Assembly (NCBI GenBank): GCA_023334545.1
Contig: JAADVB010000091.1
Location: 641-64,640 of the forward strand
DNA length: 64,000 nt
Source: Salisapilia sapeloensis CBS 127946
Lineage: Eukaryota > Protista > Oomycota
Direction: 5' to 3'
Positions within the stretch are counted from its first letter, which is position 1, and every line of letters begins with the position of its first letter. The notes under the pieces are model-generated. The model did not search any database. It was not told the DNA's origin and saw nothing but the letters and a program-made list of their open reading frames with translations. This document shows positions 1 to 64,000 of this stretch, in pieces. The position numbers and the translations under genes were made by a program.

Positions 1-3000
1 TGGACGCTGCGTTCGAAGGCTACAACGCCACTATCTTTGCGTACGGCCAAACTGGATCCGGCAAGACGTTTACCATGGGCAGTGGATCGACTGTCCACCT
101 TCCACCGGAAGACCATGGCATCATCCCACGTGTCATCTCGTACATGTTCGATCAAATCCAGTCGAAAGTGTCGTCTACACCAGAATACTCGGCCGAGCTT
201 CGAGTCCGCTTCCTAGAAATCTATGGCGAGGACATTCGAGACTTGCTCGTGCATCTCGAGTCTACAGGAGAAGGAAAAGTGGGGCTTCGGGAAGGAGAGG
301 GAGGGGAGATCCAAGTCTCAGGCGCGGCTGAAGAGGTCGTCACGGACGCCGACGACTGTCTAAAGCTTTTAGAACGCGGCACTTTATCTAGAACGACTGG
401 AAGTACACTCATGAACGCGCATTCGAGTCGATCTCACGCCATTTTCACCATCACCATGACCCAGCAGACGCCTCTCGTCGGTGGCGAAGAGCAATCGTCG
501 GGGGAAGTCGAGTTCGAGACACGTACGTCTTGCTTCAATTTTGTCGATCTAGCTGGATCCGAACGTCAGAAGCGTACGCAGGCAGAAGGCAAGCGCTTGA
601 AGGAAGGAATTGAGATCAACAAGGGTTTACTCGCCCTCGGGAACGTCATCAGTGCATTAGGGGATGAAAAGAAACGAGGCAAAGTGCACGTTCCGTATCG
701 AGACTCCAAGCTCACTCGTATGCTGCAGGATTCCTTAGGTGGCAATAGTCGAACGTTGATGCTCACGTGCGTCAGTCCAGCTGACGTCAACTTTGAAGAG
801 AGCTTGAACGCTCTCAAGTACGCCAACCGAGCTCGGAACATCAAGAACAAGGCGGTTGTCAATCGAGATGAAGCGTCTGCTGCGAACGCGGCGTTAAGAC
901 GACAGGTACAGGCTCTGCAGGAAGAGGTCATGCGTCTCCGGCATCCTGGCATGTCAGACGCTGAGCTGCATGCGTTAGCACCTAGTACCTCGAACGTCGG
1001 GTCCGGCGCAGATGTAGATTCCTTTGCTAGTCTCCGGAATCGAGCAGAGAACGCCGAGAGCGAAGTGACGCGCTTAACATCCGAGATGAAGCGCATCAAG
1101 ACGCAGATGGACCAAGTGCGTGAAGAGTCGATTGCAGCACAGGCGGAGCGAGACTACTTGCGCTCCGTCGTCGCGCCAGAGCAACGTGGTGGCGAGGAAG
1201 AAGAGGCGGGAAAGAGTCTCGTGAGTGAACACTTGAAGACGATCTATGACTTACAAGAAAAGCTCCGAGTGGCTGAGTCAGAGAACGAACGAGTGCAGAT
1301 GGACTTTAGCTCGATGGACGTGCCGTCGTATCTCGATACGAGTGGTAAGGACACGGACGAATTGATCGCTCGTGCAGAGCAAGAGATCGCCGACGAGAGT
1401 GCCGAGTTGGAAGGACAGGACGCAGATGAGTCGTTTGTGCAGGAAGAGGAGGATCATGAACGAGTCTTTTTGAAGCGTCAGGAGCATTTAGGCGAGTCCG
1501 TTCGGGACTTAAGTCAAGACATCTCTGTCAAAGAACAGCTCGTGCAGAACCTTCGCGCTCAGCAAGAGAGTTACGACAAGCTCCGGACGTTCTACGAGAA
1601 TAAGATGGCGCAGATGGTCGAACAGGTCAAGTCAGCGCAGCAAGATCGAGAGAAACTGCTGCAGGAGATGCAGATGCTGGAAGGCAAGAGCAAGAAGGAC
1701 GTTGAGAGCTCTTCTCGCCTGACGAAACTCACGAAAGAGCTCAAGACCAAGGACGAGCAGCTAAGTACGCTTCGTCGAAAGCAAAGTGAGATGCAAAAGT
1801 TCATGGCACAGAAGAAGAAGAGTGAGACGCAGCTACGTGCTTTGGAAGCAGAAGTCACGTCGATGAAGAGACAAAAGGTTGAGCTCATGCGCAAGATGTC
1901 AGCGGAACGAAAGAAGTACGAGGACGAAGCGAAGCGCCGACAGCGGGAGATTGCAGCACTCAAGCGAGCGCAGCGAAAGGACCAGCAGCAGATCCAACGA
2001 CTTGGGAATGAAAAGTCCGCGCAGGAACGCGTGCTCAGGCGGAAGATGGAGGAGGCAAATGCTGCCAAGCAGCGTCTCAAGCAGCAGCAGCACCTCCAGG
2101 CACAAGCTAAGCGGATGAACGCCAAGGTCGGGCGTACGATCCAATCTCAAAGGAAGGAGGTCGATATGAAGTGGGTGGAGGAAGAGGTGGAGACGAGAGC
2201 GAGGGAGCAGCAGAAGCTAGAGCAGCTGCGGACGGAGCGAGAGGAGCTCGGTCGAGAGCTGGAAGAGCTGTATCTGTTGCATGAAGACGATCCGTCTGCC
2301 GATGTAGATGAACGCATTGAGGCGTGTCAGGCGCAGCTAGAGTACAAGGAGGAGCAGATCTCGAGCACGGAGGACTCTGGCATCCCAGACGCTCGTATCG
2401 ACCGGACCAAGTCGCTCGAGGACGCTAAGGCGGTCATGCACCGTCTCTTTTCCTCTGCTGTGAACGCTCGGAAGCAGGCGCAGAGTCAGGAGCAGCACGC
2501 AGGCAAGATGGTGTTGGAGCTTAAGGAAGCGCAGGAACAGCTTGAGGTCGAACGCAGTCGAGCGACGCAGCTGAAGCAAGAGTACGAGCAGTCTCTCCAT
2601 CGCTTCGTCCAGACTGGATTGGAAAGCGATGCGTCTGGGAACGGAGAGGATCGATCGCAGCATCTACTAAGCGTGTCGGAAGAACGGAATGATGTGCTCA
2701 AGAAGAAGTTTGAAGAGCAGGTGGAAAGAGCCAAGGAAGCGGAGCGTGTGCGAGAAGCCTTGTACGATCAGATGATGCTCGAGCAGAGGCAGCTGCGTGC
2801 TTGTCAGGATGAAGTGCAGCACCTCAAGGACCAAGTGAAGCGTCTGTCGAGTAAGAGCAATCAGCGACAGGAACGCAGTCGTCCAGTGTCATGGGCGAAT
2901 GAGCTAGAGGAGGACGAGTCGGATGATGCCGACGGACGTAGTGATGAAGGCAGCGTCGCGATGGATGACAAGGGCGAGTCGCCGACGCATCATAGTGACG

Positions 3001-3593
3001 ACGGATCGACACAAAAGAGCATCTTCTCTCGTCTTGCGAACCCGAGTAACTTTACTGGCATTCATAAGAACAGAGCCAAGGACAGTGTCTCAAAGCGAGA
3101 GGTGCTCCAGTCTCGAGCAGACAAGAACCGACAGCGACGGATGAAAGATCGAGGAGGTCGCGGGCCTGGGACGAGTCGACTTGCAGAGCGACCAGCATCC
3201 ACCTCGAAAGCGTCAGTGAAGAAACCGACGCAGATGATGGAGGTGCTGGAGAATATGCGACGGGAGAATGAAGGAGAGGCGCATGTGTCGGACACTGTGG
3301 CGCAGAGGCTGGCGCAAGGGTACGTGACGACGACGAGGCCGGACGACATGGAGATGCCTCCTCCTGCGCCGTCATCGACGCCAGGACGTTCTCGACTGGC
3401 AGGCACGCAGTTCCATAGACGACCGGCGCCACAGCCGAAATCTTCTTCGGCTGGAGAGGAAGAAGCGTACATGTTTGACGAAGGAGAGGACCCGTTAGTC
3501 CATGGACCTCGTCTCGTGGATCAAGTGCGAGACGATTATCGACAGCGTCTGGCGGAAACACGATCGACACGAAACGCTCGATCGAGGGGATAA
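1..3593 (+). CDS. Kinesin-4-like (KIF4/KIF21/KIF27 class) motor protein, 5' truncated by the window edge
   Basis: The frame is open from nt 3 (DAAFEGYNATIFAYGQTGSGKTFTMG, P-loop). It contains SSRSHAIF, FVDLAGSER and HVPYRDSKLTRMLQDSLGGNSRT, followed by a long coiled coil and a disordered tail. Confidence 0.93.
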   Translation, partial: DAAFEGYNATIFAYGQTGSGKTFTMGSGSTVHLPPEDHGIIPRVISYMFDQIQSKVSSTPEYSAELRVRFLEIYGEDIRDLLVHLESTGEGKVGLREGEGGEIQVSGAAEEVVTDADDCLKLLERGTLSRTTGSTLMNAHSSRSHAIFTITMTQQTPLVGGEEQSSGEVEFETRTSCFNFVDLAGSERQKRTQAEGKRLKEGIEINKGLLALGNVISALGDEKKRGKVHVPYRDSKLTRMLQDSLGGNSRTLMLTCVSPADVNFEESLNALKYANRARNIKNKAVVNRDEASAANAALRRQVQALQEEVMRLRHPGMSDAELHALAPSTSNVGSGADVDSFASLRNRAENAESEVTRLTSEMKRIKTQMDQVREESIAAQAERDYLRSVVAPEQRGGEEEEAGKSLVSEHLKTIYDLQEKLRVAESENERVQMDFSSMDVPSYLDTSGKDTDELIARAEQEIADESAELEGQDADESFVQEEEDHERVFLKRQEHLGESVRDLSQDISVKEQLVQNLRAQQESYDKLRTFYENKMAQMVEQVKSAQQDREKLLQEMQMLEGKSKKDVESSSRLTKLTKELKTKDEQLSTLRRKQSEMQKFMAQKKKSETQLRALEAEVTSMKRQKVELMRKMSAERKKYEDEAKRRQREIAALKRAQRKDQQQIQRLGNEKSAQERVLRRKMEEANAAKQRLKQQQHLQAQAKRMNAKVGRTIQSQRKEVDMKWVEEEVETRAREQQKLEQLRTEREELGRELEELYLLHEDDPSADVDERIEACQAQLEYKEEQISSTEDSGIPDARIDRTKSLEDAKAVMHRLFSSAVNARKQAQSQEQHAGKMVLELKEAQEQLEVERSRATQLKQEYEQSLHRFVQTGLESDASGNGEDRSQHLLSVSEERNDVLKKKFEEQVERAKEAERVREALYDQMMLEQRQLRACQDEVQHLKDQVKRLSSKSNQRQERSRPVSWANELEEDESDDADGRSDEGSVAMDDKGESPTHHSDDGSTQKSIFSRLANPSNFTGIHKNRAKDSVSKREVLQSRADKNRQRRMKDRGGRGPGTSRLAERPASTSKASVKKPTQMMEVLENMRRENEGEAHVSDTVAQRLAQGYVTTTRPDDMEMPPPAPSSTPGRSRLAGTQFHRRPAPQPKSSSAGEEEAYMFDEGEDPLVHGPRLVDQVRDDYRQRLAETRSTRNARSRG

Positions 3594-3627
3594 TTAAATG
3601 ACAGGATACAAAAAGGATTTGGTTGCA

Positions 3628-4349
3628 CTACGCTTCTTGCGTTTGTTTAATCTCCATGTACTCAGCATAAGAAAGGTGCTTCTTGGAGCTCTGGTACCTC
3701 GTGACTCGGATGTTGGCAAGGAGATCCGAGTCTACAGGTCGCTTGTATCCAGCCTTACGGACGAGAGATGTGATGGCTTCGAGATGGCCCCACCCTTGCT
3801 CTCGAGCGACATCCGGCAGGTACGTTGCGTGGTAGTTCCTGCCGTCGACGTCGAACTCGATGATAATCCCATGGACGCCGATCTATTGCTCTTATATGGA
3901 TGTGGTTTTTGTATGCGTTTGGGATATAAAGTACCTCCCAGTCGTCGTAGCTATTGGCATCTTCATAGTCGACGAGGAGAGAGACGTCGCAGTGGAGTTT
4001 CGGGAGCTCCTCCGGTCCGATCGGTTCGAAGCGATGGTCCTGGAGAGCGCTTTTGAAGGTAAAGTTACGCAATTTGCGTAATTGAGTGGGTGCGAGGGTG
4101 CCAATGCAACCGCGCAGTTCTGTTGCTTTTGACGTGCCACTACGCTGGCTACGGCGCTCGATCTCCCACGTGACGAAGAGTGGGCTGTGGATATGGATAG
4201 AAAGAGATTACTAGAGGAACATGGATTTAGCATAGGATAAATGCATACAAGGTCTGATCGCCGTCGAATTGAGGCGTAGGAGCTGGTGTCTGATTAAAGT
4301 GGGAGACAAGCGTGTCGAAGCAAAACACGACCATCTCGGTCGTCGCCAT
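3628..4349 (-). CDS. AMMECR1: AMMECR1-domain protein, 3 exons
   Basis: The spliced translation reads MATTEMVVFCFDTL...FPLFVTW...ELRGCIGT...SALQDHRFEPI...ELPKLHCDVSLL...DWEIGVHGIIIEF...ATYLPDVAREQGW...SLVRKAGY. Two GT-AG introns restore the frame. Confidence 0.93.
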
Positions 4350-4572
4350 GACTACGACGTTCTTCCAAGTTTCTTCTTGCACTACCCAGTGACAAAGTGC
4401 ACTCTTACGAGGGAAAATAAACTTTTTTACCTATGTATTTGATTCAATTGTCAGTATGAAGAGGTATTTCGATCCTCAACAGGCTTTGGATAACTGTACC
4501 ACAACGGTACCATGCATGAACAAGTTGGATCGACACTTTTGACAAACTCGATCCTGCGTCCTCTGCCCCGTC

Positions 4573-6326
4573 ATGTCCAGCACACTAGGACACCTTTTCG
4601 GCACTTCTCAGAGCTCAGAAGACCACATCAGTGCAGGAGAAGATGTGACGGAGCCTCTTTTGTCTACAAATGATGAACGAGAGCAATCCGGCGCCGAAGC
4701 AGATAGTGAGCGAGATGCTTACACACACGAAGAGATTCTTCACTCCATTGGGTCTTTCTCAGCCGTCGTCTGGCCTGTCACGGTCACAATGCTTTTATCT
4801 AGGTACAAAGGATCAGTTATAGTGTATCAAGCAGCAGTATACGAACTAACGTCGATGTAATCAGCCTTATCTCGGTCAACTTGGAAGATCCTGCTACAGC
4901 TGAAGCACTCGCCAAGTAAGCTCACTCTCCCACCGTATATCTCATAGACAGACATAATTAAATTTATGGATGGTAGCCAGTATCTTGTCTATCGACCGGA
5001 CAGCGAATCGGAGGCATCCTCTGGTACAAAGTTTGCGGATGCAATGATCAATGCACTCGTCATCGTCTGCTTCTTCCTCGTCGCGACCTTTGTTATAGCC
5101 TTTTGCTACAAACTCAACTTCCACAGAGTACTACTCGTATGTCTTATTGTCAAGTTTCAGCTAACGTTCATTTAGTTCCTTATCGGCTACATGATGTTTT
5201 CCTCCGCCATGCTACTCGGTCTTCTCGGTGGAAACCTCATGCGGATCATCCTAGTGCGTCTTGAGTGGCCAATGGATATCTTCACAGCCATCTTCACCAT
5301 GTACAATTTTGCTGTCGTTGGTGTCGTCTCCATCTTTTATCAAAAAGGAACGCCGATGTGGTTATCACAAGCATATCTAGTTGCCACATCTGTCGTCATG
5401 GCGTGGCAACTAGGTCAGTTTCCAGAATGGAGTACGTGGGCACTTGTCGTCGTTCTCGCCTTTTACGACCTCTGCGCCGTCCTCACCCCATGTGGCCCCC
5501 TCAAGCTCCTTGTCAACCTCGTCGAGCAGGAAGGACGACCACTACCAGGTCCATCTAGATGCCACATATGCTATTCTGTCGCTCTTAGTAATTGTACTCT
5601 TGTAGGTTTATTGTATGAAGCAGAGGTTCATGGACAGTCTCGGAGTACGAGTCGAACGACCGACTATAGTGGATATTATCAGCTAGACGACAGCGCTTCA
5701 TTCCAACCTCCTACACCTCCTACACGTTCCCCAACGGAAGAAGCTCCATTGAATACGAATGCAACGGAGACCACGTCTGATTCCCCCCGGACTGCTCGCA
5801 TCAGACAACGACTTTTACATTTCTATTCTCAATATAATCCAGAAGCAATCGACCGCATCGACCTCATTATAGAGAGGTACCGCGAAGATGAAGCTCAGCT
5901 CTGGCAAGACTTGCTCAACAAATACGCTCCGGAAGAACCAGGTATGCTACCTCATGAAATATACTAGTGTTGATGGGTGAATAACCATGCCTGCAGGAGA
6001 TAATACGATCAAGTTGGGACTTGGTGACTTTGTCTTTTATAGCGTATTGGTGTCAAGAGCTGCCATGTTCGATTTCGCAGCCATGGTCAGCTGCCTCATC
6101 TCTGTTCTTACGGTAGTAGCTACAACCACTTGATATCTACCTCCTCCTGACTCGTTCGTATTGGTTGTAGGGACTATGTGGAACCTTGATCCTGCTAGGT
6201 ATCTACAAGTCTGCCCTCCCTGCTCTCCCGATCTCCATTCTACTAGCAGTAAGTGTCTATTTCTGGCTCCGACTCGTCTTTATGGACTTTGCCGACTCTG
6301 CCTTGCGTATGGGCATATTGTTCTAG
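4573..6326 (+). CDS. PSEN: Presenilin (gamma-secretase catalytic subunit, GxGD aspartyl protease), multi-exon
   Basis: Catalytic motifs AFYDLCAVLTPCGPL (YD) and IKLGLGDFVFYS (GxGD) are present, with the C-terminal LPALPISI (PAL) motif and multiple hydrophobic segments across GT-AG introns. Confidence 0.93.
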
Positions 6327-6378
6327 CTTGAACGGAATATAAAAGTCTTGCTAGATTGCTTTGTTATGACGAAAGGAG

Positions 6379-8269
6379 CTAGAGAAAGTTGTTCGTGGTG
6401 ATGCATTCATGGAGGTAGGCGGAGAGGAAGGAAAAGCCCAAGAAATGGAGTGCTTCTAACTCTACTTTTGCCTCCAACTCTCCATTGACCCAGTGCCGAA
6501 TTTCTCTTTCATACATTGGATGTGTCTATCATTATACCATTCATGTACATGCCGGTGATGTCTTTGAGAAGATGGATACCTGGATGTATGGAGATGCTAG
6601 TAGTGCGTTCGCAGTGGACAAGTCTTTTGGACTTAGAGGTTTGAAAGCATTAGACAGTAGCTCGAGCGCAGGGATTTGGCTTGGACGGAGACCAACCCAC
6701 TTGATGTCCGTCACTGGTACACAGAGTCATACCGGATATGATACGTTGAATATGTAGTTGAAAGCATACCATAGTAGGGAGAGTCAATCGGCATTCGCGC
6801 TGATCCGAGCTTATAAGTCAGCTATTGAAGGCGTGTTAGACCTTTGTTTCTGCTTTTGCCTAATGGAGCGTACGATGATGGAGACGCCAAAGGGGTTGCA
6901 GTCACAGAGACCAAAGACCGGAACCTGAATCATCCGTGCGAGATGACTGACGAATGCTCTGTACAATACATGATGCATTATAAATCTGTAGCCACGAATA
7001 TAAAAGGTTTGCTCTGGAACCTTGTCATGAGATCTGGAAACCCACGGCCAGTGATGAGTATGCTCGGCAAGGTATTGGCAAACCCGTCTTCCCTGCAAAT
7101 TTGACAACGGATGATGAGGTTGTTCAGCTATGACTTGTAATCTAGCACTTGCCTCAGACGGTTAAAAATACCTAAGTAGACGAAAAAAGTGGAAATGAGT
7201 GATTCATCTAAAGTATAAGAAAGTGGTAGAGCACAATACCATCCTTTTCGATGACGACTATGCATTTTGCATCGCTCCTTCTACACTCACATGATTCCAT
7301 TTAAACTTAATCGCACTTGTACGAGACAAAGACATACATGGCATCCGGCTGGTGATGAAATAGATCCTGCGTTATTGGGTGCTCTTCCCCATTACTGTAT
7401 GATCTCCATTCGCCATTGACCTTGGACATGCACCAAAGCAAATATAAATTTCCTGTTGTCTGATGATTCAACATGGAGATTACCAAAAGGCTAAAGTGCC
7501 CTGTAAAGGAGCCTTTGGAGGCACCTTGGATGTTCAGACTAGATCTCGGCACACATAAGAGTCCTCCGGCATCTTCGTGTAGCAGGATGCAAACATTAAA
7601 GAAGAGATAGCAACGCTGCGTCGATGATCAGTACCGAGAATGGCTTCATCTGCTTCTTGCTGGCATTGGAAGAAAGGATGGAGATAGTAGATCTCTCGCT
7701 TTACCTGCTAGTTAGTACTGTAGAGAATATAACGAGGTAGATTGCAAACCTGTGTCGCTGTCTTCTCATCCTTTAGAAGCGTGTATACCGTCTGCAGCAC
7801 CAACCATACTGCCGTATACTTTCTCGCTCCTCGTCGATTCTGCATGGTGTACAGGTAAGCACTATGCTAGCGTCGTCATATTTTGCTGCCTACAAGTTTA
7901 ATCGTTCGGATCGCATCATTATGCGTTAGTTGTTCGAGCTCTTCGTCGTAGGTTAATGCCGACGCATTTCGCTTTAGCTAGATCCAATTCAATAGTCTTA
8001 TAATCTACTGTCTTCATTCTCAAGCTCATGCAGGCTGAACGTACGACGCCAAGATCCATGAATCGACCCTCCTACAACCCCGGATCAATACTAGAGCGAT
8101 GACAATCACATCGAAAGTCAACTCACCGCCAAGTTCTCGAGAAACTGCGCCACCAATGTTTCAATGCGTTCTATCACCTACATACTACTTCTTCAAGACG
8201 CTGTACCCTCTTTTTTGCTTATCGTCTTTAATCTACCTCTTCCCTTGAAAACGGGTTTCCGTTCTCCAT
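6379..8269 (-). CDS. SPO11: Meiotic recombination protein SPO11 (TopoVIA family, SPO11-2-like), 15 exons by manual assembly
   Basis: Assembled exons give TQREIYY (catalytic Tyr), VPRSSLNIQGASKG, CIVVIEKDGIFNRL, ILITGRGFPDLMTR, PVFGLCDCNPFG (DxD-like Toprim motif), TYKLGS, IKWVGLRPS and KVELEAL. Confidence 0.92.
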
Positions 8270-8380
8270 ACTCGACTATTCCAAACGGCAACTGAAGAAA
8301 ATAACCAGATCACAAGACGATAGCGATGAACAAAACTGATCAAGAAGCAATGTAGCCTAGCCAAAGTATATTTATACGAC

Positions 8381-8902
8381 TTAAGACGTCAGTTTGGTAG
8401 CACTGAAGGCCTCGCCATCCGAACGAGGCTCCGTGCTCTGCCCTCGAAGGTAGCATGTGTGACCCTTCCAGAACGTGTAAGACTGACACAGTTCGTTTTC
8501 ACAGCACAGTTGCTCACATTCGTCCACTGTGCGTACTTCTCGATGAGTTAAATCGTACTCGTCGCCACCATTGTCCATCCAGTTGCGAGGGTAGTGTCGG
8601 AAGAAGCAGCGATCGTGCATTGGATCGGCATTCTTTTTCCCCCTGTGACGAAACCCTTTCGATCGAGCAAGATCAGAGCTACTGGATGGGATGACATCGT
8701 TCGGCAGGATCGGCGTCATGTGCCGAGCGTAGGACGCGTTGTTACCGAAGGCGAGGCAAAATGGTCCTGTGAGCGAATTACAAACATTGGCAATATCGAC
8801 AGGAGTGTCTTTATCATTGTATGTATCTGCACGAATCGACTGGAAGCCTAGCAAGACGCTTGATAGCACACACACAGCTAGCGCATGGAGTACCGTGGTC
8901 AT
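8381..8902 (-). CDS. Small secreted Cys-rich protein with a C-terminal PAN/Apple domain
   Basis: Hydrophobic N-terminal signal peptide (MTTVLHALAVCVLSSVLLGFQSIRA), and a PAN-like Cys pattern C...ECEQLCCENELCQSYTF...CYLR. Confidence 0.75.
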   Translation of the reverse strand: MTTVLHALAVCVLSSVLLGFQSIRADTYNDKDTPVDIANVCNSLTGPFCLAFGNNASYARHMTPILPNDVIPSSSSDLARSKGFRHRGKKNADPMHDRCFFRHYPRNWMDNGGDEYDLTHREVRTVDECEQLCCENELCQSYTFWKGHTCYLRGQSTEPRSDGEAFSATKLTS

Positions 8903-9024
8903 CGTGCTCGTGTAACTCTACCTAGAGAATCAAATGTATTTGAACGAATCAGAAATCTTTATTTTACATTTTAACCAATCACATAAAAGATATGATCTTC
9001 AGGAGTCGCACTACGGAAGCCGAG

Positions 9025-9897
9025 ATGTCGATCGTGTATGCGCTTGTGGCGAGAGACCAAAGCGTGCTGTGCGAGTACACGGACACTAGTGGCAACTTCC
9101 CCACCGTCACTCGTGCAGTGATGAAGCACATATCAGAAGACCGACCATCTGCATCCGGCGGTTCCTACAGGAACGTCGTGCCGTACAATGACTTCAACTT
9201 CTTCTTCCTCCATGACGATGGCATCACGTACGTGTGCATGGCGGAGGCCCACGTCCACACCACAGTCGCATTCCAGATGCTATCGGAAGTAAGACAGCGA
9301 TTTCGACAGAATTACGGCGACAAAGCCAAGTCTGCCATTGCCTACGGCATGGCGCCTTTTGCATCGCATTTAGAAAACCTCATGAAAAAGTTTGATAATC
9401 TCCAGTCCGACACACCACTTTCCCAAGTATCTATCCGTCTTCTAAGCTTCCTCCACTCCTATAACGTTTGCTAAAGTTAGGATGACACGATAGGTTCGAC
9501 AGAAGATGGAACGAGTGAAGATGATCATGATCGACAATGTTAACCACGTACTTCCTGTTCACTATTCTTATCTATAGCATGCTTATGGTTGTCTTAGTTG
9601 ATGGAACGAGGAGAAAAGATCGACTTGCTAGTCATGCGGACGGAGAAGCTGCATCAGGAAGCGATCAAGTACGAACGAGCAGCAAAAAAGGTGCGGAACG
9701 TCTACTGGTGGCAGAACATTCGATACTGGTGCTACATCGTCCTCCTGCTCTTCCTCCTCGCAATTGTCGCGTCCTTCTTTATCTGTGGTCTCGACTACTC
9801 CACCTGTCTCCATCGGATCGAGTCGAAAGCCACCAAAGGCGTCCAGCACCAAGTAGACAACGTCTCGCACGAAATACATAGCCACCATGGCGTGTAA
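9025..9897 (+). CDS. VAMP7: VAMP7-like longin R-SNARE, 3 exons
   Basis: Longin N-terminus (MSIVYALVARDQSVLCEY...GNF), synaptobrevin core (VRQKMERVKMIMIDNVNHLMERGEKIDLL) and a C-terminal TM helix. Confidence 0.92.
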
Positions 9898-9940
9898 CAA
9901 ATATCTCTTTTCATGCCATCCTGTATTCTTTCCTTTGGAT

Positions 9941-10937
9941 CTACATGTCGCCAGAGTCTGCCGTCTCCCCGCCCGCACTCGCCAGCAGCGTCTCCGTCTC
10001 CTCCGCCGTCAGCATGTGACGGACAATTCGGCCCGTTGCTTCATCCCGCTGCAATGTCGTGAACTCGAGCTTGTCGGCACTCGGCGTCGTCGTATCCATC
10101 GTCTTACCCATGACCTTGACGGCGAGCTTCAGCAGCTCGTCCACCGTCATTGTCTCCTCGTACTCGGACTTGAGCAGACTCTTGGCGGCGCGGTTGTTCG
10201 CGCCAATGGCCGTGGCCTTCCATCCACCATAGTTGCCACTCGGGTCACTGTGGTAGAGCTGGAAACCGTGGTGGTGGTCCCACCCGGCGTAGAGGAAGGA
10301 CGCACCGAACGGACGCTGGCCACCGAACTGCGTGTAGGCTTGCTTGTAGTTGCAAATGGCCTGCACGAGCTGCTCACACGGCTGCTTCTCCTGGTACGAC
10401 AGCTCATACTTTTGTGCGGCGTTGCGTGCATAGTTGATCAAAATGTTCGCGTCGGCCGTGAGACCTGGATAGAAAAGTGAGTACGAGGTAGATCAAGTGG
10501 ATCTAGGTGGAATGAAATACCTGCGACGGCACAGACAAGATGATCATCCAGTTTGATAGTCTTTTCACTAGATTTACTTGGCTCCAGCATCTTGGAAGTG
10601 GCTTTCTTCTCGCCTGTAATGTACAAATGTAGTCAGAGATGCACATGGTACTTGTAGATATAGCTAAAAGTACCTGCGATGACGATGCCGTTCTTGGCGA
10701 TCATACCTACGGCCGAGCCGGCGTTGTTAATGGCCTCCATGGCATACTCGACTTGGTACAGTCGGCCTAGATCAAAGGTTTACGCGCATTAGATCTCGAT
10801 TGGCACAAAAGAAGCGCAGATAAGAAGCCATATCTTCCAAGCGTACTCAAGACGCTGGAGACAGTAGCAACATACAGACATAGAGCCGTACCTTCTGGTG
10901 AGAATGTAGTCGTGCGTCCATCGTAGCGGCGAGACAT
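9941..10937 (-). CDS. PSMA4: 20S proteasome subunit alpha-3 (alpha type-4), multi-exon
   Basis: [16 protein letters not shown]|[25 protein letters not shown] and [18 protein letters not shown]. Confidence 0.96.
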
Positions 10938-11148
10938 GGTCGAAAGCAATCTTTCTCCCTACTTTTTTCTTTTGCTTTGAGTACTTGGCCACTTACAAAG
11001 ATCTATATTCCCTATTAAGTACGAATCCTACGTTATGTGTGCCATATATGTACCATCCAACGTTATATACCAATCACCAGCATCCATTCGTTCCGTTTCA
11101 TCCAATGAGAAAACGCATCATCGTTAGCTGGACTTAGGCGCTGTCAAA

Positions 11149-12609
11149 CTACTCCGTGTCACTCCCGCTCGAGGCATTCAACGCCATGAAAGAGTTCTTG
11201 GTCTTGGTCGATGCTGGAGCTGTCGTCACCTGTTTCATAAATAAAGTCAGCGAATTGCTTCAACCGTACTTCAACATCCAACACCCTACCGTCGGCGCAC
11301 TCTTCTTCTCGCGCGGCTTGCGTACGGGTTCCTTCTTCTCCTCTTTTTTCTCGTCCTTCTTCTCTTCCTTTTTCCCGTCCTTCTTCTCTTCCTTTTTCTC
11401 ACCTCGTCCACGTCCTCGACCGCGCCCTCGTCCGCGTCCACGACCACCTCTCTCCTCCTTGTCGTCCTTTGGACGCTGCAGAATCTTCATCGGCTTCTTT
11501 TTCTCTTCCTCCTCAGCTTTCTTCTCTGCTTTACGAGCAGCCTCCTCCGCCTTTCGGCGCTCTAGCTCTGCCTTCCGACGCTCTTCGTACGCCTTCTCGT
11601 CACGAGGCTTTGCATCGCCAAAGATACTTGGCTTATTCGTCTTCTCCGTCTCCGACTTGCCACTCGCCGTACGAGGGAGGAGGTTCAGCTTCGGACGCTC
11701 CGCCGGCGCATCCCGCTGAGGTCGACGGTTGTCCGAAGTACGCCGAGGTCCTTTCTCCGTATAGAACGAATTGTCCTGGCGACGAGTAGGTCGACGTTCG
11801 TTCGCTACATCCATACGTAGCGTTCGGCCGCCTACCACCTACTTGGAATTCAGCACGATGATAGACGAAGTACAAGATGCAGGTCTTACACTTCCATCTA
11901 GCTCGAGCGCTCGAGCGAGAAAGTCTCGCTCTTCAAACTCGACGTAGGCAGTGCCTCGAGGACGGTTGAGCTCACGGTCGAATGGCAGATGGATGTGCTT
12001 GATGCCATCGGCGCCAATGACGTCGGCAACGTCATCCTCGGTCATATTAAACGGAAGGTTCGCGATAAACAACTAGTGGAAACGTACGCGTATAAATACA
12101 GAATCGACATGCATCTACTAAATAAAAGAGACTTTGAAAGGAGGGTGGTCCGGCAGCGGGTTCTTTGCACGTGGCTCACGAGAGTTGGACGAGTGACGAG
12201 AGGAACGGGAAGAGCGGCGTCCTTCCGGATGAACCTCTGGCTCCGAATGATGCGGATCTTGCTCTACGCGAAGTTAGAAATGGCAAGCTGCACGAGGTAC
12301 ACGTCAAATGTACCAGGGGCGGCCGAGGGCGAGTCTGGCGTGTCCTTCACAGTGTCTTCCTGGACGCTGTTAAGACACAGAGTTAAGTATCGAAATGCAG
12401 ACTTGACACGTGTCCTAGTGCCGAGGAAGTAGATATGCTTGTGCGGTCCAAGCATGACAAACTCTTTGGCAAGGTACATGGAAACTAGACAGGACGTACT
12501 TGCTGAGGGTAGCTGCAATCGGGATGGGCTGGGTGTCGAGGTCATCCTCATCAGCCCAGGAGCTTCCGCCGCCGGTAGTAGGTTGCACAAACAAAGAGTT
12601 ATTCGCCAT
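11149..12609 (-). CDS. EIF4B: Translation initiation factor eIF4B-like RRM protein, multi-exon
   Basis: N-terminal GGGSSWADEDD, LPDHPPFKLFIANLPF (RNP2), RGTAYVEF (RNP1), ERPKLNLLPR and PSIFGDAKPRDE. The start codon is uncertain. Confidence 0.8.
11330..11460 (-). repeat. Low-complexity coding repeats in eIF4B: (RG)n and KKEEKK[DE] units
   Basis: Translates as GGRGRGRGRGRGRGEKKEEKKDGKKEEKKDEKKEEKKE. Confidence 0.85.
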
Positions 12610-12854
12610 CGCTTCGATAGTACTGATGCTCGTTGGTCTTTTGTTGTCTTCAGACGCGACCAACAACTTGTCCATACTTTACTTCATACGCTAGTCGCAC
12701 ATCTATAGCAGATATATCATTTCCGACCTTTATAAATAACAACCTACCACTATTCTGCACATCGTGTGTCTGCAGCATATAATTTCTTATAAAAGACATA
12801 TAAACGATAGGATAAGCAGGCGCTGGTCAGCGCCAGTCGCAATAACTTCACATC

Positions 12855-13937
12855 ATGGTAGGCGGAGGCAAGGTCGTCAAGCAGTCTGCTTCGCAGCAAG
12901 CACGCCGTGCGCACGGCAAAGTCACTAAGCAAGCAAACAAGCAAGCTCGCAAGGTTCCTAGTACGATCAAGCCGAAACGTACCAAGGCTCGCATCCAACG
13001 ACTGCTCAAGAGCAAGGAGCCAAAGCTGGTGGAGGACACTAAGAACCTGTTGGTGCTTCGAGGGTACAAGACAAATGAAAGCATCAGCCAATTGCTCCGA
13101 GACATTCGCATGCTCAAGTCTCCGAACGTCAAGATGCTTGGTAAGAAGAACGACATCCACGTCTTTGACGACGAGCAGCCGATCGAGTTTTTGACACACA
13201 AGAACGACGCGAGTCTCTTTGCCATCGGTTCCAACACCAAAAAGCGTCCGAACAACCTCTCTATCGTACGTACATTTTCACATGACTGCTTAAATAGTAT
13301 ATTTACACACATATAGGGACGGACGTTTGATGGACATCTACTGGACGTCATGGAGTTCGAAGTGCTCAACTTTAAGTCGATCGAAGCGTTTGACTGTAAA
13401 AGCAAGAAGGCACCGGGCTCCAAGCCCTGCTTCATCTTCACTGGTGACGAATGGGAGAGTCAAGAACCCTTCCAAAAGCTACAAAACCTACTCTTGGACA
13501 TCTTCCGAGGCACCGTCGTGCCGAGCGTCAACGTTAAGGGTCTCGATCACGTGATCGTTGTCACTGCTTCGAAAGGCAGAGCGCTCTTCCGTTCCTACTC
13601 GATCGACTTCAAGAAAGCAGACAGCACGGACGGCACTGTCCACCCTCGTGTGGAGCTAGAGGAGATGGGTCCTCGCTTCGACATGTCTTTCCGCCGCCAC
13701 AAGTTCGCTTCGCCGGAGCTCATGAAGGCAGCGACCAAGAAACCTAAGGCCGTGACTGCCAAGAAGGTGAAGAACATTGAGCGGGAGGAAGGCACTGGCC
13801 ACAAGATGGGTCGCCTGCATCTCGACCGCCAAGACGTGTACTCGATGAACAGTCGTCGCGTCAAGGCTTTGCGCAAGACTCCATCTCAACTCCAGTCGGA
13901 CCCGACGGACGCGGAGCTCGAGGTAGAGGAAGTGTAG
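12855..13937 (+). CDS. RPF2: Ribosome production factor Rpf2 (Brix domain), 2 exons
   Basis: EPKLVEDTKNLLVLRG, GSNTKKRPNNLSI|GRTFDGHLLDVMEF and RVELEEMGPRFD. Confidence 0.94.
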
Positions 13938-14109
13938 ATCTGCTAGTGTAATAGATTTTCATGAACGAACAAGAGTGGTTTTCTCGAAGGAGAGGGGAAA
14001 AAGGGGTGGAGACGCCAGCACTCACAATTCGCGAGGCATCAATCCATAACCCTTTCAAAATATTTTGAGTTTCTCCTATCGTACACGATAAGATGTATGA
14101 AAATCTAAC

Positions 14110-14936
14110 TTAAGTGGACGTGTTCTTGAGCGTCGACGTCAGCTGGGAAAAGTCCTGGACATACCAGTCGGCTTGATCCCGCACGACGTCCCGCTGAACC
14201 ACGCCGCCGTAGCCAACCACAAGGCTAGCTGGAGGACGCGCTTCCACGTCCGTGACGCCATCTCCGACCATTGCCACATTCTTGTGGCCGTGGATCTTCT
14301 TGATGACCTTGATGGCCGCAGCCTTGCCGCCAGCACGACTGGTGAGTTCCATGTCGTCAAAGCCGGCGTACTCACCATTGTCACCGAAGAAGATGGTGTT
14401 GGCGTAGATATTCCGGAGCGGAACGTTGAGTTGTTCTGCAACCGGGACAATCATGAGGCGGAAACCGCCGGATACGAGGAAGACTTCGATGCTCTTCGAG
14501 TGGAGTTCAGCTACAAGCTCCTTGATGCCGTTGCTGAGCTTGGGCGGGTTATTCTGGAGACACATCTCGACATCACCCTTGGATGGCTTGATGATGTCCA
14601 GTCGAGCCTTGAGCGCATCTTCGAACTTGACGCTTCCGTTCATAGCTCTGCAGACAAGAGGTTAATACTCGTTCCTTGTTACCATATAAAAGATCAGTCG
14701 TACCGATTCGTCCAGTCTCGGACAGCATCGCCTTTGCCACAGTGCTCGGCTAAGACGTCAATGCCTTCCTCCATGCAGACCGTGCTGTCGACATCAAAGC
14801 AGACAGCATCCACGGAGCGCCATAAGTCTTGTGCCGGAGGAGTTGATACGGCTTCCGGACCGCCGCGCATGAGTGTGGAAACGCGTTGCTTGGCCATACT
14901 AGTGGCGCCTTGCATAAACTTGGTAGCACGCAACAT
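14110..14936 (-). CDS. PSPH: Phosphoserine phosphatase (HAD family) with a probable mitochondrial presequence, 2 exons
   Basis: VCFDVDSTVCMEEGID (DxDST), FLVSGGF, GKAAAI and MVGDGVTD motifs. The N-terminus MLRATKFMQGATSMAKQRVSTLMR is Arg/Lys-rich with no acidic residues. Confidence 0.93.
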
Positions 14937-14990
14937 GGTTACTTGTGTGGATTGGGTCGAAGATGGATTGGGTGGGTTGACTCCGGGCGA

Positions 14991-15008
14991 GCAGATTGGA
15001 AAATGACC
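14991..15008 (-). promoter_or_regulatory. Candidate oomycete Inr(+FPR)-like core promoter upstream of PSPH
   Basis: The minus strand reads GGTCATTTTCCAATCTGC, ~55-70 nt before the ATG, resembling the oomycete YCAYTYY initiator. Confidence 0.4.
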
Positions 15009-17804
15009 TCGTGGTTGGCATATAGGGACAGCTTCCACTTCTCGTCGTTGGCCTGGGAGTGGGACAAATATGCGTCAAAGTCCTTCCACAATCTGACCAT
15101 GGGTAGGGCTGTGAAAAATTTAAACACGCAAACGGCCGCCTGGTCAGCTTATACCACAGCCTTTTTTGGATTTGAAAAGTAGGGAGAGCAGATAGAGCGT
15201 AAAAGATGACCCGAAATGCATATCCACATGCGTGCAAGTGGAGTGCTAGAGCGGTCTAGGGCGATAAAAGTTAATTGAAGCTTTTCCAACTTTCACTTCC
15301 CATGTGCCCCGTCGGCCGTTTTGTTGACTCTTTGAAGCTGATGCCCCGTCTCTACTCGCAGTTTCTATTCGTGCAGCCTTGATTTGTGGATACGTCGCAG
15401 GGCAATAGACCAATGGAAGCACGACCTCTTTTTTAAAATACGGCGATCGTTTCATAAAAGTAGATCGGAGGCTCCTTGCGTTTCTAAGCGCGTGCTATAG
15501 AAGCGTTTTGGTAGGTAAACCTCGTGGCCTTATCCGCGGCATCTTAGAATCGTATTTGTTGTTGGATGCACGCGGTCACTTCTCAGCAGCGAATTAGATC
15601 GCATGCATGCTTTCTGCCTCGTGCCTCGTACGTGGAAAACAGATTGACACAATGGCACAACTTTAATGGGATCGCTTCCAAGGCAGTAGAGAAACACCAT
15701 TGGTTTAAGCTTCATTCGATACAAACTCACAATGACTCTGAGAAGCAGGATGATCTAAAGATGCGAAAATTTGAATCACGACAGCGACCAGGAGTAAAAT
15801 CCGCTCATGCGTGATGGCAGACAAGGCAGTCACAGAGCGCTCATTTTCATCATGCTAGACGCGTTCATGTCTGTTACATTACCTAAACTAACTCACTCTG
15901 GGTATCCGTTGAGACGGGTTTGGAAAACATGCACACTATAATAAGCACGGTGGGTACCGTTGGCATTATCCCATAGAGTTCCCACCTCGGCATAATCTTC
16001 GTTCATTTCGTCTACGCTCGGGCAGTCGGATGATGAGAAGACCCAAGCAAAAGGTGACATCAAACACGCTGTCTTGCACGAATTTCTTGCTTTCTCTATG
16101 CCAAAGCTTCAATGGCGAATGTGACTGGCAAATCATCCCGACTCAGATCGAGAAAACTTCAACGAAGGTGCATCCGTCTTTTCGGTTCATGTATCCTGCC
16201 TGCCTGCCTCTTGCCTTCTTAGAAGTTGCTTTTTAATAACGGATATTTAAAGAGTGGAGCTATTAATGTGTAGATGGCAAAGTAGTCTTTCGTGTGCTTC
16301 CTGAATTGATCCAAGCAAAGTAGTCGGTTTCTGATAAGTAGACAGCAATCATTGAACTCTACTTGATCCGTTTGACGTCCATACCAAGATTGTACACATT
16401 GCCTATCACAAGATCGCGGTCTACATTCGTTCTTTCAATCGCACGTACGCAGCGAAGAGCGGTTCATCTACGCTTCCGTCCTCTTTCTTATCTTCCTCAC
16501 ATCTTCTCACAGACGCCTTCTACGCTCGTACGATGAAATGCGTGGTAGCTCCCGATGCTTTAATCTCTACTTCTTATCCCCGTCTGACCGTCTCTGTTCC
16601 CACCCGCTCTCCAAGATTTCAACCGCATGAGCATCAATTCTTATCAGCATCTGGACGTACGAAGTGGGTGCCGTACATTCTGGTGCTTTGAGCGTTCAAA
16701 CCTTCCATGCTTCTATACTTCCTTTCTCACACCCTCAACTCAATAAAGCACCCTACACGGGTAATCCAAGAGCAAGAAATTGGGGCTAAAGAAGCAGCAT
16801 CCAAGTCCAAGTCTCCTCCTAGTCGACATTTGTACCCAATTTCTAGACATGGTCCAACTCGACCAGCATGTCATTTCCTACGAATGACCCGTTCCATGTA
16901 GCAATTAAAACGTAACGATAGAAAGAATGAGGTTGTCGTTGGACTAGCAGCAACGGACAAGAGCAGGAAAAGCTGATGATACATCTGAGTTGCGACCAGA
17001 ACAATCCTCGTAGGTCGTCATGTTAAAGCATTCAAGGGTGAAACGGGGGTCTGCTGGACAAATGCGTCTCGGGCTGATCTGATCTCAAGTACCGCACCAA
17101 GAAGCCTTTGCTCCTCAATGTCCCTCAAAATGCCTTCTAATGAACGCATGCTACATGTAAATGACCAATGCTAACTCTCAACAAGCAAAACTTCCACTTG
17201 TAATGTCATGCCCGTGAACATATAAATTGATCATGCCAAAGCTAGCTTGAGAGGCCCAATCTAGCTCCGGTTTCAAACTAAAAGGCAGTCTCGCTTCCAC
17301 GTTTCCATGTAAACTTGCACTATCCAATTAAGAGTTTCATCCATCACCATGTCTTTACGTGAACTGAAGGAGATGTCAGAACACATCTGAGCACTATCCG
17401 AGTTCGTCGACAAGCTTGTCTCGTTCCAACGTCTGCCTAGACTAGTAGCTACATTCACCAAAGTTCATGATTACCCGTACTCGTAATCAGCTTCACTTCC
17501 GACGTCTGGCATATCGCTCGTAAGAGCTGAAGCTACGTGACGAACAGAGGCAAACACATATGTATAGTATCAAAAGAATCGCCTTGTCGACGATACATTG
17601 TATTGGTTCTTCGTGACTCGGTCGTCTAGCTATTGTACATACACTGGCATTGTCGCCAATACCTTTACAAGTCACGATTGGACCAACCATAACCTCCAAA
17701 GCGGAGGGTACTCGTTCCTAGCAGATAAACTATTGTTGCATCGTCCCGCTGCTGAATCGGGAGCACTTCCCTTCATCAGGCAGACGAGCTCTTACGCAAG
17801 GAAT

Positions 17805-19559
17805 TTAGCTGAACCGGCGTTGGCTCTGCCAGTTACCCGCGTTCGTCTGAATTCCGTCCACGAGTGCTTCCAAGTCAAGCCACGGGATCGAATGGAGCGT
17901 CGAGAGCGCCGGGAGCGCACGCGACTTGAGAAAGTCGACCTGTCCCGACAGAAACTCTTCATTCGAAGACCGATCTCGGTCAAAGCAGCACGGAGAAATG
18001 TTGTGGCCGTTCAGCTTGTCCAGATCGCCCTGCTGGAAGTTTTCTTCCGTCAGGCGGTGAACCCACTTTTGGTGCAGAGCGAACGGCTTCGTCGTCTGAC
18101 CGATATCGCTTGCGTGCACAGCGCAGCGAAGGACGCGCACCTGCAGCTCCTGAGGCAAAACACCTCCTTCGTTCTGACTCCACTCGTTGTGGGAGATCTG
18201 TGTAATGTCCGCAAGAAGCTCCTTCTGGTAGCAGAGGGCGGTGGCAAGGATCGTTTCACGAACGACTGTCAACACGTCCTGCTGCTGTCTCGCGTTCATA
18301 CCGCGAAGCATGTTAAACTTCGTGTCAAGAAGTGCTCGAATGGCCAAGTCTGCGTGCATCGACTCCATCGGAGTGCGTCCTGGGTATCGCTGGGCAATGT
18401 CATGGCGTGTGCGCACGAGGAAGTCGTTCGACAGACCAACGTGCTCAATGTCGTGCATCAAAGCAGCGAAGAGAGCACCGATCTGGTTGTGAAGAGCGAT
18501 CTTGTCGCCTAAAGAAGAGTGCCAAAGCATCGCAAAGAGACTGTGAAGCACGTCCGCAGCGTGGCATGCATTGTGGAAAGGCATGTCGCGGCAGTAGCGT
18601 CCCTGGACGTGAAGTAGGAATGCCGGTAGCTCCACCATGTCAATGAAAGACGAGACGGACTCGTCCAGAGTCTTAAATACAAGCATACCGATGAGGACGA
18701 GCACATTATCCTTCATCAATTCCTCCAACACAAGCACGTCTAATTGTCTAGTACCAAAGGACGAGGTGATGAGAAGCATAACGTCGCTTAAGGACGCAGA
18801 GGGCACGTCGCAAAGCTCGCAGATCTGTTTCAGTTCCCCTTCTTTCAAGTTGTCCAGAGGCCGATGGGATCTTCTCGACACGGGGAGTGCCTGCATAGAT
18901 CCGGGGGAGAGACTAGGCAACGTGCGGCCATTGCGTCTCCTGAGCGGTTCCTCATCAAACAAATCGTTCCAGACTGTCACATCCCTCTGACTGCGAGTGC
19001 TCGTAAGGGTTTTTAAATTCAGACGAGGGTGACTTGGGACGCCTTGCGGTGTCGCGGGTGCGGATCGTCTGGTCGTGTACTGCTGCGCGCGTCCCATGCT
19101 AACACTAAGGAATATATGCGGCGTGGACGTCTCGCCGACGCTAAAGCTGTTGGACTCGATGAGGCTTTCGGGGTCGCTATCTCGCTGCGTGCTGCTAGAC
19201 CTGTGTTTCGGGCGAGATGGCATCTTTTTGCGCATGTACGCAGCAAGTGCGCGCAGTCGGGACTCGACTCGAATACGCTTCGAGTTGGCGCTGTTGGAGG
19301 CATTTGTGTTGAGCGATGTGTGTGCACCGGCGGAAGACACGCGTACGGAGGCCGCGCGTGCCGTGGCGACGGCGGCATCGCGCGCCTTGCGAGCGTACTT
19401 GCGCGCATCGTCGACATTCATATCTGCCGGTATTTGTGTGTGGGGTGACGAGACGGGGGACTCCGAGTCGGATTCGGCAGTCGTGGCGAGGCTATTAGCT
19501 GAGCTAGCGAGTGCCTTGCGAGCGTTTTGGAGCCGTAGTTCGGCTCCTTCGTCGATCAT
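17805..19559 (-). CDS. Class I 3',5'-cyclic nucleotide phosphodiesterase with a low-complexity N-terminal half
   Basis: FHNACHAADV (HNxxH), MHDIEHVG (HD), HASDI, EENFQQGD and the invariant Gln in GQVDF. Intronless, 584 aa. Confidence 0.92.
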   Translation of the reverse strand: MIDEGAELRLQNARKALASSANSLATTAESDSESPVSSPHTQIPADMNVDDARKYARKARDAAVATARAASVRVSSAGAHTSLNTNASNSANSKRIRVESRLRALAAYMRKKMPSRPKHRSSSTQRDSDPESLIESNSFSVGETSTPHIFLSVSMGRAQQYTTRRSAPATPQGVPSHPRLNLKTLTSTRSQRDVTVWNDLFDEEPLRRRNGRTLPSLSPGSMQALPVSRRSHRPLDNLKEGELKQICELCDVPSASLSDVMLLITSSFGTRQLDVLVLEELMKDNVLVLIGMLVFKTLDESVSSFIDMVELPAFLLHVQGRYCRDMPFHNACHAADVLHSLFAMLWHSSLGDKIALHNQIGALFAALMHDIEHVGLSNDFLVRTRHDIAQRYPGRTPMESMHADLAIRALLDTKFNMLRGMNARQQQDVLTVVRETILATALCYQKELLADITQISHNEWSQNEGGVLPQELQVRVLRCAVHASDIGQTTKPFALHQKWVHRLTEENFQQGDLDKLNGHNISPCCFDRDRSSNEEFLSGQVDFLKSRALPALSTLHSIPWLDLEALVDGIQTNAGNWQSQRRFS

Positions 19560-20392
19560 GGGGTCGTCCAGTTCTTCCGTGCGGGTGTCGCAGAGCTCAG
19601 AAAAAAGGAAATTGCCGCTTGAGTGTGCGAGGAGCAGGCTGGGCGCGTAGAAAAGAAAGTGGGCAAGTGATCAAGTAGCCGCGAGGAGGAAATGTCACAA
19701 AACCAGGACACGTCGAACCAGACGCTCTCGGCATCTGCCTCTTCTGATCCCCTAGCACGTCGCAGGGAAAAAAGACAAGGAGCGAGGGGAGGAGGAAAAA
19801 AGAAAGTGAATGTGCCTTTGGGACATCTTGGCAGGAGGAAACTTGCAGTTGAACGCGAGTGCAATCGAAGGATGAGGCGAAAATTGGACGAGAGAGGTGT
19901 ACTTTGCTCAAGATCGGTCGGAACGACCGAGCCGTTTTTTGTCCGAGTGGCGTGAGTGAGTCGCGGTCAAGGTGAAGCAGAGGCACAGCGTGTTCCATTA
20001 CGTGAGGTTCGGTGCGAGCTGGAGGAATGCGTGGCGCCAAGGGCTTGACAGTTAACGCTCTAGCTTCTATCATTCGGCGGAGCAGTAGAAGCTTGCGTGC
20101 GCTCCAACCCTGCTTTTCTTCCAGCTGCATGACCAGCGGATCGATATTGAAATCGTAGAGTTACATAGATCGGTTAGCATGCGAGGACATAGACGTTTAT
20201 GACACTCATCTTCTCGTTCCTACTTGCACTATGCTACACATCGGTCTCGACGATACCCATGGAGCCTACAAGCTACGATAACTGAAAATAGACTTGTACT
20301 GACACGATGCATCCGGTCCAAATTTCCACTTGACCAAGATACCACTGTGAAGAGACGCTTTTTTCACTTGACCCTTTCTCACGCGTCGATCC

Positions 20393-21188
20393 ATGGATAT
20401 TGACATCTCTTCGCCGGATTTTAATCCCGATCAGTTCCTCGCCTCGCTCCACGCGGTACGTACATTTGCATGCACCCGCTATTGCGTAGGTATCGCTGTC
20501 GTCTATCTGACTCCTACTGACGTCCTGCATGCATACACCAGCGGACGACCACGACGGACTTGCGGCTGGAGCTTGAAACGTTGCGCCGAGCCACGTCTGA
20601 TAAGACGCTGCAGCTCAAATCCCTCGTTCATGAACATTTTGATCATTACCTTACTTGCCATGACGCCGTGCGGCAGGTCGGCAGCGAAATCAGGCGCCAT
20701 CACAAACAGAACGACACGCTTCAAGCGCATGCGGCTCATCTGCGCCGCGTAGCTGATCAACGTCTGTCGGATGTGCTCAAGCTAGACCACGAATGTCGAG
20801 TGACCGGTCGTGCCATCGACATGCTAAGCGCTGTTGAACCTGCTCTCCTGGCACTGGAAAGGATGAAAAAGAGTATGAGAAAACAAAATTGGCAAGCATT
20901 ACTGAAGGACTATGCACAACTGCAGTCCATGACAGCAACGAGTGGAGAGGAGCTCATATTGATAAACATAAAAGCGAGCGCCGACCACGTGGCGACGGAA
21001 GCAAAGGAGCTGCTATTGGACTGCGATATATCAGAGTCGGAGGTAGGAATCCCTACGATCTTCTTGCACTTCATAAATGATAAGGCGCTCATTACGCATA
21101 GCGAATGCTCGAACAGCAACTGGACAACTTGGTACCACAGACGCGGCCATCTACTCATCGTAGTGCCAATAGAGATTTAAGTCAGTGA
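20393..21188 (+). CDS. Short Sec5/Vps51-type N-terminal tethering-domain protein (~240 aa), 3 exons
   Basis: Spliced translation: MDIDISSPDFNPDQFLASLHA|RTTTTDLRLELETLRRATSDKTLQLKSLVHEHFDHYLTCHDAV. This matches the Sec5/Vps51 N-terminal pattern (FxPxxFL..H...LK.LV..hFD.f..C). Confidence 0.7.
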
Positions 21189-21770
21189 CCAAACGGCCGT
21201 ATCGTGGAACTTGAATACACGCACGCTTCATTTTCATTGCATTCACAGTGACTATATGGAAACTCTTGTACTCGAATCGACACTTGGTTCGATACGTACT
21301 TGCACCTAGAAACCAACATTCCGTACACTTCGAGAGGAAGGCTGCGCTGAACCACGTCGATTCCCTGGGTGGTAGAAGGCGTAACCGTCAGGATAGATCA
21401 GAAAACCGCATCTACAATGCTGGATTCGCCCGACGAATCCGCAATAGCTTTGCACCCTTTAAACACAAAATCCCGTTTTGTGTCTCTTCCAGAACGAGGA
21501 AACCGAAAATTGGTATCCGTCCTGGTATCTTTCATCACTCGCCACATCTTGTACATCTCTGCCTTTTGCATTTTCAGACCTTCCACACCGGACGCATGCC
21601 CTCCAGGTTTCCAGATAGCCCAGTTGAAGTTGCACTCGTAACGGTTATGAAAGTTGCAGCTAGCATATCCATGTTACGAACCTGAGGTGTTCCTTTCCGT
21701 ACCACTATACAAACTTTCATACAAAGCAAAAGATCCCGTCACTTTTCTCAGGAAGAACAGGAGGAAGAAG

Positions 21771-23541
21771 ATGAAGAGTTGGACGGCGTGTAGCGTGGCT
21801 ATGTTGGCCGCTGCGGCCGTGGCGGTTCAGGCAACGCCCATGGACGTGAATGAATGGCCGTCGGTCGAGGTAAGCACTTTTATAACTGACGAGAAAGTCG
21901 ATTCCGCACTCATTTTCTCAAACTTACCGTGAACATGGTGGATGAGTAGAAAGATCACACCAAGCTGCAGGTGGTGCTTCCAGAGCACTTGATGAAGCAA
22001 GACGGATACCCCCATAAAGATGCGCTCTTTGGGTACCCCAAGTACGCTGACGGCAGTCTGCAGGCGCAGCTTATCTACACGAATGCATCCGGCTGCGAGC
22101 CGCTTGAAGCCGGCGACTGGGAGCCCCCGTTCACCATGATGCTGGATCGGGGCGAGTGCCACTTTGCTGACAAGGTGCGCAACGCCCAGAATGCCGGCGC
22201 GCAAGCCGTGCTTATCGCTGATAACAAGTGCCTATGCTCGGACGCAGAGTGTCTCCGACAAACGGGAGACAGCGTTTGTGAGACCGTGCTTCCCTATATG
22301 GTAAACCTTCTATTGCGATCTACCTATATATGTTTGACTCATTCAATTCCGTTATCTAGTCGGACGATGACTCGGCGGATGACATCACGGTCCCATCCAT
22401 GCTCATCCGGAAGAGCGACGCCGATGCTATCAAGCAAGAGATTGCGCACGCCAAGGGTGTGAGCAATGTGCTCGTCAAGTTCGACTGGGGCGTTCCGTCT
22501 CCCGACGGTCGTGTTGAATGGACCCTCTGGCACAGCGCGTGGGATGACAGCTCGTCGCAGACGCTGAACGAGCTGAAGAAGGTGGTCAAGGAGTTGGGCG
22601 ACCGAGCCTACTTCACTCCTCGTTTCGTCTCGTACAATGGCACCAAGGTCGGCTGCCGCAGCGAAGACAAGCCGTGTGGCAATATGTGCCTGAACAATGG
22701 ACGATACTGCCTTTTGGACCCGTCTCCCTTCCACGACCGAGCTACTGGCGCGTCGGGAGCGGACGTTGTCGTGGAAAATCTGCGTCGCAAGTGCATTTGG
22801 AAGCACGTGACGGAGAAGGATACGGCTGGGGTTGGCCTCGCGTGGTGGAACTACGTTGCCGACTCGAATGAAGAATGCGGCAAGGACGAGCAGCTATTCC
22901 GTGAACGCCGTTGCGCGGATCAGATCATGCGCCGTCACAAGATCGACGTCAAGGCTGTCAACCAGTGCATGCAGCCCTACGGCCTCGATACGGACGAGGA
23001 GAATCCGTTGCTGGAGGAGGAATTGCAGGAGCAGACTGCTCTTCAGCTGCTTCGATTGCCTGCTTTGTACGTGGATGGCGTCCACATGCGTGGCCGAGTG
23101 GACACGAGCAACATTCTGGGCATGATCTGTGCAGGCTACGGTGACCACGACCCGCCAGCAGTGTGCTCTTGCGCCGGCCAGGCCATGGTCGGTATCAATG
23201 ACTGTGTGAAGGCAGGTAACTTGGCAGCCGCGGCGTCGTTCGGAGGCTCCGGCTTCTCGTTCATGTCGCTCGTGGTCGTGTTTGTTGGCGTCGCCGGATG
23301 TGTCGCGTCGGCTGGATATGTATACTACCGTCGTACGCAGCGTCAGATGCGTGAGCAGGTTCGTTCGATCCTGTCCGAGTACATGCCGATGGAAGACCAA
23401 GGGCTGTTGGATGAAGACGATCTGGACGCTCCCGGTAGTCCGCGTGTGCACCCTGCCCAGAAGGCTGCGGCGAAGAGCCCGAGAGGCTACATGCCGACGC
23501 GTGGCTTCTTTGACGGAAGTGACGATGAAAATGGCGTGTAA
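21771..23541 (+). CDS. Vacuolar sorting receptor (PA domain + TM + YxxPhi tail), 3 exons
   Basis: Signal peptide, HKDALFGYPKY, MLDRGECHFADKVRNAQNAGAQAVLIADN (PA domain), CLNNGRYCLLDP, a TM helix, and the tail EQVRSILSEYMPM resembling the plant VSR YMPL motif. Confidence 0.9.
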
Positions 23542-23569
23542 AGCGACGGGTAATGAATGCAAGAAGCTA

Positions 23570-25147
23570 TTAAAGCATGAAATCTTTGTAGACTGGGTTA
23601 TCTGTTTCATCGAATCTCTTGTATGCGAGCTGGTCTAGGAACGCAACGAAGCGATTTTGGTCGTCTGCCGGGACTTGGAAGCCCACGAGCACTCGGCCGA
23701 CGTCCGCTCCGTGATTGCGATAGTGGAATAGACTGATGTTCCAGTCATTCTGGAGCTTCTGGAGGAACGTCTGGAGCGCTCCCGGTCGATCTGGGAACTC
23801 GAAGCGGTAGAGCAGCTCAGACTCGGAGCTACGTCCTTTGCCGCCCGCCAAGTATCTCGTATGCACCTTTGCCAATTCATTGTCCGTTAGATCCATGGCC
23901 TTGATCCCTGCTGCTTCTAGTCGGTCTAGCACATGTCTCGCTCCGTCCTCCTTCTCCGTCCGGAAGGATAGATGGACGAGCGCTTTCGTCGGGTCTGAGT
24001 ATCGGTAGCTGAACTCGGTCACGTGTGCTCCTGCTTTCGACAGTTCATCGTGGAAGTGTCGGAAGGCACCTGGCGTTTCCTTAATCTGAGCAGACACCAG
24101 ACGTTCCTTGGAGTCCGCTCGCTCTGCTACGAAGCGCAGTCGAGCAAAGTCCATGTTGGCGCCAGATGTGACGGCCACGAGCGTCTGGTTCGTGAGGTTC
24201 CGCGCTCGAGCGTACTGCTTTAGACCAGCTAGAGCCAAGACACCGGCAGGCTCCATGACTGCTCTCGTGTCGTTGAATCCGTCTTTGATAGCAGCACAGA
24301 TCTCGTCCGTCGAGACACTGATCATCTCATCTACATACTGCTCACACACGCGATACGTCTCACTCCCAATAACCTTCACGGCAGCTCCATCTGCGAACAG
24401 ACCGACGTGTTCCAACGACGACACTTGTCCGGCTTGGAGAGAGGCAGTCATGCCTGCTGCATCCGATGCCTCTACTCCGATCACTTTGACGGACGGACGG
24501 ATCTGCTTCACCCAGGCAGAGATACCAGCGAGCATACCGCCACCTCCACACGTGACAAAGATAGCGTCTAGGTTCTGTCCACTTGTTTGCTGCAAGATTT
24601 CCATACCAACAGTGCCTTGTCCAGCGATAACGTACTGGTCGTCGAATGGGAGGAGCATCGTCTTGCCTTCTTCATTCATCAACCTCTTTGCCTCCGCTGC
24701 TGCTTCATCAAACGATTTGCCGTGTAAAACGATATCGACACTGTCGCCTCCGTGCATGCGTACTGCTCGGACTTTGAGCTCCGGAGCGACGGTCGGCATC
24801 ACGATCGTCGCGTGGACACCGAGCTTACGTGCTGACAGCGCGACGCCTTGGGCGTGATTGCCTGCCGAGCAACATACGACGCCGTTCTGACGCTGCTCTT
24901 CGGTCAGACTCGCCAACTTGTTGTACGCACCACGGATCTTGAACGAAAAGACCGGCTGCTGATCCTCCCGTTTGAGCAGCACCGTGTTGCGAAGTTGCTT
25001 CGATAGCATCGGAGCAGGTTGCAACGCTGTTTCCTCAGCGACATCGTAGACGCGAGACTCTAGGATCATCTTGCGGTAGTCTGGTAGCGTCGATAGACGC
25101 GCATGGCGCCTGGAGAGTGCTGCCAACGGCCGCTTCGCTGCCCACAT
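23570..25147 (-). CDS. ilvA: Biosynthetic threonine dehydratase (IlvA) with C-terminal ACT-like domains and a probable mitochondrial presequence
   Basis: KREDQQPVFSFKIRGAYN (PLP lysine), SAGNHAQGV, CGGGGM, SGANMDF and FEFPDRPGAL...NISLFHYRNHG. The likely start is MWAAKRPLAALSRRHARLS. Confidence 0.96.
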   Translation of the reverse strand: MWAAKRPLAALSRRHARLSTLPDYRKMILESRVYDVAEETALQPAPMLSKQLRNTVLLKREDQQPVFSFKIRGAYNKLASLTEEQRQNGVVCCSAGNHAQGVALSARKLGVHATIVMPTVAPELKVRAVRMHGGDSVDIVLHGKSFDEAAAEAKRLMNEEGKTMLLPFDDQYVIAGQGTVGMEILQQTSGQNLDAIFVTCGGGGMLAGISAWVKQIRPSVKVIGVEASDAAGMTASLQAGQVSSLEHVGLFADGAAVKVIGSETYRVCEQYVDEMISVSTDEICAAIKDGFNDTRAVMEPAGVLALAGLKQYARARNLTNQTLVAVTSGANMDFARLRFVAERADSKERLVSAQIKETPGAFRHFHDELSKAGAHVTEFSYRYSDPTKALVHLSFRTEKEDGARHVLDRLEAAGIKAMDLTDNELAKVHTRYLAGGKGRSSESELLYRFEFPDRPGALQTFLQKLQNDWNISLFHYRNHGADVGRVLVGFQVPADDQNRFVAFLDQLAYKRFDETDNPVYKDFML

Positions 25148-25482
25148 CGTTTGTGTGGTTTGATGTCGTCTCAAGTGATTGAGCAATCGATCTTGGAGAG
25201 ACATAGCACGCAGAGAGAAGTTTCTACTGGCACAGGTACTCCACAATAGTTGATCATTCGTCCATTCTATTATAGTTATCTACCTGATACTGTGCTTTCA
25301 CGCTATTGGAATGGATGTCGGAGGAAGGATGCAACAATATAAAACTGAAGTAGATAGAAACTAAGTCGTACTCGTACACAAAAGTCTCGAGCTCATCGTG
25401 TAGCTTACCGTTGCATCCAATACTAGTAAACGTACAAGCACACTCTCGTTTGCACTCAAAGATCGACTACGTTTGTATTGAT

Positions 25483-26990
25483 TTAGAATCGATCTCGGAA
25501 GGTGTCGAAAATAGAGCTAAAGAATCCTCCAGAGTCGCTGTCCGCGTCTCCCCAATCGTCACCCCCACCATCACCCCATTTGTCCGTTTCTCCACTGTCA
25601 TCTGCAGTTTCACCCCCAGCATAAAGCTCTTCCTCACTCCCACCATAGAGCCCCTCCTCACTTCCGTCTGCCTCTTGGGCTCCCATTTCATCCCCCATGC
25701 CACGGTTGCCCTCTCCACCTTCACCCCCACTACCTCCTGAACCACCAACAAAGATCGGCATACCCATGCCACCACCGCCAGGAACTCTGGACGCAATCTC
25801 TCCTACCATTCGATCGAACGGTAGACTCTGCAGATAGACTTTTCCTGGTCCAGTCAACGTCGTCAGAAACATGCCTTCTCCTCCAAACGCCATGTTCTTC
25901 ACGCCCTGAAGCATCTGCACATCGTACGCGACGCTCGGTTCGAACCCAACGAGACAGCCACTTGATATCCGAAGCACTTCTCCAGGCTCTAAATCACGCT
26001 CGACGAGTACACCTCCAGCGCGAATGAGAACATCTCCTTCACCAGTTAAACGCTGGAGGATAAATCCTTCGCCACCAAAGAACCCAGTGCCAAACTTTTT
26101 CGCAAATTCCTATGACACACTCGTTAGGCTTCGATCGAGGCTCTTGTACGCATGTTTAGTACCATCTCGATCTTGACAGTGTCTGAGCCGCAGAGGAATG
26201 CACCCTTTTGACAAATAATCGAGTTTTCGATAAAGTCAGTTAGAGACAAGTGAACGATCTTGCTTGGGAAACGTGTGCCTAAGGCGACATGTCCGCTTCC
26301 GGTACCTCGGTAGATAAATCGAGATACGAAGAAGTTTTCTCCAGTCATGACTCTATCGAGCCATAGCGTTATGATGGTGTTTACTACATATAGATGGAAG
26401 TAGAGCATACCGTTTAAAGCCTTGCTGGAAACCTCCGGCTGTGGTTGTTTCCATCTCTACACCGTCCGTCATGTAAATCATGGAACCGGTCTCAGCTCTT
26501 AAGCATTGATTCGGTTTCAATTCCATCTAGACAAGTGTTATAAAGTTTCGTGTGATGTGTGAAAGAGATAGTAGATGTACATGAACAAGCTGGTTCTCCT
26601 GTCCTTCAATCTTCATGGACTTGGTAAAGTCAATCGGTACGAACACTTCGTCGTTCGGGTCTTCTCGATGTGGCACCACTGGCTTCTCATTCTCACGTTG
26701 CTCCTCAATTACCGGTTCTACGGCCGCTGGTTCTTTTGGCTGATTCGATTCCATACCTGGCATTTCACGAACGGTCTTACGTTCGGTGGCATTGTAATAC
26801 ACGACTTCACCTGTGTCATGAACGCATCAGACGCTAGTACGAGATCGAAACTACGATGCAGTCGTAGCTATGTACCATTTCGGCGCGTGATTTGCTCCCA
26901 TCCTGCAGGCAGGTTCTTTGCAGAAGAAAAGTGAGCTTTGGAAGCCGAAAGCAATGCTCTAGCACGTAGCAATCGAGTTGCTCGGTACAT
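25483..26990 (-). CDS. AIM24: AIM24 (DUF124/TIGR00266) family protein with presequence, WW-like N-terminal module and Gly/acidic tail, multi-exon
   Basis: MYRATRLLRARALLS presequence; AETGSMIYM, TGENFFVSRF, ICQKGAFLCG, FFGGEGFILQRL and GGEGMFLTTLTGPGKVYLQSLPF. Confidence 0.88.
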
Positions 26991-28940
26991 TTTTTGAAAA
27001 ATGAACAAGTTCGTTCGAAAAGTACGATCTTTAAGAGATGTAGAGAGCACTGCTGCCAGTCGATCGAATAAGCTCCCTCTTCAATTCATTGCTATGGGCG
27101 TTCAATACTGCAATATCAGTCATCAATTCGAATATTGATGCTTTATGGCATGAAGCTAGCTATGTGTGTAGCAGTCGACAATAACGAGATCGTGGATTTA
27201 ACCGGTGTTTTCATTGTCGAAAGATAAGATGCAAGTTTCGCCGAGTCAATGCTTTCTCAACATAATCTACCTAGCAAATGATACGAACGTCATTTATCTG
27301 TCAACAGCAAGGTGTTATTACCGAATTGCTTGAACCTCATTCTCGAGTAATACATTGTGCATACTCTCGAAGTACCTTTGCTACACCAAAGCACGCTTCC
27401 AGAGTATTATGCACATCCTTATATCAAAAAGTGAATTTCGTAACTTTAGCTTTCCTCTACACAATGAGACACGTTCTAGTTCTTGCTCAAGACTCTGCAA
27501 ATCAGTGGTTCCAATCTCTAATTACTTTCTGGTCCACTAACGAGATGGCTATTTCGATTGAAGACACAAGATCTGGAAACTTGGAGTATCTAATAACCTT
27601 TGTGGTCATCTCTATGAGACCAATGAAAGAACAAAGTGACTATCAGACAACGTGCTTATCGTTGCTGTTGGCATGCAAAAGCCGTTCCCTTAATGAATGG
27701 TGCATCCGCAAGTAGAGCAAAACGAGAACTAATAGTTCACTCCTGTTAAACCAGTATCAACGCCTGAAAATCTGCATTCTTTATCACAAGATACACAGCA
27801 AAGAACAAGTCTACGAGTGCACTATGGTACCGAAGAGGTATGAAATGAAGAGCACAAAACGATACCATCTTATCCAACTAAAGAGCTACTGCTACCTAGT
27901 GTGCGTATTTCGTGTTTAAAGTGTACGCTCTGAAAATTTGGTGTGTACGTAGACGCTGCTAATGTGTGAAAACGCCACCCGCTTAATGCCGATTAACTCG
28001 TGCGATTTGAAATGACAAGGCAAATACTTTCGACGTGTTTATCGATCTAGCAGAATAGGGTGTGCAAATATCTTCGTGAAACCTTAGCGTGATCAGGGGA
28101 AGAGGAAACAGCAGAGATGCAGGTATCTTTGTATTTTGCCGATCCAAGTCACGCTTGGCCGACTTGGACTGGCTTGACTAGACATCCCTCATACCACTGA
28201 ATGTGCTTTAGGCATGGCCTGGAATAGTCGGATTGGATGATCTTTACAAGCACTCATTGGCATCGCCTGTCAAAGCCTTTGAACCGATGCAGCAGATACT
28301 AGCAAAGGGGATAAGCTGTGCAAGCAAACACAGCCGCGCAGGTGGAGTAAAGGCCTAATTTGCCATCGGATGTGCCAAAAACGGAGTCGTACGTAAGTCC
28401 TCGAGGCGGTTTCACGCTCAAATTAGCATTATCCCAGACGAATCACTTTTCCGAAAGGAGTTTCAAGCCAAAACAGACTATTCTAGCCTCCCTCATTGCG
28501 CCCTGAGGAGGCGGAAACCAACCTTTGGGACGCGACTCCTGCCGTTCAAAAATAGCGGGCTTTTGACACCGTACTTTACCGACTCTAAAAATAAATTTAT
28601 GTTTCTGACTGTAAATTACGTCTTTCGCGCGTCTTTGATTTGAAATTGAAGAGAGCGCAGCCTACTTTATCTCAGTCAAACCGGATCTGCACCAATGAAA
28701 TCCCTCCAAATCACAAAGTAAACTACGCCAGATACTTTCGTGATCCAAGTAACTTACTGTCCGTTTTGAAACCACGCCAATGGTGAGGAGAAAAGCGCGC
28801 TCCCAGGCGTGAAAGTTTCATTCGTCAAAAGTCGAGACTGAGAGCAAAGCAAAGCGCCCGCCAGCCACGAGCAGCGCCGCTTCAGCAACCCCCTCCATTC
28901 GCTTACGTCCACAGGCCTATTTGCCCACATCCCTCTCACG

Positions 28941-29120
28941 GTACGCCTCCTTCCTATCTTTCCCGCACGCCCGTCGGCAACTTTTGCGCGCTCGTGCCTT
29001 TTCCTGTCAATTCCGCAAAGTTGACCCTCAACTTGCCGATCTGGCGGGGGAGCTCCTCCATATCTTGTTCGACAGCCTACTCACTCGTATTCTTCATCTA
29101 TCTGTAGACTCTGTCGACAG
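28941..29120 (+). other. Probable 5'-UTR intron of beta-tubulin
   Basis: A GTACG donor at 28941, a pyrimidine-rich interior, and a CAG acceptor ending at 29120, 30 nt before the ATG. Confidence 0.45.
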
Positions 29121-29144
29121 TTCCCCATCAATCTTAAGGACTAA

Positions 29145-30491
<1,347 letters not shown>

Positions 30492-31055
30492 GCGCGAGTC
30501 GTGAGCATCCGAATGGCTCTTTGCTTCTCGGCTTCGTATATATACTACTCCTCTCTTACAATACACAGGCGCATAGTGGACTTCTTTCTCGTTTTGGCAG
30601 GTACATCTCCAGCACATCTTTCTTTTCTTTTCGCACTCGGATTTGCTATCCTTTCGAACGAAATAGCTTACGATCGTTTCAAATTGGAGAAAGTGGTTTT
30701 TGGCGTTTCGTGTTTCTTGTTCTTAGCAATAGAATATGTGGTAGCGAGTCTCAACTTCTCATACGACCATGCGATCGAGTGGATAGTCTCTCTGGTAGAT
30801 GCGACCTAGTTTCTAGTTACGTCATGAATCTATCGGGTGGTGGAAGATACCGCTTGGATGCAGCTTCAAGTTCACTCGCCACTGTCCGTGGCATGGTTGT
30901 AGATGCTAGGCAAGTAGCACCAAGGCTTCTACTACTTTCCATGACTGCATTGCTACTTTGAGACCACCAGGCATCAAGAACTACATGCTTGACTATAAAT
31001 AGACAGTATCATTTCGCAGTCGATGATATAAGCCTTCTTATCTTGGCATTCGAGG

Positions 31056-32072
31056 ATGAAGCCTTTGTCTCCACTACCAATAGAAATATGCCCATGTCCA
31101 CAACTTCCAACTGGATCAATAACACCGAAAGCGTGCCCACGACATCGATCCGAGCAACCAGATATCGAGTATCCGTCCTTCCGTGAATCGTTCTTCTTTA
31201 ACGAGACCTTCAACCATCGCATACGGCATGAAGGATCCGAGCTTGATCCCATGTCGAGCGTGAAGGAGTCGAAGCGACTTTGGACTGCGAATGGGCCCTG
31301 GATCTCGAACCGAGTCGCTAAAACAGCTACTTCACAAGGATCTGCTTTCCGTAATGCAGCTTTTAGTCCAGACCGACTTTATAGTACAAATCGAAGGTCA
31401 CTCGGCTATGAAGTCCATCGTAAGTTCTTATCTGCGTATGAAAATGACTGTAATGTATCTCAGTGAGGTGATATTGTCGCTTGAATCGTACGTAGGATCT
31501 CTTCGAGGTACAAGTTTATGCAGTACGGTCAAGCGATTTCCACAGGTATCGTCATTCGAGTAGCAACGATGGAAATGATAGCGACTTATGCTTTCTTTAA
31601 AGAGCCGCGAAAATGGTCCCGGTCCTGGTGCGTACTCCTCTCCTTCCGTCGACGACATAGCACGAGCCAAGATCCGATCAGCACCCAAACCAGTTCGGAC
31701 GGGCTATCAGCAAAATGAGGTTTCTATACTACTTTAATTCTATCTTGCTAGGCAATCCACTAATGCGTGGTGACGCAGAGACTTCAGCAATGGCAAAAGA
31801 AGCCTGACTATCGAGCTCTGGATAGCGGAGATGTATGGAAGAAAATGTCCGACGTACCATCCGCAACCAACTACTCCTTTCAGCGTTCGAAGCAGCCGAC
31901 GTGGATTGAAAAAATCGAGCACCATCAGCAACAGACCTTTCCTGTAGCTACGAAGCCATCCCTTACAGATCGAAAGAAGAAACTTCGCAGACACCAGGAA
32001 GACCAAATGCCAGACTTTATTCAAGGTCAAAGCACAAACTTCATCACTAGTTCGAAAAAGCTAGAAGGGTAA
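31056..32072 (+). CDS. SHIPPO/STPG (sperm-tail PG-rich repeat)-like putative axonemal protein, 4 exons (31056-31419, 31496-31545, 31603-31719, 31779-32072)
   Basis: Three GT-AG introns (GTAAGT, GTATCG and GTTTCT donors) join phase-compatibly and give ...STVKRFPQ|SRENGPGPGAY... The start codon is uncertain. Confidence 0.6.
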
Positions 32073-32114
32073 ATAAAAAGAAAAGAATGTCGTTTGATAC
32101 TTGTATTATACGCG

Positions 32115-32613
32115 TCACGCTTTGGTTTTTGACGGTCGCTTGGCCGCTGTCCGATTTGCAATCTATGGCCAATGCAGCAATCAGCTTAACTATTGTACTT
32201 TGGATAAAATAGGTAGTACGTACATAGCTTTGAGGATTATTCGGGTCTTTTGTCCATGTCAGTCCAGTGAGATGAGGTGCGTCCTTAAATAGCATTAAAA
32301 AGTCACCAGTCCGTTCAACTCGACCTCCTGAAAGGTAGAGGTGATTGCCACGCATGGTGACTTGGCATTGTGCAATTTGCAGAATGTCTCCAGGTCGAAT
32401 GTGGGCAGCAACAGGCTTGCCTAGAAGGAGAGATATGCTAGCGGTCTCGTCAGCTACGAGAATCGTCACAGGGCTGCTACCACCGTTCGTCGGTTCATCG
32501 CTCTTATTCCATCCTTCAAGTACGATCACTTTTATACTAACTTCTTTATCAGCCAAGGCTGGTGTCAAGTCTTTTAAGCGAGACCATGTTGTCTTCTTGC
32601 GCTCGGTACTCAT
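32115..32613 (-). CDS. NABP: SOSS complex subunit B (hSSB1/NABP-like OB-fold ssDNA-binding protein), 2 exons
   Basis: LKDLTP...IKVIVLE...LVADETASISL...IRPGDIL...RVERTGDFLMLFKDAP parallels the SSB1/NABP OB fold. Confidence 0.85.
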
Positions 32614-33079
32614 CCCTCCTGTGTACTTGGATATGTTGTCACGTACGTTGTCCTGAAAGCGCAACCTTCCGAAAACCTCCAGACAACAAATGGCTATTGC
32701 GCCCAACCAGGAAGCATGATGGAAATACGACCTCGGAAATCTACGTTTTTGGTTGCTGTATTATGAGTGAGATCTCATTAAAAGTAGTTATCGCGTCTGC
32801 ACCACAGCATGTGCGTTACTATAGTAGAAGTAAATATTTGTCCATCGACTACTCTTTGAATTGCAATCCGGATCCGTGCTCTTAGTGTAACTACTTCATC
32901 TATTTTAGTTGCTAGCAAGGGAGCTGCTTTATTTACACGCGGATGAGTACAATGCTCTTTACAAAGATGCATATCACGTAGTATTTACCACATAAACTCG
33001 TTCTTGAAGTTCTTAGTGAAACTTCATTTTGGCACCTCCACGGCGTAGACGAAAATAGACATCGCTTCCATCGCCTAAA

Positions 33080-34614
33080 ATGGAGTGGAATGATCTTTTC
33101 GTACACTCATTCGCCTCTCCGATAGATAAAAATGAACCAAACATGCCAAAGCATGGCACAAACAATAATAATGAAGGAAAGATAGCGAATGATGACACTG
33201 ACAACAACATACAAGACTCCAAGAATATACAAGCAAATTTACTGCATGTGTATCAATCGCCTCTAGAGTTCCTTGTCAGTAAGCATCCTACCATAGCTGA
33301 AGACAAGACGGTATATTCTGGCGATATGGCGATAAGGATGTGGAGGAACGAAAGACAGGATACGTATTACTCCACTGCGTTTGATATTGGAAAGATCCCG
33401 GCATATTCGTCACTCACTTCAGCATTCAGCTTGGGTTGCGCGGCAGCACTAAAGTTGAGAGTCTACACTTTTCTTTGGAACGTCATGGATAAAAGAGACT
33501 GGGGTATTTGGCAACTCCATCGCTACTTTACCAATTATACAGAGGAATCCATGCCTGTTGCTATCAAAGATTGCTCTAGGAAGTATAGCAAACGGCACTT
33601 ACTACAAGAGCAAACGCAACTATATGTGCATTTGCCCAAGTTTTTACAAGGTATGAAGCGACTCGGATTTCCGGTGGACAAAGTTTTAAAGCAGCAATGG
33701 TATCACTTCTACGCTGAGATCCGAGCTCTCAATGTTCCAACTACGATCAAGCACTGGCATATTGCAGCTTTCAAGACATTTCTGATCGACCCAATGCATT
33801 CGGTAAGTATTTTGTGCTTATTGTAGACATTGCAGCGGGTACCGAACAAAACAGTGACTTGTTAAATTATGCAGACCTTCTGGAATAATCTGGCTCACGA
33901 GATTGTTGATGGTGTCGCTGAAGATTCGAATGAAGCCTTATCAAGCTTAGTTCATATTTACTTTCCGATCGAAAAGTTGGAAGAGAGCGATCATAAAGTT
34001 CCATATGAGCTATTCAAGGAGCAATTAGGAACTTTTCTTTCGAAGTTCGCATCGACCAGCAATCAGGTGTCTCCATCGCACACAATTTGCCGTCTCCTCC
34101 ATCGGTTTGATACGAGCTCAAAAGGTGGAACTATTGGTCTTGAGGAATTTCAAATAGAGCTTGTAGCTGGATTGAGAATGGCAAGGGATCAAAAGAAACT
34201 TGTCAATAAGTCGTTCGTTCAGTGCCCAAAGTCAAAACTTGCCATAACTCCTTTAGTCAGACCTAATGTTGAGGCGTTCACCACATCGGGAGCAATGAAG
34301 AAGCTGTACAGTTCTCGAGCTAAGAATAAGTATCAAGTGAAAGAGGAAATTACGGATACTGCTGACACTGAACAAAAATCGTTAATGAAGAACAATCCGT
34401 TACAACTGAAGAGACTAGGCAACTGTAAACTTGCTCGCATGCGAAGATTACCCGTATCTCGATTACTTCGGTAGGATAAGTTGAAACTTTTGATCGAGAA
34501 ATTAAGGAGAACTAATGTCTATGATGTAGGGAAGGAGTGTCCTTTCGACCGCAGCATTCAGAGCAAGAGATGGATGACTTAAATGCAATATCTGCTCGAG
34601 AAGAATCGTTTTAA
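33080..34614 (+). CDS. Hypothetical protein (~470 aa, 3 exons) with a degenerate EF-hand-like motif
   Basis: Two long ORFs are joined in phase by a GTAAGT...CAG intron (33803-33874). The protein contains LLHRFDTSSKGGTIGLEEF. The 3' structure is uncertain. Confidence 0.55.
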
Positions 34615-37061
34615 AGTAGCGAAATGGATGCATGCATTTGTAAAAGCATGATTGATCATCCAGAATTCAACATTTTGGTTTCTGACAGCACACCTTAATT
34701 GAGACTTCTTGCACTATTCGGTGGAACTACTACCTTTACCCCGATAGATTCTCAGAGTATGCTTAAGCCTTGACTCGAAGAACGATTTAATCTGGATACA
34801 TTTCATCCCTTCGACTTTTACCTAAAGTTAATCGAAGAAGGATACGAGTTAATCAGTATTCACGAGATTAAATGAAGCAATTTGTTTTGACTTTATGTGC
34901 TGGTTTCTAAGTTACCACCCACACCATTCTTGCCGAAAGAAAAGATAATCCATGTACTAGTTGATCATTTGGAAGCATTCAATCATTGCAACTGCGGTTG
35001 TAATGGAGGATTAAAAGATATCAATTTAATGGTTAATATAAGTTGATACGTCATGAAGCATTTCTGACCAGCGTAATTTCGGCGAAACGTGGAAGAACAA
35101 AACCACTACATGTTGCGGGAGTTGAGAAGAAAAGGAGAGCTGCTTCTATCAAGTAATTATGTATAAATTCTAGTGCATAATTCGAAAACAGACACGTGAG
35201 TTTACTCTAGATTCAGTGAACTTCGCCTTTGCCTGCTTTCATCAAGATACGCATAAAGTTGTAACTAATTGTTAACTAACATGGTAATGGCCATTTATAA
35301 TCGCTTAAGATTGGGGGATGCGGTAATGATGGATGCTCATAGGGGTGTATGTACGAGATGGCGGTGGGAAGATACCTGATGGTTCTACTCAAACTTTCCT
35401 ATGGCAGTTCATTGAATCTCTAGACTTGAATTGCCAGACCTCTATCATGTATATTTTAGGCTGCCAAAAATGAATTACCGAGAAATAGAATACAAAGAGG
35501 ACTTCGCGGAGCAGTACTCAGAACGATAGCAGTAAGGTAATCTTATTAGTTTCTCGGTATATTTTCAAGGATAACGGATGGAAAAGGAGCATGACTGCCG
35601 TCTAAAGGCTTTTCGTGTTGGACAGTGTATTTCTCAGTTATTTGTTATCTTCTCTTCTTTATCTGCACATATCCATCGTAATCCTCTCGGACCTTTCGGC
35701 TATCTTTCTAGCTTAATGTTACATCCGCTCTTACTTTCAAGCCTTGAACAAAACTGCCCATTCTCCGATCTCCCACAGCGCGCGCAACCGACAACCAGCA
35801 ACCCGCGCTCAACGTGCAAGACCTCCGGGGAGGTCGGGTCTTCCTGGAGGTCACTTCTTCGCCAAAGTGTGCCGGTCAACCGGACGGAGCTCGAAGTATG
35901 ACTGATATGTCTTGCATTTAACAAAACTAGCAAGGCAATTTGAAGGAGTCGACATACAAAGGCAGCTGACAATTGACGTTTCGACGACCGAAATGAACTG
36001 AAGAAGATGCACGGAGCGAAGATATGCGAGCCCTAAGGTGGGACGGTTGGAGATATACATATGAAAAAGGAGACGTCGGCGGTATTTTGAGGGATTCATG
36101 TGGGCGAAAAGCTATGCGTAGCCGTCTACACCCATATGTTGTTGAGCACATACGGGAGACCAGTATGGATGCCAATGCTCTTTTTTCGCTTAGATTAGCT
36201 GGTAGTCGATGAATTTAAACGGAAATGACAATACCTGATATGACTTCCACTTGGCCGATCGTTGCATGTCAATGTTCGCGATCTTGAAAAGTGATCGTAT
36301 TTGCAACTACCTAAAGGAAACTCTGGTCACCGTTAAAGTCTCCAAGTTAACCCATATCCTGTACACGCTCCTGGAATTGAGCTGAGGGAAGCAAGTAGCA
36401 CGCAGAGCGGAGCATAGGAGCAAGGATTATACTGCCCGCACACCAGCTGGAAACAGTGTTCGGTGAGATAAAGAAGTGCATGTGACAATAGTATAAAGCC
36501 TAGATTGCTATCGCGCAAAGAGAAACGGAAAGCGTGTACGCAACTCCCGACTTCACACCGTCAGTAAACCATTCATATTTTAGTCCAAAATCGCTTTGCA
36601 TTCTCAATTTCTTTTGGTGTTTCAAAGTTGAAACCCCTCCACCTCTTCCTTGAAGCTCCTATAATCCGACCCGTCACCTTGCTTAACGTGGCATAAAACT
36701 CCTATGCATTCTAGTAGACTGCTCTCGACGAAAAGATCGCAATCCCAGTCTGCATCCTGCCACTCACTTGTCATTTGTATGCATTCTTCGACGCCAGTTT
36801 TACCCCACGAAAAACCTCACTGTCGGTCGTGAGGTTATTTGGAAGTCTCCAAAGGTCAAAAAGCGAAAGAAAAAGAGAGCTCCGGGCAGGCGCTTGCTCT
36901 ACTTGCCTTCGAGTCCTAGCAGTGCCACTACCTCTGCCCTCTTTCTACGCTCGCACAACCGCAGTCGAGTCCACCTTTATAAAAACACTGGTGGCACTAC
37001 CTCGCTCTCGCTCGAGCGTCGACGACTGTTCATCGTACCATTTTCAAAAACCCACGAAAAA

Positions 37062-38578
37062 ATGGCGCGAGAAGTGCAACCGGTCCGGAAAGCGGACTCG
37101 GTCGAAGAGCCTGCCGACAGCGCGCTAGCAGCCTTTACAAGAGGCTTTACGAACACTCTCACCTATATCAACAAGGTACATTTTGTCTCTTATCTCTCTA
37201 GTCAGCAACCGCGCCGACGCGGTTTTCGCGCGCGAAGCGTGAAAACATGTTGTGCTCGCTATGATCGGGACGGTCGCTTACACACTGTATGATATAGACA
37301 CATCGTAGTCGCCACGCCGCACAGGTCAAGCCAGCAGCTAAAAAGTCGAGAAAGATTCGATTTCCGATCGCTGGGGCAGAGAAACTGCTTCTTCAGGAAC
37401 GATACCAAGTGTGTGGAGACGATGTCATCGGACAGGTACATTGCAAGTATTCTTATGGTGTATTCATTCATCTTACAGCATGCTAGGGTACCTTTGGCAA
37501 GGTGTTGAAAGGCTTTGACACGAAGAGACGCAAGGACGTGGCCATCAAGATGGTGGACAATGCCCAGTTCAGTGACAACGTCCGGATCGAGTCGGAGCTC
37601 ATTCCGATGCTGCACCAACAACCTCATCGAGGGCGGAATTACATTGGTGAGATGTGGGACGTCTTCACGTACAAGGGCTTCTCGTGTCTCGTCTTTGAGA
37701 TGCTAGGGGACAATTTATACTCGATTCTCAAGAAAAACAAGTTCCGAGGTCTCAACCTAAAGGAAGTATGTACCATCGCCAAGCACATTCTCCAGGCGCT
37801 CGAACTACTGGCTCTACCAAGTGTCAACGTTGTTCACTGCGACTTGAAACCGGAGAACATCCTCGTGCGAGTACCGAATCAAGACCGGATGAAGCTCATT
37901 GACTTTGGAAGCAGTCGAATAAACGACGGTCAGTGCCAATCGTACGTCCAAAGTCGATACTATCGAGCGCCAGAAGTGTTACTAGGACTAAAATTCTCCA
38001 AAGCGATTGACATTTGGAGCCTTGGGTGCACACTCGTGGAGCTGCACACTGGCCACCCGCTCTTTGGTGGTGACGACCGTTTCGACCAGATGCGCTTGAT
38101 TGAACAATTGCTCGGTCATTTCCCTCGAGATATGGTCGAACAGGCGAGTAAAGAGCCTCGACATTGTTTCCACCAGGCAGTCAACGCCGAAGGGTCGGGA
38201 GAAGTTATGTATGAAGTACGCGCACCGAAGAAAGCGTACAACACAATCGTCGGTGGCAAAGTGAGTGACGACAGATTAAGTCTCTGGAGCGTATTGGCAA
38301 CGCACAAGTGCGTTCCTGGTGGCATCCACGCGCGAGGTCCGCAGGACACGTACCATACGGCATCGAATTACGAACTGTTTGTGGACTTGTTATCGAAAAT
38401 GATTCGGTACCATCCGGAAGACCGAATCACACCTACAGAAGCATTGAACCACGCCTTCTTCAACATGCTACGAAGGCGGCGTGGCGTAGCGATCGCTAGT
38501 CGACACATGCGTCTACGTTCCGACGACGCGTATGAACGCCCGAGCAAGGCGCGTCGGGTGGTGGAAAGGAGTCGATGA
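37062..38578 (+). CDS. DYRK-family (CMGC) protein kinase, 3 exons
   Basis: IGQ|GTFGKV, VAIK, HCDLKPENIL, DFGSS and SYVQSRYYRAPEVLLG. Confidence 0.92.
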
Positions 38579-38739
38579 GAAACTTGCGTGTCCAATGAAC
38601 CTAAGTTATCAAAAATGTCCGATCGAGTGGTAGGACCATGTACCTCGTACGGAAGGAGTAGGAGGGAGCAAGTGAAAAAAAAATTGTTTCGAGAGCTGAC
38701 TTTTATTTGGATGTCCACCAGCAATCCGGGTCGGACGAC

Positions 38740-39141
38740 TTAGTTGTCACCCTGACGCTTGAGGTAGTCGAGCAGCACGTTAAGCGCGTGGCTCTCCTCA
38801 CCAAAGTCCGTGATGACGGCGCACGAAGCCGACACGACCTTGCGGGCCTCACCTTCAGCGTCGATCTTGCACAGACCGCACCACTCGCCAAGCTGCTTGG
38901 CCGTCGGGACGAGGATGAGGTTGACGCCGTGCTCTTCGCAAAGGGCGCGAACGAGCTTAGAGTAGCTAGGCTCGTCGCAGTCCTGCGCGAGGCAGCAGAG
39001 ACGGGCGCGACGCGAGTCGAGCGCCTTGGCGGCCTCGTGCAGTCCACGCTTGAGTCCGTCGTGGATGAGCGCCTTCTTCAAGACCTCCTTCAACGCGTCC
39101 ATTTCGCCAAGCTCCTTCGGGGTCTCCGCTTCCTCTGCCAT
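38740..39141 (-). CDS. RPS12: 40S ribosomal protein S12 (eS12)
   Basis: [27 protein letters not shown] and [20 protein letters not shown]. Confidence 0.98.
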
Positions 39142-39177
39142 TGTTATGATCTAAAAAGGTTCTTGTAGGTGTCCTCA

Positions 39178-39194
39178 GAAGATAGAGAAATGGC
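39178..39194 (-). promoter_or_regulatory. Candidate Inr+FPR core promoter of RPS12
   Basis: The minus strand reads GCCATTTCTCTATCTTC, ~37-53 nt upstream of the ATG, similar to the oomycete GCTCATTY-NNN-WTTY motif. Confidence 0.45.
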
Positions 39195-39304
39195 ATGCAC
39201 TCAACTTGATCGGCAGCAGATCGATTGGTCAGCAAAGCGTTTCCTATTTCATACCTAAAACGAGCAAATTAAATATTTTTTACATGACACACACCACTTT
39301 AAAC

Positions 39305-41187
39305 ATGCATGCGATACGGAAGGTATTCCAGGCAGCGTCGAGGTCGAATACGACTTGTCGTCTCGCGAGAGGCTTTCAAGTCTATGTCGGACAGCAGACG
39401 CAGAGTTTGCGAGAGATGCAAGGGAACTTTGTTTGGGAACCGGACGTCGAGTTACTGGATGAGCATATTAGTCGCAACTGGACGCAGAATGAGCCGAGTT
39501 TAAATGAACTCATTCGAGAAGATCTGCCGGAAGCACGAGAACTCTTCCGCAATGTCCTGCAGCAATATTATCGTAACGATATGGGCATGTGGAATAAATG
39601 GGCAGTCATGGTACGTTTACATCCTTTATCTTTATCGTCATCCTGCTTATGCGTCATATATAGGAATGGAAAGCAGGAAACTTTGATCTAGCTCGAATGA
39701 TCTTCAAACGAGGCGCTAAGATCAGCTTCAGTCCAGAGTTGTGGCAGTCCTGGGCATCCATGGAAGTCCAAGTGGGGAATCATGCCGAGGCCAGACGACT
39801 CTACAAGACGATCTTGGCCACTAATCCAGACGATCCGATGGCTGGACTCGGTATGGCGCTCTTAGAGAGTGAGTCTGGGCAACAGGAAAAAGCGAGAGAG
39901 ATGCTGGAAGAACTGTACGAGCAACATCCAGAGGACGTGAACATTTTACAGGTCTTTGGTGTCTTCGAAGCCAGACGTCAGGACTTGCCTCGAGCTAGAG
40001 AGCTCTTCCTCGAAGCTACGCGTCTACCGGATGCCACACCAAAAGTCTGGCATGCATGGGCCAAGGCAGAGTACGACCACGGGAACTATGAAGATGCGAT
40101 TGAGGTCGTCGAACTAGCATCCACACCATTTCCTATGAATAAATGGATCGCTCTCATCGGAGCCATGGCCCACTTTAAGCTCGGTAACGTCTACGCTGCT
40201 CGACGAGGCTTCCGTCGACTGACAGACGGAGCCAACTACGTCGAACCAGCAGCGTACAACGCCTTTGCACAGATGGAGCTGGAGATGGGCAACGAAGACA
40301 CGGCACTAAGTCTATACGCCGAGCTCTTGGATCGCGTCCCAGACCACCTTCCGACCATCATGTCGCTCGCGATTCTCTACCAGAAAAAAGGTCGATTGCA
40401 GCCAGCTCGACGACTCTTTGAAACCGCTCAGCGGCAACTAGCGAAAGCGAACGCACATGCTGCCATGGCAGAACTGCTCGTGGCGTGGGGAGACTTTGAA
40501 GAGCAGTTTGGCGCACTTGAAAACGCACGAGAGCTCCTGGAAGAAGCTTCCAAGCAGCAACCGACGAACACGAGTGCATGGAGAGCTCTTGCACGTGTAG
40601 AAAGCAAATTAGGAAATGTCCAAGGTGCCAGATCAGCGCTTACTCGTGCGAGTCAGCAACTGCCGAGTGAGGCGCCGTTGCTGGTGGAACTAGCCAAGAT
40701 TGAACAAAAGCACAAGAACTATAAGCAAGCACGGATCGCGCTGCAAAAGGCACTCAAGCTAGATCCGTCGCAAGCAAGTGTATGGAACATGCGGGCACTG
40801 ATAGAGCTCCCGTGGCACCCAGACCGCGCCCGAAATATCGTCGAGACGGCTCTCGGAGTGATTCCGTCGCACGAACACAAGAGCTGGAGTATCCTCATGT
40901 GCACGTACGGCCGCGCGTTTGCTCAGCTGGGTGACTTGAAGCAAGCAGTAGCGGCATTCCAACGATCATTTAAGCTTCAGCCGAAGAACTGGGAGACACA
41001 CGTGATCTACTCGGACACGGTGCTCGCGCCGAATGACGAGTGGGGGGAAGCACGCAAGCATCTCGAGGCTGCACGTCGTTTGCTCCCTCGAACGGATAAA
41101 CGTCGGGAGCGTGTGGAGAAAAAGCTTCGGGAGGCAGAGGCAAAGGATGAGGCACTCGTCTCGAGTGCCAATATCCAGGACGAGTAG
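39305..41187 (+). CDS. HAT/TPR-repeat protein with a probable mitochondrial presequence, 2 exons
   Basis: Repeated W..WA..E...G....AR motifs (WQSWASME, WHAWAKAE, LVAWGDFE, WRALARVE). The intron at 39611-39663 is phase 0, and the N-terminus is MHAIRKVFQAASRSNTTCRLAR. Confidence 0.82.
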
Positions 41188-41379
41188 AGGATCGCAAGGG
41201 AGAGAGTAAATGACTAGTGTCCATGTACTTTTGTACGATTCGTGTGTCTTGCGTGTTTCCATGTGGATCTATTTTGAATTGTCATTGATCTATGGACAGG
41301 TCATAGTCTGTATCAGTCAGAGTAGATCACTACTAGAAGGACCTAGGAGCAGGTAGATCTTTACGTAGAGGGAGCAAGC

Positions 41380-43473
41380 ATGGACGGGCTCATTCCGATC
41401 ATCAACAAGCTACAGGATGTGTTCAGTGCCATCGGACAGTCACCGATCAACCTGCCACAAATCGTGGTGATCGGCAGCCAAAGCAGTGGCAAATCGAGCG
41501 TCTTGGAGAACGTCGTCGGGCGCGACTTTCTACCGCGCGGCACGGGCATTGTCACCCGCCGACCGCTCGTGCTCCAGCTGTACACTTTAGACAGTAACAA
41601 TGAGAGTTTAGAAGGGGCCAAGGACGACCCGAACGCTGAGGAGTGGGGTGAATTCCTCCACTTGCCAGGGCAAAAGTTCACGGATTTTGAGGCGATTCGG
41701 CAGGAGATTGAAAAGGAGACGGAGCGTGCGGTCGGGAAGAACAAGGGGATCTCGAACAAGAGTATTAATCTAAAAGTCTTCTCTCCTCACGTGCTCAACT
41801 TGACGCTGGTGGATCTACCTGGCATCACTAAAGTCCCGGTGGGGGATCAACCCATGGACATTGAAGACCAGATCCGAGATATGTGCTTCGAGTTTATCTC
41901 CAACCCGAATAGTATCATCCTTGGCGTTACGTCTGCGAATACAGATCTAGCGAACTCGGACGCACTCAAGATGGCGAGGGAAGTCGATCCAGAGGGAGAG
42001 AGGACAGTCGGCGTCTTGACGAAGCTTGACCTCATGGACGACGGAACGGACGCTCTGGAGATGCTCCAAGGACGTGTCATTCCACTTAAAAGAGGCTTCG
42101 TCGGTGTTGTGAACCGCAGTCAAGCCGACATTAAATCCGGTCTGAGCATTCGGGCGAGTCTGGAGAAGGAGGAAAAGTTCTTCCAGAGCCACCCAGCCTA
42201 CCGTGGCATGGCCACACGCATGGGCACCAATTTCCTCAGTCGTCAGTTGAACACGATCCTCATGCACCACATCCGAGACACTTTGCCGGAGATTAAATCC
42301 AAGATCAGTACCATGCTAAGCGACTTAGAGAACGAGATGGGCGAGATGGGCGGACCTACGACGGACATGAGCTCTGCTGACTTGGGCGGGACGCTACTGA
42401 CGCTTTTGAGCCACTTTAGTGCCAACTTCACCGACAGTCTCGACGGCCGTCACCACTCGCTGAACGGCGTTGAGATGAACGAGCTCTACGGAGGTGCTCG
42501 CATCAGCTACATTTTCAACGAAGTCTTTGCGAAAGCGTTGTTGGAAGTCGATCCGTTCGATACACTAAGCGACGAAGACATCCGTACGACGATTCGGAAC
42601 GCAAATGGACCGAGGCAGTCGCTTTTCGTGCCAGAAGTGAGCTTTGAGATCCTCGCGAGACGCCAGATTGAGCGTCTGGAGCAGCCTGGACTGCAATGTG
42701 CCGACCTGGTCTTTGATGAGCTCCAGCGCGTGACGTCGCAGTGTGAGACGATGGAGCTCTCTCGCTTCCCGTCGCTCCGAGATCGAGTGATTGAAGTGGT
42801 GAACGGCATGCTACGTACGGCTCTAGCGCCGACGCAAGCGATGATCCAGAACCTCGTCAAGGTGGAGCTGGCGTACATTAACACCAACCACCCGGACTTT
42901 ATCGGCGGCAGTCGAGCCGTCGCGCAGCTCATGGAGCGACTTCAGCGGGAGAACATGAATAGTGCTAGTGGTGGAGGACAGCCGAATCCAACGGAAGTAG
43001 CGAACACGCGTCGACCGGCGGACAATGGTCAGAAAGAGGAAAACCAGGGCTTTATGTCCTACCTGTTCAATTCGAACTCTGGCAATGGCAAACGCAAGCA
43101 TGAGAACAAGAGCGGTGTGGTCAAATTGCCACAAGTGCCAGTGAGCATGCGTCAGTCGGAAGAACCGACGGATCGGGAGCGTATTGAGACGGAGATTATC
43201 AAGAGTTTGCTAGCGAGTTACTTTGATATCGTCCGGAAGAACTTTTTGGATCTCGTCCCGAAAGCCATTATGAGCTTCATGGTCCAATTCGCCAAGGATA
43301 ATGTCCAGAATGAACTCGTCGGGGCGCTGTATAAAGGAGAGAAATTGCCGGAGCTGATGCAAGAAGCGTCGGACGTCGCCACGCGCCGAGCGAACTGCAA
43401 GGAGATGCAGGCACTGCTCAAACGCGCGCTTGAGATCGTGAATGAAGTCCGTGACTTTAACACGTTCAAATAA
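41380..43473 (+). CDS. DRP1: Dynamin-related protein (Drp1/Dnm1/Vps1 class, no PH or PRD domain)
   Basis: GSQSSGKSS, TRRP, DLPG and TKLD GTPase motifs; ELYGGARI and YINTNHPDF; C-terminal GED (SYFDIVRK...VPKAIM). Confidence 0.95.
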   Translation: MDGLIPIINKLQDVFSAIGQSPINLPQIVVIGSQSSGKSSVLENVVGRDFLPRGTGIVTRRPLVLQLYTLDSNNESLEGAKDDPNAEEWGEFLHLPGQKFTDFEAIRQEIEKETERAVGKNKGISNKSINLKVFSPHVLNLTLVDLPGITKVPVGDQPMDIEDQIRDMCFEFISNPNSIILGVTSANTDLANSDALKMAREVDPEGERTVGVLTKLDLMDDGTDALEMLQGRVIPLKRGFVGVVNRSQADIKSGLSIRASLEKEEKFFQSHPAYRGMATRMGTNFLSRQLNTILMHHIRDTLPEIKSKISTMLSDLENEMGEMGGPTTDMSSADLGGTLLTLLSHFSANFTDSLDGRHHSLNGVEMNELYGGARISYIFNEVFAKALLEVDPFDTLSDEDIRTTIRNANGPRQSLFVPEVSFEILARRQIERLEQPGLQCADLVFDELQRVTSQCETMELSRFPSLRDRVIEVVNGMLRTALAPTQAMIQNLVKVELAYINTNHPDFIGGSRAVAQLMERLQRENMNSASGGGQPNPTEVANTRRPADNGQKEENQGFMSYLFNSNSGNGKRKHENKSGVVKLPQVPVSMRQSEEPTDRERIETEIIKSLLASYFDIVRKNFLDLVPKAIMSFMVQFAKDNVQNELVGALYKGEKLPELMQEASDVATRRANCKEMQALLKRALEIVNEVRDFNTFK

Positions 43474-43495
43474 AAGCAAATTCGTTTCGTTTTTC

Positions 43496-43858
43496 TTAAA
43501 GGTCTCGCACTTTGATGTCTAACCGCTCTTCGTACGACTGATTCTTCTTCTCTTGCTTTTGCTTCGACGCGAGGTACCCGCCACCGGCTAAAGCGACGAT
43601 CGTGCCGGCTTGAGCGACTACACGCAGCTGCATAAAGATGTTGCTCAGCTTGGACCGGCCTTGGCCAAACGCAGCAAGGCCGCCGACCAGCACGCCGGTC
43701 GTTGCCATGCAGCCGAGAGGAACCAACGGATCTTCTTTAACGCGATCCCAGAAGGACTTCTTGCCATTTTTCATCCAGCTGAAGTCACCGGGAGCTGGTA
43801 GATCATCGCGCTTCTTCTTTTCGGGAGCTGGTAGGTCCTCTCGCTTCGCTTCGCTCAT
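43496..43858 (-). CDS. HIG1-domain mitochondrial protein (Rcf1/HIGD2-like)
   Basis: KEDPLVPLGCMAT...LVGGL...SNIFMQLRVVAQAGTI. The probable start is MSEAKRED at 43858. Confidence 0.9.
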   Translation of the reverse strand: MSEAKREDLPAPEKKKRDDLPAPGDFSWMKNGKKSFWDRVKEDPLVPLGCMATTGVLVGGLAAFGQGRSKLSNIFMQLRVVAQAGTIVALAGGGYLASKQKQEKKNQSYEERLDIKVRDL

Positions 43859-45237
43859 GCTATTTAGCAGCGATGTCAATTTGATTGTCAAGCACCAGGC
43901 ATTAAAATAAAGTATGCTTCGGCTACTATCAACAATGGCCTTTTCGTGCCAATTTAGTACGTTTCTGGCCAAAGTGAATGTCGGTGCGGAAAGGAATGAT
44001 TGCTGTTGAGGTGGTTGAATGACCGAGAAACGGAAACTTGGGCTGGACTGCGTTGTACGAACAATCAGCAAGCAAAGGCATTGAGCTTATATACATGATA
44101 ATTGACAATGCACCATTAAAGTTGGCGAAGACTAGTTAATATAGGAAAGATACAGGATACAGTACAGAGAGGTGAACTAAGTGGAGGATAAGTTGAATCT
44201 GATCTCGCCGGACGATATTCTAGGTATGGCCATGAATCAATAATGGAAAAGGCCACGATCCTTTTCGCAGCGGCAGGTTTGTTTCGCAACGGACGATCCT
44301 CACAATGTGCCAGATACCGGCCAATTCGTAGAGCTACCGTCTATAGCTGGCGATCATACGCTGCCTATAGTCATTTGCACGGTATCAAGCCATCGATTCT
44401 TATATTTCGCTAATCATTGCTATATCTCAAATATCTATAAACGCGATCATGATACTTGTCACAAGCCTTATAGCATTTGAAACGTCCGAGTGTCTTTTTA
44501 CTGGAACTTCTTACGGATCATACATCCCATCGCTGCCAATATCTATGTTCACAATCAAGTATGTGTATTTGAATCTGCTTGATTTGCTGTGATAATCCAA
44601 TCGTCCCGCTAAGAGAACACTACTGTTGTGAGTCAGTCCAATTACAAGCTATGGATAGATGCATCCACATTTCCAGAAGGGTACAAGCATAGGAAATGAG
44701 TACTGCAAAGGTAAATTTAAAACGTCAGTAGTCTGTGCTGCATTTGATTCCATCTCTAGTCACTACTAAACTATATTTATTTTCGGATTGCCCAATAGAG
44801 ACCACTGTATTCACACTGCTAAACTACATGATGAAGATTATCTCGGCTGGTATGCTTGAGACAGCTACGTAAACTAAACCATCCGCAGTCTTAAATGAAC
44901 TGCTAGCTGCAGCGGGCAATTGCTTGTGATTCGAACCGCAAGAGCAGATTCGATCGTGATACTTTTCCCAGCAGAGATCCCGAAGTTACCTTTGGACCGA
45001 CAGCAATCTCGTGGCAACATATCACAAGAATTAAGCGGTTTGGTCGCTTCATTCCATAAACTATCCCATCAAAAGGATACTACCAAGAAACAACGATGAA
45101 GTGAGCTATCACAAGCAAGCTGTCTTCGCTCTTTGTTTGACTCGCACCCGATGGCATGTACAGAGACCAGGTTCTCTTATACGAGGGTGGGTATCACAAC
45201 GTCACCAACGAATCGCCACGAAATACTTCAGCAAGGG

Positions 45238-46924
45238 ATGAAGGCCTTTCGTTCGGTGGCCCAGCGAGTTGGCATGCATAAATGTAGTTTCATTAAGCCC
45301 CACGCTGCTGCATGTGGTCATGCAATATCAGGTAAAATGATGGACCATGGAAAGCGCATGTTTGGGTCGGATGGCATGGACGCCTTCCTCGAATTTGAGC
45401 GTGAGATGGCATTAAAACGCAAGAAAAAGGTATGTTGCCGTCTGTATATAATTGTCTACTATATCTAACGGTGTGCCGAAGTAGGAAGGGTATACACCGA
45501 GTGGTCCAGTCCAAAAGCCTGAGAAGCCAAAGGACGAAGAATGCTGTGGCATGGACTGCCCCAACTGCGTGCTCCTAATCTATCAGGAAAAACTGTTGGA
45601 GTACGAGCTTAGTCAGATGGAAGGAGGTGGAGATGAGTCCGAGCAGGTGACATTACCTCCTCCAAAGTACAACGTCTCGCTCCTAGAACCGGATGAGTCG
45701 TTAACGAGAGAAGACCAAGTACAGATGCGTCTAAATGACCAAAGCTGCTTTGACGTCGTCGAGAACAAAGTCCTGAGCCGGGAACATGCAACTCGAACAG
45801 GCGAGGCAAGGTCAGTGCATCATCTAGAGCTAGCAATACGACCGGACCAGCAGGAATTTGTGACAGAAGACGCTGCCAACGCTGCTGTGTACGTGCCAAA
45901 CGAGAAAGATCTCGTGGATCGAGTGCTCTCTCGTCTTCAAGTCGACGGTAGCAGGTACTACAAAGCGTCTGTGATGGAGCATGAAGATGATCCTGTACGT
46001 AAAAGCAAGCAATGCGCCCCGACGCACCCATTTCTCGAAATAGGAAGCGTGCGAGACGCGCTTACATGGACGTTTGATTTATTCTCGACACCTCGATCGA
46101 GTTTCTTACGCCACTTGTCAGCGTACGCTACAGATCGTGATGAAGAGGCTGCGTTGAAACAACCTCAAGCGAGTGAACGACTGCTGGAGGACATCGGACA
46201 AGAGTTCATGACCGTGGCGGATGTGTTCGACCAGTTCCCTTCCATCCACATAGACTTTCGCTCGTTCTTTCAATTGGCGCCATTGAACCCACCGAGGTAC
46301 TACACTGTGTCTTCGTCTCGAAGGTTCAACCGAGATAGCGTCGCCATCACGTTCGGTCTACGAGACGTTTTGCCAGTGCCGCGATGCTCCCACTACATGT
46401 CTAAGATGACACCTGGCGCCAGCAGTTTACGCGCGCAATTGTGCGAATCATCGTTTGTCTTTCCACGACAGGATCATCGGCCATTGATGATGGTCAGTGC
46501 TGGTACTGGCATTGCCCCCTTTCGTGCGTTTGTCCAAGACCTTCGATTTGAAGAATCAAGTCGCAAAGCTTACCTGTTTTATGGGTGCCGCGATCCGTCC
46601 GTAGATTTTCTGTACAGACGTGAGATGGAGCAAGCACGAGCGGACGGGATCCTCGACCGCCTGCAAGTAGAGTTTTCGGCCAATAGCCAGCGATACGTCC
46701 AGCACGGACTCGCAGAGAATTTGGCATTGGTCGCTAGACACATCCTAGAAGAGGAAGGCTATGTGTATGTATGCGGGAGTCGGGTAATGGGGAAAGCGGT
46801 TAAGGACACGCTAGCCGATGCACTGCAAACGCAGTACCCATCTCGCTTTCCAACGCGGTCGACGGCCGATGCGACGCTCTCTGAACGTATCGCCAGCCAC
46901 CAAATAGTCACAGAATTATGGTAA
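45238..46924 (+). CDS. Oxidored-like (Cys4) domain fused to a CPR-type FAD/NADPH-binding reductase module, lacking an FMN domain; probable mitochondrial presequence; 2 exons (45238-45429, 45485-46924)
   Basis: KPEKPKDEECCGMDCPNCVLLIY, followed by RSVHHLEL, PRYYTVSSS, MVSAGTGIAPFRAF, LFYGCR, YVQH, YVYVCG and a terminal W. There is no flavodoxin YGS(Q/E)TG loop. Confidence 0.82.
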
Positions 46925-47109
46925 TAAAAGCACAACTTTCCGACGTATTTTATGCGTCTCGTCCCAGAAAACGTAAACCTAACCCATCCGGAAGGCACCC
47001 CGACTCAGGGATGCCAGTTCGTACCGTCTCATACGTCCGCCTCATACTTGCCTTGACTATGCTACCACGTTACAGACCGGCAGTCGACGTCATTTGCTTA
47101 TTCGCGCTC

Positions 47110-47781
47110 ATGAGCACAATCCAGCGCCACAGCAGCTCCTTCGGGCAAAATGGAGGATGCGAAAGTAGTATCTCTTCCAAATGTTCCTCCCCGCTCGCAA
47201 CCACCTACCCGACGCAGCCCACGTACCGCCGGACGTTCCGACCCTTGAAGAAGGGCGTGACGTACGACCGCCATGGAGACGTCCTGAATTGTCGCTTCTG
47301 CGCCATCCTAAGCGCCCGCGCAGAAGACTTTTTATACGAAGACAAGGAAATCGCAGTCTTCCGACCACTCGCACCCGTCGCACCGTCTCATATCCTCGTC
47401 GTGCCCCGCTGTCACGTCCGGAACGTCAATCACTTGCAGCGAACGGACTTGGCACTCTTGTATCGCATGAAGACCGTCGCAGAGCGTGTGCTTGGCGAAC
47501 AATTCGCTTCCTTAACGACATTAGAAGCATCCTCTTCCAGCACAGGTCCAGACACGACCGCCGCGACATGCAAATTCGCTTTCCACACACCTCCATTCAA
47601 CAGCATCGATCACGTCCACATGCATGCTTTTCGAGTCGACGAGCAACCGTCAGTCGGGACAATCGGAGCCATCAAGTTCCGAACGGCAACATGGTGGTGT
47701 CGGTCCTATGAAGAGATATTGCGTCGACTACAAGGCATGCATGACGCGACGACGCCGCACTCGGACGATTCGAACCTCTAG
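47110..47781 (+). CDS. HIT-family nucleotide hydrolase (HINT3-like)
   Basis: CRFC, LYEDKEIAVFRPLAPVAPSHILVVPRCH and FHTPPFNSIDHVHMH (HxHxH). The start is uncertain (47059 or 47110). Confidence 0.88.
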   Translation: MSTIQRHSSSFGQNGGCESSISSKCSSPLATTYPTQPTYRRTFRPLKKGVTYDRHGDVLNCRFCAILSARAEDFLYEDKEIAVFRPLAPVAPSHILVVPRCHVRNVNHLQRTDLALLYRMKTVAERVLGEQFASLTTLEASSSSTGPDTTAATCKFAFHTPPFNSIDHVHMHAFRVDEQPSVGTIGAIKFRTATWWCRSYEEILRRLQGMHDATTPHSDDSNL

Positions 47782-47852
47782 ACTGATATTTCTTATGCAG
47801 CCACTATATTTAAAATCAACCGCATGTACACAACCACTTGCTTTCGTCTTAT

Positions 47853-49227
47853 CTACGGGCTTTGCGTCGTCTCCACCAGTTTGTTCACAACTTTCGGCAG
47901 TAGCCCTCGGTGTTTCGACAGCACCTCCATCTGGAAGAGACAGTCGAGTAAAGCGCTTTCAATCTCTTCCTGTTCCTCCTCTTCTCTCGACGTCTCGAGC
48001 GCCTCCATCAACACCGTCATGACCGCAGGCTTCACCACGTCCTCAAACACGGCCGAGTCGTCTGCTTCATTCGACAGATTCGAGATAGACGCTTGGTTCG
48101 TATGGCTCACCTCCTGCACCGTCTCTTTTGGCTTGGTCGAGTTCAGTCGGATGGTGTCAAAGTCCCACTCGCTGTACGCTTGTGCATGCTTCGGCTGGAC
48201 ATTGCCTCGACCCATGGGCAGCGTATCGTCAGAGTTGTCGTTGGTCTTTTCTCCGCGAGAGGTCTCGCTTTCCAACGGCACTTGTGTATGCTCCAGCAAC
48301 TCTCGCAAGACAGAAATGTCCTGCGCTGTCTGGATAAACGGATGCTCGAGCAACTCGACGGCAGAAGGTCGTTGCTGAGGGGCTTTCACGAGACACGTCG
48401 CGACAAAGTCTTTGAATTCACGCGAAAACTCACCGTCCAACGTCGGCGGATCGTTCGCAGGGATCATAAACAGCACTTTCATCGGGTGCGTATCCGAGTA
48501 CGGCGGCTGGCCTTTGGCCATTTCGATTGCTGTGATGCCGAGAGACCAAATGTCTGCTTTGCTGTCGTAGTGCGCCTGCTTGATGACTTCTGGCGCCATC
48601 CAGAAGGGTGTGCCGACGACAGAGTTGCGCTTGGTCATCGTCTCCGTGAGCTGTCCCGTCACGCCAAAGTCAGCGAGCTTGACGTGTCCGTCGCCACTGA
48701 GCAAGACGTTGGCTGCTTTGATGTCTCGATGGATCTTACGTTCCGAGTGGAGGTAGGCGATACCTTCCAATAGTTCTTTAAGTATAATGGCAATATATCG
48801 TTCTTCCAACGGCCCGGACTTGATAGTGTCGAGGATCGATCCGCCAGCGAGAAACTCCATGATGATCCTACATGCGGGCATTAGCCGTGGATAAAGTTGC
48901 GTAGGTGAGAGGCGTACCATAGTTTCGAGCCGACGATGAAGGAGCCCATGTATTTGGTCAGTTGATTGCAAGAGCATTGGGACAGCACGTTGATTTCCTG
49001 CGTGGACAAGTGCTTGTTAAGACGAGTAGGTACGAGATAGTTGCGTCGTGTCAACGCACCTGTTGGACGTCATCGATCTCATCTCCGGCGCTCTCCAAGT
49101 CGACAATTTTCACGGCACACACTTCGTCCGTCCTCGTGTCAATCGCACGAAAGACGTCTCCGAAGGCGCCGCCACCAATCTGTTCTTGCAGCTCATAGTG
49201 CGACTTGAAATCTGCACCTCCACTCAT
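47853..49227 (-). CDS. STE20/GCK-III (MST3/MST4/YSK1-like) kinase, multi-exon
   Basis: [17 protein letters not shown]...[25 protein letters not shown] and [11 protein letters not shown], with a helical C-terminal tail. Confidence 0.93.
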
Positions 49228-49871
49228 TCTTGTGTACGTTGGAAGCGCGTGGTATCTACTATCGCAAGTAACTCGAGTCGCAAAGGAAGGCAGTTGCTAT
49301 CTCTTTCGTTGCTCTGTGCGCCTAGAACTGCGCTGCTGTGCTTGTGACGCTTCTAATCGGCGAACTTTCCACTTTGATGGTTTGGTGCGTGAAAATTTCA
49401 GACTTGTCAAAAATGGAGGACGTTTGCCAATATGTGGCTGCGGGCGGGAGGAGGCACAAAAGTCTGCTGTCCCGTCCACGTGGTGGCAACCGACAGGATC
49501 CTAATACATACTAGAGATCCGATACAAGACCTACACGTCTCGACGTAAACGTTGGGACATGCCGCCAAGAGAGCGACGGATAGACCCCCTGTTTTGGCAT
49601 TCCAGAAAACCTACCGGACGGCTGGATCGCACTTGTTTACATCCTGCCCGCACGGACTCTCGAGATAGAAGATAGTTCAATGCAACTAGGTTGCTTCGTC
49701 CCTTCTTCCGATCCTAGATCCGCACTGTGGAGACGAATTACGACCTTATAGAGATCAGACCTATCGGAGAGATCATTTCAGCGCACGACGCCGCAAGATA
49801 CCGTGCGGCCTAATTTACAATTGCGGGACTGGTAGATTTAGTGAACCCATCATTTTGACACGCCAATCGAC

Positions 49872-51390
49872 ATGACGTCCATCGCACATGACAAACCGGC
49901 GCCAAGTGGCGAGCCACCAGCAAAACGCGTTCGATTCGCAGCGGTGCAGTCTTCCAATGATGCCGTGCATCTTGCATTCGGTATAAACTCGCCTTTATAT
50001 TTTAAAGATCGCTGCACAGGGCTAAAACTCTCTTCCAATGGATGCAGCTGGTGACGCAGCCCAGGTTACTGGCAACGACAAGCCAATTTACTTTTCTCCA
50101 AAATTTACGTACCATGCCTTCGGAACGGACGAACAGGTGGAAGGCTATGAAGGTCTCTCTATCTCCATCATCTTTAGCAATTATGATTTTAAAGCTTTCG
50201 TCGCCATCGAATACGACGACAAGGAACCAACGTATCTGTGTTTTCGATTACTACACATATATCCAGTCTAATCGATACTGCCATAGCGCCATGGATTTGA
50301 TAGACAAGTTAAAACTTTCGTTACCACCTCGATTCACCGCTGACAAGGATGAATTTCAAGCCTGGGTCTCCGAATCCAAAGCCTCCTTCGCCGTCCCTGG
50401 ATCCCTCCTCACTTCGTACGATAGAGAAGTAAGTGACGAGCAACGCCACTTTGAAATCTACGAATGCCACGTTGAAGATAACGAGCAAGCTCAAGCTTTG
50501 CTTGAAAACGCCCAAACGACTGCGCTATGGTTCATTGAAGGTAGGTAGAAATTATCAGCATTTCATTACGTTCTGCAACTAAATATATCGCTGTAGGAGC
50601 GGATGCTGTGGATGTACAAGATCGTCGATGGGTCCTGTACATTATTTACGAGCGGCCGTCGAATGATCCAGAGACGTACATCCCAGTGGGCTATGTGACG
50701 CTCTTCAAGTTTGCCAAGCCATCGTCTCAGTCGCCTTTTGGTCAAGTAGAAATCCATCGGATCTGCCAAGTACTCATCTACCCACCATATCAGCGCCAAG
50801 GTCACTGTGAAACCCTAGTGAACTTCTTGTGTGAGAAAGCTTGTGCGAACGAACGTGTTAGTGAAGTGACAGTGGAAGATCCTGTGCCAGGTTTCTCTGC
50901 CGTATGACTCTATTATTTGATTCCTCGATCTCATCTAACTAAATTGCACACTAGGTTCGAGACCTAGTGGATGCAAAGCGTTGTATCGAGCATAAATTTT
51001 TTTCCGTTGCTCCAAAAGACACCACGGCGGACACAAAAACTGGATTCGGAACCAATGCACTATCGAATGCCGACATCCAAGCCGTCCAACAGGTATATAC
51101 AAAAGATATTAACTCATTGATGATTCCGCTGAGTACATTGCTAGACTTTGAAGATAACAAGAGGACAAGTTCGACGATGCTACGAACTCTTCAAGCTCCG
51201 ACTAATTGATAGGACCGACCAGGACGTGATGAAAAAGTTTCGGTTGGAAGTAAAGAAGCGGTTATTTAAGGAGAATCAAGAAGAACTGGACGGTATGGGC
51301 AGTGCCGACCGTCGGAAAGCGTTTTTAGAAGCCGAGTACCAGCAGCTCGAGCAACAGTACGACGCGCTGCTCCTGAAGATTGCCCTTTGA
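49872..51390 (+). CDS. HAT1: Histone acetyltransferase type B catalytic subunit, multi-exon
   Basis: FSPKFTYHAFGTDEQVEGYEGL, ALWFIEG|ADAVD, RICQVLIYPPYQRQGH (motif A), EVTVEDP and FRLEVKKRL. Confidence 0.92.
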
Positions 51391-51859
51391 ATTGTATCCA
51401 ATGACAGCACCTGATGTTGAATATCTACCAATCACGTTTGCCTATTTGACAGCCACTCGATCCTCGTCTCCATTTCTGATGCTCATAATTCAATCGGAAG
51501 CTCAGCGAGGAAGTCGTCGTAAACTAGTGTTTTGTGTGTATGTCTCCGTAGGAACAAAAGTGCTGCTGGCCAACCTAGCCTTGGGCCTGACGCAGTCGGA
51601 CTACGGAATAGCGATATGGGCTTCATCACCCGGCGTACTAATTCCAAGTGTGATCTTTCTTCATAGTCACTTCTTGACCTGTCTAAACGCTACATCTTGT
51701 AAAGATAAACAAATACAGTACAGTACCACAGTTGGATTGAAATTTGATGGCTTTTTCGACTCTATAAAAAATTTCGTTCCTCTTGATCTATGTATGGGTG
51801 ACTAGCCGCACTTGACAGACGTGCTCTGATCGTCATTTGGTAAATCACCTCCGGCCTGC

Positions 51860-54800
51860 ATGAGCAAGATCTGCGTCAGTCCGTACGAGGCACAAGTGGG
51901 AGTCGGTCATGAGGACACGCCTCTCTGCATAGCAAGTTGGGCCCACACAGAGGACCAAGTGCTGTATGCTGTCTACGGCTTTGCCGGCCTCCTCTTCCTT
52001 TCTATCGTCTGGACACTCCTCTCCCGACTCCAGAAAAAGTCGCTGCGTCGAGATGAGATCGGATTCTCGCTAACATACCGCCGATGGGCACAGACATCTC
52101 GTGCCGCTGCTATCATTGTACTTTTATTTCGTTCAAACACTTTGTATCATAAGTTCACGTCGTGAGCATGTAGAGTCGTCCGCTGCAGCTGGCCGTATCA
52201 TGCTGTATCTTTGGCATCACAGCAGCCCGATGCTCGACGTACACAGTCGACACCATTCGATATCACTTTGTCACGTTCTTTTACGCCCTCTCTCTCCTCG
52301 ACGATGGCGTCCGATTCCTTGGCTCTCGTTACAAAATCCTCTACTGCTTCGACCCGTTGACCTTGGTGGAGATCCTAAGCATTGCGTCTCACCTTGAAGT
52401 AGCCTACGGTCCCACTCACGTCGTGAATGGTGTTGAGAGTCGTACGTGGCTAGACTTTTCCGTCATGCGTCCAATCTTCATCTTTCGAGCGTTTGTCGAA
52501 ATGGAGAGTCGAGTAGCTCGATCCTCTAAAGGCTGGATGATGGCACGTCTAGCCATGCGTATTATCCTACTTATCATGGCTGGTGCGACAATTATCTTTT
52601 TTGTCGAAACGCTGGGGGAGATGCCGTACTTTGAAGACAATGGCTTTGCCCATCTGTACGCTTGTGACAATGGGACTGTGACCAAGCAGAGTGGAAATGA
52701 TTGTAGCGACGAGACGTGGTCCGTCAGCTTTGCCTTTTACTTTATTATCGTGACACTCAGCACCGTCGGATACGGAGACAACTCTCCTTCGACCGTCATC
52801 AGTCGTCTGCTCATCATCGTCTTCATCGTCATGGGCATCATTCTCTTTTCCATGGAAGTCGAGACGCTCGTGGGACTGTACAACCTTCGGCAGGTGGGCA
52901 ACCCGCCGTACAAGGTCAAGCCTGAACGCAGTCACGTCGTTCTCATGGGCAATCCATCGTTCTCTCAGCTCCTGTCCATCTTACGAGAACTCTTTCATGA
53001 AGATCATGTGCATGATGCAGGTGGAGCAGATCGTTTCCATGCCGTCGTCCTAGGTGAACGCAAGTCGAAATTCACAGACGGACTCATCGATCGGATACAG
53101 ACGGATCCGGTCTTTGCTGCGAGAGTCACGTACGTCGCTGGAAGTGCCACGAACTCGGACGATCTAGACCGAGCTCATGTGCGAGACGCGGACGCCGTGA
53201 TGGTGTTCCCTGATAAGCTAGCAGAGGACGCAGAGAGTGAAGACGCACGGAACATTATGCGTGTGCTAGCGACACGTCGACATTGTGGACCAAAGATGCG
53301 TGTACTTGTCATGGTTCTTCGAGCTGAGAACGCTAGGCACATGCTGGCTGGAGGTGTTGACCGGGACGATATCATCTGTGACAACGTGATGAAGATGGGT
53401 GCCTTGGCCCAAAGCGCCGTTGCACCAGGTACATCCACGATGCTGGCGAATCTAGCATCCAGTCTCTCAGTCGGTACGAACGACGTGGGGCATGCAAAGA
53501 AAGGAAAGCTATTGAGTCTAAAGAGCAAGGAGCATGCGATGAGTATCGAGCGTCCGACTGTTGCATCCAGCACGGCTTCGAACGCACGAGACTGGAAGAA
53601 CGAGTACTATGCCGGTGCGAGTAAAGAGATGTACTTGATCCAGCTCTCGAGCAAGTACGCCGGCGTCACATTCGCACAGGCTTCTGCGCGTATTCTAAAA
53701 GACACGAATGGAGGTGTCGTCCTCGTTGCCGTGGAAGTATTGCTACCGGATGGAGAGCCTCGCGTTCTCTTGAACCCAGGACAAAGTCTCGTTGTGAGCG
53801 AGTGGATGCAGTGCTACGTCGTTGCAGATGACATCGAGCACGTCCTACAGCACGGTGTCTGTGTGAGTGACCATCAACAAGTCTTTTCAGACGATATGGT
53901 GCAGCCTAAAGTGGATGCATCGTCTCCTCAGAGCATGCAAGACGAGGACGAACGAGAAGTGACGACCAAGTATGCTGCTATGACCAGTCCGTCCGTCGGG
54001 AACCGCAGTCCGGCACTACGCAGTCAGTCAACGACGCAAGCAAGGGATAGGGCGAAAGGCAGTGCGATCGCCAATTCGCTTCAGACCATTGCACAGAACT
54101 TGGCACCGACGCACGCCGAGATTCCATACGATTCGGTGATGCACAGCATGATGCAAGGTCGGTCTCGAGGTGTCAGTGTGAACATCCCGTCGTGTCAGAA
54201 CAGAGAACCGTCGCTCGATCCGCCACCTCTGGAGGTTTTGTTGAATAAAGATCATATTGTCGTCTGCTCCTTCTTGGGAGATGAAGCACTTTCAAGTCTC
54301 CAGTGGCTTCTACTGCCGCTACGAGGTGCCTACGCTGAGAAGCATCCTCCCGTGACGATTTTAGACGCGACGGAGCCCAGTACAAACCTCATTAATACCT
54401 TGGGTGTCTACAAGGACGTCTTCTACGTCAAGGGCAGTCCACTCATCTACAGCGACTTGCAGCGTGCTGGTGCAAAAGCTGCGAATGCAGTGGTGGTGTT
54501 GGGCAGACGTGCGAGTGGACGGAAGAGTGAGGAGATGGGGGAGGCGTGGAGTAAACTCCAGTCGAGCATCGGTGACTCTGAAGCTGTGTTTGCCACGATG
54601 CTCGTGGAGCTCAAGATGGACTTTACACGCATCTTTACCATCACGGAGCTGGCGGACGAGGCAAACTCGAGGTTCCTAGGTATGAGTTTCCAGCTCAAGA
54701 GTCTGCATGTGCAGCAGGTACAGGATAATCTCGGTGGTGTCGACGTCGGGTACGCTGCGATGGAGCTAGACACGCTCCGCCCACGGAGCTTTTGGGACCA

Positions 54801-55353
54801 AATGCTATCCAACAATCAGTCATCAGAAGGTGCTGATCAGGCCATCTACGGTCTCCCGCTCTACATGTCCGGGAGGTTGCTGCATCCAGAGTTTTGTGAA
54901 AGTCTTTTGATTCAAACGTTCTACAATCCCTCGATCCATAAGATCATGCGACAGCTCGTGGGTGGACCGAGGTGCACTGGTGTTTTCCACAGCTTCAACG
55001 TCCCGACGCATCTCAAGGGCGGATGCACGTACGGCGACGTTTTTGATGCGTTTGCACTGTCGAGGTACTCTGGTGTGTGCATTGGCGTATATCGGATATC
55101 GACGCAAGTGCTCGGTGGAGGCCACGCTGTCAAGCTACCGATCATCATCACGGCGCCGACGAGAGACTTTTACATTACGGACGATGATAAACTCTTTGTC
55201 CTCATTGGCGTTCATACGATCCAACGTGCTGCGAGGCGCATTCAAGGCATGTATTGGAAGATGAAGAAGGGTCGTGGCAAAGCGACAGCAGGTGCGACGT
55301 CGTCTGGTCCGAGCAAAGTGAAATCTTTTATAAAGAGCGCGACGCTCATGTAA
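51860..55353 (+). CDS. BK/Slo-family K+ channel with tandem RCK domains, 2 exons (intron ~52118-52173)
   Basis: An S0-like helix (VLYAVYGFAGLLFLSIVWTLL), S1-S6 with filter TLSTVGYGD, RCK motifs (RVTYVAGS...DLDRA, YVKGSPL...DLQRAG) and YMSGRLL. Confidence 0.9.
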
Positions 55354-55387
55354 ACGATAAGGCATGTGCCTTAGACTAAACATTTCG

Positions 55388-56440
55388 TTACTTTCTATAC
55401 GCTTTTGCCCTTTTGTCATTCGCTTGTTGTCGCTTGCGTTTCTTGGATGGCTTCTGCTGTGGGTGGGAGTGTGGCTGCAGGAGCTCATAGATTTCTTCCA
55501 GCATCTCAGCTGTCACTTTTACTAGCTTTGGATGGTCTGTTGTATTCCTTCGTCCTTTTGGAATGAAGATAAAGGTCTGGGAGTCCCAAATGGGAAACGA
55601 CTTCTTGTCCAGCACCTTCTTGTTCGAATACCCAGGGTACATGCATCGGTCGAAGACCACGCTTTGGTGCAAGTCTAGGCCGCCTTCATCCGCAAGTGAC
55701 TCAATGCCCCAGTGTTGGAATGGAGGTTTGGTCTTGTGGGTAATATGCAGTTGTCCTTGGTCCGTCAGAATGTTTTGGAGCGTAGACTTGAATCCGTAAT
55801 TGCTGAAAAAGTCTCGAAGGAGCTGCTTGTTTGTCTCCATCTCCTGGTTCTGACCGTCTGCGCCACGAGGCATACGAATGCAGGGGAAGTTCCAAATCAC
55901 GCGGTCGACAGGACCAAAGGACTTTAAGTGATCAGAATTCGTCGCGTCCGTGTCGTGTGCGACTCGTACATTTTCCAGTGCACGTAATTCCTCCAATATC
56001 TGGCCAGCGTCTGGGTACGTATTCAGCACGGACTCTTGACTTTCATGTGAAGTTGCAATAACTTCGACCCCATGCGGAGCTAAAGCACGAGCCAATGCTA
56101 GGCTATATGAAAAGTTTCCATCTCCAAGTGTCAGTACTCGCTTAATCCTAGAAGCGTCATAGAGACCAATGACACCGTCAGCAGACCCTGATGCAGGTAG
56201 CTTACTACCGCTATTCGTTTGTGTATGGGAAATGTGACGAGGACAGCACTCGGGTCGTTGATTTGGAAGCAGCCCAGGACGCGAATGCACCACAAGTTTG
56301 TAGGCACAAGGTCGGCACTGGTGTTTTATAGCACACTCCAGAGTGGACGGATGTACATAAAGTTTATCTAGAAACCTAGTTATGATATCTTGGCCTTTTC
56401 CATCCTCCTTGGTATCGATTAAGCCTTCCTTATCAGCCAT
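55388..56440 (-). CDS. BMT5-like/DUF2431 rRNA uridine-N3 methyltransferase domain protein
   Basis: VLTLGDGNFSYSLAL, VIATSHES, DRVIWNFPC, ITHK and MYPGY. The start is at 56440 or 56467. Confidence 0.85.
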   Translation of the reverse strand: MADKEGLIDTKEDGKGQDIITRFLDKLYVHPSTLECAIKHQCRPCAYKLVVHSRPGLLPNQRPECCPRHISHTQTNSGSKLPASGSADGVIGLYDASRIKRVLTLGDGNFSYSLALARALAPHGVEVIATSHESQESVLNTYPDAGQILEELRALENVRVAHDTDATNSDHLKSFGPVDRVIWNFPCIRMPRGADGQNQEMETNKQLLRDFFSNYGFKSTLQNILTDQGQLHITHKTKPPFQHWGIESLADEGGLDLHQSVVFDRCMYPGYSNKKVLDKKSFPIWDSQTFIFIPKGRRNTTDHPKLVKVTAEMLEEIYELLQPHSHPQQKPSKKRKRQQANDKRAKAYRK

Positions 56441-56608
56441 GCTACGACTTGACCGTTTTGTGTCCAATTACGTTGTCAATGCATGTAATAATAAAGAACA
56501 TAGGCAAGTGTCCGTATTTTTCCAAGAATTTGTCTTTCGTTATCTTTCGCTTTGGCTCGAGGTTTCTGATACCCCTTCCATGCCAAGTAGATACTTGGAT
56601 ATCCCAAC

Positions 56609-58485
56609 TTACGCACCAAGCAACGTGTTACTCTCCTGTACAGGTTGATCGTTACCGTTGTAGTTGCGGCGATAGAAATGGACAGCAGCAAAGGCACAAA
56701 CAGCAATGACAGCAGTCACAGCGGCAGCAGATACATACTGCATCGTAGACTGCATTCCCTTGTCGTCATTCGACTTTGTACCGGCAGACTCTTGTGGAGG
56801 AACGGGCGACGCGCATTCTTCATCCGTACGAGGCTTCTTGGCAAAGTCGAAAGCTCGTAGGAACGTATCCAATTCACAAAGCGCTGTCAAGAGCAAGAGT
56901 CGTCAGACACACAAAGATGAAGAGTACTTAGGACGAAACATACTGTCTTGGCATTCCGGAACGAGTAGTGGCTTCCCCAAGAAGATCATTCGGGCAGCGT
57001 GCTTGCCATTCATGAGCTTGTACAGCTCAATGTTGAGCACACCAGCGTACGGCGTCCACTTTCGATCCCAATGATGGCGGAGACTGGCCGCCAAGAACGG
57101 CATGATAGTCGAGTCATGGCCTATATACACTTGTTAATCGTACATTCGCTGCGTACTCTAGAGCTCATCAAGTACCCATGGTAATGGCCAACTTGGGAGC
57201 AGCCTCGCCGTTGGCCATGGCCTCCATCCGTCCTCGGATCTCATTCGCTAGTGGCTGCATGCCGATATTGGAGAACCACGAGTCGTTATAAAGTAGCTGC
57301 ATGCTCTCCCTCCACTCCGCTTCTTCGATGAGCGACTGGAAGAGAGAGTCATCGACTTGTCCAGGCAGCGGCAGACCATTGCAACGCGAGACACTAAGGC
57401 ATTCGAGCATAGTGCCCCACTCAAAGTTCCCAGCACCCTTTTCAAACTTATTCTGCATGTCAAGCACTTCTTTCGAGTGAATATGGGCTTGGAAGTCATC
57501 GGAGCTTTTCGCTACGCCACCAATGTATGGAAGGATGGGGCAGATATTTCCATTGGCATTGATATGGTCCGTCGCGTAGTCGGCAACATGCCAAGTGAGT
57601 TTGTCGTCGAGACTTCGAGAGAGACTGGAGCCATCGGGAGGAAAGAAGCCGTCCATGAGCGCATGGCCGGAGCCGACAGTACGCTCCTCGTCATCGCTAC
57701 AAGCAGACATTGTCAGTGTATGCAGGAGGAACAAGAGACTGAAGAAAGGTACCTGCGCAAGTAGATGCTGTCGACAGGAGGCTACGAACAATGAACAGTA
57801 AGTGCATGCAGCCTACCAGATACGCTAGAGAAGCTACCGATTCATCGGAGAAGAGCTTGAGAGGTCCTTCGCCGATGTACGCCTTCCTCAGGTGTCTAGT
57901 ACCAACATTAGCGAAACGGAAGAGACTCGTATCTCTAGAAGAGCGTACTCTCCATTTCGAAGATGCTGTTGTCGGCCGATGTCGAGTAGTCCACCGACGA
58001 TACAATCACCGTTCAAGATGTTCTCTCCATCCAGATACGACTTCTTGTACAGCCTTCCAAATCCTTTCTCCGAGGTATTCCCGATATCTTGAGACTAGAC
58101 GAACCCACTTTGTTACTCTACGCATCTTTTCATACTATATCGAGACCTACCGAGACGGAGCTTGTACTACAGTTCCACGTTGCCAGCATCGGATTCGTAT
58201 TCGAGTCCCAGCAACGTAGCTTTGTAAACGGAGCTCGAGCCCCGTGCCTAGCAATCAGCTACGAAAGTATCGACTTAAGGTATGTACGTATCGACTTCTA
58301 TCATATCGTCGAACCTGCACTTGCTCGAGGCTCTCGACCCTTTGCTCCTGATCCGGTGTCAACGGGGTAATCGCTTTATCCGCGATGCCTTCCAAATCAT
58401 TACAGTAGGCATGCGGCTGCCATCCGTCGTACCTCGAGGCCGTCGCCGTGGCTATGAAGACAGTCGAAAGCGCCCAGACTCGCAT
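56609..58485 (-). CDS. Histidine acid phosphatase (lysosomal-type, signal peptide + C-terminal TM), multi-exon
   Basis: IARHGARAP (RHGxRxP) and YIGHDST (HD), with a signal peptide, TM YVSAAAVTAVIAVCAFAAVHF and a tail ExxxLL motif. Confidence 0.9.
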
Positions 58486-58622
58486 CTTTTCAAATGACCT
58501 CGAGGGAGATTCGTCCGTCGATCTTGAGACGTCGCAACCGTTTCATCCTCCTACGTCCTCTTTTTCCATCCAACCTGATAACTCAATGTGTCCACCGTTC
58601 ACATGTTCCGCTTACTCTATGC

Positions 58623-61169
58623 CTACTCTTCTCCGGCCTGACTCTTCTCCACAAGCTCTCGTTTCACTCGCTTCTCCTCGTCAAACACATCGACGCCCAA
58701 CAGATCTTCAATGTGCTGACGCACTTGCAACGCCTTCTTCCAGTCGCCAGTTTCCTCCACACCGATGAGTGCTGCCTTGTACATGGAGATGACACGTACC
58801 CACTTCCCAGGGTTCTTTCGTCCAACGTCTTCAATCAACTCGTTCGTCTCTTTATCGACGTGCATCGCTTCAAAGCGCTCCATCACGTCCATGATCAGCG
58901 TGACATCCTTTCGTTGTCTACACAGATGCATCATCCGGTAGGCAATACCGAGTTGTAAGAACAAACCATCACGTCTGATGACTCCCATGATCTCCGTGGC
59001 AAACGCACTGTCGTGTTGAGTGAGTGCGACTTCAAAGAACTTAAAGATAGCCTTGGGCGTAAAGGATTGACTCCCATGATCACGATACAATCGCTTGACA
59101 TCACCGTACGCATTCTCATTCGCATAAGCGAACAAGAGTTCAGTATAGAAATTCGACTCGCCAAATGTGTGCGACTGCTTGCTTCGCGTGGCGTCTGCAT
59201 CCGCTTCGATCATCCGAAGACGTTCCATTCGATTTCGAGCACTCGCTGCACAACGCACGAGCGACGAGTAGCTAGAGTATGGGAGTATATAGGACGTTGA
59301 AGTATTTTGTCGAGCCTTCTCGTACATTTCTAGCAGCAGCATCTGGTCATCCTTGCCTCCCTTCTCCAGCATTGGGTACAAGTTCCCGACCATGCACAAC
59401 GTCATGTCTAGTCCACTGTCCTGCATGTGACGCATAACCTTGGCGGCATCCCTTGTCCTGAAGTTCACGCCCTTCTTGTGTGCTTGGCGCATACCCAACG
59501 CAATGTGTTCATGCGGCCAATTTCGGAGCTCCCATCCGTATTTTTGCATTTCGTCAATGATCTTCAGCGCTTTCTCCAACTCACCGTTCTTCACTTCGGC
59601 CTTTAAGAGCTCCGTGACGATATCACGGATCTGCACGACACTAAGTCGATTACGAATCTTACTCTTCGACTTTTTGTCCTTGTCCTTGTTCGCGTTCAAG
59701 TCCTTGAGCGTTTCAATAGCGTAGTCGTAGAGAGCGTACAAGCCGTCGATGTCGCCGAGCGTACTGAAGCGGCTGGTGGCGAGGTTGATACGGAAGCTCG
59801 TGTCGCCATTAGTCATCATCCCCTTGGTCACTTGAGCGACCATCTCATTGTGCTCGTAGGATTCACCGTAGAGACTTTCGACAATAGACAACGCATGTCG
59901 ATACTGTTCCGCTCCGTCTAAGAACAGCGGCACGAGCTTGGCCACCTGGTCATGTTGGCCCGTCCGGTACAACGTCCGAACGACATTACGTGACAGACGA
60001 GGGTGGACGAAGAGCTCTCCGTCCGTCTGCTTCATGCTGTTAAAGCGCTCTACAAGCTGCTCGTTGACAATGGCCATGGCGCCATCCAGATCGTCCATGG
60101 CTAGTCGTTTATCCAGCTCGCTGTTCGTCATATTTGTCATTCTATTTTGTTGGTCAGTGACCGACTCGTCGAAGAGGTAGTCCGGCAGGACGTCCTGGTT
60201 CGCATCTATCAAGCGCCGCGTGTTGCGATTAAACGGAACGTTGCGAGCCTTCATGTCAGCCAACTCCTCTGCGATCCCATCTCTCTGACCTAAGAACTCT
60301 AGCGTCTCGATCACAGCATTCGACGCTTTCGTCTCCAGTTGCAATTCGAAGCGCTTACGGTTTTCTAGGATGGCTGCTGCTTGGTCCTTACAGTCATTGT
60401 CTCGACACACACGTAAGAGAGCAATTAGAGTGCCACCAGTGAGACGCATACTGGAGTTTGTGTAGAAAGCAAACGCACGATCAGGTTCTCCAGCCTTGCC
60501 CATGGCAAAGAGGACACGGTCGATGGTTGTTTCATGCCAGTAGCCTACTTGCGGATCGGCATCGTCAAACAGCTCTCTCGCAATGTCCAAACGACCTCCT
60601 TCGACCATGTAAAGCATCATGTAGGACATGATTTCAGTCGGTCGATCTGAGAGTAGTTCCAGAGCCTCCTTGTACCTCTCATACGCTTCGTCTAATCGAC
60701 CTTCCATGAGCAGACCGACGATGTGGAAGCGATGGGTGAGTTCCAAGTCGTCGTTGGCTTTGTTCTTCTTGAGAAAGTCGTATACTTGGAGCATATCCTT
60801 GGGTCTCTTGTGGTTATAAAGCGAGCGAAAGTAGTCGGCGTACATGGTCATCGATATCGGAGCGTCTCGAGCAGCCATGGCCTTCACAACAGAGACCATA
60901 CCATCCATCAAGTGCACTTTCTCAGACGCATTGAATAGATCTACTAGTTCATCGGCATCCGTTCCTGATTGCTCCGTAGTCTCATCGATATACTTTGTCA
61001 GCTCTCGACGGACTTGCTTCAGCTTCTTCACGCCAACCTCTTTCTTCATGTTGGACGTTCGACCTTGCAAGAACCATTCTCGATCTATACCGGCAATGGA
61101 CTGAAAGTTCCTTGTCTCGACAGACCATTTCGGCAGCCGTCGTGCAGCGAGGCGGCCCACTCTCCACAT
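58623..61169 (-). CDS. Pentatricopeptide-repeat-like helical protein with a mitochondrial presequence (~848 aa)
   Basis: Starts MWRVGRLAARRLPKW and carries degenerate ~35-aa repeats (TIDRVLFAMGKAGEPDRAFAFY; SNAVIETLEFLG...LADMKARNVPFN). Confidence 0.72.
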   Translation of the reverse strand: MWRVGRLAARRLPKWSVETRNFQSIAGIDREWFLQGRTSNMKKEVGVKKLKQVRRELTKYIDETTEQSGTDADELVDLFNASEKVHLMDGMVSVVKAMAARDAPISMTMYADYFRSLYNHKRPKDMLQVYDFLKKNKANDDLELTHRFHIVGLLMEGRLDEAYERYKEALELLSDRPTEIMSYMMLYMVEGGRLDIARELFDDADPQVGYWHETTIDRVLFAMGKAGEPDRAFAFYTNSSMRLTGGTLIALLRVCRDNDCKDQAAAILENRKRFELQLETKASNAVIETLEFLGQRDGIAEELADMKARNVPFNRNTRRLIDANQDVLPDYLFDESVTDQQNRMTNMTNSELDKRLAMDDLDGAMAIVNEQLVERFNSMKQTDGELFVHPRLSRNVVRTLYRTGQHDQVAKLVPLFLDGAEQYRHALSIVESLYGESYEHNEMVAQVTKGMMTNGDTSFRINLATSRFSTLGDIDGLYALYDYAIETLKDLNANKDKDKKSKSKIRNRLSVVQIRDIVTELLKAEVKNGELEKALKIIDEMQKYGWELRNWPHEHIALGMRQAHKKGVNFRTRDAAKVMRHMQDSGLDMTLCMVGNLYPMLEKGGKDDQMLLLEMYEKARQNTSTSYILPYSSYSSLVRCAASARNRMERLRMIEADADATRSKQSHTFGESNFYTELLFAYANENAYGDVKRLYRDHGSQSFTPKAIFKFFEVALTQHDSAFATEIMGVIRRDGLFLQLGIAYRMMHLCRQRKDVTLIMDVMERFEAMHVDKETNELIEDVGRKNPGKWVRVISMYKAALIGVEETGDWKKALQVRQHIEDLLGVDVFDEEKRVKRELVEKSQAGEE

Positions 61170-61299
61170 GTCCACGAGCTTTGCGCTTTGGTTGTCAGCG
61201 GTCCAATTGTCTCTTTTAAATAGAATCGTTGATACTTTCAATAGGATACTAATAAATCGGAGCAGTGGGTTACTTCGATCTTTAAAGGTCGCGTCGAGC

Positions 61300-61601
61300 A
61301 TGGAAGAGTACGATGAGGAGAAGCTACATGTGCTTACAGCTGACCAGCTCGCAGCCCTCGATGAAGCAAAGGTCTCTTTCCGAGCACAAGTATCCTGTAT
61401 GTGATAATCATGCGAAAGTAGGTGAACATCCGGATTGACAATGAACAATACTTGCGCGACCATCCGGACGTGACCAAAGTCACTCGAGCGCTGCTGCGTG
61501 GCATCTTGCGTGACCAGCCTCGAGATCCGACCTTGTATGCCTACCGGTTCTTTGCTCGGTCGAAAGCAAGCCTTCGTAGCGACCTCGACTCCAAAAGCTA
61601 G
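61300..61601 (+). CDS. RIIAD1: RIIa (dimerization/docking) domain-containing protein, RIIAD1-like, 2 exons
   Basis: Spliced translation: MEEYDEEKLHVLTADQLAALDEAK|VNIRIDNEQYLRDHPDVTKVTRALLRGILRDQPRDPTLYAYRFF. It matches the RIIAD1 pattern (L...Q...L...K...RI.NE.YLR.H.E/D). Confidence 0.82.
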
Positions 61602-61674
61602 CAACTATTTTATCATACAAATGAAAACGTACGAGGCTGTGCCTGAATGCAAAATCATGCCGAGTCTTGTTGAT

Positions 61675-62862
61675 TTAAGCACTAGAGTCCGAGACACTGG
61701 TGATCTCTTCCGCATGATGCGTCTTTTGCTCATGGGCTTCACGCACTGGTTTGAAGTAAGGGTGCTGCATCGCCTCCTTCGCCGTCAATCGTTCCTGATG
61801 GTCGTACCGGAGCAGACCGTCCAAAAAGTCAAGCGCTTCCGTCGATATCAAGTGCTTGTTCTCTTGCGTAATGAACTTTTCCCACGGCTTCTTCGCGTGG
61901 TTGCCCAAGATGCCGTCATACTGTGGATCCAGCTCTAAATCGTACGTCGCCAAGTAGTCATACAACTCGTCCGTGCCCTTCACCTTGGCGATCTTGACGA
62001 GCTGGTCACAGTTGTCATGGCCGTGGAACATGGGCTCCTTGCGGAAGATCATGGCCGCGAACATGCACCCGAGACTCCACATGTCCAACGAGTAGTCGTA
62101 CTCTTGCATGTCCACGAGGAGCTCGGGACCTTTAAAGTACCGACTCGCGACACGGACGTTGTACTCGCGACCGGGGTGGTAGAACTCGGCAAGACCCCAG
62201 TCGATCAGTCGAAGCTGGCGCTTCTCATGGTCGATCATGATGTTATGGGGCTTGACGTCCCGGTGCATGATGCCGTTTGCGTGTGAGTAGTCCAAGGCCT
62301 TGAGCAGTTCGTAAATGTAGTACCGGATGTCATAGTCCGTGAGCGTCGGATACAAGGTTTTAAAGTCCGTGTTGTTCACGTGCTCAAAGACGAGGCTGGG
62401 CGTCTTGGACTGCGGGTCACGCACAACGTCCAGGAGTTGGACGATGTTGACACCGCCCGAGAGATTCTGCAAGATCTTGATTTCACTATTGTGCAACACA
62501 TGAGTACAAGTCGGAAGAAAAGATGGTATCTATCGTACCGTTTGATCTTCTTCTTCTTCACTGGCTTGAGGATCTTAATGACGCATTTGCTGTTGTTCAT
62601 GACGTTGTACCCTTCAAAGACCTCACTGTACTTGCCTCGACCGATCTTCCGAACGACTTCATAATTGTCCTGTTCACTACGTTCGTCGAGAGGATCACGT
62701 CAGTATTTTTTATCTCTTAAAGCCTATTTTCTTGACTGTATAAGAAATAAAGATATAGGAGTCGAGTACGCACCCCCACGTGACGGACAGGGTTTCGTAA
62801 TCCCAGTACTCGCGCGGACGCGTCTCGTTCACGTCGCAGTAGACCCTCGCCCGACTGCTCAT
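61675..62862 (-). CDS. CSNK2A: Casein kinase II alpha subunit, 3 exons
   Basis: [12 protein letters not shown]...[26 protein letters not shown]|[27 protein letters not shown] and [11 protein letters not shown]. Confidence 0.98.
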
Positions 62863-63251
62863 GGCTCTAGATGTAACTCGTGTAGCTCGTGGGAGTATGC
62901 TGGACCGACACAGCACTCCTACTCTCAGCGTCTTGTCCGCTGCCTGCTCCTAGTCGCCGTTTCTGGTTTTCTTTCCCTCCGAGCGCACTCCATCCAAGAT
63001 TTAGGTCGCGCGAAGGTTTCCTTGAAGCAACCTTCGCGTAACGTAGGATTCCGAGTTGAGGTACAAGCGGTGCTTGCTGATGGATCCATGATAGACAAGT
63101 GCTACACGTGTCGATCACAGAGCTAGGTACGCAAACCGTATTCTTTTCTGGTAAGAAATAGACGGAAGACATCACCTCGTAGAAATAAGACAAAAATACA
63201 GTGTATAAAATCATGCTCATTCAAAGTGAATCTTCAAAAAGGCAAAAAGTT

Positions 63252-63324
63252 TGGACACTGGGGGTATCGATCCCCCTACCTCCCGCATGCGAAGCGGGCG
63301 CTCTACCATTTGAGCTAAGCGCCC
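63252..63324 (-). tRNA. trnA-CGC: tRNA-Ala (anticodon CGC)
   Basis: A 73-nt cloverleaf: GGGCGCT/AGTGTCC acceptor stem with the G3:U70 Ala identity pair, anticodon arm CCCGC-TTCGCAT-GCGGG, T-arm GGGGG-ATCGATA-CCCCC, and a downstream T-run terminator. Confidence 0.97.
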
Positions 63325-63949
63325 AGGATGTTGGCTTAAGAGGAATTAATAATATACAAAGCATAAGGTAAATATCAGAGAAAGTCTTTGTATCCGTTTG
63401 GCAGTCTACGAGCCAGAATTTAGCCTTGTCATGGCATGCAGAACGGGTAATTTGGTATACATAAGATGCATTCGACGATTTAAACTGTATAGAAATAATA
63501 ATTTTATGCTCGCTGAGGTATTACCATGGACTCAAGCATTTATTATAGAACCTCTGGCTTGACCAGAAGAGCAATACCCGCATTTAGACCATGTAAAGAA
63601 TATAACGAGCCATGCAAGCTAAACTTCCAATTCACCTAGTACAATCAATTTTTTGCTTGCTGTAATCATTGCTTGTATTTAATTCGAATTCCTCACTAAC
63701 GCGTTGTGCTGTGTACATGGCAAGCTTCAGCATTTTCTACATTGATTTATACCTCACTCCGCTAAAGGATCTCTTCAGTGTTAACCTAGCTATCAGCTCA
63801 ACACCTTCGTCGCCTTCGGATATACTATAAAAATTATACAAATACAAAAACTGTGATGATCCCTTGACTCTGCCTTTGGTCTATGAAAAAGTAGTTGGTT
63901 TCGTCGGACGGCGTGCATGACGACGGACAGCAAAAGTATAAAAAAGGAA

Positions 63950-64000
63950 TGCGCGTGCCCGGATTCGAACCGAGGATACTTCGACCACAACGAAGGGTAC
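63950..64000 (-). tRNA. trnH-GTG: tRNA-His (anticodon GTG), 5' part beyond the window edge
   Basis: Anticodon arm CTTCG-TTGTGGT-CGAAG, T-arm CTCGG-TTCGAAT-CCGGG, 3' acceptor strand CACGCGC+A, followed by a TTTTT run. Confidence 0.92.

What the first reader, a model, noticed from the sequence alone, without database searches (positions are those of the whole stretch)
45238..46924. Flavodoxin-less 'CPR' with a Cys4 Oxidored-like module in place of FMN: candidate new mitochondrial electron-transfer enzyme
Seen: exon 1 encodes a basic, acid-free presequence-like N-terminus ending KRMF|GS, then MDAFLEFERE. After a phase-0 intron comes KPEKPKDEECCGMDCPNC (CC-x3-C-x2-C, nt ~45515-45568), directly followed by a complete cytochrome-P450-reductase-type connecting/FAD/NADPH module (RYY.VSSS, GTGIAPFR, FYGCR, YVQ, YVCG, terminal flavin-shielding Trp). 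No flavodoxin/FMN loop is present. Established: CPR, NDOR1, MTRR and NOS reductases pass electrons NADPH->FAD->FMN. The PxxP..CC.xxC.xC pattern is the Oxidored-like domain (PF09791), which I recall from small mitochondrial OXLD1/UPF0651 proteins and from fusions to cytochrome-b5-reductase-like (not CPR-like) enzymes. Inference: the Cys4 site may bind a metal or Fe-S centre and replace FMN as the one-electron output, giving a self-contained mitochondrial NADPH-dependent reductase with an unknown partner.
Basis: partly seen in the sequence, partly recalled or inferred. Interest (0 to 1): 0.75.

Follow-up and report, generated by a model that had tools for sequence, protein, structure and literature searches.

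The report
Flavodoxin-less oomycete reductase with Cys4 module
This is a real, expressed two-exon gene for a probably mitochondrial enzyme, found only in oomycetes (water moulds), that keeps the FAD/NAD(P)H half of cytochrome P450 reductase but carries a tiny four-cysteine "Oxidored-like" module where the FMN domain should be; nobody knows what that module does.

Summary
The gene is exon 1 45238-45429, a 55-nt GT..AG intron, and exon 2 45485-46924. Spliced transcript contigs confirm this model. Pfam finds Oxidored-like PF09791 (26.9 bits, cut-off 24), FAD_binding_1 and NAD_binding_1. No flavodoxin domain is present in the protein, the transcript or the 64-kb window.

The same architecture, with an invariant CC-x3-C-x2-C motif, occurs in Phytophthora, Peronospora, Pythium, Globisporangium, Saprolegnia, Achlya and Aphanomyces. 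In a search of 1.84 billion representatives, no hit outside oomycetes covered the module. The clade is monophyletic and nests among protist P450 reductases. Oomycetes also keep a normal P450 reductase.

Two corrections apply. The presequence is not strictly acid-free. The Arg that binds the NADPH 2'-phosphate in P450 reductase is Ala here, so NADPH specificity is not assured.

The interpretation that the Cys4 centre replaces FMN as electron relay remains untested. Two AlphaFold models disagree on where the module sits. The only solved PF09791 protein is a subunit of Chaetomium complex I (7zm7 chain o), for which no extra metal is reported. This suggests a rival reading: the module is a docking element.

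No paper describes this family. I rate it a new variant of a known kind, of moderate to high interest.

The parts
45159..45237 (+). 5' untranslated part of the mRNA (the longest transcript contig starts at 45159)
   Evidence: X1 contig 3 begins at 45159 and X4 contig 19 at 45217. An in-frame stop lies just before 45133.
45238..45363 (+). Presequence-like N-terminus, aa 1-42, ending KRMF|GS (R at -3, F at -1)
   Evidence: 8 K+R and 2 D+E. Orthologues have extensions of 19-49 aa with 4-9 K+R and 0-2 D+E. All end R-x-F/Y-S just before the conserved MDAFMEFERE.
45364..45429 (+). End of exon 1: conserved segment GSDGMDAFLEFEREMALKRKKK, predicted helical in the orthologue model
   Evidence: A52, F53, E55, E57, R58, E59 and K63 invariant in A4. 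(helix 48-67 of P0008, pLDDT about 52-54).
45430..45484 (+). Intron 1, 55 nt, GT..AG, phase 0
   Evidence: the joint 45427->45483 (cut +2) is seen in transcript contigs of runs X1 and X4. Fragmentary gene calls in other oomycetes read through at the same place.
45485..46924 (+). Exon 2 (479 codons plus stop)
45512..45613 (+). Oxidored-like module (PF09791), aa 10-43 of exon 2: Pro-rich lead, Cys4 motif, amphipathic helix
   Evidence: 26.9 bits, cut-off 24. (16 invariant columns, mean column identity 67%, against 41% for the whole-protein alignment A1, which also includes canonical reductases).
45542..45568 (+). Cys4 motif CCGMDCPNC (CC-x3-C-x2-C)
   Evidence: The motif is present in 24 of the 25 gene models checked; the one model lacking it is an aberrant N-terminal Aphanomyces astaci call, and another model of that species has the motif.
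45761..46354 (+). FAD_binding_1 (connecting domain plus FAD barrel), including RYYTVSSS at 46295-46318
   Evidence: 86.6 bits. (Z about 35 to plant and rat P450 reductase and the BM3 FAD domain)..
46490..46804 (+). NAD_binding_1: GTGIAPF at 46502-46522, FSANSQRYVQ at 46673-46702 (Ser-Ala where P450 reductase has Ser596-Arg597), YVCG at 46766-46777
   Evidence: 57.4 bits..
46910..46921 (+). C-terminal TELW: flavin-stacking Trp as the last residue, with Glu where P450 reductase has Asp675
   Evidence: The same (Q/T/A)E(L/V)W ending occurs in the nearest protist P450 reductases.

Best explanation
The gene is nuclear, has two exons and is expressed. It encodes a flavoprotein that is probably imported into the mitochondrial matrix. 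The CPR-type module binds FAD and takes a hydride from NAD(P)H; the coenzyme is not settled. The FMN/flavodoxin domain is gone. In its place in the chain, about 14 residues before the connecting domain, sits a PF09791 module whose four invariant cysteines most likely hold a metal. My committed reading is that this Cys4 metal site is the enzyme's one-electron output, passing electrons from FAD to an unknown matrix acceptor as FMN does in P450 reductase. Shown here: the gene model, transcription, the domain content, loss of the flavodoxin domain, conservation across oomycetes, and intact FAD and nicotinamide residues. Inferred: matrix location, metal binding, electron relay, and the acceptor.
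For: Architecture and expression. Cofactor residues: the FAD and nicotinamide residues are conserved (R-Y-Y-T, GTGxAP, catalytic Cys, terminal Trp). Fold: Z is about 35 to P450 reductase and BM3 FAD domains. Conservation: the module is among the most conserved parts of the protein (16 invariant columns; mean identity 67% in A2, against 41% for the whole-protein alignment A1, which also includes canonical reductases), and the Cys4 motif is present in all correctly modelled orthologues from Saprolegniales to Peronosporales. Retained connecting domain: this is the part that positions the FMN domain in P450 reductase, which suggests something still docks in that cleft. Established knowledge: FNR-family flavins hand single electrons to a carrier docked at the dimethylbenzene edge, and isolated P450 reductase FAD domains reduce protein acceptors poorly. 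Motif spacing: it includes C-x3-C-x2-C, the spacing that ligates [4Fe-4S] in radical-SAM enzymes (my knowledge; only an analogy). Model: one AlphaFold model puts about 40 N-terminal residues in the space of the FMN domain of closed rat P450 reductase (426-434 aligned residues against about 391 for FAD-only structures). Location: presequence features occur in all orthologues, and OXLD1 import into mitochondria has been shown (PMC8664129).
Against: No metal binding is shown for any PF09791 protein. The module's placement is not reproducible: in the model of the Pythium orthologue, alignments to P450 reductase start only at the connecting domain. The pLDDT of the Cys loop is below 50 in the window model. 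The only solved PF09791 protein (7zm7 chain o) is in a 2.4-A complex I map for which only the canonical 8 Fe-S clusters and 1 Zn are listed; I could not check whether its Cys motif is modelled. A nine-residue Cys4 motif with adjacent cysteines has no precedent as a redox centre that I can cite.
Confidence: 0.3

Rival explanations
1. Docking reading. The PF09791 module is an anchoring peptide, possibly stiffened by Zn, that clamps the FAD/NAD(P)H reductase onto a partner. By the only structural precedent, that partner is the tip of the peripheral arm of respiratory complex I (the NDUFV3 site on NDUFV1/NDUFV2). Electrons, if any pass, go from FAD directly to a centre in the partner; otherwise the enzyme is a recruited accessory subunit.
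For: A profile of the oomycete module hits one solved chain, 7zm7_o 'Oxidoreductase-like domain-containing protein', residues 231-260, with the CC-x3-C-x2-C motif aligned (E 0.0025). 7zm7 is Chaetomium thermophilum complex I. Its paper says the one non-conserved subunit binds at the NDUFV3 site and was identified from density (PMC9699679). A cell study reports that OXLD1 levels change complex I and V activities (PMC12413873). Low pLDDT and irreproducible placement of the module fit a peptide that orders only on a partner. Enzymes recruited as complex I accessory subunits are well known (NDUFA9, acyl carrier protein, carbonic anhydrases; my knowledge).
Against: That chain o is the NDUFV3-site subunit is my inference by elimination; the supplement was not available. 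Mammalian NDUFV3 chains in the PDB are not hit by the profile at E<=10. Yeasts without complex I keep PF09791/UPF0651 proteins (from memory, not checked). Human OXLD1 has not been reported in complex I structures. Docking alone does not explain four invariant cysteines.
Confidence: 0.2
2. Structural zinc reading. The Cys4 motif is a redox-inert zinc knuckle used for folding, oligomerisation or membrane association. The enzyme reduces a diffusible or separate acceptor (a quinone, ferric chelate, cytochrome or ferredoxin-like protein) directly from FAD, as bacterial flavodoxin-less sulfite-reductase-flavoprotein-like proteins presumably do.
For: Flavodoxin-less PF00667+PF00175 proteins are common in bacteria (for example P0049, P0053 and P0056, about 380-390 aa). 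Short Cys4 motifs in matrix proteins are most often Zn sites (general knowledge). No extra Fe-S cluster is reported in 7zm7.
Against: This does not explain why the module is among the most conserved parts of the protein. It also does not explain why Pfam defines the domain by its position at the N-terminus of oxidoreductase-like proteins (description).
Confidence: 0.25
3. Dithiol reading. The CPNC pair at the start of the helix is a redox-active dithiol/disulfide that the flavin reduces, making the enzyme a disulfide reductase.
For: A CxxC at a helix N-terminus is the classic thioredoxin-fold redox motif. The motif is invariant and the helix starts right after it.
Against: No FNR/CPR-family enzyme is known to reduce a disulfide directly, and the flavin faces are occupied by Trp/NADPH and by the protein (established knowledge). 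In the Chaetomium protein the pair is CVNC and the general family has no Pro. Four cysteines are invariant, not two.
Confidence: 0.05
4. Artefact reading. The architecture is a gene-model artefact or a decaying gene: two genes fused, or a P450 reductase whose flavodoxin exon was missed.
For: Several public models of orthologues are wrong. Some are fused to a histidine phosphatase (P0025, P0028, P0030). Some lack exon 1. Some are split at introns.
Against: One spliced transcript contig spans both exons in two runs. Orthologue alignments are collinear over 13 species. There is no flavodoxin-like sequence in 64 kb. The reading frame is intact and the catalytic residues are conserved.
Confidence: 0.02

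Closest known systems
NADPH-cytochrome P450 reductase (for example rat CYPOR 1AMO/5URD, plant ATR2 5GXU) and the P450 BM3 FAD domain (4DQK)
   Same: It has the same connecting, FAD and NAD(P)H fold (Z about 35; phmmer E 2e-32 to 4dqk). It shares R-Y-Y-(S/T), GTGxAP, the catalytic Cys and a C-terminal stacking Trp. The nearest non-oomycete relatives are true protist P450 reductases.
   Different: There is no FMN/flavodoxin domain and no membrane anchor. A mitochondrial-type presequence and a PF09791 module sit in their place. Arg597 is Ala, Asp675 is Glu, and Trp is the last residue.
OXLD1 / UPF0651 small mitochondrial proteins (PF09791)
   Same: It shares the Pro-rich lead, the CC-x3-C-x2-C motif and the following helix. 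A presequence-dependent mitochondrial location is shown for human OXLD1 (PMC8664129).
   Different: Those proteins are small and have no catalytic domain. Here the module is fused to a 420-aa reductase and preceded by an oomycete-specific conserved helix (MDAFMEFEREMA). The biochemical function of OXLD1 is itself unknown.
Chaetomium thermophilum complex I subunit, PDB 7zm7 chain o ('Oxidoreductase-like domain-containing protein'; probably the paper's Ct-NDUFV3)
   Same: It shares the PF09791 core; PP.P.EPDNCCMSGCVNCVWDAYREE aligns with the oomycete module.
   Different: It is a 380-aa protein with the module at residues 231-260 and no reductase domain. It is a structural subunit of complex I. 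Nothing shows that the oomycete protein binds complex I.
FNR-family reductases fused to an iron-sulfur domain (phthalate dioxygenase reductase type; from established knowledge, not tested here)
   Same: They are a precedent for the logic NAD(P)H -> flavin -> fused Cys4 Fe-S centre -> partner.
   Different: Those enzymes use a full plant-type [2Fe-2S] ferredoxin domain of about 90 aa and a two-domain FNR module without a connecting domain. Here the Cys4 motif spans nine residues and no cluster is shown.
Bacterial flavodoxin-less sulfite-reductase-flavoprotein-like proteins (PF00667+PF00175 only)
   Same: They have the same loss of the FMN domain with the connecting domain retained (for example P0049, P0053, P0056).
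   Different: They have no PF09791 module and no presequence. They are a different, distant branch (25-31% identity).

Membership tests
Diflavin reductase (P450 reductase / NDOR1 / MTRR / NOS reductase / CysJ) | FAD_binding_1 (connecting domain plus FAD barrel) with the R-x-Y-(S/T) motif | tested here: met
   PF00667 scores 86.6 bits. RYYTVSSS aligns with P450 reductase RYYSIASS. Z is about 35.
Diflavin reductase (P450 reductase / NDOR1 / MTRR / NOS reductase / CysJ) | NAD(P)H domain with GTGxAP, the catalytic Cys and a C-terminal aromatic residue stacked on FAD | tested here: met
   PF00175 scores 57.4 bits. GTGIAPF, YVCG and the terminal W are present.
Diflavin reductase (P450 reductase / NDOR1 / MTRR / NOS reductase / CysJ) | FMN-binding flavodoxin domain (the second flavin) | tested here: not met
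   There is no PF00258 hit and no tblastn match in the window. The transcript has no further exon. The domain is absent in all orthologues.
Diflavin reductase (P450 reductase / NDOR1 / MTRR / NOS reductase / CysJ) | 2'-phosphate-binding Ser596-Arg597-Lys602 (NADPH specificity) | tested here: not met
   The window has Ser-Ala and Gln-Arg. Peronosporales and Pythiales have D, G, E or S at the Arg position. Only the two Saprolegnia sequences keep Arg.
Oxidored-like / OXLD1 family (PF09791) | Match to the family profile above its curated cut-off | tested here: met
   The score is 26.9 bits against a cut-off of 24, over profile positions 9-40 of 46. Aphanomyces scores 28.9 bits and Achlya 23.1 bits.
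Oxidored-like / OXLD1 family (PF09791) | Pro-rich lead plus CC-x3-C-x2-C followed by a helix | tested here: met
   The helix follows the motif in both models.
Oxidored-like / OXLD1 family (PF09791) | Mitochondrial location | not testable with these tools
   Only presequence-like features could be assessed. No targeting predictor or experiment is available.
Iron-sulfur or other metal redox protein | Bound redox-active metal centre | not testable with these tools
   Only the Cys pattern is known. No cofactor is reported for the solved PF09791 chain.
Complex I accessory subunit at the NDUFV3 site | Physical association with NDUFV1/NDUFV2 | not testable with these tools
   Module homology to 7zm7_o is the only link (E 0.0025).

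The most novel reading that the evidence does not exclude
The PF09791 module docks this FAD/NAD(P)H dehydrogenase at the NDUFV3 site on the tip of oomycete complex I. It would form an extra, lineage-specific nucleotide-oxidising or regulatory head on the respiratory chain. This would also assign a general role, as a complex I N-module adaptor, to the uncharacterised OXLD1 family.
Probability: 0.12. Interest if true: 0.85.

Novelty: new variant of a known kind. Interest (0 to 1): 0.58.

Why it matters
If the Cys4 module carries electrons, it would be a new minimal redox module replacing FMN in a P450-reductase scaffold. It would also give the first biochemical handle on PF09791/OXLD1, a conserved eukaryotic mitochondrial domain of unknown function. 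If the module is a docking element, it points to a reductase tethered to a respiratory complex. Either way, the enzyme appeared only in oomycetes in a search of 1.84 billion representative proteins. Oomycetes include major crop and fish pathogens. The enzyme is therefore a candidate lineage-specific mitochondrial function that deserves localisation and knock-out studies.

Tried and rejected
1. A search of the 5.8-billion protein set restricted to residues 1-60 found only 3 candidates and no hit, although orthologues share long words there. It was uninformative.

2. ESM Atlas searches, run on the whole protein, on the N-terminal part, and with the P450 reductase families skipped, gave only generic FAD/NAD-binding clusters or nothing.

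3. I searched with a profile of the presequence plus module for stand-alone small paralogues. All 14 hits are fragments of the same gene, read through at introns. No stand-alone oomycete OXLD1-like protein was found this way.

4. The Cys4-to-flavin distance could not be measured because model coordinates are not exposed. As a proxy I compared aligned ranges against closed P450 reductase. The two models disagree, so I do not use the placement as evidence.

5. Rfam and Pfam searches of the transcribed island upstream (44741-45177) found nothing.

6. A single-sequence phmmer search of the Phytophthora module against the PDB found only a chance hit. The 7zm7_o hit needs the profile.

7. Both are left as unverified.

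8. The supplement of PMC9699679 is not held, so the identity of chain o with 'Ct-NDUFV3' is an inference.

Full report
**Observation.** The stretch 45238-46924 (+) holds a two-exon gene. Exon 1 (45238-45429, 64 codons) and exon 2 (45485-46924) are separated by a 55-nt GT..AG intron in phase 0, and the spliced product is 543 aa. The CC-x3-C-x2-C motif itself is at 45542-45568. Pfam finds Oxidored-like PF09791 (26.9 bits, cut-off 24; aa 10-43 of exon 2), FAD_binding_1 PF00667 (86.6 bits) and NAD_binding_1 PF00175 (57.4 bits), with no flavodoxin domain.

**No hidden flavodoxin exon.** A tblastn search of the whole 64-kb window with flavodoxin-bearing P450 reductases matches only the FAD/NAD(P)H part at 45638-46921. 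Public runs of one study hold transcript-like contigs. Those of X1 (1718 nt) and X4 (1661 nt) run from 45159/45217 to 46931 with exactly the 55-nt intron removed and no further exon. The runs are labelled only 'RNA?', but a contig lacking a GT..AG intron is cDNA-like.

**Relatives.** The 5.8-billion protein search returns the same architecture (PF09791+PF00667+PF00175, about 440-560 aa) in Phytophthora, Peronospora, Pythium oligandrum, Globisporangium and Saprolegnia, at 44-51% and 30-32% identity.
- The exhaustive search of 1.84 billion representatives adds Aphanomyces and Achlya.
- Among its 150 best hits, every protein that covers the N-terminal module is an oomycete protein. The next hits are ordinary flavodoxin-bearing reductases.
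- The best of these, P0125 from Lapot gusevi, matches rat and human P450 reductase at E 1e-131 to 1e-133.
- In a quick maximum-likelihood tree of the FAD/NAD(P)H part, the nine module-bearing sequences form one clade (SH-aLRT 99) nested among protist P450 reductases.
- The window sequence is sister to the Phytophthora/Peronospora/Pythium/Globisporangium group, and Saprolegniales lie outside that.
- A normal oomycete P450 reductase (P0212, Peronosclerospora, 707 aa) falls elsewhere in the tree, with a diatom P450 reductase. The family is thus an extra paralogue, not the oomycete P450 reductase itself.
- The window protein is not in the protein collection, and its best identity is about 50%. The source is therefore a divergent oomycete-like organism.

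**Anatomy.**
- *N-terminal extension.* All full-length orthologues start with a poorly conserved extension of 19-49 aa that is rich in Arg/Lys (4-9) and nearly free of acidic residues (0-2). It ends R-x-F/Y-S directly before the invariant MDAFMEFERE. This is the classical look of a matrix presequence with an R-3 cleavage motif; no predictor was available. The window's extension has one Asp (D36), so 'acid-free' is slightly overstated.
- *Module.* Next come a conserved helix (MDAFLEFEREMALKRKKK), a Pro-rich loop, the Cys4 motif and a second helix (VLLIYQEKLLEYELS). This module is among the best conserved parts of the protein. It has 16 invariant columns and 67% mean column identity in A2, against 41% for the whole-protein alignment A1, which also includes canonical reductases. 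CC.[LM].CPNC is present in 24 of the 25 gene models checked; the one exception is an aberrant N-terminal model.
- *Catalytic part.* It keeps R-Y-Y-T-x-S-S-S, GTGIAPF, the catalytic Cys (YVCG) and a terminal E-L-W. It folds like P450 reductase (mean pLDDT 88.5; Foldseek E 1e-30; VIA Z about 35).
- *Coenzyme site.* The Ser596-Arg597...Lys602 site that binds the 2'-phosphate in P450 reductase reads Ser-Ala...Gln-Arg in the window, and Ser-(D/G/E/S) in Peronosporales and Pythiales. Arg survives only in the two Saprolegnia sequences. Use of NADH, or of both coenzymes, is therefore possible.

**What the module does.**
- *Literature.* I found nothing on its biochemistry in the literature. OXLD1 is a processed protein imported into human mitochondria in a membrane-potential-dependent way (PMC8664129). 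One cell study reports effects on complex I and V activities (PMC12413873). No paper describes the oomycete fusion.
- *Structural lead.* A profile of the oomycete module hits exactly one solved chain, 7zm7_o (also 7zmb, 7zmg). Its name is 'Oxidoreductase-like domain-containing protein', and residues 231-260 align with the Cys4 motif (E 0.0025). No other PDB chain is hit even at E<=10.
- *Identity of that chain.* 7zm7 is complex I of Chaetomium thermophilum. [quoted passage not shown] By elimination, chain o is that subunit. This is my inference, because the supplement is not held.
- *Cofactors in that map.* The paper lists only the eight canonical Fe-S clusters and one Zn. If the Cys motif is modelled in the 2.4-A map, it carries no reported cofactor.

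**Structure models.** Model coordinates are not exposed, so the Cys-to-flavin distance could not be measured.
- In the window model, full-length closed rat P450 reductases align from model residue 9-13 (chain 134-169) with 426-434 residues. FAD-only structures align from residue 58-60 with about 391 residues. So about 40 N-terminal residues lie where the C-terminal part of the FMN domain and the hinge lie in P450 reductase.
- In the model of the full-length Pythium orthologue, alignments start only at the connecting domain (model residue 120-124, chain 239-246).
- With pLDDT of 50-72 in the module, the placement is not reliable, and I count it neither for nor against.

**Verdict on mechanism.**
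- *Firm.* This is an expressed, conserved gene, confined to oomycetes as far as the search shows. It encodes a flavodoxin-less P450-reductase paralogue with a PF09791 Cys4 module and a presequence.
- *Likely.* The protein is in the mitochondrial matrix, and hydride passes from NAD(P)H to FAD.
- *Open.* The role of the Cys4 module is unresolved.

**Novelty.** The architecture sits in public databases under automatic names ('hypothetical protein', 'NADPH--hemoprotein reductase') but is undescribed in the searched literature. It is a new variant of a known kind.

Noticed in passing
window 44741-45177 (+/-): All four runs hold a transcribed island of about 390-435 nt just upstream of the gene. In X1, X3 and X4 it is not joined to the reductase transcript, and a gap lies at 45133-45158. 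The X2 contig reaches 45177 and overlaps the start of the X1 gene contig by 19 nt. It has no ORF of 60 aa or more, no Pfam hit and no Rfam hit. It may be a long 5' leader or a separate non-coding RNA. Earlier notes of the scan suspected cryptic exons here.
   Followed up: partly
window 45592-45657: One 58-nt contig of run X2 skips 64 nt with CT..AC ends, which is GT..AG on the minus strand, inside exon 2. This could be a spliced antisense transcript or an assembly artefact. It would shift the frame if it lay on the sense strand. Support is weak (28 nt on the shorter side, one run).
   Followed up: no
window 46990-47781 (+): The downstream neighbour is a HIT/DcpS_C-type histidine-triad protein (PF11969 63.6 bits, PF01230 39.8 bits). 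Its transcript contigs begin only about 65-130 nt after the reductase stop codon, and its longest ORF overlaps that stop.
   Followed up: partly
window 56813-58446 (-): A histidine-phosphatase (PF00328-type) gene lies here. In Phytophthora and Pythium this gene sits next to the reductase orthologue, and several public models wrongly fuse the two (P0025, P0028, P0030, P0031). This indicates local synteny, with about 10 kb between the two genes in the window.
   Followed up: partly
orthologue gene models (P0002, P0010, P0014, P0015, P0020, P0022, P0023, P0136, P0304-P0316): Many public models of this family are truncated, lack exon 1 or the Cys4 module, or read through introns. The read-through points show that the intron after ...ALKRRK.. 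is conserved, and that some species have a second intron after ...VLLVYQ.
   Followed up: partly
window 46673-46702: The Arg that binds the NADPH 2'-phosphate in P450 reductase is lost in the window and in the Peronosporales/Pythiales orthologues, and is kept in the two Saprolegnia sequences. This suggests a lineage-specific change of coenzyme preference.
   Followed up: partly
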